Assembly: GCF_016432865.1 (NCBI RefSeq)
Contig: NC_067399.1
Span: 20,336,001-20,400,000, forward strand
Length of the DNA: 64,000 nucleotides
Direction of reading: 5' to 3'
Source: Antechinus flavipes
Lineage: Eukaryota
Both the position numbers and the translations under genes were made by a program. This document shows positions 1 through 64,000 of this stretch, one piece after another. The notes beneath the pieces are model-generated. The model ran no database searches, was not told the origin of the DNA, and saw nothing but the letters and a program-made list of their open reading frames with translations. Numbering within the stretch: position 1 is the stretch's first letter; each line of letters opens with the position of its first letter.

Positions 1-949
1 TGTTCTTTGTGGCCCTAGCTGCTGACATGGTAGAAACTGGGCTTACACACAGAAGGAAAACTCAGAGTTGACGGACGTTCCTTTAGGTTTGGGCTGCACA
101 TGTACATTTGAGTTCCTGACACTGGTCTTTATCCCTCAACTCTTGAGGACCATGGGTTGGTCTTGGGAATAAATGAATGAAAAAGTGCTCATTAAGCATT
201 CATTATATACAAAGCATTGTGCTTAGTCGACACTGACCAACAAAAAAGCTAGAAAGCCCCTCCTTTCAAGGAGTTCCCATTCTGGAGGGAGAAGACTCCA
301 CAGAAAGGTCATCTTATCATCTGGAAACTTCTCAGGGTCAATGAGGTGCAGAAACAAAAAGGATGGCCAAGATTCTCCTTTCATGTCCTTTCTACTGAAA
401 AAATCACCACAATTTCTGCTGTTGACCCCTAGGATGTCTAAGTCAAGTACTTTGGTGACAAGGACCTTCATACATCTTGATCACTTTTTCAATATTATTG
501 GTATATTCTAAGAGAGGGATTAACTGACCTGGAATAGGTTCCTGGGAGTGCGTACACAAGGATGATAAGAAGGACCCAAAAAACCTAGGAACAGGTGAGC
601 AAAATGAAAATATTTAGTTGGGAGCGAAGACAGCTGCTTCCTCTGGTATGAGTTTCCTCAATTGATCCTCTAGTTAATGACACAAGCATTAAGAAATGTC
701 ATTTACTATCCAAGCTCTCAACACTTTAATGTGGCAAAGGAGAATTTGTTTATTGAAAACTAAAATCTTGAAATAACTTACCTGCAGATAAATTTGGGGT
801 CAACTAACAGACCCAAGGCAGGAAAATTAGAGGGAAGATGGAAAAACAGTTTGAAGAACATGGCATTTTATCTAGAACGTGAAGAAAGCCAGGAAAGCCT
901 AGAGAGGGAAGGAAGAGGGAGAGACTTCCAGACAAGAACAATCAAAGAA

Positions 950-1660
950 AATGCGTAGAGTTGGAATCATCATTCTTGTCTTCTGCCATCTTTCTGAATA
1001 CCCCTTCCATCACCCAAGTGTAGTGCTTGGAGGCACATCCCAATTCCCAGGGCAAATTTCCTTAAGAAGGATCCCCACGGTTCAAGGTGTTCTGTGGCTG
1101 TAACTCTAAGAAAAGCATAATTATTGAGCCCTGGCACAATTATTGGTAAAGCAAAGACATTTCATTAGAGAACACAGATAAAAAGTGGGGGGTAATGAAC
1201 CCACTTTAAGTCCTAAGTCTGGGTAAATTTCTCCCTCAAATGTACACAGTATCTTATCAACAGGAACATAATACAGAAATCATTTATAAAGGGGAAGAGA
1301 TTCTAGTTATATTGAAAGATCAACTACTGCGCCCTTCTCTAGATACTGGACTGGGTTCAGGCTAAGCAAGTGGAATACATGTCTTCAGGATAGCCCTACA
1401 GGGAGTAATATCCTTGTGACCCTGGGAATTGGTGAAACTGGAATAAAAATTAATGAATAACCAGTTTCCTGGAGCACAAGGCCAAGGAAATCCCTTAGTG
1501 ATATCATCATGCTTTTCCCGGCAGGTTTATTCCCCATTAGCCTTTGCCACACATTGCTCCACGAGTATTAGTTTCTATCAGATGCTTCCTTGATTGATAT
1601 GGACTGCCACCATTCTTCCTGGCACATGGAAATCCTTTGCTTCTCACGTCCAACTTTGAC
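950..1660 (+). repeat. Upstream block paralogous to 11780-12500 (part of the REG-A segmental duplication)
   Basis: Shares strings such as gccatctttct...tcacccaagtgtagtgcttgga..cac.ccc.a.tcc.agggcaaat and atcagatgcttc with 11780-12500; boundaries approximate. Confidence 0.75.
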
Positions 1661-1922
1661 TGAAGTTCCTGGTTCTGGTACCATTGTTTTCTCATGAGAA
1701 CATTAGGCTCTGCCATGCTTTGAGTTTAAAAAAAAAAAAAGAGAGACTATTTTAAAAAATAATTTCTTTTATCATCCCTGGCTGAGGGATGGGGAGGAAA
1801 AAAGATACCTCATTTTTTGTTTTTCCTTTTTTGTTGTTGCTGGTTTTTTTCCTAAATACCAAGCATTCATTAAGTAGCTCTTGGGTTCAAGGCTATTGGA
1901 TGAGACTGACTTGGTGAGATAG

Positions 1923-1959
<37 letters not shown>
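1923..1959. repeat. (GATA)n microsatellite abutting an assembly gap
   Basis: Direct tandem gata units. Confidence 0.95.
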
Positions 1960-1977
1960 CAAAGAAAGTGAGACAGA

Positions 1978-2452
1978 NNNNNNNNNNNNNNNNNNNNNNN
2001 NNNNNNNNNNNNNNNNNNNNNNNNNNNNNNNNNNNNNNNNNNNNNNNNNNNNNNNNNNNNNNNNNNNNNNNNNNNNNNNNNNNNNNNNNNNNNNNNNNNN
2101 NNNNNNNNNNNNNNNNNNNNNNNNNNNNNNNNNNNNNNNNNNNNNNNNNNNNNNNNNNNNNNNNNNNNNNNNNNNNNNNNNNNNNNNNNNNNNNNNNNNN
2201 NNNNNNNNNNNNNNNNNNNNNNNNNNNNNNNNNNNNNNNNNNNNNNNNNNNNNNNNNNNNNNNNNNNNNNNNNNNNNNNNNNNNNNNNNNNNNNNNNNNN
2301 NNNNNNNNNNNNNNNNNNNNNNNNNNNNNNNNNNNNNNNNNNNNNNNNNNNNNNNNNNNNNNNNNNNNNNNNNNNNNNNNNNNNNNNNNNNNNNNNNNNN
2401 NNNNNNNNNNNNNNNNNNNNNNNNNNNNNNNNNNNNNNNNNNNNNNNNNNNN
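1978..2452. other. Assembly gap (475 N)
   Basis: Run of n; ORFs spanning it are artefacts. Confidence 1.
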
Positions 2453-3715
2453 TCCCCATTCAGTGTCATTCCTTCCACTATGTATTTGCTAAGTCCCTGG
2501 TTGAAAATAGGCACTACTGAATTAGAGCATGGGACTTTTTCTTCCCCTTCTCTTTTGTCTCCTTCCATTCCTCCTAGTTCATGGAGTGCTAGATTCAAAA
2601 CCCAGAGCTTACCATCGTGGTGAACAGAAAAGAAGATCTTTGGCCCATTCTAGCCCATCATATGCCTACTCAGCCTTTCACACATAAAAAAATAAATTGC
2701 ACTCTGAAAAATTCTCTCTGCCTTAAACTATCAATCATAGAATTGACAAGACAAAAGAAGGAATTATGGTTTAACCACTTCAGAGCCAGGAACAGAGTCT
2801 CCTAGGATCTGAATAGAGTCTTTCTACACCTTTTCCCTGTCTCCCATTCCCTCTTAACCCCCAGATTCTTCTTCCAATTCTTCAGCCCAACACCGCTTTG
2901 TTATATTCTCTTCTATTCAAACAAATTATTTATATTTGCCTTTTAAAGCAAGCTGATCTCTGCCCAGTACACATCAAAATGTCTACCCATAATTTTCACA
3001 AAATTGGCAATAAATAGAAATCTCTTCTTTTACTGAAAATGTTTCTTTCTTCTGCATCATCAGCTTAGTATAAGAAGTGCTTAAGGGAACAAAATGACCC
3101 CATAATGGGGGCTGGCTTCCCACATCTCTGAAGGCCTGGGTGCCATAGTTACTGAAGCTTCCCTCAGTCCTGCACAAGCTCCACAAAACCTTTCTTAGTT
3201 TCCCATGAAATGAAAGAATTGGCAAAGGCCAAAAGAATTCAAACGAGCAGGCCCTCTGCCTCTGGCCCTTTGCCTAAACCCTTTCTTTAGAGTCCATTTC
3301 TTTTTAAGTGAATCTTACAACAAGTCTCTGAGAAGCTGACCTTTCATCTTCAGGGAGAAGGGAATTAAGAGTGGGGTGATACTAAAGGGGAAAGGAGAGA
3401 ATTTGGGTGCCCTTTGCAAGGATCAGGACCAGATTTCTAGAAAGGGGGGACTGTAACAAGCCTCAGAAATCCTGCCAAGGGCTGAGCTCTGGTTTCAGAG
3501 GCACTAGCACAGGGGGAGAAGTGGGGACCTGCTTCCTCTTCTCCATCTAGAACTCATCTGGGAGCTACAAAGTGGTCAGTCAGTCCTGTAGCTCTATAAA
3601 AGTGACTGAACAGCTACTGGGTGGCAAAATACAAAAAGGTGCAAAGGATAATATCTGCCCTTTGGGACCCTGCACTACTCTGTTTTTGCAAACAACATGT
3701 AAAAAACAAGCTCTA

Positions 3716-4023
3716 CATTTCTACTCTTTCTGTTATTGTTTGCTGGCATTTTTGTTTTTCTTCCCAGGTTTTTTTTACCTTCTTTCTAAATCTGATTTGT
3801 CTTGTGCAGCAAGATAACTGTATAAATATGTATGCATATATTGTATTTAACATATACTTTAACATATTTAGCATGTATGGGACTGCCTGCCATTTAGGGG
3901 AGGGGGTGGAGGGAAGGAGGGGAAAGTTGGAACAGAAGGTTTTGCAAGGGTCAATGTTGAAAAATTACCTATGCATATGTTCTGTAAAAAAAAAAAACTA
4001 TAATAAAAATAAATAATAAAAAT
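3716..4023 (+). mobile_element. 5'-truncated young marsupial L1 3' end with TSD
   Basis: G-rich ggggagggggtggagggaagg tract, L1 3'UTR strings and an A-rich tail; flanked by caagctcta at 3707-3715 and 4024-4032. Confidence 0.85.
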
Positions 4024-4071
4024 CAAGCTCTATACAAAGATGAATACTAAGCAATTAAGAGAAAACCTCTT

Positions 4072-5560
4072 AGACCAAGATGGTGGAATAGAGGTAGGGT
4101 CTCCCCTGAGCTCTCCCCCAAACCTCTCCAAATATCTTTATGGAATGATGGAATAAATTCTAGAATACCAGAACCCAACAAGAGGTGGACTGAAAAGTTT
4201 TCCAGCCCAAGACAAATGATAATGTTGGCAGAAAAGGGCACTGTTGCACCAAGGTGGGAGCACAGTCCAGTGCACAGGCTATACCAGTATAGAACGGACA
4301 CCAGCAAACTAGGAGCAAGGCTTGGGAGACTCTAAATCATCATCAGCTTTTACTTCTAGATACCTCAGCCCACAGATTGTAAGGGGTCAAACATCTAGTC
4401 AGATTACAGGAGTCTTCTTGCTTGTGCAGGACTCTGGTGCTTTGCCCACATGCAGATCTGGGCCACTTTGGAAGAACCAAACATTTATAGCTCATTAGAA
4501 ATATTTCTGGAAACAGCTGCACAAAAAACCCTGAAGTTCAAGATCAAGCTCCTTCCATCCTGGAAGCAGAGACCCACTATGACAAAGAGTTAAAAGTCAA
4601 GAAGTAAACTGGAAAAAATGGACAACAGAAAAAAAAAAAGTCTGACCATAATAATGTAGTAGGTTACTATGGTGACAAGGAAGATCAAAATACACACTCA
4701 GAAAAAGAAAAAGAAGTTAAAACTTTTGCATCAAAAGTCTCCAAGAAAAATCCAAATTGGTCTCGACCCATGGAAAAGCTCAAAAAAACCTATATCCAAA
4801 AGGCTATAAAACCATGTATATACCACTTCTAGGGATGTATCATAAAAGTTTTTTTTTTAAAAAGGAAATTGACCTATGTGTACAAAAATATTAATGAGAG
4901 TTCTTTTGTGATAACAAAGAATTGAAAATTGAGGGGATGCCCATCCATTGGGGAATGGCTGAACAAACTGTGTCATATGATTATGATGGATTGCGCTATA
5001 AGAAATGATGAGCTCTAAAAAAAAGCAAAGACGTGATGAGCTCTAAAATGCTCTTGGAAAAACCTGGAAAGATTTCCATGAGTTGATGCAAAGTGAAAAT
5101 GTACCATGTACATAGTAACCATGATCTTGTAAGATCATCTGTGAATGACTTGGTTATTCTCAGCAATATAATGATTCATGACAACTCATGGCAGACTTAA
5201 GATGAAAATGCTATCTACTCCCAGATAAGAACTGATGATGTCTGAATACAGACTGAACGATATTATTTTTTAACTTTACTTTTGTTCAGGTTTTTTTATT
5301 GTGTATATTTTCTTTTGCAACATGACTATTATATGTTACATATATAATTATATAAATATATCATTATATTATATTAAAACATTATATTATGTTTTGCAAC
5401 ATTACATATTTAGAACATATTATTTGTCTTCTCAAGGAGGTGAGATGGAGAAAGAAGAAGGAAGAGAATTTGGAACTGAAAGCTCTACAAATTCAGTGTT
5501 AAAATTGTTTTTACATGTAATTGAGGAAAAATAAAATACTAAATAAATTTAATAACAAAA
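4072..5560 (+). mobile_element. Older L1: 5'UTR and ORF1 start joined to ORF2 C-terminus and 3'UTR (internally deleted)
   Basis: ccaagatggtggaatag L1 5' terminus; degenerate ORF1 start at ~4618-4788; abrupt switch to ORF2-end strings (ggatgcccatccattggggaatggctgaacaaactgtg) and 3'UTR. Confidence 0.7.
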
Positions 5561-5579
5561 AAGAAAACTATTAAGAGAC

Positions 5580-6000
5580 ACACAGCACTAAGATTAAGAG
5601 GGCTTAGTCAAGGCTTCCTACAGAAGATGGGATATTAATTGCATTTCAAGGAAGCCAGGAAAGCCAATAGGCAGAGAGGAGGAGAAGAAAGAACATTGCA
5701 AATATGGGAGAGAAATGTCTTGAATCTGGAGATGAAATATCTTGTTCTAGGAAAGAACTAAGCCCAAGAACATGTATGTATGTTGGGAGAAAGATAAGAT
5801 GGGAGAAGGGAAGGTTATGGAAGGTTTGAAACATTTAACAGAGGGCTTTGTATTGGATCTTAGAGGTGATGGGGAAGCACTGGAGATTATTAGGGAGGGA
5901 TGTGTCATGGGAAGATGTGAACTTTGGATTTAGATTGCAGTGGGAAGAGACTAGGGGCAGGCAGACCCAGGGCAGGTCATCACAATATTTCTGGCTAAAT
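5580..6000 (-). mobile_element. L2 LINE remnant
   Basis: Purine-rich degenerate strings typical of antisense L2 3' region; recognised from memory. Confidence 0.5.
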
Positions 6001-6934
6001 CTAAGCATCTTCAAATTGGGATTGGGATTGGGAAGCCTAGCATCCAGAAAAAAGGAAGTGATGGGGTCAGGGCCCTCAGAATTTCTCCCATCCTGTCCAG
6101 GGTCTAGTGGGAGGTTCTGGAAACTATATTGTGAGAGAGATATTGGCCTTTAAAGCAGGCCAGATCCTAATATCACCTACTTTAATCATGCACTAGGCAC
6201 CCCAAGGGCTGGTGGATAGGCTCCCCAGTTGTTAATGAGAAGGAAATTGATTTTCAATTGCTAAAGTCCCACTGATGGGAAGCATTTGAAACTTCTAGTA
6301 AACATTAGTAAAGGATGTTCTAAAAGGGAGACACGTTCTAAAAGGAAAATACATGTGAAATACAGATGCTGAGGATTTTCACCAGAGTTCAGGAGATTTG
6401 GGGTTATTTTTTTTCAGTTTTCTGATGATCTTGGAAGATCTGCTGCTTGGTCCTGTCCATATTCACTTGTTTCTCACGTTTGAGAACAAAGATGTACTCG
6501 AAAAAGCTTTATGGAACTCTATTCTTTGCTGAAAATGTCAATGTAACCCCAAATCAACACCAAAAATGTGCTGGTGATACCGAGCCATTTCCAAGAGCCT
6601 GAAAAAAATCTTCATTTTTTTGTTCAGGAAATTCCAGTAATTAATAGGAAGATAGAGGGTTCAGTCAAGGATCCATTGACTGGAATTCTCCTTCTCCAAG
6701 GCCAAGGTCTCTGACGCTAAACTTTTCCCAGATTTCAGTTTTCTCGATCCAAGCCCTGCAGGAACCTCACTCATTCCTGTGTGTGTTCTCTCTTCCTCCA
6801 ATCTCCAGGCTTTGGGAACATGGCACCTGGCAAGCTTCTGGGCAGCAACCAGTCATGTGTTTCTACCTCATATTATGGGAAGAACAAAGGTTCCTCTTTG
6901 CTCCTGACCCCAAACTGAGGAAGACCTCGCCCTC

Positions 6935-6943
6935 TTCCAGGAA
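6935..6943. promoter_or_regulatory. GAS/STAT palindrome TTCCAGGAA upstream of REG-A
   Basis: Exact TTCCNGGAA match ~65 bp upstream of the TATA box. Confidence 0.5.
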
Positions 6944-7007
6944 GCCCCTTCCCCTTCCCAGCCGGCCCTTCATCCCCAGCCCTGCCCCCCATAATGGGCC
7001 CTCTCCC

Positions 7008-7056
7008 TATAAAGGTTCCGTCCTCTTCTGCTCCGACACAGGATTCCTTCAGCCTG
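7008..7056 (+). promoter_or_regulatory. TATA box and non-coding exon 1 of REG-A
   Basis: TATAAA at 7008-7013; donor cctg|gtaagt at 7056/7057; same layout as REG-B and as mammalian REG genes (non-coding exon 1). Confidence 0.75.
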
Positions 7057-7454
7057 GTAAGTGAGGGAGAGGAGGTCTGGGAGACTGGGTCCCTACAGGC
7101 TCCGGAAGCCATTCCCTTCCCAGATGGCAGCCGCTCCAGGAGGCCGTTACCTTGGGGGAAAGTCTAGTAAATGGTCATTTCTAGATGACTCTAAAAGAAG
7201 GGTCTCTGCTCACTGGGCCGACCCTCCAGTGGTTCCCAGATTCTGTCCTGCTCCTGGAATCTGCAAGTTCCCTGAGGCCCCAGGAAGGAGAGAAAAAGAA
7301 GACAAAAGTAGGGAATTCAGTCCCAGCCTGGGTCCAGAGAACAGGAGCAGCACTATGAATCTATTGAGGAATAGGCTACCATCTTTGTCCCCTTCTCCCC
7401 ATGGTCCTTGGGCGGGAGATCAGGGTTTCTCTTGTCTCCTCCCCAGAATCAGAG

Positions 7455-9620
7455 ATGATGCTCTCTGCCACGATGTCCCCCAGCTTTTCAGGGCTGCTCC
7501 TCGCCTGCCTGCTGCTCCCCTGCCTGACACAAGGTGGGTCCCTCAGGCCTCCCTTTGACTGCCCACCTAGAACAGGGCCTAGAACAGGGGCTTGGACTTA
7601 GAAAAAGGGAAAGGGAAGGGGATGGGATGGAAGGAGGGTGCACAGTGAGACAGGGAAGAAGCAGTTGGGGGATTGTAGGGTTCAAAGCCTGATGTCCAGG
7701 GAACAGAAGCCCCAGCTGACCTCACCTGTAACTGGTCTCCTCCCTCCCCAGGCCATCAGGAGGCCCCTGAACCCCCCTCTGCCAGGAGCTCCTGCCCCCA
7801 GGGCTTTGGCTTCCATGGCTCCCACTGCTATGGAATATTGGGTCCTGAGACCTGGAACACTGCCGAGGTGGGTTGGAGAGAGGGTGCTGGGTCTATGTCC
7901 CTGTCTCCATATTCTTTGGGGCCAGCAATGTGGTCACAATGAGTCCTTAGTCCCTCATCTCTCACCCTGATCTTCCCCTGTCAGGGAACTCCAGAACTGG
8001 GGTCTCTTATTTTCTGTGTCCCTTAGAACTCAGCTTCCCACAATGGTGATCTTGTCATCCCATATTCAAATTATAACAGACCTCTCCCCTTGGGCTTTTA
8101 ACCTCTTCTCTTTTCCCCTGTTGACTTCTGTCCCCTGAGGCTCCCAGGAGCCTTCTCCTGCCTCCTTCGCTGCAGACCCCACACATTTACCCAGCCCCGC
8201 TCCCTCCTTCCACAGCTGCTGTGCCAGGGCTACCCCTCGGGCCACCTGGGCTCCCTGCTCAATGAGGCTGAGGCCACCTTCGTGGCCACCATGATCAAGG
8301 AGAACAAGGTTAAGGACCAAGTCTGGATCGGTCTGCACGACCCCAACAAGGTATGACCGAGGGCCCGTCCCTGTCCGAGTCCTGGAGAGAAGGAGAACAA
8401 CAGTGTGTGTGGAGCTGATGGGGAGGTGGTTCCTACCAATCTTGGTGGTTCAATTCCCTGAGAAAAGCACTAGAATTAGGGAAATAAATGAGCAGTACAG
8501 GGGGCAGGAGGACTCGTAGGATGAGGGAGAGAGTTCTGGACTGTGTCTAGTTTCAGAAGGTTTCTGCACCTCCACTAGCAGAATTTTTTTCTCCCCAATT
8601 TCATTCCAGTATCACTACCCATTCTTTTTCATTCAATGAGCAGGGTTTTTGTTCCCATATCTGTTAATTCTTAGCATCCCCAGGATGGGACTTTCCTATT
8701 ACCATCCTCATGGAGAAGAGTCACAATCAGGAAATCTTTCATCTGGGAAACAGTCCAAGGCAACCCAGGACCTAGAACTCCCCTAGAGGTTCAAGGCTCT
8801 CAGGGCAGGGGATGGTAGAGAAGGTGGGATAGATAGTAGACTCCACCTGGATCTCAGAAAATGGGATGAAGGTAGAAGCAAACTGGTGCTGAATAATGCC
8901 AGAAACAGCAGCCAGGATCACAGCAGCAGGAAAGATTTAGAAAACAGAAGCAGCCTGTTGGGAGATCTGGGCTAAATTAAGGTGCATGTGCAGTTCATCT
9001 GTTTATTAGGGGGTTAAAAGAGGTAGGTGGTTGGGGAGATGTCTCACCATTCCCTAACCGCCCCCTTCCCGATCCTCCCCCCCAGAATCGCAGATGGAAA
9101 TGGAGCAGCAACGCCCTATACCTCTACAAGGCCTGGGGGAAGGGCTTCCCAGCGAAGACTGATCCTAACTACTGTGTGAGCCTGACTCCTGAGTCTGGTG
9201 AGCTCCAACCCTTTCCCTCTGCCACCTGCACAGGAGCATCCTCTTCTCTTTGTGTTGTGTGGAAGCCTGGGGGAATGGGGCACCTCCTTTCTAGAATATG
9301 AGTGATTCTCTTGTCTATTATTTCCTTTCTCCCACCTCTCTTGTCTTCTTTCTTTGCCCTTTCCCAACCCTTTCATTTTTTTCTGTTCTCCCTTTTTACT
9401 TCTCTTCCTTTCTCTTCATTCTCCTTTGTTTTCAGCTCCTCATGGATAAACTTCAATGAGTAGAATATCTGGTACCAGGAAGTTTCAGTCACAGACTAGG
9501 GACCTAGCATCCTAACCCATCCCTCCATCTAACTTACACCATTTCTTTACAGAATTCCAGAACTGGAGAGATGAATCTTGTCAGAATGAGCACCTCTACT
9601 TGTGCAAGTTCAAAGCCTAG
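7455..9620 (+). CDS. REG/lithostathine-like (REG1-type) secreted C-type lectin A, 169 aa
   Basis: Coding exons 7455-7533, 7752-7867, 8216-8350, 9086-9197, 9553-9620; all GT-AG with consistent phases; 510 nt. Protein: MMLSATMSPSFSGLLLACLLLPCLTQGHQEAPEPPSARSSCPQGFGFHGSHCYGILGPETWNTAELLCQGYPSGHLGSLLNEAEATFVATMIKENKVKDQVWIGLHDPNKNRRWKWSSNALYLYKAWGKGFPAKTDPNYCVSLTPESEFQNWRDESCQNEHLYLCKFKA. Signal peptide, 6 canonical Cys, and WIGLHDPxKNRRW as in REG1; lacks the REG3 EPN insertion. Confidence 0.93.
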
Positions 9621-10970
9621 AGGAGAAAGCAAAAGAAGAAGCTGGAATTCAGCTGCTTGGAAACAAGCACAGCCAAGGAGAACTATGGCCATAATGCCTC
9701 TGTCCTTCCAGAGCATCTTCTTTTCTTCCTCCTTCCTCACACCAGCCCCTCTCCTCTTATTATCTGCCATCTGTCTCCACTTCTCCTTTTCCATTTCTTC
9801 TTTTCCTCTTACACTGAATTCATTGCTAACTTCCCCAGGGCCATTTATGCCATTTACCACCATTAATTCAAAGTTAATACATAACCTGAATATAAATGGT
9901 CACAATGTTTTTAAAAAGTAGAAGAGATCAAGTTTAAGTTCTCACATATACTGTGAGAGTTCTTAATTAAAGAATCAGGAGGATCTCCAAATGAAAAATT
10001 TGGATCACATTGAAATTGAAAAATTAAGCTTGACATTGATATATGAAATTCTGCTTTTTCCTGTATTTTTGGGAAGGAGGAGACAGTTCTCTCCTTTGTG
10101 GACTCCTTCTCATAGCCATTGACTTAGGGAGGATTCTCCTTCAGGTTCCTTCCTATTGGGTTATGTTTGTGAATGTTATGTCTTACAGACTCCTCTAATG
10201 ATTTTGTAACTTTGAATAAACTTCCTGATCTGAGCCTCTGAAATTTTTTGATGAACTTCCAGTTTTTAATGTGGTGGTTTTTCATGGTTTACAAATTCTT
10301 TCCTCATGTCAGATTTATGAAAAGCTTAGAGAAGAGGAAACTGAAACTCAGAGAAATTACAAAGGTTACAGAGTTAGAAATGTATCAGCCCATATCTTTG
10401 GATTTCACATTTGGTTCCCAAATCTTTCCCTCATAATTTTGTTTCATCCTTATTTTAATTCAGCTAAGAATTTCTGGTAGGTCAGGTAGGAATTGCCATT
10501 TTTTGTTGAACTTTGTCTTCTCTCCATGTGTGAGAAATGCTATTGAAAATTAGTTCATCAGCTTATTGATCGACCAATCAACGCATATATGATTTTTCAG
10601 CTTTTCCTATGTCCCAGACACTCTAAGGATGCAAAGAAAAACCAAAAATAGGTCCTTGATCTCAAAGAATATGGTGCTCACATTCTAAAGGGGGAGAGAG
10701 CATACACAAGAATAATACAGAAGAGATAAAAGATCATTTCAGAGGGGGATTTATTGAGTTAGTCCCAACTGAGCTAGAGGCATGAAGTCTCCCTCATTAG
10801 ATAGTCAAAGGAAGAGCATCATCTGAGCCAGGAACAGAAACAAAGAGAGTAGCAAAAGCCCTCTTCTGATGCAGAATCCTCTCTGATTACTAATTCTCAT
10901 AATGCTCCTAGAAAAAAGAGCCAGTCCCTCCCCTGTTGCATCTCTAAATCTCGGTCTCTATAAATCCCTA

Positions 10971-11210
10971 TGGGGCAGCAGCTGAGTGGTTCAGTGGATA
11001 GAACACTGGAACCGAAAACTGAAAATTCATCTTCCTGAGTTCAAATGTGGCCTCAGACGATTCCTAATTGTGTGACCTTGAGCACATCACATAACTATTT
11101 ACTTCAGTTCCTCATCTGTAAAATAACTTGGAGAAAGAAAAAAACAAACCAATCTAATATCTTTGCTAAGAAAACCCCAAATTGGATCTCTAAATGTTGG
11201 ACAGGATTTG
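10971..11210 (+). mobile_element. Marsupial CORE-SINE (MAR1/WALLSI-like)
   Basis: tRNA-like head ggggcagc..gtggttcagtggatag, CORE cttcagttcctcatctgtaaaat, and RTE-type tail ctttgctaagaaaacccc. Confidence 0.75.
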
Positions 11211-11229
11211 AAGATGTCAATGAATTTTA

Positions 11230-11620
11230 TATCTAATAACTTTGAACAAAGGATCACACTTGTTTCTTGAAGGTTAGGAGTTTGGGGGACTGAATTATGT
11301 ATAAAGAGGTGAGGAACTGCTTATTGGGAAAAGGGCAATTTCTCAAAAAATGACATATAATATTGGGGAAAAGGTATAAGAAGTAATTGAGTAATTAATG
11401 AGAAAGGTTTCAAATTTAGTAATTAACAAATAAGAGTACCAATGGATCACACAGAACTAAGGATAATGAAACTAAATATGGCAGTGAATCAGGGAATGCT
11501 CTGTTTAAGCCACTTATAAGGAGGGCAATGCCCTAGAGTGCCTTGCTAGACCATCGTACTTGGACACTTATAGTCAACGTTCTTGGGCTTCTCAATAAAA
11601 GTACATAAGTCAATGGAGGA
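11230..11620 (+). mobile_element. Possible solo LTR remnant
   Basis: Non-L1/SINE sequence with ttataag and aataaaag signals in LTR-like order; no family match. Confidence 0.3.
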
Positions 11621-11779
11621 GCCATCCTCGTGTGTTGAAGTATCATGCATGCTTTGAGACTTTACTGGAAGGGTTCCTGTTCAAAATGGGAGAAAATGTT
11701 GATATTAACACACAAGTAAGATCCCTGGGAACTTGCAGTGGCCGTGTCCCTCTTCCATCTCCTATGCCAGGACATGAAG

Positions 11780-12500
11780 ATGAGCAGGGGAACAATTTCA
11801 GGCCATGTAGCAGATACCTTGGGCCATCAACAGAGCCTTCCGCCATCTTTCTAACAATTCTATCACCCAAGTGTAGTGCTTGGAAGCACACCCCAACTCC
11901 TAGGGCAAATTGCCTAAAGAAGTTTCTACCTGATTTGAGGTGTTCTATGGGTATTCGTCTACTAAAACTGTCTTATGACTGCCCAACTAATTAGTTTAAA
12001 ACAAAGGCATTTCAGGAGAAGACATGATAAGAAAAGGAGCAATAAAATCTTTTAGTCAGAAAAATGGGGATAATTCTGCTCAAAATATATATAGCATCAT
12101 TGGGAACAATGAAATGTAGGGATCATTTAAAGAAGGAAGAAACAGGTCTGATGTTTAGGAACTCCTGGACTTCTCTAAATGTTGGAGATGAAGTCAGCAT
12201 CAGCAAGTAAAGTACATGCTTTGAGGGCAACCCCAAAGACAATGGCAGCCCAGTATCCACAGGAATTCATATAATTAGAATACATAAATATTTTTTTTGG
12301 GGGGGTAACAAGCCTCCAATGGCACAGAGCCTCAGAAATCCTTTGATGCCATTGCTATTCCCACCAGATTTGTTCCCCATTGATCTCTCTGATAGACATC
12401 ACTTCAGCAAACATGGAGTCTTCATCAGATGCTTCTTTAATTGACTTGGCCAGATGCCACTTGTCCTAGCGTGTGGATTTGGAGATCCTCTCTGTTTCTC
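11780..12500 (+). repeat. Paralogous copy of the 950-1660 upstream block
   Basis: Shared strings with 950-1660; lies upstream of the REG-A-like pseudogene. Confidence 0.75.
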
Positions 12501-12505
12501 ATTTC

Positions 12506-13075
12506 TGGTATAGTATATGAGTGTAATGGAATATTATTGTTCTGTAAGAAATGAGCAGCAGGATGATTTCAGAGAGGTCTGGAGAGATTTATATGAACTT
12601 ATGCTGAGCGAAATGAGCAGAACCAAGAGAATATTGTACACGGCAACAGCAAGATTATATGATAACCAATTGATGGACGTGGCTCTTCTCAACAATGAGG
12701 TGATTTGAGGCAATTCCAATAGATGTGATGAAAAGAGCCATCTGAACCCAGAGAGAGGACTGTGGGGACTGAGTGTGGATCACAACATAGCATTTTCACT
12801 TCCTTTGTTGTTTGCTTGCTTTTTTTTCTTTCTCATTTTTTTCCTTTTTGTTCAGATTTTTCTTGTGCAGCATGATACATGTGGAAATATGTTTAGAAGA
12901 AATGCACATATTTAATATATTGGATTACTTGTTGTCTAGGGGAGGTGATGAAGGGATGGGAGGAAGAAAAATTTGGAATGCAAGGTTTTGCAAGGGTGAA
13001 TATTGAAAACTATCTTTGCATATATTAAAAAAAATAAAAACCTGTTAAAAATAAAATATTAAAAATAGATAAAAA
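12506..13075 (+). mobile_element. L1 ORF2 C-terminus and 3'UTR
   Basis: MEYYCSVRNEQQDDFREVWRDLYELMLSEMS matches the L1 ORF2 end; followed by 3'UTR and A-rich tail. Confidence 0.9.
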
Positions 13076-13129
13076 TACACTGCCTATTACTTAGCCTCTT
13101 TTGAACAAAAAGAAAGAGAGAGGTTAATC

Positions 13130-13841
13130 TAGGCCAAGAGAACAGGAGAACAGCATGCCCCTGATTCGATAGAAGTCTAAGGCACTATCTTTGTCCCCTT
13201 CTCTCCATGATCCTTAGGTGAGACAAGTCAGGGAGAACAGGATTTCTCTTGTTTCTTCCACAGAATCAAAGGTGATGCTCTCTGCTATGATGTCCCCCAG
13301 CTTCTCAGGACTGCTCCTCACATGCTTGCTGCTGCCAGACCTGACACAAGATGAGTCCTACAGAAAAACCCCGGAGATTTGGATATATTCACAGGGAACA
13401 GGAGGGGCCTGGACAGCAGCAAGGCAGGCACCATGGGACAGAGAAATGGTTGGGGGTTTGTAGGGTTCAAAGACTCTGCCTAGCTCTTATAGAGAGAATG
13501 TGCTAGGTGTGGAAGGGGGCTGGTGCTGAGGAATCCCAGCAGCAGCAGTAGGAATGGTAGCATGTGGAATTTTTAGAGAACAGAATAAATCTCTTGAGGG
13601 ACTGGGGCTTGAGAAAGATGCTCTTCATCTGTTTAGGGTGGGATGTAGGGGAGGTAGTGGAAGGTGTTTCACTATTTCACTATTTATTTATTCTCCAACC
13701 ATCTCCCTGCCTAATCCTCTGTACTCAGACCATAGGTAATGATGGAGTAGGAATGTCCTTTATCTCTGCTAAGCCTGAGAAAAGAGTTCCCCAAGCAGAA
13801 CCAGCTCAAACTATTGTGTGAATCTGATTCCTCATCAGTAG
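13130..13841 (+). pseudogene. REG-A-like unprocessed pseudogene
   Basis: Exon-2 homologue 13264-13350 (MLSAMMSPSFSGLLLTCLLLPDLTQ) with donor GT>AT; exons 3-4 deleted; exon-5 homologue 13729-13841 with in-frame TAA (13770) and TGA (13776); no TATA, exon 1 or exon 6 found. Confidence 0.88.
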
Positions 13842-15699
13842 AGCTAGAGAAAGAAAGACACTTCCATTTCCACTATCCCATGCCATTCTCTTCCCTCTGG
13901 GCTGTATGAACCCCTAGATTCATGGAGGCATTTCCTTCCTAGATTATGGCAAGAGCAGAAGCAACTAATAATGGAGGCAATGGAGTTCCAAGCATAAAAG
14001 GATTAAGGTCTTCAGGGAATGGCTTCTGTCCAAGGCAGCATGGTGGTTGATGAGAAATACGATCAATCAACATACTATAAGCCAGCACTTTGCTAAGGGA
14101 TGGGGATACAAAAAGAGATGAAAGACAGTACCTTCCCTCAAGGAGTTAACTGAGGCAACTATAATAGATCAACAGAGGAATCTACATCTCAAATTGCTGA
14201 GCCTCAGAGAGGGAAAGGAGGGCAGTGATGGTCATCTAGTACAACCAGCACTTGAAAAAGAAGTCCCAACAGAAGGTCCCCACCAAGTAGTCCTCCAGCC
14301 TTGGTCTGAAGATGTTAACTGAGGGGAGAATCTGTCATCTGGGTTTGGACTGGGCACATCTCAAGACTCTGCCCATATTTGCCTTTTTGTACCACCAGCA
14401 CCTTAGCACAGTACCTGGCATATAATAAATGCTATTTATATTATATATATTATTACATATAATATATAATAATAATATATATCATTTATTTATAATATTA
14501 TATTATATACAATAAAAATTATTTTTGAAGCTATACCAATGATATGGTAAAAGCAAAAGAGAGAAAACATCCTGAATGAGAAATGGGGATATACAAGGTA
14601 GTACAAGGTACTACCTTGGGTACAAAGTAGTATTGACTTCTATCCTAGGAGACAAATTTTAAAGAGGAATAAAGACAAGTTATAGAGTATATAGAAAAAG
14701 GCAGCCTGCAACCCCCAATTGCCAGTAGACACCAAGCACTTGATGAGGGACATGCAAGGCAGGCTTGCTCCTGGTGATTACTGATGTCCTTTTGCACCTC
14801 TTCCACTTATCAAATCTTCTACTCTTAGAAATATTTTAAACAATTAGTTGACATATACCTGAAAGAGAGATGAGAGACCAGCAGTTGGCTGTGTCCTGTT
14901 GCTCTGAGTTTGCATAATTGTGATGTGTGTGCACCATCCTGAACTTGGGCAGTGGGGAGCTATTGGTCTCATGTGCACTTCCTGATTTCCTTAGCTTTTT
15001 TTCCCAGGAACTTAGTCTGGGCTAGATTAGGCATCTGGTCCATTCTGTTCTAAACTAAAAATGTCTCGTTAATACTGACCACTTGTTGATTGTGGTTCTC
15101 ATTCAACACCTTTGCCACTATATTTCTTAGCTAAAGGATTGAATATAGAGATAATATATGTTGGTATTTTCATTCTCTTTGTTCACTTCTGTTCTTAGGA
15201 TAGTACCCACACCCTTTTTCTGGATCTGATCCTCCCCTTTCAGGGCTTTGTTGGAACCTCACTCCTTCCTGGGGACATATGTTCTCCTTTCCTATTCCTA
15301 ACTCCCTAGACTATTGGAATGGGGCAACAGGAATCCTTCTTATTCAGCATGTATCCCCCTAACAGTCTGATGAGTCTATGGACTTCTCAGAATGTTTTCA
15401 AATAATTAGAGGAAATACTAAATTTCAGTTAGATGTTAGTAAAAAATAAAAATAAAGCATATTTCACACAATCTTCTTGGGCTTGTTTCCTTAAATGTGA
15501 AATGGGGGGGGTTTGAACTAAATGGTCTCTGAAGTCTTTCCAAGTTCACGTTCGATGATCTTAGGATCATATGAGAATGAACCAATTCTATGCTCCTGAG
15601 AAATCTTTGACCTTGCATGCCAGGAAGAAGGCATTGCCTATGCCAGCTCCTGAACACTTCTTGGAAGAGAATCGTTCCCATGTCCAATATCATCTCATC

Positions 15700-16756
15700 C
15701 CTTGTCATCACATGCACTTTGACCCTTTATTATCTACTCTCACTTCATCTGCCTTGTTTTGGTTCCTCCCTTTCATTCCCTGTTCATATCTGTTTCCCCC
15801 TCTAGTTTATTCTTTAAAGTATCTGTCACTTCCTGGTCATATATACCATCCTACAGTCCTTTAACCCAGATAAACTGGAGTTGAAGAGATCACTCCATGT
15901 CATTCAGGCCATTCCTTATGCTGGGATAGGGAATGAGCCATTTTAACTTTGAAGAGAAAGCTGCTAGGAGGGAAGGTTGTCAGCAAAAGCTATCCTAGAA
16001 AATGTATGACAGGATGTGTCTCTGGTTCCTGTGCCATTAAGCTTTTTCCCAACAGTGTCCAGGAAGAGGAAGGGCACAAAAGAGGGATTGTTATCAATTC
16101 TTAAAGCAAAAAGAAGAAAAATAAGAAAGATCTTTGTTCTTCCCAATTGTAAACTTCCTTTCTCTGGTCCCATCTCTAAATTAGGGATATCTTTTGCCCT
16201 AATCCTATGCTCCCTCCCTTCAGATTCAGAGACAATGCTGCCCTGGATGATGTCCCCAGACTTCTTAGGCCCTCTCTTCACTTCCCTGCTGGTCCTAAGC
16301 CAAAATTCAGTGGTTGAGAATTAAGCAACTACAATGTGCCAAGTACTGAGGCAACAGGTGCGTCCCTCCCTCCAGGGTCTTCCCACCACCTTCAGCACCA
16401 TGTTTGAGGACAGCTCTCAGAGTGATGAGAAACCTAGAGAGAAAAGAAAAGGGGGAATGGGAAGGAGTTGGATCCAAGAAGAGGGAAAACAGAGGCTAAA
16501 TCTAGGTCTTTCTTATCCCTACTCATCCTGTCTCCCCAAAGCTTCCCAGGGTTGGTCTCTGACCTCCTTCCTCCTCTCCATTGCTAATAACTAAAGCCTT
16601 CTCTACTTCTCCCTTATAACTTAATTGTCAGAATCTGCCATGGGGCCACCTAGCATCCCTGCCAAATGAAGCTGAAGCTTCCTTTGTGGCCCCCATAATT
16701 GCTGAGAATGTGGCAGCTGGGGCTCCATCTGGATAGGCCTTCACAATTTCCTGAAG
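15700..16756 (+). pseudogene. REG-B-like unprocessed pseudogene
   Basis: TATA>TTTAAA (15813); exon-1 donor GT>AT (15870); exon-2 homologue ATG 16235-16310 (MLPWMMSPDFLGPLFTSLLVLSQNS) with no in-phase donor; exon 3 deleted; exon-4 homologue 16620-16756 (CQNLPWGHLASLPNEAEASFVAP...IWIGLH) with acceptor AG>AA and a -1 frameshift. Confidence 0.85.
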
Positions 16757-16927
16757 GTTTGATGCTTGTTCTCTCCTCTCTTTCTGCTCAAAAGCATACT
16801 TTGGATGGGGGGGAGGTTCTGGTCCTGCATTCCAAATGATACCCTGTCTCTATCTTTCCTCTTTGAGTACTGGGACTATAGGTGAAAAGAAAAAACTAGA
16901 AGGATATCCATCAGGCAAAGGGAGGGG

Positions 16928-17220
16928 NNNNNNNNNNNNNNNNNNNNNNNNNNNNNNNNNNNNNNNNNNNNNNNNNNNNNNNNNNNNNNNNNNNNNNNNN
17001 NNNNNNNNNNNNNNNNNNNNNNNNNNNNNNNNNNNNNNNNNNNNNNNNNNNNNNNNNNNGNNNNNNNNNNNNNNNNNNNNNNNNNNNNNNNNNNNNNNNN
17101 NNNNNNNNNNNNNNNNNNNNNNNNNNNNNNNNNNNNNNNNNNNNNNNNNNNNNNNNNNNNNNNNNNNNNNNNNNNNNNNNNNNNNNNNNNNNNNNNNNNN
17201 NNNNNNNNNNNNNNNNNNNN
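16928..17220. other. Assembly gap (N run with a single g at 17060)
   Basis: Run of n directly 3' of the REG-B-like pseudogene. Confidence 1.
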
Positions 17221-17649
17221 GTGACTGAATTTGGAGAGCAGTCCCATGGGGGTCTTTGAGCTCTCTGCCCCTCTCCAAAGGTTCATTTCAGAAGTTATAT
17301 CCAATTCACTCAGTTAAATTTAGTGAACACTAGAGCAAAGGAGAAGCCTGGCTTTTCAATTCCAGCTGGCTACTCTTTCGCCCCAGTTCTCAGCAGAGTC
17401 TCTGCAGTTGTCATTTTCCTCTAATAAAATATAAGCTCTATGGGGGCAGGAACTGTTTTCAGTTATGTCTTCATGGGCCCAGCACTAGGCACAATGCCTG
17501 TAACAGGGCTTTTAATCAAAGCTTCTTGAATAGAATTGAAGCCCAGAGGTTTCTGACCCCACCATAGGCGTCATTGAATTTCCAATATCCCAGCAGCACC
17601 CACTTTGCAACAATTTGTAAACTTCTTAAGAGCTAAGGAATCTCATGGT

Positions 17650-17860
17650 ATTCTGGAGCTGGCCCTCCAGAGCTGATTGTTAAATGTCCAGTGTGATCGT
17701 TTATACCTCGGAAATCACTAACCCTATACATCAGGCCTTGATTTGTTTTTTTGTTAATAATGCAGATTAAAAATAACACATATTAAACTTTAAAATGTTT
17801 TATACATTTAGTTAGTCCTTAAAGTTGGTTGTTAAATATTTACAAGCCTATTATTGGTTT
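17650..17860 (-). mobile_element. Ancient non-autonomous hAT-type DNA transposon (Arthur1/Tip100-like)
   Basis: Reverse complement matches the copies at 58320-58515 and 62398-62605 (caaatcaag.cctg...gatttc.gaggtataaa...cactg..atttaacaatcagct); family name from memory. Confidence 0.55.
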
Positions 17861-19099
17861 TTACTATTTACTTCCCTGGAACTCTTCCATTTTCTAGTCC
17901 ATGAATGAAAAAATAATGTGCTTTCTCAGCTCCTAATAGGTTCTGAACTGAGAACTAAATTTCCAGATTAGCACCTGTCTTGAGGCTGGGAAAAACAGTG
18001 TAGTCAATGAAAATTGTCTGCCTTTGGAAGTAGTTGGATACAAAGACTGAATGGGATCTATGGATTATGTAACCGAGTCATTTTTCTCCTTTTATTACCA
18101 AAGTATGTCTTTAAAATATCAATAAATTTCCCCCAACTAGTTTTGGAGGCACTTAGCTAGTAATAAAACCATTGGATGAAGTCAGTCAATGGGGATTGTG
18201 AGTATAATTTTGATTGCAGAGCAAAGATGTTAGCATTTATATGGTATTTACTTTAATGACAACCAATACATTAAGCACTTTTTACAAATACTGTCTCATT
18301 TGATCCTTATATAATCTTGTAGGTTAAGTGCTATTATTATCCCCATTTTACAGTTTGGAAAATTGAGGCAAACAGCAATTAAGTGACTTGCTCAGGATAA
18401 CATAGTTTGATCTAGATTTGAGGTCAGGTCTTCCTAATTCCAAGACCAGCACTCACTTTGTGAATTGTAATTCCAGTTGTCTCCATTGAATAGATTGGGT
18501 AATCCATAACAATTCCTAGATTAATGAAGAGAAAATGACACAGACCACAAAGGGAGAGATCAAAAGCTGATGTGGTGGGCCATTCATTGAAATTCTTCAT
18601 TCAAGTATTTATTAAGAGTTTGCTATGGATTAATCATTGGGGATATTAAAAAAATCCTCTCTTCAAAAGATTTAGATTCTACAGAGGAAAATCAACAATG
18701 TACAGAAAGGTTAAAACAAATACATATATATTTCATAGATGTGTTTGTACATATGCACACACATATATTAGTGTAAAACAATTTCTGGCATGAGGAGAGG
18801 TATCTGGATGGGTTTTTGATGGGAGATGACAGGTAAACTGAACTTGAATGGAGACTAGGGATACTAAAATGCAAAGATTAAGAGGGAAAGCATTTTAGGC
18901 ATGGGAAGGAGATACTAGCCTATGCAACGGCAAAGAGATGATAAGATGGAGTGTTGTGTGCAAGGAACATCAAAATTGACAGTATGACTGGAATTTAGAG
19001 TGCGTGAAGCACAATAATATACAATGAGCTCCAAAAATGTCAACTGGAGCTTGGATGTTAAGGAAAAGTTTTCATTCATTAATTTGTTTTTTTGTTTTT

Positions 19100-20030
19100 T
19101 CATTCATTCCTTTGTTTTTTTTTTTAACATTATTGTCTTTTTAAACTTTGCATCTCAAATTCTCTCTCTCCCTCCCACCCACTGAGAAGGCAAGTAATAT
19201 GTTAATTATACATGTGGAATCATGAAAAGCATATTTGGATATTAGCCATATTTCCAAAAAAAAGCAAGAAAGATAAAAAATTTTAAATTATACTTCAATT
19301 TGCATTAAGAACATTTTTTCATTGTGGGAATCGACTTAAATCAATGAATTTATCAGAATAGCTAAGTCCAAGGTCCTTTTCAATGCTGAGAGCAGTGATA
19401 TATCTTTTTCAGAAGATAGTGGCCCTAGAGCCGTGGAAATGAAAGATTCTCCGTAAGTGTGCCATGATAACGCATCAATCAATAAATAAATGTTAAGCTC
19501 CTAATATTGCCAGCTAAGTGCTAGAGATACAAAAAGAAGCAAAAAAATAGTTCTTGCCCTAAGGAGCCTACAATTGAACAGCATATTCTCTCTGTTTGCC
19601 CTTCCACATGGGTATCCTATCCCCTATATTTGAGAAATAAAGTCTTTATCAGAGAAACTTGCTTTAAAATTTTTTTAATATTACTTCATTGGCTATGGTA
19701 ACATTTACTATCATGTAACTTCCCTAGTTATCTCTTTCAATCAGGTCTACTTTTGTTTTTTAGTTTGTCTGAGATCATGATTGCTAATCCTATCCTTTTT
19801 TTTTTTTTTAGTTTTTTTAGTTGAAACATATGAAATTCTGCTCCAGCCTTTTATTCTAACTCTGTCTCAAATAGTCTCCTGTAAACAATACATTGTCAGA
19901 TTCTGGTTTCTAACCCATTCTGCTGTCCATTTCCATTTTAAGGTAAGTTCATTCCATTCAGAGTCACAGTTATGATTACTAGTTGTATTTCCCTCCATTC
20001 CATTATCTTCTGTTTCTTCTCTGAAACAAA
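19100..20030 (-). mobile_element. Antisense L1 fragments (3'UTR 19100-19370; ORF2 piece 19620-20030) with MIR/L2 bits
   Basis: Reverse-complement L1 3'UTR and endonuclease-region strings. Confidence 0.6.
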
Positions 20031-20732
20031 AACATCTTTCTCATATACAGACCCTTAGACAGGCTATGGCAGTTTCAAGGCAACCACTCAAAATCATAGC
20101 TGAGTCCGTGTCAAACCCAGTGGGTTTTCCCTTACTAGTCAGCCAGTAGATGCACAGTGCAACGTGAAGGGGACTTAATGGAATAACAAATAATCACAGA
20201 AGCTACAGAATACGTACTGTACAAACTTGGGGCCCGCTCTCTCACAAATACATGTGCTGACGGGAAAAATGGGCTTGCTTTGGGTTCATAGGGGGTGGGA
20301 GGGGACATGCATAGGGAACATGTGAACCCAGGGAAGAAATCTGGAGGAAGACCCAAGTACAGAACGCCATGTCTAAGGTACAAATGTAAGAGACCGGGCA
20401 CCTGGGGAAGGGCAAATGCAGAGAATGCGTACTGCTGTTCGATTATAACTCCCTGGGGCAAGAACTGTTTTTGCATCTTCAGCACTTAGTGCAGCACATG
20501 GCACATACTGGGAGCTTAATGTTTATTTATTGATTGATGTGTTGCCATGACACATTTATGGAGAACCTCCCATTTCCACTGCTCCAGGGCCACTAGTGCC
20601 ATTGGCCACTGGCCAATATCTTCTGATAAAGATATCTCACCACTCTCAGCATTGAAAAGAATCTGGGAAAAGATCTATTGTTTCTATTTGACATGGCGGA
20701 TGTCTAAACTCTAATTCTCCTTACGCCTTCCC

Positions 20733-20880
20733 ATCTCTCTATCTGTCTCTGTTTCTCTTTGTCTCTCTCTGTCTCTCTCCATCTTTGTCTCTCTGTGCCT
20801 CTATCCATCTATCTATCTCTCTTTGTCTATCGTCTGTCTCTCTGTTTCTCTCTGTCTCTCCTCTCTGCTTCTCTGTTTCT
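20733..20880. repeat. (TC/TCTG/TCTA)n compound low-complexity tract
   Basis: Visible pyrimidine-rich tandem units. Confidence 0.85.
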
Positions 20881-22214
20881 TTGACTCTTTTTTTTTCCTT
20901 CTCCTTAACTCCCTCCCTTTCACCCTCCATCTTTCTCTTCTTCCCCACCTTCACCACACTGTTCTCGATGTTGCCGCTTCCTAAGCTTTCTTCATGTCTT
21001 TACTTGGTCTAATCGCCTTCTGAGCCTATAAGCAGGACACTAAGAGGTCCCACGGATCAAAGGATAGAAGGCCAGATTCACACTGGAAGAGAAGTCAGAA
21101 GGTAGAATAATAGGGACATAAACTTAGAAATGGAAAAATATGTACATGAGACAGATGGGTTCACTAAAGAGGGACTTACCTTAGAGGATCCAGGGCCCAT
21201 TGTGTGACCAGGCCCACATAGGAACCTAAAATTACAGGTGGAGAACCTCAATCTGGAATTCTCTGAATTTGCAGAGAGCTTTTTCTGCTGAGGAGAGGAC
21301 CAACTTTATCCACCAGTCTGCCATTATCATTCCTGCTGGTTTACATAGATAAGGACAGAGGGATCATCAATAGAGGGGAGACTTCCTGGGGTTACTTCTG
21401 GAGAAGCCTTCAGGAAAACTAAATAAGAAGTGGAAGGCAGGACTCCTGGGGGTGAAACAGGATAGAGCCTTTCTTATCCAAGAGGATGGGGAGTAGAACA
21501 GAAATTCAACAGGCCATGACAACATAAAGGCAGAAGGGAAATGTGACTGGGATCAGCTGAGAAGGGGGGGTATCCGTACTCATAAGGAAGAACAGGAAGT
21601 TCTAGAAGGGTCTGAAAAGCCCCCCAGGCCTGTCAGCAGTACCCAGCTTAACAGGAATGGAGCCAGAGCTTGTTTAAGGAAATATGTCTTTAGTTGTTGC
21701 TAAGGGCAGTACACCAGAATCTAGAACTGGAATCCAGAGACTCGGTTTCAGGTTTGAACTGTACCACTTCATAGCTTTGCGACTTGGGGAGCCAGATGGC
21801 TGTCCCATCTCCCTCCCCTGGAGCTTCCTCCATTTCTGCAGAGCCCCCTAATCAATAAACACTCATTATGGGTTCTCAGCATCTGCATCATTCTGAATTC
21901 TCATTCACACTCCACATTCACAAGAAGCTGCCCAATCTCTTCTTGTTTGTCTCTATATTTTTTCACTATAGAATCTCTCACTCAGGCTTCTTTCTTTCTA
22001 CCCACTTCCACCATGGAAATTCAAGCCTTTCATCAGGGGATTTTGGTGTACTCCCCTAAGCGATCTACTTATAGCTAAGAAACCTATTAGACATAATGCT
22101 AGATTGGAAGTCAGGAAGACATGAGTTCAAATCCAGCCTCAGACCCTTACAGTCACTTCATCTTTGCTGCCTTAGTTTCATCATCTGGAAAAGGGGAGAA
22201 ATAATATCACCTAA

Positions 22215-22760
22215 TATGCACATAATGGAATATTATTGTTCTATAAGAAATGATGAGCAGGCTGACTTCAGAAAAGCCTGGAAAAATTTTACATGAACTG
22301 ATGTTGAGTGAAGTGAGCAGAACAGGAGAACATAGTGCACAGTGACAGTAAGATCATGTGACGATCAACTGTGATGGATGTGGCTTTTCTCAATAACATG
22401 ATCAAAGATAATTATACCCTTAGACTTAGGATGGAAAATGCCATCTGCATCCAGAGAGAGAACCATGGAGACTGAATGTGAATCAAAGCACAGAATTTAC
22501 AACTTTTTAGCTTGTTTTTTCTTTCTCGCGTTTTTCCCCTTTTGATATGATTTTTCTTGTACAACATGACAAATATGGAAATATGTTTAAAAGAATTGCA
22601 CATATTTAACCTATATCAGATTTCTGACTGTCTTGAGGGAAAGGCAGGTAAGGGAAGAAGGGAGAAAGATTTAGAACACAAAGCCCTACAAAAATGAATG
22701 TTGAAAACTATCTTTACATGTATTTGGAAAAATAAAATCAATATTAAAAAATTTTTTAAA
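22215..22760 (+). mobile_element. L1 ORF2 end and 3'UTR, preceded by a SINE head at ~22100-22210
   Basis: IMEYYCSIRNDEQADFRKAWK followed by 3'UTR and A-rich tail. Confidence 0.85.
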
Positions 22761-23933
22761 AATAAGATCACCTATCCTTTGGGTTTTTTGTAAGGATCAA
22801 ATAAGACAATATATGTAAAAGACATTTGCAAGCTTTAAAACACTACAGAAAGATTAGCCAACAATTGGGGTTGAGGGACTTGATATAGCTAGGAAGTGTT
22901 AAGTGTCTGAGGTCAGATTTGAACTCAGGTTCTTCTGACTTCAGGGCTGGTGCTATTCTGATTAATTCTTCTCCCACTCTAACCCACTCTTCACAAGGCT
23001 GCCAAAGTGATTTCCTAAAGTGCAGTCATGCACTTTTGTACTGGAATGACCTCTAATGCCTTTCTAGGGTCTCCAATATCATGTATTTTTTTCATTTCAA
23101 GCCCTTTCCACCTGGCCCCCATCTCCCTTCCAGACTACTTGCATATTACTCATTTGCTTTACGAAACCATCCAACTAACATTTTTGCTCTTCCTCAAGGG
23201 TGATACTCTTACTTTCCGCCTGCCTTGCTCCTTTGCTCTTATGTTCCTAATAATGCTTTTTTTAGAATTTAGGTCCTTTAGTCTCCTCCACGGCTCAGTT
23301 CATGTCACTTTCTTCCCAAAGCTTTTCCTTATTCCTAGACCATCATGCTGCTGCACTGACTGCCCCACCCCCCATCACCTTGTATCTAACTAAAATAGGA
23401 AGGCTATTTGCCATATAGAATACAAGTGTCTTAAGGGCAAGAAATATTGTTGTATCCCCAGAATCTAAAAACAGATAGGGAGGTGACAGAAACAGAAGAT
23501 GGCCAGAGTGGGAGCTGAGAATGAGACTGCTCAGAAATAGCATCATCTTGTCTAAGGAGGATGAACCTGGTTGTCCAGGAGACCCATGGAGAGCCATGTG
23601 TTTGTGATAGACACAGCACAGCAGGGGAGAAAGGAGAAAGTGGATTAATATAATGGAGGCAGAAATGATGCCGTGTAATGGCCAGTCCAGGTTCCCAAAG
23701 GAAACTCAAGGTCATCAAGTCTCCCAAGCTACATGAGTCATCGGTTTCACTCAGCTCACTTCTAGAAGATTGTATTCTTTGCTAGTTGCCACGTTGGAAT
23801 GGAATCTTAGTAAAGGTGACTAAGAGACAGCAATAAGTGGCAATTGGTACCCAAAGACATGTCAAGAACGTGCTCAGGGGTCTCAAGTTCAGTGGAAAAC
23901 CCTCTCTCTCCCAGATGATAAAAGACATGTCCT

Positions 23934-24222
23934 GTACTAGACTACCTGCCATCTAGGGGAGGGGATGGGGGAAAGGAGGGGAAAAGTTGGAATAGAACAT
24001 TCCAAAGGATCAATGCTGAAAAATTACCCATGCACATGTTCTGTCAATAAAAAGCTATAATTTAAAAAAAGAAAATATTCATGCCAATTATGACTTATGA
24101 TTTATTATTTATGTCATAATAAGTGCATTAGCATTTGGGGGTAACACTATGTGCTTTTATAGTTTCACTATATGTAATATATGTGTACATATATAAAACA
24201 TTTAAAATATGATTTTAAAAAA
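23934..24222 (+). mobile_element. Short L1 3' end plus ~145 bp 3'-transduced sequence, with 17-bp TSDs
   Basis: gataaaagacatgtcct at 23917-23933 and 24223-24239; L1 tail to ~24076, then non-L1 AT-rich DNA ending in aaaaaa. Confidence 0.75.
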
Positions 24223-24427
24223 GATAAAAGACATGTCCTCTTTAAAAGAGGGGTCTCTTATAGGTGGTAAATATTGCATCCTCTTAGATATTTTTAATTT
24301 CTTTTATTTTTGTCTTTTGTTTTATTTAATGTCTTTTATTTTGGCACCAGAGTGCACAAAGCACTGTGTCTGGAGTCAGGAATATCTGTGTTCAAATCCA
24401 GCCTGGGAACCCTGGACAAATCACATT

Positions 24428-24595
24428 CTATGGTCCGCAGGCCAGATGCGGCAGCTGAGGACATTTATCCCCCTCCTCCAGGGCTATGAAATTTCTTTAT
24501 TTAAAAACAAAGTTTTTGTTTTTACTATAGTCCGGCCTCCAACAGTCTGAGGGACAGTGAACTGGCCCCCTAGTTAAAAAGTTTGAGGACCCCTG
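24428..24595 (-). mobile_element. OC1/OposCharlie1-type hAT MITE (one TIR truncated)
   Basis: Minus strand begins caggggtcctcaaactttttaactagggggccagttcactgtccctcagactgttggaggccggactatag, which I recall as the OC1 non-autonomous terminus. Confidence 0.75.
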
Positions 24596-26293
24596 ACATA
24601 ATCCATTTGTCGCAGCACTGCTTTTCTTTATGACAAAGAAGGACACGATATAGGAAGGAATTAACAGTTAATGTCTATGGAGTAAACCATGAAAGGTATC
24701 AGTAAGACTTTAACAAGTGTCCTTCATTCTTGAGGAGAACTAATGACATCACAATGGTGATAGCTTAACATGGGAGTGAACTGGATCTGAGTGAGATGGA
24801 GCTACACAAAGCTCACATTTCCCTCCAGAGGCAGAGAGTCCTGAACTTGGAGGTGTGAAGGCCCGAATTCCAGCCCTGATTCTTGTTAGTGTGTCTGAAT
24901 CCCTTCACTTCTGCTCTGAGCCTCAGCCTCCAAATCCAGAGAAGGGGCACGAGAATACTTGTAATATCTACATCACAGGGTAGTTATAAGGCTCAAACAA
25001 AAGAACACACTTAAAAGTGCTTTGAACTGACATGCAAAGGCCAGGGATTGTAATATATATAATATATAATCACCTCACAAGATGTGCCCTGAGTTTCATT
25101 CCTGGCACTGTAAAATTCTTGGTGTCATATTATTGCTGCTGGATGACACAGACTAGGTAATGTCTAGGCATTTACCAGTAAGTAATCTTGGACAAGTCAT
25201 TCTAATTTTAGTTTGTCTCAGTTATCTCTTCTGTAAATTGGGCATAATAATAATAATAACAATAATAATAATAATAATAACACTTACTTCCCCATGATGT
25301 CGTAAGAATCAAATGAGATAATCAGGGTAAAGGACTTAGCACAGAGCTTAGCACATAGTAAGTGCTACATAAATGTTAACTATTAGTTATTATTGCAAAA
25401 AAAGAAAGTTTTGAAATAATTTAAGATATTTTTATTTACATAGCATAGTAGAATGGTTAGTATAATACTCACAAAGCAAACAAAACTTGTCTGTTACCAA
25501 TATATCTTAACCTCAAAATATGTATTGGAAAGAATTCAACAAAATGGTTGCTCTTTATTGGGAGGCAATTTTGTGTGTGTGTGTGTGTGTGCGTGTGCGT
25601 GTTTGTGTGTTTAAATTCTCCTTTAATATTGCCAACTTAAACACTGACAATGCTATGGTTATCACAGCAAAGAACATCGTTCCATGAGTAAATGAAAAAA
25701 AAATCGCAAAACCAGTTACTGTCATAGAAGATTTACCCTACATTGATCCAATGAATCAATCAATAAACCCTTACCAAGTACCTACCATGTGTGGTAAGCA
25801 TTGAAAATACAAAGACAAAAACAGGCTCTCTCCATGTTCCCAAAGGAGATTGGATTGTGTGTATGAGAATAAAGTAGCTGTCCCATACCTGGTTCAGATT
25901 GTTCATTAAGAACAGTATCTTTAATACCCTTTTTAATACCTGTGCCATTGCTAACTACCCACAATCTGGATCATTATTTTCAAACAAGTCAGCTGGCGGG
26001 AGGGAGACCATATGTTATACAATCACCCATAAATCACAACCTCTTCATTGGGAGACAGTCTGCATTTGTGTCTGGAAGCAACACTGAGTACGTAGACTCT
26101 GGCATATACTACTAATAATAGCTAATATTAATATAGGATAGTTAGGAATTAGAGAATTGTATGAACTGGTACAGAGGGGAGAAATCAGAACCAGGGAAAC
26201 AATAAATAACAATGATTAGAACTTTGTAAATAAAGGCTCAGCAACAACAAAAACCAAAGCTAGTACTGTGCTATTATAATAAATGGGTTTAGC

Positions 26294-26629
26294 TACACCC
26301 AGAGAAAGAATTCTGGGAGATGACTATGAACCAATACATAGAATTCCCAGTCCCTCTATTTTTGTCCGCCTGCATTTTCAATTTTCTTCACAGGCTAATT
26401 GTACACTATTTCAAAGTTCGACTCTTTTTATACAGCAAAATAATGATTTGGACATGTACACATATATTGTATTTAACTTATTCTTTAACATATTTAACAT
26501 GTATTGGTCAACCTGCCATCTGGGGAAAGGGATGGGGGAAGGAGGGGAAAAGTTGGAACAAAAGGTTTTGCAACTGTCAATGATGAAAAACTACCCATGC
26601 ATATAACTTGTAAATAAAAAGCCACAAAA

Positions 26630-26663
<34 letters not shown>
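26294..26663 (+). mobile_element. Young L1 3'UTR with (TAAA)n tail and imperfect TSD
   Basis: aataaatgggtttagc (26278) vs aataaatgggcttggc (26664); typical dasyurid-type L1 3'UTR. Confidence 0.85.
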
Positions 26664-26668
<5 letters not shown>

Positions 26669-27220
26669 ATGGGCTTGGCCCCAAAAAGGAGTTGAGAAAA
26701 AGGCAATTTCCTTTTTGCAGGAGTGGGGGCCTATGGATGTGGACCATCAAAAATGTTATCTGACAGTTTCTATTTTGGTTCACCTTTAATTGATGGAGAG
26801 TGCTGCTTCCTCTCATATCTTCCAAGAGTCTTTTCCTTCAGTAATCTGAAAGGGTTGACCTCCTCTACCTTTCCTGTCAGGGCTGGAAGTCAGAAGCCCC
26901 TTGAGAAATGCAAGGTTTCAAGAGAGCACTAGAAGATGCAAAGAGAACTTCAGAACTCTCCTCAACTCCCAGTCTTTCCACAGGGCAGATCATTCATCTC
27001 CATCCATGAGGAAAGAGTCTCATACCACTGGCCTTTGGGACAAGGGTTATATTTTCTTTATTCTTTAAAAAAAAAAAAAGGTATGTAAGGGGGGAGAAAT
27101 GAGAAACAAAGATGTCAAGAAACATGAAATGTATAAGAAAACTTTAAATTAAAATGTGTACTAGGTCACTTGGGAACAGTTAGATGCTTTTCTCTGCCCT
27201 TTTCTTCCAGGGCTACATGA

Positions 27221-27229
27221 TTCCAGGAA
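27221..27229. promoter_or_regulatory. GAS/STAT palindrome TTCCAGGAA upstream of REG-B
   Basis: Exact match ~440 bp upstream of the TATA box. Confidence 0.4.
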
Positions 27230-27663
27230 TGAATATACAGAAAGAATATGGACTCACCTTTGGACCTTTGGACCTTCCTTCCATTAGCCTGGCTCCCAAG
27301 CAGTGTTTCTCTGCTCTTTTAGGATTCTATCACACTTCCCTCTCAATCCCAATTAAGAAATTTGTGAAAGGTGATTTGCCCTTGGATCTATTTCCAGCAT
27401 TATAGGAATGGGCAGCAGGAGACCTTCAGAAAAGGGACTCACCCTGTGCCCCTCCCAGGACAAACCTTTGTCCCCGCGTCTTATGAAGAGGCTGTTGCCA
27501 GTATGTATCTGCTACTTGGGAGACTTCAGATAGATGCCAGGAATATTGCTCATCAGCATATGCACTCTGACCCCATATGAATTTTCCGCCTCCTCCCACA
27601 TTTCTCAGCTCCTTATTAGCTATTTTTCATTCCTGCCCGTGTCACCTCCCCCTGAATCCAACC

Positions 27664-27720
27664 TATAAAGGTCCTGTCACAGGCTGCTCAGACACACCAT
27701 CCCTCAGCCCTGTCACACAG
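27664..27720 (+). promoter_or_regulatory. TATA box and non-coding exon 1 of REG-B
   Basis: TATAAA at 27664-27669; donor cag|gtaagt at 27720/27721. Confidence 0.8.
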
Positions 27721-28099
27721 GTAAGTGGAGGATCTGAAGAACAAGGATGACCTGGGATTCCAGAGACTCTGCTTCCTCTGAATGGAGGAGCATAAATCTT
27801 GGGGTGGGGGGTGCTGCCTTTGGGAGAAGGGCTGGCAGATGGTCATCCTGAAAGTGGGATGGAGTGCTACGCCAGGCAACCATCAGCTTGTCTGCTATTC
27901 CCAGAGGCCCCAGTTTCCCATAGATCTGAGGAAGGGGGGGAGATGTCACAAGAATCTGCCCCCAGGTCTGGAGGGCGGAAGAAAGCGAGCACAGAAGATC
28001 TTTTGTCTCCCCTTTCCCGATCCCATCTCTGAGATCTGCTCTGGGTCAAGGTGTTCTGTACCTTAGAGTCTGGGCTTTCTGTCCCTTCAGACTGAGACC

Positions 28100-30694
28100 A
28101 TGCTGCCCCAGATAATGGCCCCCAGTTTCTCCAAGCTGCTCCTGGTCTGCCTGCTGCTCGTAGGCCTGGAATGTGGTGAGTGCTTCTTGTCCTTCCTCCC
28201 TGACTTGGGATGTGCTTGGGGACAGCCTCATGGTTATGTAGAGAGAGGGAGAACAGACTCATGGGGAAAAAGGAAGAAGGGGAAGAAGAAGCAAGGAGGA
28301 GAGGGACATTCAGGAATCCCAGAGGGCAGTAGCTCCAGATCTCTGCTCTCTAGTCCCTTCTCATCCCTCTTTCAGGTGAGACTGCCTCTACTGCTGCTGC
28401 TGCTGGTGCTGCTGCTGCCTCTTTTCGGCGGGCCTGTCCTGAAGGGTCCAAAGCATTTGGTTCTTACTGCTATGGCTTGTTCAGTATGTTAGAGACCTGG
28501 GATGCTGCAGAGGTTGGTTGGGGAAGGTTCCCAAGCAGGGATGGGGATATCCGTTTTTTCTCTTTTATCACAGTGCCCCTTGAGTCTTAGTCATGGACAT
28601 TTAACCCTTCCTCTGTCTCTAGGAAGGTCCCACACTCTCCTCTAGTTCCCTGAAGATGTGATCTCTGTCTTGTCTCCTATTCTTCACCTTATATGAGGAA
28701 AACTCTCTTCTCTCTTCCCCTAAGGTGAACTGCCAGAGCCAGACTTCAGGCCATCTGGTTTCCCTGATGAATGAGGCAGAAGCTTCCTTTGTGGCCTCTC
28801 TAGTGGCTGAGAGCGGAGGCAGCCGGTGTGGCATCTGGATTGGTCTCTATGACCCTAACAAGGTTTGTCCTGCAGACTCTGCTAGTCCTTTTGCCTGCCC
28901 AGATTATTAGAGAAGGGGATGGGGGCCTGCTCAGAAAACATCATCCTCTTCTCCTTTGGAGCTTTAGGAAAAGGGAATTGGAAGGAGGTGAGGGGGCTAA
29001 GGAAGACCATTTCCAGTGGTATCTAGCTTTTATGACTCCATCCAGGTGTCTCTAGTCAGAATCAAGCTATCCAAACTCAATTTATTTCACACACATGCCC
29101 CATACCTCATTCAAACTCCTATTTCTTCTCATCATGGCTATTCACATTATTGGAGGTCATGGTCTCCATCCTAATGGAAATAAAACATAAAATCACCTCA
29201 CTTTTTTTTTAGAGAACCAAACAAATGATAGATAAGGGAGAAATGTTCATAGTTGGTAAAGAAGAACATGTTAACCCCTTAGAAACATATTAATACCTCA
29301 TCATCTGTTATATTTTCTAAGCTATAGGGAAGAGATTTGAGGCTAGTAATGTAATATTTTCTCTGCTGATATAAAGGATAAGGAGTTGATTTCTCCCCCT
29401 TCTCCAGATCATAGATTATAATTCCAGATGATGAGGAGCTAATGTGTTGCTGAGCAGTTAACACCCTCTCTTTCTCACTGTGACTTGAGAGAGTAATATC
29501 TGAAACACTAGACAGAGGCTAGCCTAAGACTCCATTGGCTGACCAGGACTGTCTGGGCTGTAGATGATCAGAGTGGGGACCCATCAGTATGGGGGAAGTT
29601 AGGGAAGGCTTCCTAGAGGAGATGGGCTTTTTATTAGATCCTGCAGAGAATTTGAAAGCTCTTCTAAGACCAGTTAGTCCAGTCTTTGCACCAAATAGAA
29701 TTACTTCCCCCCATATTAAATTCAAGTGTACCAAGTCTTCTAGAAAAGACAAGGAGAGAGGAAGGAAAACAAAAGTATCTCCCCTCAATATGAGTGAAGT
29801 GGATACTTCTAATCCCCAATGTGTTAATTAGCAAATACAGAGAGTTAGGGTCAAGGGGAGGCATTTGTGATACAAGGAATTTTGATGGAGAAAGGGAACC
29901 GATCATCTCCAACATGAGCCATTAGGATTTAAACAAGTCTAATTGTCAGGAAGCCTTTTTTACATCAAGATTAAATTCTCTTTGCAATGTACCCCCATTG
30001 CTTCAAACTTTGATCAAGAGCAACAAGGCTAATCTGACTTCCATATTATACGTCAGGTCCTTGTATCTAGGATTTTAAGGACTAGCTGATTGGATTATTT
30101 GAAATTCTAAGAGGGAGATGGGATCTGGAAACACTGAGTGGGAAAACAAATGTGGGGAATTTTGAGGAGAGTGAGGAAAGATTGTGTATGTTTGGAGGGG
30201 TTCTCTAATCACTGCCTTCCCCCTACAGACCCGGCGTTGGAAATGGAGCAGCAATGCCCTGTTCACCTACCAGGCCTGGGCTACAAAAGCCCCAAGCAAT
30301 ACCAGTCCTGGATACTGTGCGACCTTGACACCAGAAACAGGTGAGACAAAAAAAATTACAAAGAAACTCTGTGTATTTGCTAACTAACACATTGGGGATT
30401 AGAAGTATCCACTTCACCCATATTAAGGGGAGATACTTTTGTTTCCCTTCCTTTCTTCTCCTTGTTTCTAGTAACCACAAACCTCTAAGCAGCTTTAAGT
30501 TTGCTAGTACTTTGGGGGTCTGGGAATGCTTTGAATCCCAGGGCTGGGGGTTAAGATTACTAGGCCGTGGAACCACAAATTCCAGTATACCTGCTTCTCA
30601 GCATGATGAATCATGTCTTTTCTTAGGATTCAAAAACTGGAAAGATCAACTATGTAGCAACAAAAACTTCTACATCTGCAAGTTCAAATCCTAA
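28100..30694 (+). CDS. REG/lithostathine-like secreted C-type lectin B, 176 aa
   Basis: Coding exons 28100-28175, 28376-28512, 28725-28862, 30229-30340, 30627-30694; all GT-AG; 531 nt. Protein: MLPQIMAPSFSKLLLVCLLLVGLECGETASTAAAAGAAAASFRRACPEGSKAFGSYCYGLFSMLETWDAAEVNCQSQTSGHLVSLMNEAEASFVASLVAESGGSRCGIWIGLYDPNKTRRWKWSSNALFTYQAWATKAPSNTSPGYCATLTPETGFKNWKDQLCSNKNFYICKFKS. AATAAA at 30903-30908. Confidence 0.93.
29740..30471. repeat. Inverted repeat (arms 29740-29846 and 30365-30471) bracketing REG-B exon 5
   Basis: Arms are reverse complements with a perfect 33-bp block taacacattggggattagaagtatccacttcac; the ORF track echoes it as LGIRSIHFTHI on both strands. Confidence 0.92.
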
Positions 30695-30972
30695 AGATTA
30701 CAAGACAGGGAAAGGAGTTGGAATTCTGCATTCGTGGGATCAAACCTTGACCTCTGAGGAATCTGGCTCTAGGCTCTCTGTCCTAATATGTATCTTCCTT
30801 TTGTAATTGCCCTTCAGCCCCTTCCCTTTCCTATAGGGAATATCTCCTTCCTCCATTTACATTTCTTTGAGGGCTGCCTGGTATAAAACACCAGGCAACC
30901 AGAATAAACCATTATCTTTTCTAAGCTTCTTTGTCTGGTATCATATTTGTTTGAAGACTGATTATGGGTTAT

Positions 30973-31011
<39 letters not shown>

Positions 31012-31260
31012 CAGAAGATGGAGATCTCATGATATGTAGGAAGGGGTACCTTTTCCATTTTCCTCCCAGAAACAATATTCATTCACTCACTAGATATTTG
31101 TTGAGCATTTAATTTATATCTGACATGGATAAATAAATAATAATAAATAAATAAAATGACATGGTCTCCTGGAGACCAAAGGGAACACCTCCCCAATACT
31201 GTGGCTTAGTAAATTGATTTTGTGAACCCAAGCATAAGAATTTATACTTATCCCTATTAA

Positions 31261-32136
31261 TTCTCAGAGTCATTCCAGAGACTTAGTTGGTTAACAGCAA
31301 AGATCACAATTTAGTTTGTCTGGCATAGGACTCCTTTTGTCCCTACTCTTTTATCTTGAATTTACTCTCAAAGTAAGTTACTTACACCTTATCCCTTAGA
31401 GGGACAATTAACACTCAGGTTTCTAGCTACTATTGTAGTTCGCAAAGGTGCTTCCCATCAATATTCATCCAGGTAGATATAAGTTTTTATTGATTCTTTT
31501 TCAAGAGATGGGATTATTTAAATATTCACCTTCCTGTTCTGTTAATCTGAGCAGTAAATATTCATCTATTTCCTGTAGATTGTCAGATTTATTGGCGTAT
31601 GATTGGGCAAAATAGTACCTAATACTTGCTTTAATTTCATCTTAACTGGTGATGAAAAAATGAAGAATGAATTCAATTCCTTTTTATTTCCATTTTACTT
31701 TCTCCAGAGGTCTATCATATCCAAGATTTCTAAGATAAATAAAATTATCTCCTTAAGTTCTTTCTTGTTAGTTCTGAGAGGAAACTTGAGATCCCTTACT
31801 ATGATAGTTTTATTATATTTCCTTCTGTAGCTCATTTACAGACAGAGAGAGAAAGAGAAAGATAGAGAAAGAGAGACAGAGACAGAGAGCCACAGAGATA
31901 GATAGAGATAATGATGGCCCAACTAAATCTTCAAACAAAAATGATACACCTTTACGAACTACAATAGTAGCTAGAAACCTGAGTGTTAATTGTCCCTCTA
32001 AGGGATAAGTTGTAAGTAAGTTACTTTGAGAGTAAATTCAAGATAAAAGAGTAGGGACAAAAGGAGTCCTATGCCAGACAAACTAAATTGTGGTCTTTGC
32101 TGTTAACCAACTAAGTCTCTGGAATGACTCTGAGAA
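31261..32136. repeat. Near-perfect 190-bp inverted repeat (arms 31261-31450 and 31947-32136) with an L1-containing spacer
   Basis: Manual reverse-complement alignment gives 4 mismatches in 190 bp; spacer is 496 bp. Confidence 0.95.
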
Positions 32137-32149
32137 ATATCCTAGCTGT

Positions 32150-32690
32150 TGTTCCATTTTTATTGCCATTTGTCCTTCATTTCCAAAGGGAACCAATGAC
32201 ATCATGGGATGATGTCTTGACTCCTTCATGAATAAGATTTAAGTTAAGCAGTGTTGCACAAAGCCATGAGTATCACTCTTTCTTTCAGAGTTATTGAAAT
32301 CTAGTGGCAAGATAAAAGTAAAAAAGATTAGTGATGGTCCAGAATCAGAGGATGACTGTTGCATCTCAATGTCTGACCAAGTTGTAAACACCCTCTATGG
32401 ATACTGGAACAAAAATTGTTCTCTTTCACTCATTCAATCAGGGGAAATCTTGGGGTAGACATCTGTGTAACTCACTAAATGGGTTTGAGAATTGTTGAGT
32501 ACTCTCAACCTGGTTTAATCCATCTGCTGAGACAGTTTATAGGATTGTGGACACTGCACATGCTATAGCTTCTTGGAGGTATACATGATAATTGGGGGTA
32601 GAAAAGTGGATAATTAGCCTTGAAAAGGGCTTAACAGACCTACACATCACAGTTGCTAGCACTCCCGAATACCTCACACATCCCTGTTCC
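32150..32690 (-). mobile_element. Marsupial WALLSI/RTE-SINE-like element
   Basis: gttgtt tail and gtccttcatt...gaccaatgacatc strings recalled from marsupial SINE families; related piece at 24740-24830. Confidence 0.45.
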
Positions 32691-34329
32691 ATCTACAAGC
32701 TATAAATATCAAAATCCTGAGGCAAAAATCTCTTATCTCTCAACAGGACATTAGCATAAAAGCTAGAGAATATTTCAGTGCAGACAATAATAACTCACAT
32801 TTGCATAAGGCTCCAATGCTGCCAAAAAATCGAGACTTTCATTTTTGACTTTGTATACCCAATATCATAGGACACAATAAAATTTTATTGTTTGAGAAGT
32901 AGCATTTTACAAATAAGAAAACTGAGGCTTAGAAAATGTGAGTGACTTGTCCATGATCATATCACTCTGGCTGGTGACAGGGGGGACAAAGAACAGCAGG
33001 GTTGGAATAACAATGACTTCTTCAATATCTAAGAGTCTAATCAGTACTTAATTCTGCATAGTTCATCTGAAAGCCACCAAAAATGGCTAAAGAAGAAGGC
33101 ATTACTTCTACCCTATTTCAAGAAATGATGCTGTGTGTCAGCATTCAGCCAGCTTCCATGTGGTTTTTATCTTCCCATGCAGATAGGCAGGCAGGAAACA
33201 AGCATTAATAGGACAGTCGTTGTGTGCCAGGTACTGTTCCACCAGATATCAGGCAGAGACTGGTAGGGGCAATGATGAAGAAATGGCCCTGGTCTGTGGG
33301 TTCATTACAGAGATAGGACTTACAGACTTATGGGCTGTGTTGCATTTGTGATGAGGAAGAGTCAGCAGAAAAGTTTAGCTGGGCAGCTGGGTCAGCAATG
33401 GTCAGTGTTGGACATTAAGAGGAGTTCAAATCCGATATCAGATTTTGCCAACTGGGTAACACTATTTAAGGTCACTTCTTTACAGCAAGTTACTTTCCAG
33501 CAAAAGTTTCCTATGCAAGGCTATGTGTGGGAGCCTCTCTAGGCCCATGGGGAAAAGAGGAACAGGGACAGTAGGGAAATGGAAACCTTGAATCAATACT
33601 TCTCCTTTTTCCAACTGCCCCCTGACCTTTCTTGGGCTTCATGGCGCCACTTCATTTTAGCGGAACTGGGGGACTCATGAACTCTACTGTGGGTTTTAAT
33701 GCTCAGGTTATCTGGAGAATAGAACTAAACCTAAAATCATAACCCATTTTATACCTTTAAGGCAAGGAAAATCAACAGGAAGGAGTGGGAGCAGGTGACT
33801 CTCTCCGGCTAAGGGAACATTAGTATGTGTCTATTTGCTCTTCAGGCTCAGGGCTCCCTCTGTGGTCTGAGACATGATCAGCTTAAGTCTAACAGTTTTG
33901 GGTCATAGGATTATAGATTTACATCTGCAAATGGACATGAAGATCATTGAGTCCAAGATACTCATTTTAAAGATAAGGAAACTGAGGCTCAAAGGGAAAG
34001 TGATTCATTCAAGATCACCCAGTAAGTAAATAGAAGAGGCCAGAATTTGAACCTCAGTTTTCTAAATTTCAACAGAGATTATTCTTGGTTGTTCATTGTC
34101 TCTTCTTCATAGACAAAGACAATCCATCTGATTTACTCTTAGTAAATTAACCATGATTCATGTATATGTGCTTTTTAAATAATAATGATTGTTTTCTGAT
34201 TATATTCTGATTATACACATAATATCACAGCACCTCCTAGAAGAGATCTAGAACCACTCAAAGGAATATATATACAGACATATGTCTAAAGGATAGGCAG
34301 CAAAAAAAATGCTCAATAATGCATGGAGA

Positions 34330-34720
34330 AGCACAAAGAGAGAGGTAGGGAGTAAGTAATAAAAAAAATGAAGAATGATTTGGGACCAGAGTGGAACAAA
34401 AGAAAGTAAGCTGGATTGCCTTTTGGAAATCAACAAGCTCTTTTAATGATCCCAAACTTCCAATGGAAGCAATCTTTTCCTCTCCTATCATTGTTGATGA
34501 CATTGTTTCTTTGAGACACGGTATGCTACAATATCGAAGAATTAAAAATGAATATCCTAAAAGAGAACAATGGTGGTTGTAACTAATGTAACAAAGAACA
34601 GATGTAAAGGATGTCCTTAATGAAATGGATAAGAAAAAGAGAATGACTGGTCAGAATGGAAGGGATGACAGGTATAAAGTCAGGGTACTCCACTGGTGTT
34701 CTTGTGATATCAGAAGAAAT
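34330..34720 (+). mobile_element. RTE-clade LINE, RT C-terminal remnant
   Basis: Degenerate frames give WIAFWK..FNDPKL, DVKDVLNEMDKKKR and RVLHW, matching RTE RT C-terminal motifs. Confidence 0.75.
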
Positions 34721-35889
34721 TAAAAAGAGTCACAAACCCACTGTAGTGAATGGTTAAAGAGAAATGAAGACAAAGAGAATGGATAAGCTGAAATGAGGTG
34801 CAATATGATGCACATTGTCTTGAATTGATAGGAACACAGATCCATATGAGGATAGACAGCAGCAACTCACACATATTCCATTCCTCTCTTTGGTCCATAG
34901 CATGCATTTGGGTTAGGCTGAAGAGCCAGGGTGTGTTTGGGACTAGATGTTGAGTCTTTGACCAAAAGAAAAGGCATCCCCTTCCATTCTTAGGAAATGT
35001 CACCAAGCATTTACAGAATCTGAATCTGTGACCTTGATCTCATCAGCTCTCAGGCACCAATGCATGCAGCTCTATCCTAAAGAATGGAAATGCTTTGGAA
35101 TAAGTTGAGGTCAGTCTAGGAAAACTTGAATGAAGAGAGAAGTAAACAGTTTTGAGGGAAGAGACATCAGAGAATAATACAGAAGAGGAGGATTAAAAAG
35201 TCAGAAGGCTTGATGGGCCAGAAAAAAAAAATGACAACAATGAGTCAATATACCAGACTTATGTAATAAAGCTAAAGTAGTCTTTAGGAAAATTTTTTAT
35301 CTCTAAATAATTCCAACAACAAAAGAGAAGGGGAGAAAACAGATCGGTGAATTGGGTAACTAAAAGAAAATTAGAAAAGCAATTGAAAAAACCAAATCAA
35401 AAAACCTCAACTAAATACCAAAGTAGAGATTTTGAAACTCAAAGAAGAGATGAACAAAATTGAAAACAAAAAGTTTAAAAACCATTAAAATGAACAAAAC
35501 CTAACTAAAAGAGTTTTTTTAAAAGAAATTCCATTCAAAATAATGATAGAATATATAAAATAATTAGGAACTTATTTACAGGACTCGTATACAATTAGGA
35601 AATATTCTATAAAAATATTTAGAGAAATTTCATTGTCCATGGGAAAGCAGTGATGATATAATACAACTGAGAACCCAGGGGGCCTTGGAATCCTTCTAAC
35701 GGTCTAGCAGTTTCTAACAAGTCAGCATGGATCTAGGGTTAAGTGTCATCTGCAGACAGCACAGGGTCATAGGCCTATAGAAGCCAAAGGGATGTTGCAG
35801 CTTTATTTCTGTTTTCTGTTTATGGGGAGGAAACATTAAAAGATTCTTACAGAGTCCATCAATAAGAACAGGATTAAGAGCACTCAGCA

Positions 35890-38800
35890 ATGAACAGCAT
35901 AAACCAAGAAGACGTGGATAGAGAAGAACAAGAAGAAGACATGGAAGGCCAACAAAACCAAGAAGCTCATTTCAGTGCATTTAGCCAACGTATCTTCCTA
36001 TGGCCCCGAGGTGAGCCTGCCAAACCCCCTGCCCTCAGCATTAGCTGCCCTTCCATTTCATCTTCCCTCAGACCCTCTTCTAAACAAAGCTTAGTTCAAC
36101 TTATCTCACTACAGCTCCCTTGGCTACTAAAATCTTCATTTTCAGTTTAACCTGGATGTATTTTTCATTCATTCATTCATTCATCTATAGGTTGCCTCCA
36201 TTAGAGTGTATACTCCTAGAGAGTAGGGGCTGTTTTTGCCTTTTTCTTTAACCCTCACACCTAACACAGTTCCTGGTACATAGTGAGTCCTTAATACATA
36301 CTTATTGACTGACTTGTGTCTGTACATTTAGTCAGGGATGGGGGATGAATGGGTTATATGGAACCAGAGGACCAGTCCTACCTTTCTCCCTAGGGACCAC
36401 TTGTGAATGGCACTCAGAAACTTCAGTCTGTGGTTTATTCCTTAAAGTCTGTCAGCCAAAAAGCATGTAAAGCACTAGCCACTGGTAGACAGAAGAAGAA
36501 AGTTAGATTTGAGCTAAGTCTTGAAGGAAGCCAAAGAATCTGAGAAGCATGGAGATTTACAGGGCAGAAGTATAGTGTCAGAAGTACAAAAATCTGGAAA
36601 TAATAGTGTCATATATGAGGAACTGCAAGGAAACCAAAGTAGCTATATCATAGTGTATGTACCATCTCCCCTTGCCCAACCCCATCACCTTGCATTTGCT
36701 TCCTATATTTGTGTGTACACTAATTCGTGATAATGTAAATTTCTCAAAGGCAAGGATTTCCATTTTTCCTTCAGCCTCTATTCATAATCCTCACCCAAAA
36801 CACAGAGCCTATTAAGAATTATCTTCATTAAATTCTTAAAACTGTGTAATATACAACCATCTGGAACTAGAAGATGAACATTGAGAATGGATAAAACACT
36901 TCCTTGAGATCTCTTCTGACTAGAGACTATTTTCTCACACTGACTTTGGATTCAGAAACAAGGATCTGCTGTACCAGTTGCCATCTTGGCCTCCATCTCC
37001 CTTTTCAGTTTAAGGTAGCAGCAGCAGCAGCAGCAGCAGCAGTAGCAGCCTGAATACCATATAATAATGTAGCATAAGTCTTGTGGTCTTTGATAAATAC
37101 CTCCCCCCCCCCAAGAAAACTCCAAGAGTATCCATCTAAGGCACAATAATTGGTCTGTCCAGTTAGGAGTAAAGATCACTAAAAGATCCCATTCAGATCC
37201 TAAGTCTTTTCTCTTGGTTTCCAAGTCGGTTTTCTTTTCCTAACCTCCAAGACCTAACCCAATTCCTTCTTTTAAAGGTTCCTGACAATTGCAGAAATCT
37301 TGCCAGTCTTAAAAATTTTAGAATGTGGAATTCTTAGTTTTTTACATGCTTTTTGTTGCTTTCATTTAGTCTTTGATTTCCACTATTTTTGTTACTTTGG
37401 ATTCTATCAATTTCTGTATTATTTGGCCACATTTTCTTTATTAGTTTTCAGCATTTATGTTTTTTCTCTATGTGTATATGTGTATATGTGTGTGAAAGTC
37501 TTATATATTTGTTTTGTTAATTTATTCATTTTTTTCTATTTTCTATTTAATTCTATTCTATTTCTATTCAAATTCCCTCCTCCTCCCACCTCTCCTCATC
37601 CATTACAAAGGAAAAACAAAATCCATTATAAATATGTAATCATGCAAAACAAATTTTTGCATTAGCCATGTCCAAAAAAGAAAGCTTCAGTCTTCACTCC
37701 GAGTCCATCAGCTTTATAGATGTAGATAGTATATTTAATCATGATTTTTTAAAATTGAAATTAGTCATTGTGCTAATTGGAGTTCCCAAGTCTTCCAAAT
37801 ATGATTATCTTTATATTTTATAAATTGTTCTCCTGGTTCTGCTCATTCATTTTGCCTCAGTTCACACAAGCCTTCCCTTCATTTCTTACAGAATAAGAGT
37901 ATGCTATCTATGTGGAATTTTTGTACACATTAGTCTTTTTCCTCTGTCTTTGATCTCTTTAGGGTATAGAACTAATATTAGGTCAAAAGACATGCATGAT
38001 TTAATAGCTTTGGGGGCATAGTTCCAAATTGCTTTCTAGAATGTTCAGATCAGTTTATATCTCCATCAGCAGGGCATCAAAGTCTCTATTTCTCCATGGT
38101 TTCTTTAAGCATGTCATTTTCTTTTAGTCAACTTAGGCAATCTGATCTGATTGGTGTAAAGCGGTATCTTAGAATTGTTTTAATTTGCATTTCCCTATTT
38201 GTGACTTAGACCATTTCTTTTTCGCATAGCTATTGATAGCTTGAATTTCTTCTTTTAAATAGAACCTATCCATATCCTTTGACCTTTTATCAACTGGAAA
38301 AAGGCTCTTATTTTGATAAATTTAACTTCGTTCACTACATTATCTATGAAATGAGACCTTTATCAAAAAAACTTGTTGCAAAGCTCCCTCCCCAATATTT
38401 TGCTTCTAATTTTAGCTATATTGGCTTTGTTTGTGCAAAACCTTTTTGATTTTTTTTTTATTCTGTCTGAGGCAATTGAGATTCAGTGACTTGCTCAGGG
38501 TCACACAGCTAAGAAGTGTTAAGTATCTGAAATCACATTTGAATTCAGGTTCCCCTGATTTCAGGACTGGTACTTTATCCACTACGCCACCTAGCTGCCC
38601 CCCTTTTGATTTTAAATTATAAAAATTGTCCATTTTGTTGCCCTAGGAAACTCTCATTTGGTTATGAACTGCTCTTCTGTTCATAGATCTGACAGATGAT
38701 TTCTTCCATGAGCCTCTACTCTGCATATGAAGTCATCCTTTATGTCTAAATCATGTACTTATTTTCAGCTTATCTTGATATATAATATTAGTCTATATCT

Positions 38801-40439
38801 AATCCCTACTAACTTGTTTTTCAGTTTTCACAATAGTTTTTGTCAAATAATATGTTCTTACCCTGGGATTGTCAGCTTATCAAACAGTATTTTACTATGT
38901 TCATCTGCTTCTGTATTGCCTAACTAATCTATTCTATTGATTAACCTATGTCTTAACCAGGACCAAATTGTTTTGATAATTATAGCTTTGTAGCATAATT
39001 TGAAGCCTGGTACTATTAGGTCCCCCTTTTTCCTTTTTGTTTTTCATAGTTCTTTAATATTCTTGACCTTTGGTCTCACTAGTTAAGTTTTGCTTATTTT
39101 TTAGTTCCACAAATATCGACAAATAGTTGATACATTGTATCGACTCATGAGCTCAAGAGCAATTAATATTTCTCCAACTGTTTAAATCTGCATTTTTTTT
39201 TACATAAAGAGGGGTTTATAATTGTGTCCTTATAGTTCCTAAGGGTTTCTTGAAAATTAGACTTACAAGTACTTTTAAAATAGAATTTCTTTTTATTCTA
39301 TCTGTATTTTATTGTTAATATATATAAAAGCTAAATATACTGCAACTTTGCTAAAGTTAAGCTCTAATCATTTGCATAAATTATATTTTTCTAAAATCAT
39401 TTTTTCAATATTCTACATAATTTTGTAACTTTTCTTTCATTTTAATTAGAACAGGCTGAAATTTTATATTGAATTCATCTATTAATTTTTAAAACTCTAG
39501 TTTCTTTTATAATTCATTAATCTTTTCCTTCTGTGGTTGTTCAGTCATTTCTAACTCTTCATGACACTATGGACCAAACTGTCCATGAGGTTTTCTTTTG
39601 GCAAAGAAACTGCAATAATTCACTAATTTTTTCCTCCAGCGAATTAAAACAAACAGAAACCACACAGTTAATCTGAGACTAGATTTGAAGTAGGTTTTTT
39701 TTTTTTTTTTTTGCCTCCAGGCTCAGCTCTCTAATCAATGAGCCACCTAATTGCCTCCATCTTTTCCTTTAAAATTTAAATTACATTGTTAGGGCAAGAT
39801 ATATAAATGTTGACATATTGATACTCAATGGTTCCTTATAATTTCATTGTCATGTTTTTCTCTGTTAATGGATTTTTAATCTAAAGTTATCTTTTTATGA
39901 AATTATTTCAATTTTTATTGACTTATCTTCTTCCATTTTTGCTGATAATAGACCTCTCATTAGGGATGCCACCCTATTTTTCTTTAGTAAAATGTCCTTC
40001 ATCTCTATCATCTTCATTTCTTTTAGTGTTTATTATACTACCTTGTGCTAGATGTAATTTTTTTAGGACTCAGTTTATGTTTTGGCTCTTTTTTGTCTTC
40101 CCAGCACTTAATTCAGTGCTTGACACATAACAAATGCTTTTTGATTGGATTTCCTTTTGGTATCTTGTCTTCAAAGTGTTCAAATCTCTACAATATTTGT
40201 TAGTCAACTTGGGGGTTTCCTTTTTTCTTAATTTTTTGTTTCCATGTTTTGCTCTATTTTTGCCAACAATAAGTCAAAAAGTTTTTATTGAGTACTTACT
40301 ATAGCCCAGGAATTATGTTAAGCATTGATAATACAAAGAATTGTCTGCCCACATCGTGTGCCATAAAGGCAATCTGATTGACACAAGAAGTAAATCACCA
40401 AGTACAAACATACAGGATGAGAGGAACTATTCTCTTTTG

Positions 40440-40473
<34 letters not shown>

Positions 40474-43400
40474 GAAGGCTTACCCCTCTTTCACTTTATT
40501 CCTTTATTTACAGCATTTTTTATCTGTCCTTGGTTGAGAAGGAGGTAAGGGTTCTGATTAAGGTACTGAGTGGCTTCTAACTGCCATCTTGCCAAAGGGA
40601 TATTTTAGCTGGATTTTCCAAGAAGAAAACTGACTTTTATGGCAGTTAGATGTGAAATATTTAAATCTTTTAGACATTGATCTTATCTTTCAGGGTTGTT
40701 CTCCAAGAAAGAAGCACCTTCATTCTTCAGGAAGCCAAAGATAATCAGAGGCAGTATGATATTTCTGGCTGTGTTCTCCTTCCTTATGTTCCTCATTGTG
40801 TGTAAGTTTTCCTGCAGTCCCAAAGCATATTTCACACTGACCTTAATTTTTAGAATGCAGACCTCCTTTCCACCTCCAATGTACCTCAGGATAGACTTCT
40901 TTCTGGTTTTCTGGGCCCATGGGCAAACAAGGCTGTCCCCAGTTCCCAGACCCAACTCTAGTGCCTCAGGAAATTTGTATAATGCCCATCACCAGGAAAT
41001 CCAATATAGTCTCACAGGTCAGGTGGGCTTACCCCATGTCTATAGCAGCCAGGCTATGTCCCCATATTAACCCTTAACTCTTTAAGTGGAGCAGTTGTTT
41101 CTTTTCCCCTCTTGCCCCCAACTCTCTCCCACATTTCAGAGCTTTTAGGGTTCTAATGTTGTAAATATCAAGTTTGCAGAATCTGAGATCTCTAGAGTAG
41201 TAGATTCCAGAATCTAACTTAGTCAACAAGCATGTTATTCCATGCCCTATGCTAAGCATTGATGAGATAGAGGCAAAAATATTATCCCTACTTTCAAGAT
41301 CATATTTTAATAGATGAGATAAAATGAAAATAATAATAAAAGACATATATACCAGATATACTGTAGAAGGAAAGGAATAGAAGGAAAAGCTCTGGGGGCG
41401 GGCAGAAAAGAACTGGAGACATGGGGTTGTGCAACAATAACACCCAATGGCCATTATTGGAGTCAAAATTGGCGAGTAGCTGCCACACTGAGATTCAACA
41501 GGAGGAGTGACCTCTAGTCACCTTTAAATCACCAGAAGCCCTGGAGGTATTATCCGATCAGGTCAGTATATGGGCATGAAAACTGCGTCTGTGTGGCCTG
41601 TTAGCCTGGTGATTCAGTGGACACCATCCAACAGGATGGACAAAGTTTCAGGATCTGAGGAAAACAGCACATCTTCATTTATAGAAAAGGTCCTAAACCA
41701 TCCCAGATGCCTTCATACACCTGTCCTAGGCACTCTATATGACATTTGTAGTTTCTGTAGAGGCTCAGGTTCAGCACACAATCAGCTGTTTCAAAACAAT
41801 TGGCTTTGAAGATGTGGTACACTGTCACCAGGTGAAAGAAAAAGTATCTCAGTCACAACAACACTTATAAGTCACCTTTGGGAGTCTTAAGAATGAATTA
41901 AAAAGCATTAGTAAACATATACTATGTGTCGGGTTAAGGGCTGGGGACATAAACACAAGCAAGCAAAGCAGTTTCTTACCTCAAAGACATTATGTTCCAC
42001 TCACAAAGGTGAGAAAAGATAGAGGGATTGTATGCCATGTGTGGCCTGGCTTAAATGACTCCAGTAATGTAGGATCACCTGGATGTTGGGCACGAGGAGA
42101 TAAAGGCTCGCCTATCGAAGCCTGGGGTTCCAGGGGAAGAGTCCAACTTCTCTTGGTCGTTGTGATTCTTCCCAGCGGTGTCCCTTTTCCAACCTCATGA
42201 TCTTTTCCCACTTCCTCCAGATCCCCAAATGCTCAGCAAGGTAACAGACATTCAGACTTCCATCCAGACGCTGACTGAAATTTTGGAGACGGCTCGTCCT
42301 CAAGCCCAGATGATGAGTTCTCGTTTGGGAAATGTCAATGCTGAGATCCAGATGTTAAAAAAAGATCTCCAAAATGTCAGTTAGTCAACAAGCATGTTAT
42401 TCCATGCCCTATGCTAAGCATTGATGAGATAGAGGCAAAAATATTATCCCTACTTTCAAGATCATATTTTAATAGATGAGATAAAATGAAAATAATAATA
42501 AAAGACATATATACCAGATATACTGTAGAAGGAAAGGAATAGAAGGAAAAGCTCTGGGGGCGGGCAGAAAAGAACTGGAGACATGGGGTTGTGCAACAAT
42601 AACACCCAATGGCCATTATTGGAGTCAAAATTGGCGAGTAGCTGCCACACTGAGATTCAACAGGAGGAGTGACCTCTAGTCACCTTTAAATCACCAGAAG
42701 CCCTGGAGGTATTATCCGATCAGGTCAGTATATGGGCATGAAAACTGAGTCTGTGTGGCCTGTTAGCCTGGTGATTCAGTGGACACCATCCAACAGGGTG
42801 GACAAAGTTTCAGGATCTGAGGAAAACAGCACATCTTCATTTATAGAAAGGGTCCTAAACCATCCCAGATGCCCAAGGGTTACTCATACACCTGTCCTGG
42901 GCACTCTATATGACATTTGTAGTTTCTGTAGAGGCTCAGGTTCAGCACACAATCAGCTGTTTCAAAAGAATTGGCTTTGAAGATGTGGTACACTATCACC
43001 AGGTGAAAGAAAAAGTATCTCAGTCACAACAACACTTATAAGTCACCTTTGGGAGTCTTAAGAATGAATTAAAAAGCATTAGTAAACATATACTATGTAT
43101 GGGGCATGGAGTTAAGGGCCGGGGACATAAACACAAGCAAGCAAGGCAATTTCTTACCTCAAAGACATTATGTTCCACTCTCTAATGACAAAGGTGAGAA
43201 AAGAAAGGAGAGGGGTTGTACGCCATGTGTGGCCTGGCTTAAATGACCCCGGTAATGTAGGATCACCTGGATATTGGGCACGAGGAGATAAAGGCTCGCC
43301 TATCGAAGCCTGGGGTTCTAGGGGAAGAGTCCAACTTCTCTTGGTCATTGTGATTCTTCTCAGCGGTGTCCCTTTTTCCAACCTCATGATCTTTTCCCAC

Positions 43401-46400
43401 TTCCTCCAGATCCCCAAATGCTCAGCAAGGTAACAGACATTCAGACTTCCATCCAGACGCTGACTGAAATTTTGGAGACGGCTCGTCCTCAAGCCCAGAT
43501 GATGAGTTCTCGTTTGGGAAATGTCAATGCTGAGATCCAGATGTTAAAAAAAGATCTCCAAAATGTCAGTTCTGAGAGCCAAAGGGCAAACAGCAATCTA
43601 AAGAATGCCAGTGATGAGGTCCAAATATTAAAAAGGGGGCTGGAAAATGCCAATGTTCAGACCCAGATGGCAAACAGCAATCTGAAGAGTGCCAGTGATG
43701 AAATAAAAAAATTAAAGGAATCTTTGGAAAACACAAATGCTTTCCATTCTGAGGCCCAGAGGTTAAGTAGTGGTTTGGAGAAAGCAAATGGAGAAATACA
43801 GAAGATAATGGAAAGCCTGGTAAACACCAGTAGCCTAAAAGATGAAGTCCAAGGCTTAAGACAGCAACTGGAGAATCTCACAGCACAACAGCAGCAGCAA
43901 AGCCATCAGAGTGAGTAACAGTGACAACGGCTTTTATCACAGAGGGCTTCTGAGGGCCCATGCTTCTGGGCATAGGATTTAGAGATAACAGGGACCTTCT
44001 CTGAGATCATTCTCTCCTTTGCTGCACAGATTAGGAACCTGAGGCCAGATCTGCTATTCTGCCATTAAAGATTCATCCCTTTGGGTTAAACTCAAATGTC
44101 TTTGGGAGGTAGCTCATCCTACAGAGAAATGGCCAACACACTCAGCCATGAATCATAAGCCACATTTTTGTCATGGAAAAAAGCATCCCATCAATAGTTA
44201 TAGCAGGTGGACAGAGTTCAGAGACTCAGGTTCCAGGCCTAACTAGCTTGGATCTTGGGCAGATCACAATCTTTCTTACCTTACTCAGTTTCCTTACCTA
44301 CAAGACACAAATTCCAGCCCTGTTGACCTCCCCAGTGCTGAGAAACAAGTAAGGACACAGATTCAAAAGTCCCTTAGAAAATGTTTGAGATTTAGCCCCT
44401 TATCTCACCACGGCTCCACCCGGCCAATCGTGAGGCTGCCTAGGATGTCAGCCCTCAGGGAGGGTGGCAAAGCCAGTTTATGCCTTTTCAGAAGTTCCTA
44501 ATTCCCTTTATTATCCTGATCCTTCCGCTCCTAGATTCTCTTCTGCAACTAATCATCCAAGGCTGGTACTTCTACAAGGGGAAGGCATACTACTTTTCAG
44601 AGACCCAAAAGACTTGGGATGAGGCTGAGGAGTTCTGTGTGGCCCACAATTCTCATCTGGCCTCCGTGACCTCAGATGACGAACAGGTCTGTGTTCTCGC
44701 CAAGGACCCTAAAGAATAATGGTGACAGAATAGGGATTGGAGGGGAGGGGAAGAGGGTAAGAAACAGGATGGACAACCACTTGTGCCTTAGGAAATATGG
44801 TGACAGTCAAAGTAGGGAGACAAGACTCACTCAAATGAGGTAAAGGAATCAATTAATCAGAAACATGTAATGTTTCCAAAATCCAAGGCCCTTAGAATAC
44901 AAAATTAAAAGCAAAATGGTCCCTGACCTTGAGGAGCTTACATTAAGTTGGGGGAAATAATACATATCTAGGTAAAACAGAGTGATTTTAGTGAGAGAGA
45001 AAAAGACCGATGATAAAATGTCAAATGTTTTCCCCCACTTCAAATGAATTAGATGCTAAGGTTAACCTGGAAAAGAGCAAGGCATCTTAAATCCAGAGGA
45101 GAGGGAGAGCATTCCAGGTACCTGAGCAGTCAGTACCAAGGACAGAGACATCTCAGGTCCTAATTCATGCTGTCCTTCAATTGTTTTTGTGCCAAATTTA
45201 TTCACTCCTTGAGAGCCATAACTGTTTGATCCTAGGGTTTGATTATCCTAGTATCGCGAGAGCTTAATATTTTGGGGGCTCAAGTGAATTTATGATCCTA
45301 ATAGCGCTGCCATGGCTTGGGCATGTTATGTCATTATCTTATGAAAGACAAAGTATTACTATTCACTATGTAATCACAAGCAACAGAATTCATAATGGCA
45401 TTTCTCCTTTTCATGCTCTAAAGGACCTAAAGGATTTTTGGAAGAGGGGCATATTGTCTGTGCATGGGCAGTCACTCAGAGGAACAAATTATAGAGAACC
45501 AAGTTCTGTAATCAGCTTAGCCCAAGATGAAATGGGCAAGTGTGAATAGAGCTTGAGTTCTAGGAGTGAAGGGGAAATCAGGAAAGTATCATGGGAGGGA
45601 ACTGGAAAAAGAGCAAAGAAGCAAGAAAGATTGACAGAGACAGAGACAGAAAGGTGGGAAGTGCAGAGGGAAGGTGGGAGAGTGAGAAGAATGAATAGAT
45701 GAACAGACATTTCCTCCTTTTGTCTTTAGAGGCTACTCTTGGGCAATGGAAAATCTCACCCATTAGACACATATGCCCATGACAATCCCGTTCTCTGCTA
45801 ATTCTCCTCTGTAGGAATTTCTGAGTAAGAGGACAAATGGAGTATATCATTGGATTGGGCTGACTGACAAAGACACTGAAGGAACCTGGCACTGGGTGGA
45901 TGGGACTCCGTATAATGAGAACAAAGTGTAAGTGAGATGACTTTCCCTGCTCCAGAGCTTCCCAGTTTTTCCATCCCAAAGCCAGGTCAGGGAGATCTAA
46001 ATCCCAGAGTTGGAAGAGAGAGAGGCTATCTAGATCAACACAGGTTTGGACAAGAAGTCTTTATTAAGAAGCATTTATTAAGTGCCTACTACATGATGGC
46101 ACATATTAAGTGTCTACTAGGAGACAGGTAGGTGGCTCAGTAGATAAGAGAGCTAGGTCTGGGGTTAAGAAAACCTGAGTTCAAATCCAAATCAGACATT
46201 GGCTGTGGGACCCTGTCCAACTCATTCCAGTCTCTTTGCCCCAGTTTGCTCATCTATAAAATGAGCAGAAGAAAATGGCAAGCTACTCCGGTATCTTTAC
46301 CAAGAAAACTCCATGGACAGTGTGGTCCAAGGGGTCACAATGAGACACGATTGAACAGCAACAATATGTTGGACACTGTGCTAAGCAATGTAGATGCAAG

Positions 46401-47639
46401 GACAGAAATGAAAGTTCCTGCCCTTGAGGAGTTGATGTTCTAGAGGAAGAGAACACATGTAAACACTTGAACAGAAACAAAGCACATACAACACAATATG
46501 AATATGTACTAAGGCAGAGAGAGAAAGGCCTGGCCTTGTGCCTAGAAGGTGAAGGCCCTTTGTTGCTCCATCATGCCCAACTCATCCTGACCCCATTGGA
46601 GGGGTCTTCTTGGCAATGTACTGGCGTGGTTGGCCTCTCTAGCTGCCCAACAGTGAAGGCCCTTTGGACAGCAATTCACTGATAAATGCTGTCACTGGGG
46701 AGTAGCTCTGGATCCTCTCCAGGACTCAGTCTTCCAGAAGGCAGCCTTCAAAATGCTGGTTGGACAGGAAGGATTGAGGGTTTCAGCAGAACCACTTCAG
46801 GACAGGGAGTTGTTTCTAACCCTGGACTGCTGTTCTCTTTCTATAAAGTGCAGAAACTTTTCTATCAGTTATCATGTCAAATTTTGAGCTAGAAGGCACT
46901 TGAAGGATTATCTGGTCCAACCTCTTTATTCTACAGTGTAGGCAACTGAGGCCTGCTGCAAAGGCCTGCTGCAACCTCTTCCCCTTGTTGCCCAACTCTT
47001 CATGAAGCTTCCTCCCAATCCACAGTCATAACTGACCTTCCTCAAACCTCAAATAGTATTTTGTTGGGAAACTCTTGAGACATTCTTAAAAGAGGGCCAA
47101 AGTGGGAAAGGACCTGAAAGGTCACCTGCTCCTACTCCTCTTGTTATACAGATGAAGAGACAGAGGAAGGTCAGGCAGAGGCTAAAGGGAGAGCAGTATT
47201 CAGGGCAGTAACTTCCCCCTCACACCAGCTGTCTTTCTAACAGGCTCTATTATAGTTAATCATCGGCATTTGTTTAGCCTCAATGTGTGCGTCACCAAAA
47301 CAGTGAGGCAATGGGCTCAGAGATAAAGTGACTTGGCCAGGGTCTCATAGTAATGATCAGTTTGGGATTCGGCCCCAGGTCTTCCTGGTTTTGAGCTCAG
47401 CAGCCCAGCTTGATCCACTGTAGGAAAAGTGTCCACAAGGACATACAGATTACTCATGGCCTGGGGCTGTTCTTCTCAACAGGTTTTGGAATAACAACCA
47501 GCCGGACAACTGGCAGTATGGGAAGGGCCTGAGTGAGGACTGTGTCCACATTGAGGTGAAGTGGAATGACATGCTCTGTGACAAACCTTACCGCTGGATA
47601 TGTAAGAGGGTGACAGGCCTACCTGAGCAGCGCCCATAG
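35890..47639 (+). CDS. CLEC4F: Type II membrane C-type lectin of the CLEC4F (Kupffer cell receptor)/CD207 (langerin) family, 383 aa, with a QPD (Gal/GalNAc-type) CRD
   Basis: Exons 35890-36010 (..EAHFSAFSQRIFLWPR), 40694-40801 (TM MIFLAVFSFLMFLIV), 43410-43910 (coiled-coil neck), 44535-44686 (QGWYFYKGKAYYFSETQKTWDEAEEFC), 45815-45927 (WIGLTDKDTEGTWHWVDGTP), 47483-47639 (FWNNNQPDNWQYGKGLSEDCVHIEVKWNDMLCDKPYRWICKR); phases consistent; 1152 nt. The symbol is tentative: the CRD and neck are CLEC4F-like but the N-terminus is CD207-like. Confidence 0.88.
37016..37047. repeat. (CAG)n tract in lectin intron 1
   Basis: Tandem gca/cag units. Confidence 0.9.
37590..39100 (-). mobile_element. Antisense L1 (3'UTR and ORF2 C-terminal part) interrupted by a SINE at ~38460-38600
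   Basis: Reverse-complement L1 strings (cttagaattgttttaatttgcattt, catatcctttgacc); SINE end ccacctagctgcccc. Confidence 0.75.
41219..43569 (+). repeat. Tandem duplication: unit 1 41219-42380 (1162 bp), unit 2 42381-43569 (1189 bp), including the first 160 nt of lectin exon 3
   Basis: Duplicated ORFs in the track; TT microhomology at the junction; the exon-3 copy in unit 1 (42221-42380) runs into TAG at 42382-42384. Confidence 0.95.
46125..46360 (+). mobile_element. Marsupial CORE-SINE with RTE-type tail
   Basis: ggtaggtggctcagtagataagag head; gctcatctataaaatgag CORE; gtatctttaccaagaaaactccatggac tail. Confidence 0.75.
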
Positions 47640-48399
47640 CCTCCACCTGCCCCTATCCTGCCTTCACAGAGCCATGAAATATCTAGGGACGCTTCAGACT
47701 CTGCCTCTTCCATCCATACCTAGATCTCCTTCCTTCTCAGCACTAGACACTGGTCTGAATCCCCCATCCTCTGAGACCCTGCTCAAGCCTCTAGTGTCCT
47801 GGGGCAATTTCTAGGGTCATTTTGACCACATGGGACTCTCCCTGCGGCAAGCCTCAAGCTCTTGGTCAGCACCTCACATGGCTCCCTAAAGGAGACCAGG
47901 CCCAGCTCCACTTTAATCCCCAGCCATCTTCTTGAAGGCTTCCTCCTTACATAGGCGTCCAATTCTTTCCAGCTGTTATGAAACGTGGCTACTGAAAAAA
48001 GGATATCAAACTGCCCCCATAATGCTCTATTCACTATATATCTTTCCAAACTAAAGTCTCTTAACCTGGCCACCACTCCGTATTAGTGAGATTTCTCCTT
48101 GTCAGAATGTAGGACAGTCCGCTCTTTTGTATTCCCAGCTCTAAGCCCCGTGTTGGGCACATAGAACCCTTTAATAAATGCATTTCATTCTTTGATTTTG
48201 TAGCATTTATTAACAATCACAATATCTTCTCTGCTTAAAGACAATGGGACACAGTTTAAAAAACAACTATAAAATACCTGAATTCAAGTCTAGCCCAATT
48301 AAGTTGTATGACCTTGGGGCAAGCCATCTCATCACAATGAGCTTCAGGTTTCCCATCTGAATAACGGTATTTTAAAAGAGGAGTTATCGTCAGAAAAAA

Positions 48400-49200
48400 A
48401 GATAATAGTTTTGGCTTTTGAGTTTAAGAAGTCTAGAAGACATTTTGAGATATGTAAGAAGCAAGTGACTTATTACTTGAGACATGAGACTGGAGGTCAG
48501 CTGTGAGGTTAAGGAAAAGTAGATTTGAGAATCATCAGCAGAGATAATTAAGTTAAATTAATTAAATCCATGAGATTTGATGAGATGACCAAGGACAATA
48601 TTATCAGGAGAGCCTGGAGGTGGGACATGAAATGGTCAAACATCCAAAGAAGAGCCAAGCATGGATCAGACAGACAGAAGGAGACTTCAGTTATCCCAGA
48701 AACCTGGGGAGAAATATACAGAAGAGGGGGCAGAGAAGTGACCTCTTAGATTTGACCTTGAAGAGGTCATTAGCAACTTGAGTGGCAGTTTCAGCTGAAT
48801 TCGGTAAGAAGCCAGACTGTAGAGTTAACAAGAGGGGGAAAGAGGGAAGACGGCCTTCTCAAGGTTTACACAAAGGACGTATGGGGCGATTTCTAGGAGT
48901 GAGTTTTGTCTTTATTTGTCAGGATGGAGGAGATCCAGGCAGTAAGGTAGCAGCCAGTTAACAGCAAAGGGGTGAAGATTAATGAGTGGAAGAGGACAGA
49001 CAGTGATCTTTTAGACAAGATGGAAGGGATTGCTTATGCAAGGAGAATGGTCACCCTTCAAGTGAGGGCAGAAGGCATCCGGGCCACGTGGTCCCAGAGG
49101 GGATGAGAGGCGGCCTCTGCAAATGGTCTGTTCTTTTCAGTAAGATCTAAAAGATGGAGCCCTGTGCCAAACGTATGAAAAGATGTGGAAAAGCTGCTAG
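48400..49200 (-). mobile_element. L2 ORF2 remnant
   Basis: Antisense L2-like strings (gtagatttgagaatcatcagcagag, gtcattagcaacttg). Confidence 0.55.
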
Positions 49201-49349
49201 GGTAAAAGTGAGTTAAGTGGGGGAAGTACAAGGTGGAAGTGGGCAGGACTCATCTTCCTGAGCTCCAATCCAGCTCGGGGCCCGGCCCAAGTTATCTCAG
49301 TTTCTCCTTCTGTAAAATGAGCCGGAGAAGGGAAAGGTCAGTCACTATC

Positions 49350-51450
49350 CTTGGCTAAGCAACTCTCCGGAGATCTGTCCGCAAGCATCTATTAAGCGCC
49401 CGCCGTATGCCAGGCCATGACCCGAGTGCAGCCGACACAATCAGGCCCCTCTCCGAGGGACTCATACTCAGCGCGGGGAGAGAAGGGGGTCGGCCCGTAA
49501 ATGGCCACAAATGAAATGCGGACCGACCCAGAGGCCGCGGAGCACGGGGCAAGCTCCCCCAAGGCGTGGGGCTGAGCACACAGCCGGTGCTTAATCAGTG
49601 CTCGCTCAATACGCGGGGAGGCTCCACAGAAGGGGAAGTGGAGGCCCCGAGAAGCGGCGTTTCCAGCGGAGGGAAAGCACGGGGACGCGTCCCGGACTTG
49701 CTTCAGGTGTGCAGGCAGGTCTTGGGAATCTCGCAGGAGGCGCCCCGGAAGAACTAGACCGCTAGCGCACGGAAGCCGGAAGCTAGCGCGCGAAGGGAAC
49801 AGAAGCCGAAGGGCAGGAAGTGGTCCCGAGGGCGCATGCGTGAGCGCCGGAAGTTGTGAGGAAGGAACAGGGCGCCATTTCCGACAGGAAAGGCGGCTTT
49901 CAGTGGGGAAGGAATCGGATCTGTGTAAGTGCTTTCTGATTAGAGTGGTACCAGAGGCTAGGGAACGGGGATCAGAGCCGACTCAGACCCGGCCGAAGCG
50001 CCTGGCGTTCTGGGTCCAGGAATGGCTAGAAGCCGGCAGGAGGCCGCGGAGACGCTCGGCGTCGGACGTGACGTCACGACGTCGGGTTTCTGGAGGCGAG
50101 CCAGAGGCTATCATTGGTGGCTTGCGGGGAGTTGTGCGGGTGGGGTCAAGGCGGGGAGGTTTCGGGGCGGTCCCCGGAGCGTCCTCTGAAATCCTCATCT
50201 TCCTGTTTTTGTTTACTCTGTGATCCCTGAATGAATAAGTGAATGAGCGAATTAATGAAACCATCGATGAAGTTATCATTAAAGTGGATATAAAACGTTC
50301 GAGTCCGGCCTCAGCTACCTAACCAGTTATGCGGCCCTGGACAAATCCCTAATCTCTCAGTTTCTGGGAAGTGGGTGTGTGTGAGAATGGACCAGGCGGA
50401 GGAAGCTGGCCCAGATCCGGGAGACGCGCGTCCCCTTCGGCCCCTGACATCAGGTGGTCTGCTTAACCTTTGCCTGTCTCATCTGCGCAATGGCGATAAC
50501 AACGAGAATTACCCCGGGGACCAGGAGAGTAGCTAGTGTGTGAAGCACTAACTGGAGGGAATAGCCCCTGGTAACTGGGAGGACATTGAGTGCACATAGC
50601 GCCAGGTGCCAGTTACTGTCTCTGAGTACTAGGAGGCACAGAGAAAACAGCCCCTGCCCCTAGTGCAGCAGAAAGTGTGTGCGTGACTCCAGGATATGTC
50701 CGTCAGAACCGCCTGTTCTCAGGGGAGACCGGACAAGCGTCGGAGAAATGTAGGCCCCGTGGGTCCCAGGCCGCAGTTAGGACAGCACGTGGATGGGCCC
50801 CAGAGCCTTCTGGGGACTTGGTGTCTGCTGTGGCTTCCGCTCCTGGGCCTCTGTCCTCCCTCCTCCCGTGAGCTCCTGCGTAATTCTGGCGCACCTCAGT
50901 AGCTCTGGGGCTTCTCCTGCCCCCCGAGAAAGGCCTTGAGAAGTCGATGAATCAGACAGAAAATCATCATTTTTGTGCCCTGTACAGAGCAGGATAATAG
51001 CAGCCGAGTGCATCGAGGTTTCCAGAACACTTTGCACGCAATCACCTTTGCTGTCAGCCCCTGGCGGAGGCCCGCGGGCGGGGTGAGGCTCACTGTCGGT
51101 TCTCTGAAGTCCCTCCTAACGTGGAGGGTCCAGAGCTGGCTGGGCGCGGACAACGAGAGGAGCAAGAATTGGCTGTTTTATCATTGCTTTGAGGTTTGCA
51201 AAGAGCTTAGGAATGCCTCAGGAGGGAGGGGAGTTTGGCAAATGGAAAAGGCAAGAGACCTGGCAGCGGAGGACAAGCCAGCGGGCACTGAGTGTGCCGG
51301 GCCCTGTGCCAAGTACGGTCCGGAGAAGCCCAAGGCAGGCCCTGCCTTCCGGGAACAGAATCCATAGAGTAGGACAAATGGGAGGAAACAAGGAAGAGAC
51401 GGGCTGAATCGGAGATGATGAATAGAAGGGGAGGCTCTTGGATTAGAGCC
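49350..51450 (+). promoter_or_regulatory. CpG island, TPRKB promoter and 5' region
   Basis: Dense CpG; clustered ETS/GABP CCGGAAG(T) sites at 49745-49854; NRF1-type GCGCATGCG at 49832; CRE palindrome CGTGACGTCACG at 50067-50078; candidate 5'UTR exon donor gt|gtaagt at 49924/49925. Confidence 0.8.
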
Positions 51451-51841
51451 CGGCTGTGCCATCCACGGGACCTTGGGCACCATTTTACAAATGAGGAAAT
51501 TGGGGCTCACATGAGGTGATTCTCAGCAGGAATCTGTACCCAAACACTCCTGACTCCCACGTTGGGCTCCACTTCTTAACGCCACAGTTTATAGATTTTT
51601 CTTTCACTGCTTTAACTAACTTTACATAACCCCGATATCTTTTACTGTATATACACAAGATAACCCAGGTCTTAAAGAAGCATGACTCAAATTACCCTCA
51701 TCCAGGGAAGCTAATTAAAGGTTAGGGTTTTGAGATTGAGGGAAGGGGCACAAGCCTCTCATTTGTGCCTATAATATTCTATGGTAAATTTTTAAAAATA
51801 ATAATTCTCTAAGTTTTTTTTTTTGTCTACCACAGTGAAAA

Positions 51842-53794
51842 ATGCAATTTACCTCTCAATTGGACTTATTTCCTGACTGCACGGTGACGCTTCTCCTGTT
51901 TCGTAATGTCAAAAATGCTGGAGATTTAAGAAAAAAGGCCATGGAAGGTAACCTCAGTGGGGCATTAATTAACGCTACCATGGTAAGTATATCCTTTTAG
52001 AATGAATGAATAATTTATGTTACCGCCCCATTTTATTGCAGTATGTATTATGGAAGCAACTTTAAGGGTAGCCTAAAATTCTTCTAATTTTAGACACATT
52101 AGAAAGCGAACTCTTGGTCCCAAATGTGCAATTAACTTATGAAAGGAAAACAAAAAGAAAGTCGCAGGCCTAAAAGAGCATCTCTTTGAAAAAGGAAAGA
52201 AATTGACTTTAAAAGTGATGTTATCATATTAACATATGTAAATTTTTAAATATTTCCATTCAAATAAAGTTATTTTATTTATTTTCATCATCTCTATGTG
52301 TTTTTTTTATTGTCATCCTGAAGTCATAGGTCAGAGTCAGATTGGGAAGAGAAAAATGAACCCCCACTCTCTGAACCAGTATGGTAATGGGGGGGAGGGA
52401 TACACAGCCAGATTTTGCTGACTTTGTCCTTGGGGAGTTAATCAAACTATGACTTGGGAGTCGGGAGACCTGGGGACTCTGCGGCTAACTCTTGAGTGGC
52501 CCCTTCTGGGCTTCTTATCTTCAGAATAAGAGGCTTCCCACCCCTCCCCCCACTTCTCAGTTCAGGGGCTCAGGCTTCTCAGGCAGAGGCAAGTCCTCAG
52601 CCTGTCCTTCCTCCTCCGTAGGTTCTCGACCCATTTCAGATCCTCACAGCAGCCAACAAAGCCGTCCATCTCCAGAAGCTTGGGAAAATGAAGACCAGGA
52701 CTCTGTGCACGGAAATTATCTTCAACCTCTCCCCGAACAACAGTGTAAGGGCACTTTACTCACTGACTCCTGCAGACCCTCATCCCCTTCCTTCCAAGTT
52801 GGAGATTGAGCCCACCCAGACCTGGTAAAAGGTTATGATCCGAAAGGTGGAAAGGAGACCTGCAGGCCACATCCAAGTCTGTTCCACTGCAGGCAGGCAG
52901 GCCAGGCCTCAACAGTAAAATAAACTGAGTTATTAAACTGATGAGTTTGCTGTGCCCATGACACTGGTAGAAAAGTAAAGGCAAGCCACAACTTTCAGTG
53001 TCATTTAACCATGCTGTTTTAAGTGGGAAAGACTCTTGTCTCTTGCCCTAGGCAACAATCTCCCTTCCCGCTGTCCAAGAATTGTTTATGTCACTGTTAT
53101 TGTAAGTGCTTGTTCGTGGCAACTTGGAAGATCTGATGGAGCCTTTTTTCTTTCATGGCAGATTTCAGAGGCCTTGAAGAAGTTTGGCATCTCCGACAGT
53201 GACACTTCAGTTTTAATTGCTTGTGTCGAAGAAGGAGAAAAACAGATGAATCCAGAAGATCTGATATCTCAGGTGGATGGTGATCAGGTTTCCCTCGACA
53301 TACTTCCAGAAATAACAGATATCACCAAAGTTAAAAAGGTTTGAGGAATCTGTGTTTTTAGATTGAAAGTGACGGGATGGAAAGAGTTTATTTTGTTACT
53401 TTTGGCTTGATCAGAAAGTTCGCCTCTGGATCCAGAGGTGGAAATACATATTTCCTTAAGCTTTTTCAAGGCAATTTAACTTTGGGCAGCATCGAGTAGA
53501 GAACTGTGGGAAAATCACTTGAGAAATTTTTCTAGATTCACAAGCGAGAAATATTGGCACTGCCTATTTTCCATATTCTTTTCATTGTCTACTCTTGAAA
53601 TATTTGACAGCTTCCTTAATAGAAAGTGATGACAATGAGTTTCTTTTGATTCTGTATGATTTAGTCATGCCAAATGTTAATCTGCCATATGTGATTTATT
53701 TTTACAGATATACAAATTAACTTCCAAAGAAGAAAAGATTGGGACATTATTAGAAAGTATCATTTGCAGAATGGCAACTAAAGATGTTTTGTGA
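51842..53794 (+). CDS. TPRKB: TP53RK-binding protein (KEOPS/EKC subunit Cgi121), 175 aa
   Basis: Exons 51842-51982, 52622-52744, 53162-53338, 53708-53794; 528 nt. [36 protein letters not shown]...[49 protein letters not shown]...[11 protein letters not shown] closely matches human TPRKB in sequence and length. Confidence 0.97.
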
Positions 53795-53998
53795 AATTAA
53801 AAAAAAAAAGAATCAAGAAATGTTTTTAGTATTATTTTATATTTTATATATTTGTTTAAAATTTAAACACAAAATAGAAAAAGAAAAAAAGGGAGGAAAA
53901 AACTGTCATGTGCCTTGCAGAACATAAGAGAGGATTCAAAATATATACACACGCAGACACATACATACATACATAGACATAGTACATGTACATAGATC

Positions 53999-54385
53999 TT
54001 TTTTTTTTTTAATAACTTTTTATTGATAGAACTCATGCCAAGGTAATTTTTTACAACATTATCCCTTGCATTCACTTCTGTTCCGATTTTTCCCCTCCCT
54101 CCCTCCACCCCCTCCCCCGGATGGCAAGCAGTCCTTTACATGTTGAATAGGTTACAGTATATCCTGGATACAATATACGTGTGCAGAACCGAACAGTTTT
54201 CTTGTTGCACAGGGAGAATTGAATTCAGAAGGTATAAATAATCCGGGAAGAAAAACAAAAATGCAAGCAGTTTATATTCATCTCTCAGTGTTCTTTCTTT
54301 GGGTGTAGCTGCTTCTGCCCATCTTTGATCAATTGAAACTGAATTAGCTCTCTTTATCGAAGAGATCCACTTCCATCACAATACA
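53999..54385 (-). mobile_element. Young antisense L1 3'UTR
   Basis: Poly-T followed by reverse-complement L1 3'UTR (cccctccctccctccaccccctcccc). Confidence 0.85.
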
Positions 54386-56450
54386 TGTGCGTATATCCAT
54401 ACATACATCTAAAACCATGTAGATGTATTGTACTTTTTTTCTCTTTTGATCTAATCTTTTTTAACTTTGACTTTGAGATTAATGATTACTACCCCTACTT
54501 TTTTTTTCCTAATAAATCTATTCCTGATCATTGTTATTACCTTTTGTACATTGTAGGTATCTTTTGTTTCCTATCCCTGCTACTTTACTTCTATCTGCTA
54601 ACCTGCCTTGTTATTATTTAATCTTTCCCTACTCTATGCATTCCTCCCTTGTCTTCTTCCCCTGCCCTTTTCTTTCCTTTTTGTCCCGTTCCCATTATTC
54701 TACATACCTTATCCCACTTCTCTTATTCTACACACCCATCTATACCTTGCCTTCTCCTGTTCCCTTCCCCTTTTATTTGTTTATAAATTTTGAAAGTTTT
54801 ATGTATGGTGTATGTGTTTGTGTGTGTATACATATATCCTAGTATTCTAGCCTAGCAGTTTTGTATTATTTATGGAAGAAATCTGGAGAGCTTGGAATTT
54901 TCTGACCTATTTTGTCATCTACCCAGAATCCTCTCTTTGAGCATTATTTTAATGATAATTTTTTGTACTTTTACTTACAGAAGTCATGACAGGTAAATTC
55001 TCCAATAGAGTCTTCTTCTGTCAATCTCTTTGAAGAATGAAGGCTTTGCTAATTATACACTGTCCTTTCCTCACAGCCTGGCAAGGCTTGGAGCAAGGGA
55101 TAGTATTGAACCAGCATCAGTCGGGAAGAGATCTCCATCAGGCATAGAAGCTGGAAGGGAGATGGGCTGCACTTGGAGTTGGGAAACCAGGGTTTGAATC
55201 CTGCCCCCAGCTCCAGTTGTGTGAGGGAGTCAGGCAGTGTAGGGTTCAGTAACTTAACCAGAGTCACAAGTAGTGAGTCAAGGTTTGAACTTAGGTCTTC
55301 CTGATTCCAAGACTAACATGTTAACTCCTAAGAAAACAAGTGCTTGGGGTGTTTTTTTTGTGTGCATGGCCAAGCTTGTTTAGAAGCCTAGGCTTAGGGA
55401 AGGCCAAGCTTAGGGAAAGAAGAAATGGGGAGAGGAAATAGGAATGGCAGCGATACTCTTGTAAGACAAAAGTATCTGACTTTAATTTTGGTTTGTTGAG
55501 AGAAAGATAAACAGAATAAGCTTTTGAGTAAAACACTGCTACTGACCAACTTTATTAGATTCTTGATTAATATCCCATATTGAAACTTCCCTAAATAATA
55601 ACTATTTGAATCCAAAATTATGATCTGCAGAGTATAGTTAAAATACCTAGAAACTAAATTCCCAAGATATAAGATCTGTGCTTACAAATTTTATTACATC
55701 ATGATTAATGATTCATGAGAAGCCATTTCTCAGCATTCAAAGAAATGTTTTCATCTAGTTCTTTTGGTTGAATTTGGACAGCTTTATCCCAATTCAACAT
55801 TTTGTTAATATTAAAAAACCATCATTACATCTTTTTAAGATGTAAAAACACAAAATTGTGAAACAGTTTCAGAAAGATGCAAGGAGATGTAGTCATTTTC
55901 TTCACTAAATCAATATTCTTTATCTTGTTTTGATTCTGAGAAACGAAGCCACATATCATCATGCCAGGAAACCAGGTCTGCCAAGAATTGCCAGCTGCTG
56001 CTTGGCTCCTCCATCAGGACCAGAGGGTTTGACCTTCAGTAAGACAAAGAGAAGGGGGGCCTTTCACAAGTACAGGAGCCCAGGAGAAGGCTCCAGATCT
56101 CTAGGAATAAGCCAGTCAGCATCAGGCTGATGAGGAGGACCACAGGGACTGAGAAAAAGTAGGGTGTGAGAAATTATGTTCCTGCTCTAGGCAGTTATTG
56201 ATCCAGATGTTCTCCCTTATGCTGCTTTTCTCTTTAATCTGGGGGAGGGACCTCTTCTAAAATGCTTGTTTTTGTTACCATATACAAGTAACTTAACATT
56301 TCAGGGCCTCAGTTTTCTCTTCTATAGAATGAACATCTTGGTGCTGTCTGCCTTGGAAGGGAAAAAGATTTTCCAGATCTCAAAAACTGTATAGAAATCT
56401 GAGCTGTCATTGTCTTTATTATAAGGAATTTTATACATTCCCATCCACCC

Positions 56451-56452
<2 letters not shown>

Positions 56453-56496
<44 letters not shown>
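56453..56496. repeat. (CA)n microsatellite
   Basis: Tandem ca units; other (TG/CA)n tracts at ~25572, 30975, 40442 and 62826. Confidence 0.95.
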
Positions 56497-56499
<3 letters not shown>

Positions 56500-57004
56500 C
56501 ATATCAGTATCAGATGGTTCCCTTCTCTAGAGCTGAGTAGGAAGGAAACAGTTTGGAACTCAAAAAACACCTTAAAACTTTAAAAAACAAAAAAAAATTT
56601 TAATCATGTTTCTTCATTTGTAAAATAGGAATATCAATGCTTTCCAGGAGCTACCTCACTGACTTAGGAGACTCAACTGCAGAAAGTCTATGAAGCACTT
56701 TGTACATTTTAAAGCAATTAATATCATTATCCAAGGTCCCACAAGGGCTGTGCAGCAGAACCTGTATTCGAATGCAGGCCCTCACAGTGACTCCTGGATG
56801 TAAATATAAAAACCAAAAAAACAATGACCTTAAATGCTATGATATGGTAAAGAACAAGCTGGTCCCAAAGAAACACTATGAGAAGTCCCATGCTTTTGCA
56901 GAAGTAGGGGTCTCTGGGTATAAAACACTGCAAATATCTTTTGGGGAGGGGCTAGATATTCAATTTGGCTATGTTTTTCTCTTAATTTAAAAAATTATGG
57001 TCAA

Positions 57005-57950
57005 AGGATATGAATAATTTTCAGATAAATAAATTAAAGCCATTTCTAGTCATATGAAAAAATGCTAAATCACTGTTGATCAGAGAAATGCAAATTAAGA
57101 CAACTCTGAGATACCACTACACACCTCTCAGATTGGCTTAAGTTAACAGGAAAAGATAATGATAGATGTTGGAGGGGATGTGGGAAAAGTGGGACACTGA
57201 TACATTGTTGGTGGAATTGTGAACTGATCCAACCATTCTCAAGCACAATTTGGAACTATGCCCAAAGGATTATCAAACTGTGCATATCCAACAATGTCTC
57301 CACTGGGCTTGTATCCCAAAGAAATCATAAAAAAGAGAAAAGGACCCACATGTGCAAAAATGTTTGTGGCAGCTCTCTTTGTAGTGGCAAGAAACTGGAA
57401 ACTGAGTGGATGCCCATAAGTGAGAGAATGGCTGAATAAGTTATGGTATATGAAAGTAATGGAATATTATTGTTCTGTAAGAAATAATCAGCAGGATGAT
57501 TTCAGAGAGGCCTGGAGAGTCTTACATGAGCTGATGCTGAGTGAAGTGAGTAGAATCAAGAAAATAACAATGCTACCACAAGATTGCACTATGATCAATT
57601 CTGATGGACGGGGCTCTTTTTGACAAATTTTGTTTGGGCCAATTCCAATAGACTTGGGATGAAAAGTGCCATTTGCATCCAGAGAGAGGACTGTGGAGAT
57701 TGAATGTGGATCACAGCATAGTATTTTCACCATTTTATTATCGTTTGGTTTTTTCCCTCAATTTTTTCCCTCATTGATCTGATTTTTCTTGTGCAGGAAG
57801 ATAATTGTGGAAATATTTATAGAAGAATTGTACATGTTTAACATACATTGGATTAATTGCTGACTAGGGGATGGGGTGGGGGAGATGAGAGGGAGAAAAT
57901 TTTAGAATATAAGATTTTGCAAAGTGAATGTTGAAAACTACATGGAAAAT
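57005..57950 (+). mobile_element. L1 ORF2 C-terminal ~600 bp and 3'UTR
   Basis: REMQIKTTLRYHYTPLRLA-type string, and WLNKLWYMKVMEYYCSVRN. Confidence 0.9.
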
Positions 57951-57960
57951 AAAAATTATT

Positions 57961-58103
57961 ATTTTGCTGAGGCAATTGGGGTTAAGGGATTTGCCCAAGA
58001 TCACACAGCTAGGAAACTTTAAATATCTGAAGTAACATTTGAACTCAGGTCCTCCTGAATTTGGGGCTTGTGCTTTATCCACTGCACCACCTAGCTGCCC
58101 CCA
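57961..58103 (-). mobile_element. Marsupial tRNA-derived SINE (WSINE1-like)
   Basis: Ends in ccactgcaccacctagctgcccc (reverse complement of the head). Confidence 0.8.
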
Positions 58104-58319
58104 AACTATTATTTTTTTAAATTATTTTAAGGATTCTCTGAGACAAGGAAAAGATTGAGTGGGAATCAAGGTAATAGGAAAGTGAAACAATTAAAAACTT
58201 ATTTAAAAAGCAAGAAAATTTAAAGTAATATGAGGATGGAGAGACAACATATGAGATTTACAAAGAGTTGGTTTGTTTTGTCTTTGGAGTAAGTGCCCCT
58301 TAGATCAGGCTTTAAGCAG

Positions 58320-58515
58320 TAAGGTGTGACAGATGTTTAACACCTGGCTCTCCAAAGCTAAAAAAAAAAAGTACTTTGGACACACTTTTAAGTTTAGTGA
58401 ATAGCATTAACATTTTCTCTGCCCCGTTTAAAAATCAAAACAAGTAACAAAACAACAAATCAAGCCCTGCCTTACTAGTTAGCGATTTCTGAGGTATAAA
58501 TCCCCACTGAAAATA
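58320..58515 (+). mobile_element. Ancient hAT-type MITE (Arthur1-like), copy 2
   Basis: atgtttaacacctggctctcc...aaatcaagccctg...gatttctgaggtataaa, shared with the 17650 and 62398 copies. Confidence 0.5.
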
Positions 58516-58529
58516 TCATTTCTCAGCCT

Positions 58530-58860
58530 TTACAAAAACCCTCTAGCCCTCGCCTGAGTAAAGGTCACACAGCACCCACCACCGTGTCTCATTTGAACCC
58601 TTAGTCCCTCGCTCTAGGCTCATCACAAGCCTGAAGAATCCTCACTGTATCCAACCCAAAGCTCTCATCCCTTACGTGATCAAGCTTGAGGTCTTCTGTG
58701 TATAAGGATTCACAGCAAACACTTATCCCGAGTGTTTCTACTCCTGTTCCCTGATGTCTACACAGCTCCCACTTGAGCAAGACCTCAAAACACTTAAAAT
58801 ACGATCGTTCAGCCCCTCCCACGCATTTGTATTTTAATAAAAACCACTCCTTCTCTAAGG
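58530..58860 (+). mobile_element. Possible solo LTR
   Basis: Non-L1 sequence with aataaaaaccac..ttctct 3' signature; no family assignment. Confidence 0.35.
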
Positions 58861-58884
58861 TTGCCCCCAGCCTAGAAGCAAGTT

Positions 58885-59260
58885 TTCATTTGTTTATTTA
58901 ATATTTTCCCCATTACATTCAAAACAATTTTTTACATTTGTTTTTAATATTTTTGAGTTTTAGATCATCCTCATCCTCAATTAAGAAACCCCGTGTGAAG
59001 TTGTGCAAAACATTTCCCTAAAAGTCAAGTTGTGAAAGAAAGCCTAGATCTCCCACCCTGATAAAAAATAATGAAAATAAAAATCCTCAAGAAAAAGTAA
59101 GTTAAAATTGGGAGCTACAGAGAGTGCATCGTTCCCTCTCTGGGCAGGGACAGCATTTGTCATTGAAGTCCTACAGAGCAGTGGTGGAGGATTGTACCAG
59201 CGAGAAGTCACTGACAGTCGGGCGTCCAGAACGGCTGTTACTCGGAGTAACTTTGTTCAC
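58885..59260 (-). mobile_element. Old L1 3' end co-oriented with NAT8, in or near its 3'UTR
   Basis: Reverse-complement L1 3'UTR and ORF2-end strings, becoming GC-shifted toward the gene. Confidence 0.55.
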
Positions 59261-59379
59261 AGAGGACTTTGCAGGCAGGAGCCCTTTTGCAGAAGAAGAA
59301 GCCGTCCGTGGCTCGGGGTCAGTCAGCAGCCCTGACTGATCAGTGATTGGCCGCCGGCCAGAAAGCCGCGGCGGACCTC

Positions 59380-60066
59380 TCAGGACGCCAGGGGCAAGGC
59401 GTATTGGTAATGCGCTAAGGAAATGGTTACTGGGGACCAGGTGGGGCCGGTCAGCGTTTCGTGGGACTTCCCGAAGCCCAGGCTCTCGTACAGTTTCCTG
59501 GCGGGGGCGTTCAGGCTGGCGGTGGTCAGCACCACTCCGCCGTAGCCCCGGGCCCGCGCGAAGCGAAGCACGGTCCGGACCAAGTCCTTGGCCACTCCCC
59601 GGCCGCGGTGCTCCCGGCGCACGGACAGGTGCAGCAGCTCCAGCTGACCCCGGTCCGGGGCTTCTGGCGCCGGGCGGGCGCACACCAGGCCCACCGCCCC
59701 GCCCCCTGACTCGGCCACCCAGAAACAGGACCCTGGGTCGCTGAGGTAGGTGGCCCCGATGTCCCTCATGTCCGTGTGCAACGTGTGGTCCACGTAGCAA
59801 GAGGAAGGATACCTGGCGAGCAGCCACAGCGTGGGCAGGAGGGCCAGGAGAGCCAGCAGAGGCGGGAGGAGGGAGCCGGAGCCCAGGAGCAGCGCCCCCG
59901 GGCCCCCCAGCAGCAGCAGGAAGCCCGGGGGCCGTTTCAGCAGATGCCAGAAGTGAGCGGCCACCTGCTCCAGCATCCCCTCGGCGAATATGGCCCTCAC
60001 CGCGGCCCAGTCTTGGTCCCGGTACCTCCGGATCTGGCAGGGAGCCATCCCAGCTTCCTTTCCCAT
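59380..60066 (-). CDS. NAT8: NAT8/camello-family membrane GNAT N-acetyltransferase, 228 aa (222 aa from the MAPC start at 60048)
   Basis: Single-exon ORF: MAPCQIRRY.., hydrophobic LLLLGGPGALLLGSGS segment, DMRDI..TYLS..GSCFWVAES, acetyl-CoA motif HRGRGVAK, LVRTVLRFAR..GY. Acceptor (tttcatccacag) at 60078; candidate non-coding exon 1 donor cag|gtgag at 60426/60425; adjacent to TPRKB as in human. The NAT8 vs NAT8B paralogue cannot be resolved. Confidence 0.9.
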   Translation of the reverse strand: MGKEAGMAPCQIRRYRDQDWAAVRAIFAEGMLEQVAAHFWHLLKRPPGFLLLLGGPGALLLGSGSLLPPLLALLALLPTLWLLARYPSSCYVDHTLHTDMRDIGATYLSDPGSCFWVAESGGGAVGLVCARPAPEAPDRGQLELLHLSVRREHRGRGVAKDLVRTVLRFARARGYGGVVLTTASLNAPARKLYESLGFGKSHETLTGPTWSPVTISLAHYQYALPLAS

Positions 60067-60781
60067 GTAGCGAGTGGCTGTGGATGAAATCCAAGGGAGC
60101 CTATTCCCGCTCCCTCCTGCCTGCCTTAATCACCCCATCTTTCCTCCCCAGCCCCCTCCTGCCTCCGAACCCCAGAGAGAACGTTCCCTGAGGGAAGGGC
60201 CAAGGGGTTCAGCCCTGAGCTGCTCCAGGTGGCCCAGGCCCCTCACACTTCCCCCCCCCCCACCCACCGGAGTTACTTAAGGGGCAGATGCTGCTGGAGG
60301 AGAGAGACAGAACTTCCCTCTCAGACCCATCCGGGACCCTCTTCCCGGAAGGGAATGGCCGCCCAGGCCCCCGACTCCAGGCAGAGGATGTCCCCGGAGA
60401 AGATGCCCTTCCCCGCTCCCCTCACCTGGGCTTCAGCCCGTCCCGCGGTGGCTGAGGAGCTGCCGGCCGGACCAGTCTAGAGCCAAGTCTGCCGATCCTT
60501 TCTGGCCACTCCCCAGCGTCTCTATGGGAACTCCCCAGGAAGCCTGGCAGAGGACAGAGGCTTTCTTGTGCAGGAAGTCTCGGGGGCAGCGGGGTCCCCC
60601 TCACTCTCTGGGGCTATTGGCCCTACTTGCTTCCTTCATAGTGGGTCATTTCAAACAAAGAAAAAAACACAATAAACTATGGGGAAATTCTTCAATATTG
60701 ACAAAAGATCGACCAAAGAGAGCTCTCTATTATTTCATTTCTTAATTGTTTTAAACATTTTATTGAATATTATAAATGACC

Positions 60782-61027
60782 ATGGGGTAGCGAGATGGTA
60801 CAAGGAATAGAGTGCCAGGCCTGGAGGCAGGAAAACTCACCTCCCTGAGTACAAATCCCACCTCACACAGTCACTAGCAGTATGACCCTAGGTCACTTAA
60901 CCCTGTTTGCCTCAGTTTCCTAATATGTAAAATGAGCTGGAAAAGGAAATGGCAAACCACTCCAGTATCATTGCCAAGAAAATCCCAAATGGGGTCACAA
61001 AGATTTAAACAGGACTGAAAATAAACA
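60782..61027 (+). mobile_element. Marsupial CORE-SINE (MAR1-like) with RTE tail
   Basis: gcctcagtttcctaatatgtaaaatgagctggaaaaggaaatggcaaaccactccagtatc. Confidence 0.8.
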
Positions 61028-62397
61028 AATGCAGGATCATAAATCTCTATTTCAATTTAATTCTTAGGAGCAACATGAGCTAGTGGGTAAGAGTCCTGTG
61101 TTTGGAATCAAGGAATCTTGGATTCAAATGCTGGATGACCCCTGGCAAGTCAATTACCCTTTAAATGCATCTCAGAACAGAAGAGATATTCTGAGACAAG
61201 TCCCAAGAAAATGTCAGCTCTTACCCAAGTTCTTCCAATCCCTGACCACCTACAGACATGTGGATATAGTCTACGGTTTTATTACACAAATATTTCCAGT
61301 AAACCAAACTTCACCTCAATCACGAAGGAACCGGGGGTGCTTTTGGTGAAGGTCACTATAAATGTTAAGTTAGACAGAAAGTCCCACCTCTCTCTAGGTG
61401 TTAAGAACTTTCTAACTGGGGGCTTAGAGTGATTAAAACTGAACTCTTAATTTTTCACCTAAAACGGAAGCCAGACTATCATATCATTTCTTGGGTTTAA
61501 AATGAACTGATTATTCCAACAGAGGATCACAAATCCCTCTCAGCATCGTCCTGGTTTGGGATCCTGTTTCTCTGGGGCTCCTGGTCTACTCCTGGGAGAC
61601 AGCAAACTGATGATGGGAGGGTTTGGCAAGGATGGATATCTGATCTAAGGATGACCACTGCTTCCTGAGAGAGAAGCCCATCCCAGAGCCTTTTCTCACT
61701 GTTGCCAACATCCGCATCCCACAAAAACTTTCTTGCAAGCAGTCAGCGGCTGCCATCTTCATCAGTGGGACAGACACAGGCAGAGCATCATCTGGGTGAG
61801 AAGGACAAAGCACAATGTGGGTCCCTGCTCCCATGGAGCAGGATGATCCCAACTCCCTCAGTCTGATGCACAATATTATGTGGGAGAGGAGCGGTGGCTA
61901 ATCCCAGAGAGCCATTGTTGTGAGAGACCCGGTAATGATGGGGAGCACTAAGCATGGCCTGGGAGTTATGTGAAATGTGTGAGACTGGAGGGATGGAGTT
62001 ATCTTTCATTCCCCTTCCAAGGCGTCAACCCTACGGCATCATATAAACTAGGAGGACTAGATAGGTCCTTGAGGGAGCCGGAGTCCAGCTCTCTGTAACT
62101 CTTAAGTGTTTTCCTCTCCCAAAGGGAGTGTAGGCCTTAGAGTAGCCTCCTCTGACTCCTTGGGGCTGGAAAGGTTTCTGTTGCATATCTAGTCATAATC
62201 AAACAGTACTTAGTTCCATTACCTTCTCCATTTTTGCCTGATATTATCCATTTGGAACACTGTCTAGACCCATGGGAGAGATGTATTCATGGGCTCAAAT
62301 GTGAGTTCTTTCTGCCTGACATTTTCTCATTGAGGTGAACAATGCCATTCTGTACTCTATCTACTGTTAGTATGAATATTCAAAGGGAAGCTAACAA

Positions 62398-62605
62398 CAG
62401 TGTGCTGGTAAATGTTTAACAAGTGGCTTTCTGGGGTAAGGGTGTACCTTTTTTAGTTTAATCTGCATCGTTAAAATTTTCTCCCTCACTTTCTTAAGTC
62501 TAGGCAATCCACAAAACAATAAATCATGTCCTGATTTGTAAGGTTTGCTGATTTAGGGGGTGTCAATACTCATGCACTGAAAATTTAACAATCAGCTGGT
62601 AGGAG
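62398..62605 (+). mobile_element. Ancient hAT-type MITE (Arthur1-like), copy 3
   Basis: cagtgtgctggtaaatgtttaacaag terminus and cactgaaaatttaacaatcagct end. Confidence 0.6.
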
Positions 62606-62999
62606 TCATAGGAGATAATTTTGACACACCCCTGAAAGTAGAGTCTTTTTAATTTCATTTTATCTTATGTTTTCTGCAGAAACTTTTACATGAGAAAAAA
62701 TATGATGTTTCTAGGGGGAAAAAAGGAGGAAGAGCTAAAGGGAAATGATTTGTGAGAAGCCCCATGTTCTCTCCTTCCTCCAGATATACACACACACCAC
62801 ACATCCAGACACTCATTTCCCACCCTGAACACACACACACACACACACACACTCCTATACACACTGAATTTAGTCGTCTTTGTGAACAAGGAGCATTTGA
62901 TTCTGGGCCACAGGTCATTTCTCGGGGATTTTTCTTGGTGCAAAGTATCTGAGATTTGCAAAACAAACAAAAGATAGGTTCAAATGGAGTTTTAACAAA

Positions 63000-64000
63000 T
63001 CCTAAATAATGAGTGAGTCAAAGAACAAATCATTGAAGATATTAATAGTTATATAAAAATGATAATGATAAAACAGCTTGCCAAAATTTCTAAGAAATAG
63101 CTAAAGCAATTGGGGCATGGGGAAGGAAGAAGGATTATACTATTAAAATATACCTTAACAAAATAAAAAGGAAGAGGATTAATGACCTAAAAATATGCAT
63201 TTTTAGAAAGCCAACAAGTAAACATAAAATAAACACAAAAGAAGATATATTTGAGGAATTGAAGGTTTTAGAATAGCAAGTGGTTAATTTTTGGAATTGA
63301 GTGAATCATATTGATTCCATCTTGTGATTCAGTTCTAAATTCAATTCTGATTCAAGCCCAGTTCCCTTTCTATTCAATAAGTTTAGTTCAAATTCTGTCT
63401 TATCAGGAAACTTTATTCCAGTTGTGGGAATTGGAAGAAAACCTTATTGTATTGTTTGAAGGTACCCCCATATATCTAAGAAACTGGATCACTTCTATTT
63501 GTTATATAGAAGCCAAAGACTTAGGTCACCTGGACCAGTTAGATACAAAGATAAAGGCAAGCAGTTTCCCTAATCTTTTATCCAATTAGAAATGAAATTA
63601 CCCAATGTTGTGTTGTTTCCTTTTCATTAATTACTTTTATTTCATTCATTGTTTTAATGTATAAAAGTCTGTCTGTCCCTGTATTCAGAGTCCAGGCCTA
63701 AACTGAAGAAATCTCATTCTGGTTTGTTGGGCAACTACCACACCTTGCTTAATAAATCTTAATTTATTAAATTTATTAAAATAAATGCTTAAAAATAAAT
63801 AAATATTCTAGGAAGATAGGATCTCTGTTTCCTCGATTATTTCATCTTTCATTCACCACATATTAAAAGCTAGAGATGAAATGGACAAACTGAAAACAAA
63901 ACAAAAACAAAACAACCCTAGAAACAATAAATAAAAATAAAACCTGTTCTTTAAAAAGACTAACAAATTTTATAAAAATGTAGCCAAACTGATTAAAAAA
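63000..64000 (+). mobile_element. Degenerate L1 ORF2 fragments with intervening MIR/CR1 bits
   Basis: A-rich L1 strings (aaataaataaaaataaaacctg.tcttt.aaaagactaacaaa). Confidence 0.5.

Follow-up and report, generated by a model that had tools for sequence, protein, structure and literature searches.

Complementary intron segments around exon 5 of a dasyurid lithostathine-like gene: a probable local inverted duplication and its decay

Exon 5 of the Antechinus gene REG-B is bracketed by two long intron segments, hereafter arms, that are reverse complements of each other and that probably arose by a single duplication, local and inverted, of intron sequence; they have decayed since then at a roughly neutral pace, and their effects, judged from sequence comparison, would be incidental. 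In their layout the arms belong to a known class, the pairs of complementary intron sequences that flank an exon, and their main interest lies in a well-resolved origin that does not go back to a transposon; at the REG-B locus one can see the source, the copy, the state of the outgroup and the decay that followed. Read in this way, the locus offers a clean and dated natural case of a single mutation that encloses an exon in a long intronic hairpin made of unique sequence, and it indicates that loop-out and circular-RNA architectures can arise without Alu-like repeats. Moreover, the arms would give a baseline for the decay of stems that are not under selection. REG biology is unchanged by the finding as it stands.

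REG-B lies in the window, that is the whole stretch of 64,000 nucleotides of Antechinus DNA analysed here, which contains two runs of N (1978-2452 and 16928-17220). The parts of the gene that matter for the argument are the following:

28725-28862, + strand: REG-B exon 4, 46 codons, phase 0 at both ends; splice sites read from the sequence, with positions 510-649 of the devil transcript L004 aligning to it.
28863-30228, + strand: REG-B intron 4, 1366 nt.
30229-30340, + strand: REG-B exon 5, 112 nt long, with 37 codons and 1 further nt, which specify the stretch TRRWKWSS...PGYCATLTPET within the C-type lectin domain.
30341-30626, + strand: REG-B intron 5, 286 nt.
30627-30694, + strand: coding part of the last REG-B exon (exon 6), with the normal stop codon TAA at 30692-30694.
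30903-30908, + strand: poly-A signal AATAAA of REG-B, in the region of the last exon.

The identity of the gene was approached by a protein search with exon 4 alone, followed by searches with database proteins. The best full-length match of exon 4 is a lithostathine-1-alpha-like protein of Sminthopsis crassicaudata (P0002; 91% identity, residues 72-117), which carries PF00059 and matches human lithostathine 1LIT at E = 1e-48, and a search with P0002 yielded like-named orthologues in Sarcophilus, Vombatus, Dromiciops, Trichosurus, Macrotis, Gracilinanus and Monodelphis. The exons of REG-B map collinearly to the orthologue loci, and identity over the gene amounts to 89.5% with the devil (Sarcophilus) and about 87% with the dunnart (Sminthopsis). 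By homology, REG-B is the gene for a predicted lithostathine/REG1-like secreted protein with a single C-type lectin domain. The splice sites of exon 5 (acceptor ...ccccctacag/, donor CAG/gtgaga) resemble the consensus, and their conservation reaches to Dromiciops. The window also holds the paralogue REG-A, with its exon 5 near 9086-9197; the exons of REG-A and REG-B are 65-70% alike and their introns do not align, and the absence of the arms from REG-A, stated in the earlier note on this DNA, was confirmed by blastn of the window and by comparison of the paralogues.

The arms themselves, together with a third segment that belongs to their history, are placed as follows:

29740-29846, + strand: left arm, in intron 4; putative derived copy, in reverse complement, of a segment of intron 5; absent at the matching site in intron 4 of Dromiciops.
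30365-30471, + strand: right arm, in intron 5; putative ancestral source, with a counterpart in Dromiciops at about 5921-6050 of locus L005.
29847-29885, + strand: relic extension of the duplicated segment, now unpaired, its intron-5 partner having probably been deleted in the dasyurid stem.

That two reverse-complementary segments enclose exon 5 had been seen in the earlier note by reading the letters, and a repeat search finds the same pair, each arm being 107 nt long, the two being 90% complementary and separated by 518 nt. Paired without gaps the arms differ by 11 mismatches, six of which fall into the purine-rich outer 27 nt, where most of them are accounted for by one 3-nt indel, and five into the other 80 nt, which hold a perfect 33-bp block. 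This ungapped comparison reproduces the core described in the note, with its five mismatches and its uninterrupted block, and it also upholds the reading of four of the five core mismatches as A-C pairs in the RNA (A.C or C.A, the fifth being G.G) and the start of the right arm 24 nt past the exon-5 donor. When a pattern of 34 nt from the core was searched with up to three mismatches allowed, the two arms were its sole occurrences in the window and shuffled windows gave no match. An assembly artefact is rejected as the source of the pair, which is found in four assemblies from three genera. The predicted duplex of the two arms has a free energy of -155.7 kcal/mol, compared with -32 +/- 5 kcal/mol for shuffled arms, and folding of the pre-mRNA segment, proposed in the note as a check, gave the expected result, as the arms are paired in the minimum-energy fold of 29690-30520 (831 nt) with z = -13. 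According to these models the predicted duplex is stable and outcompetes local structure.

How did the two arms come to lie on either side of one exon? Orthologous genomic DNA was compared from Sminthopsis (L001), from two assemblies of Sarcophilus (L002 and L003) and from Dromiciops (L005). The two Sarcophilus assemblies are independent of each other and identical over the region. Sminthopsis and both Sarcophilus assemblies are collinear with Antechinus through the whole gene and have both arms, which settles in the affirmative the question, left to be checked in the note, whether the arms are conserved across dasyurids. Dromiciops is the single outgroup with DNA, and loss of the left arm in this lineage is excluded solely by the direction of copying. 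Its intron 5 is collinear with intron 5 of Antechinus, right arm included, and its intron 4 does not contain the left arm but has about 60 unrelated nucleotides opposite Antechinus 29735-29937. Antechinus 29741-29885 aligns in reverse to L005 6050-5921 over about 145 nt, that is, the reverse match to intron 5 of Dromiciops extends 39 nt past the left arm, and the partner of these 39 nt is kept in intron 5 of Dromiciops and lost from intron 5 of all three dasyurids.

An inverted duplication from intron 5 into intron 4 is borne out by these comparisons, and its source and age can be narrowed down, based on the fact that 1) the right arm is present in Dromiciops, the left arm is not, and the latter matches the outgroup intron 5 in reverse, indicating that some 145 nt of intron 5 were inverted into intron 4; 2) the left copy retains the 39 nt that dasyurid intron 5 has lost, and must therefore stem from the local intron 5 as it was prior to the loss; 3) Sarcophilus and Sminthopsis carry both arms, which makes the duplication older than crown dasyurids; 4) only two substitutions that distinguish the left from the right arm are fixed in all three dasyurids (29766 and 29793), which dates the duplication to shortly before the crown radiation. 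At the outer junction the Antechinus sequence TAGAAAAGAC is similar both to intron 4 in its ancestral state (Dromiciops TTTTAGAAGAC) and to the copy, and owing to divergence the junction is placed to within about 10 nt.

The course of events would then have been as follows. In the dasyurid stem, once the line to Dromiciops had branched off, a piece of intron 5 of about 145 nt, whose start lay a few tens of bases past the exon-5 donor, would have been copied in reverse complement into intron 4, landing about 380 nt upstream of exon 5, with a replication template switch or fold-back repair as the likeliest cause. Template switching is known to make reverse-complement repeats (PMC8794818, PMC5453318), and the published mutations of this kind resemble the present case in that a lineage-specific reverse-complement copy of nearby sequence yields a perfect stem in one step; most of them, however, involve tens of bases at close range, whereas here some 145 nt would have been carried over a distance of about 500-600 bp and across an exon. 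Exon 5 would at first have been enclosed by a hairpin of about 145 bp. Before the radiation the right arm then probably lost roughly 40-50 nt of its inner part, and the pair was passed on to Antechinus, Sarcophilus and Sminthopsis, each lineage acquiring substitutions and deletions of its own.

Does the pairing serve the gene? In the earlier note the duplex was taken for a gene-specific RNA switch, and as a rival to the inverted duplication with neutral decay this reading says that the duplex is selected and tunes REG-B via exon-5 skipping, circularisation or ADAR editing. Such a mechanism is well precedented (PMC13019027, PMC2533698, PMC4201285), the arms lie close to exon 5, with the right arm only 24 nt from the donor, and the inverted pair has been retained with long helices in three dasyurid genera, the duplex being predicted at -156 kcal/mol in Antechinus, -120 kcal/mol in the devil and -124 kcal/mol in the dunnart. 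However, the remaining helices are what slow neutral decay leaves at about 6% divergence, and the differences between the arms, mapped on the three-species dasyurid tree with Dromiciops as outgroup, do not have the form that a selected stem would lead one to expect. About 19 arm substitutions could be mapped, each of them in one arm and in one lineage, and compensatory changes number zero in about 100 pair columns, a count from three species with limited power. The core mismatches can be followed individually: one goes back to a G-to-A change in the left arm of Antechinus (29827), one to a C-to-G change in its right arm (30371) and one to a T-to-C change at 29786 that is shared with the devil, and two differences are older than the radiation. 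Transitions in the arms resulted in G.U five times and in A.C seven times over the tree, and such a lack of bias towards G.U is the neutral expectation. The A.C mismatches were considered as a signature of editing or selection and rejected, being ordinary single-lineage transitions. Gene conversion between the arms was likewise rejected, since no species-specific state is common to both of them.

Deletions tell against a selected switch as well. Early on, the duplex lost a third of its original length at the inner end, and every lineage carries deletions that disrupt the arms: in the devil, 23 nt are missing from the right arm in both assemblies, in the dunnart the left arm lacks 8 nt and the right arm 4 nt, and Antechinus and the devil have indels of 3 and 2 nt in the arms. 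Counted as events, there are five indels in 214 nt of arms compared with 21 in 1438 nt of other intron sequence, and by this count the pace of indels in the arms is at least as fast as in the remaining introns. Substitution counts over the same gene are as follows:

Intron background: 0.129 changes per site, the reference rate.
Right arm: 10 changes in 80 columns, at the background rate.
Left arm: 6 changes in 97 columns, about 2 standard deviations under the mean, with 0.8% of sliding windows as low.
Unpaired left extension, 29847-29885: 17 changes in 78 columns, fast.
Exon 5: 7 changes in 112 columns, for comparison.

The right arm thus evolves like any other intron sequence. No other 100-nt stretch of REG-B intron is as conserved as the left arm, while the unpaired extension next to it changes fast, and the unusually low count of the left arm, which can be put on the side of the switch, is a weak hint that the paired part may be constrained. 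The hint is one-sided, which is not what selection on the duplex predicts.

What could the duplex do to the pre-mRNA? Intronic inverted repeats around an exon promote loop-out skipping (PMC13019027, PMC2533698) and for back-splicing, inverted repeats of as little as 30-40 nt can suffice (PMC4201285); by analogy, some effect of the duplex on the REG-B pre-mRNA is physically plausible. The remaining duplex of about 100 bp could loop out exon 5, and the effects to be expected would be low-level skipping of the exon and promiscuous A-to-I editing of the arms. For skipping, the earlier note had foreseen a frameshift of the CRD that acts as off-switch or leads to NMD. The frameshift is borne out, the new frame running for 59 codons to a TAA at 30804-30806, but NMD itself appears unlikely, as this stop is located in the last exon, upstream of the poly-A signal at 30903-30908, and according to the exon-junction rule NMD is not expected. 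The skip product would probably be a truncated lectin that lacks the second half of the domain and is non-functional. Circularisation, the other outcome considered in the note, is disfavoured for a lone exon of 112 nt, as circles formed poorly from exons of up to 400 nt (PMC4201285). In addition, the one devil transcript contig available (L004, from Logan) shows canonical exon 4-5-6 splicing and no exon-5-less product occurs among the proteins related to P0002, both being weak negatives on skipping.

In view of the neutral rate of the right arm and the absence of compensatory change, the switch proposed in the note is not supported and appears unlikely; the arms have the appearance of a decayed duplication. 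There is no sign of selection on the pairing, and by its substitution pattern the pair looks like a by-product rather than a selected RNA switch. Effects on splicing or editing are probably incidental, and any skipping or editing of the kind described above would be a side effect of the duplication and not its selected function. If exon 5 is in fact skipped, REG-B, a highly expressed secretory gene, would be a marsupial model for structure-driven splicing that is small and easy to handle.

A related possibility, which we consider distinctly unlikely, is that the duplication has become a dasyurid structural splicing element that diverts a regulated share of transcripts to an NMD-escaping, frameshifted product without exon 5 or to a heavily edited nuclear dsRNA, with the left arm under selection. 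Conservation of the left arm could also have nothing to do with pairing, the arm serving, for example, as a regulatory element of the intron or as a site for protein binding, with the complementarity a mere historical trace. The asymmetry between the arms (6 of 97 columns changed on the left, 10 of 80 on the right) would fit such an element; yet a deviation of about 2 standard deviations is found here among about 14 independent windows, and the deletions of 3, 2 and 8 nt all fall within the left arm, which leaves this explanation very unlikely. Finally, a dispersed repeat (SINE or MITE) inserted twice, independently and in opposite orientation, is the usual source of inverted structures around exons but is hardly credible here and was rejected: the arms have no further clear copy in the 64 kb of the window by blastn with a word size of 7 or by nhmmer with a profile of the arms, whose single extra match, at 2474-2573, is marginal (E 0.03), whereas a SINE-like family elsewhere in the window has at least five copies; the right arm, being collinear with Dromiciops, is ordinary ancestral intron; 39 nt of the unique intron-5 sequence next to it went along into the left copy; and neither a poly-A tail nor a target-site duplication nor a terminal inverted repeat could be seen at the arms. 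The impression recorded in the note that the arms are not a common SINE was correct.

As a local inverted duplication, the REG-B arms can be set beside two further known systems. Inverted pairs of Alu or other SINE elements likewise place reverse-complementary intron sequences around an exon, with a predicted long stem and the exon in the loop (PMC13019027, PMC2533698, PMC4201285). Alu-driven skipping prefers weak acceptors (PMC13019027), whereas the splice sites of REG-B exon 5 are close to consensus and the pairing is a predicted one. Furthermore, the REG-B arms differ from such pairs in that they would be a local duplication of unique intron sequence instead of transposable elements, and at about 100 bp they are shorter than Alus. 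The circular RNA of mouse Sry comes from a single exon flanked by long inverted duplications, and its circularisation has been demonstrated. As in REG-B, the inverted repeats around this single exon are duplicative and not derived from transposons; the Sry repeats, however, are many kilobases long and the Sry exon is longer than 1 kb, whereas REG-B exon 5 measures 112 nt and is at best a weak candidate for a circle.

Just downstream of the gene parts described, at 31258-32139, a second and younger event of the same flavour is found, which suggests that fold-back rearrangements recur at the REG-B locus.

Downstream of the REG-B poly-A site lies a second inverted pair, at 31258-31450 and 31947-32139 (193 nt, 97%). 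Comparison with the Sarcophilus (devil) locus L002 showed that the devil carries only one copy of the sequence of this pair and that the orientation of Antechinus 31258-31928 is reversed versus L002 7779-7130. Because of this single copy and the reversed orientation, 31258-32139 is, as judged from the aligned sequences, an inversion specific to one lineage and bordered on one side by an inverted duplication. No match to it was found in the Sminthopsis (dunnart) locus L001. Another inverted pair in the window consists of two pieces of 91 nt (84%) and 58 nt (86%) and spans 19367-19507 and 20505-20668, with about 1 kb in between.

Between REG-A and REG-B, scattered REG-like exon fragments are found at the following window positions:

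13287-13359, REG-like exon fragment
13742-13835, REG-like exon fragment
15705-15880, REG-like exon fragment
16620-16727, REG-like exon fragment

Since the exon-5-like piece among them contains in-frame stops, these fragments are probably what is left of a third REG copy that has decayed.

Within the right arm of the inverted repeat around REG-B exon 5, the outer end (30440-30471) is, in Antechinus only, a long polypyrimidine tract that ends in CTAG and resembles a 3' splice site; no AG is present at the matching site in devil, dunnart or Dromiciops. Use of this putative site after exon 5 would lead to a stop within 6 codons. A marginal match to the nhmmer profile of the arms was found on the minus strand at 2474-2573 (E 0.03 in the 64-kb window), adjoining an N run (1978-2452) and with no REG exon nearby. 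It has TTAGCAAATACA and a purine-rich stretch in common with the profile, a likeness that may be due either to chance or to a very old relationship.

Intron 4 of Sminthopsis contains an expanded GA-rich microsatellite of ~250 nt (L001 5371-5630) that corresponds to window position ~29468 and is specific to the dunnart; a similar GA-rich tract occurs at window 31838-31914. Finally, positions 4-388 of the devil transcript contig L004, aligning to window 27801-28180, run unspliced through the modelled intron 1 into exon 2, suggesting either that transcription can start at an alternative site or that intron 1 is retained.
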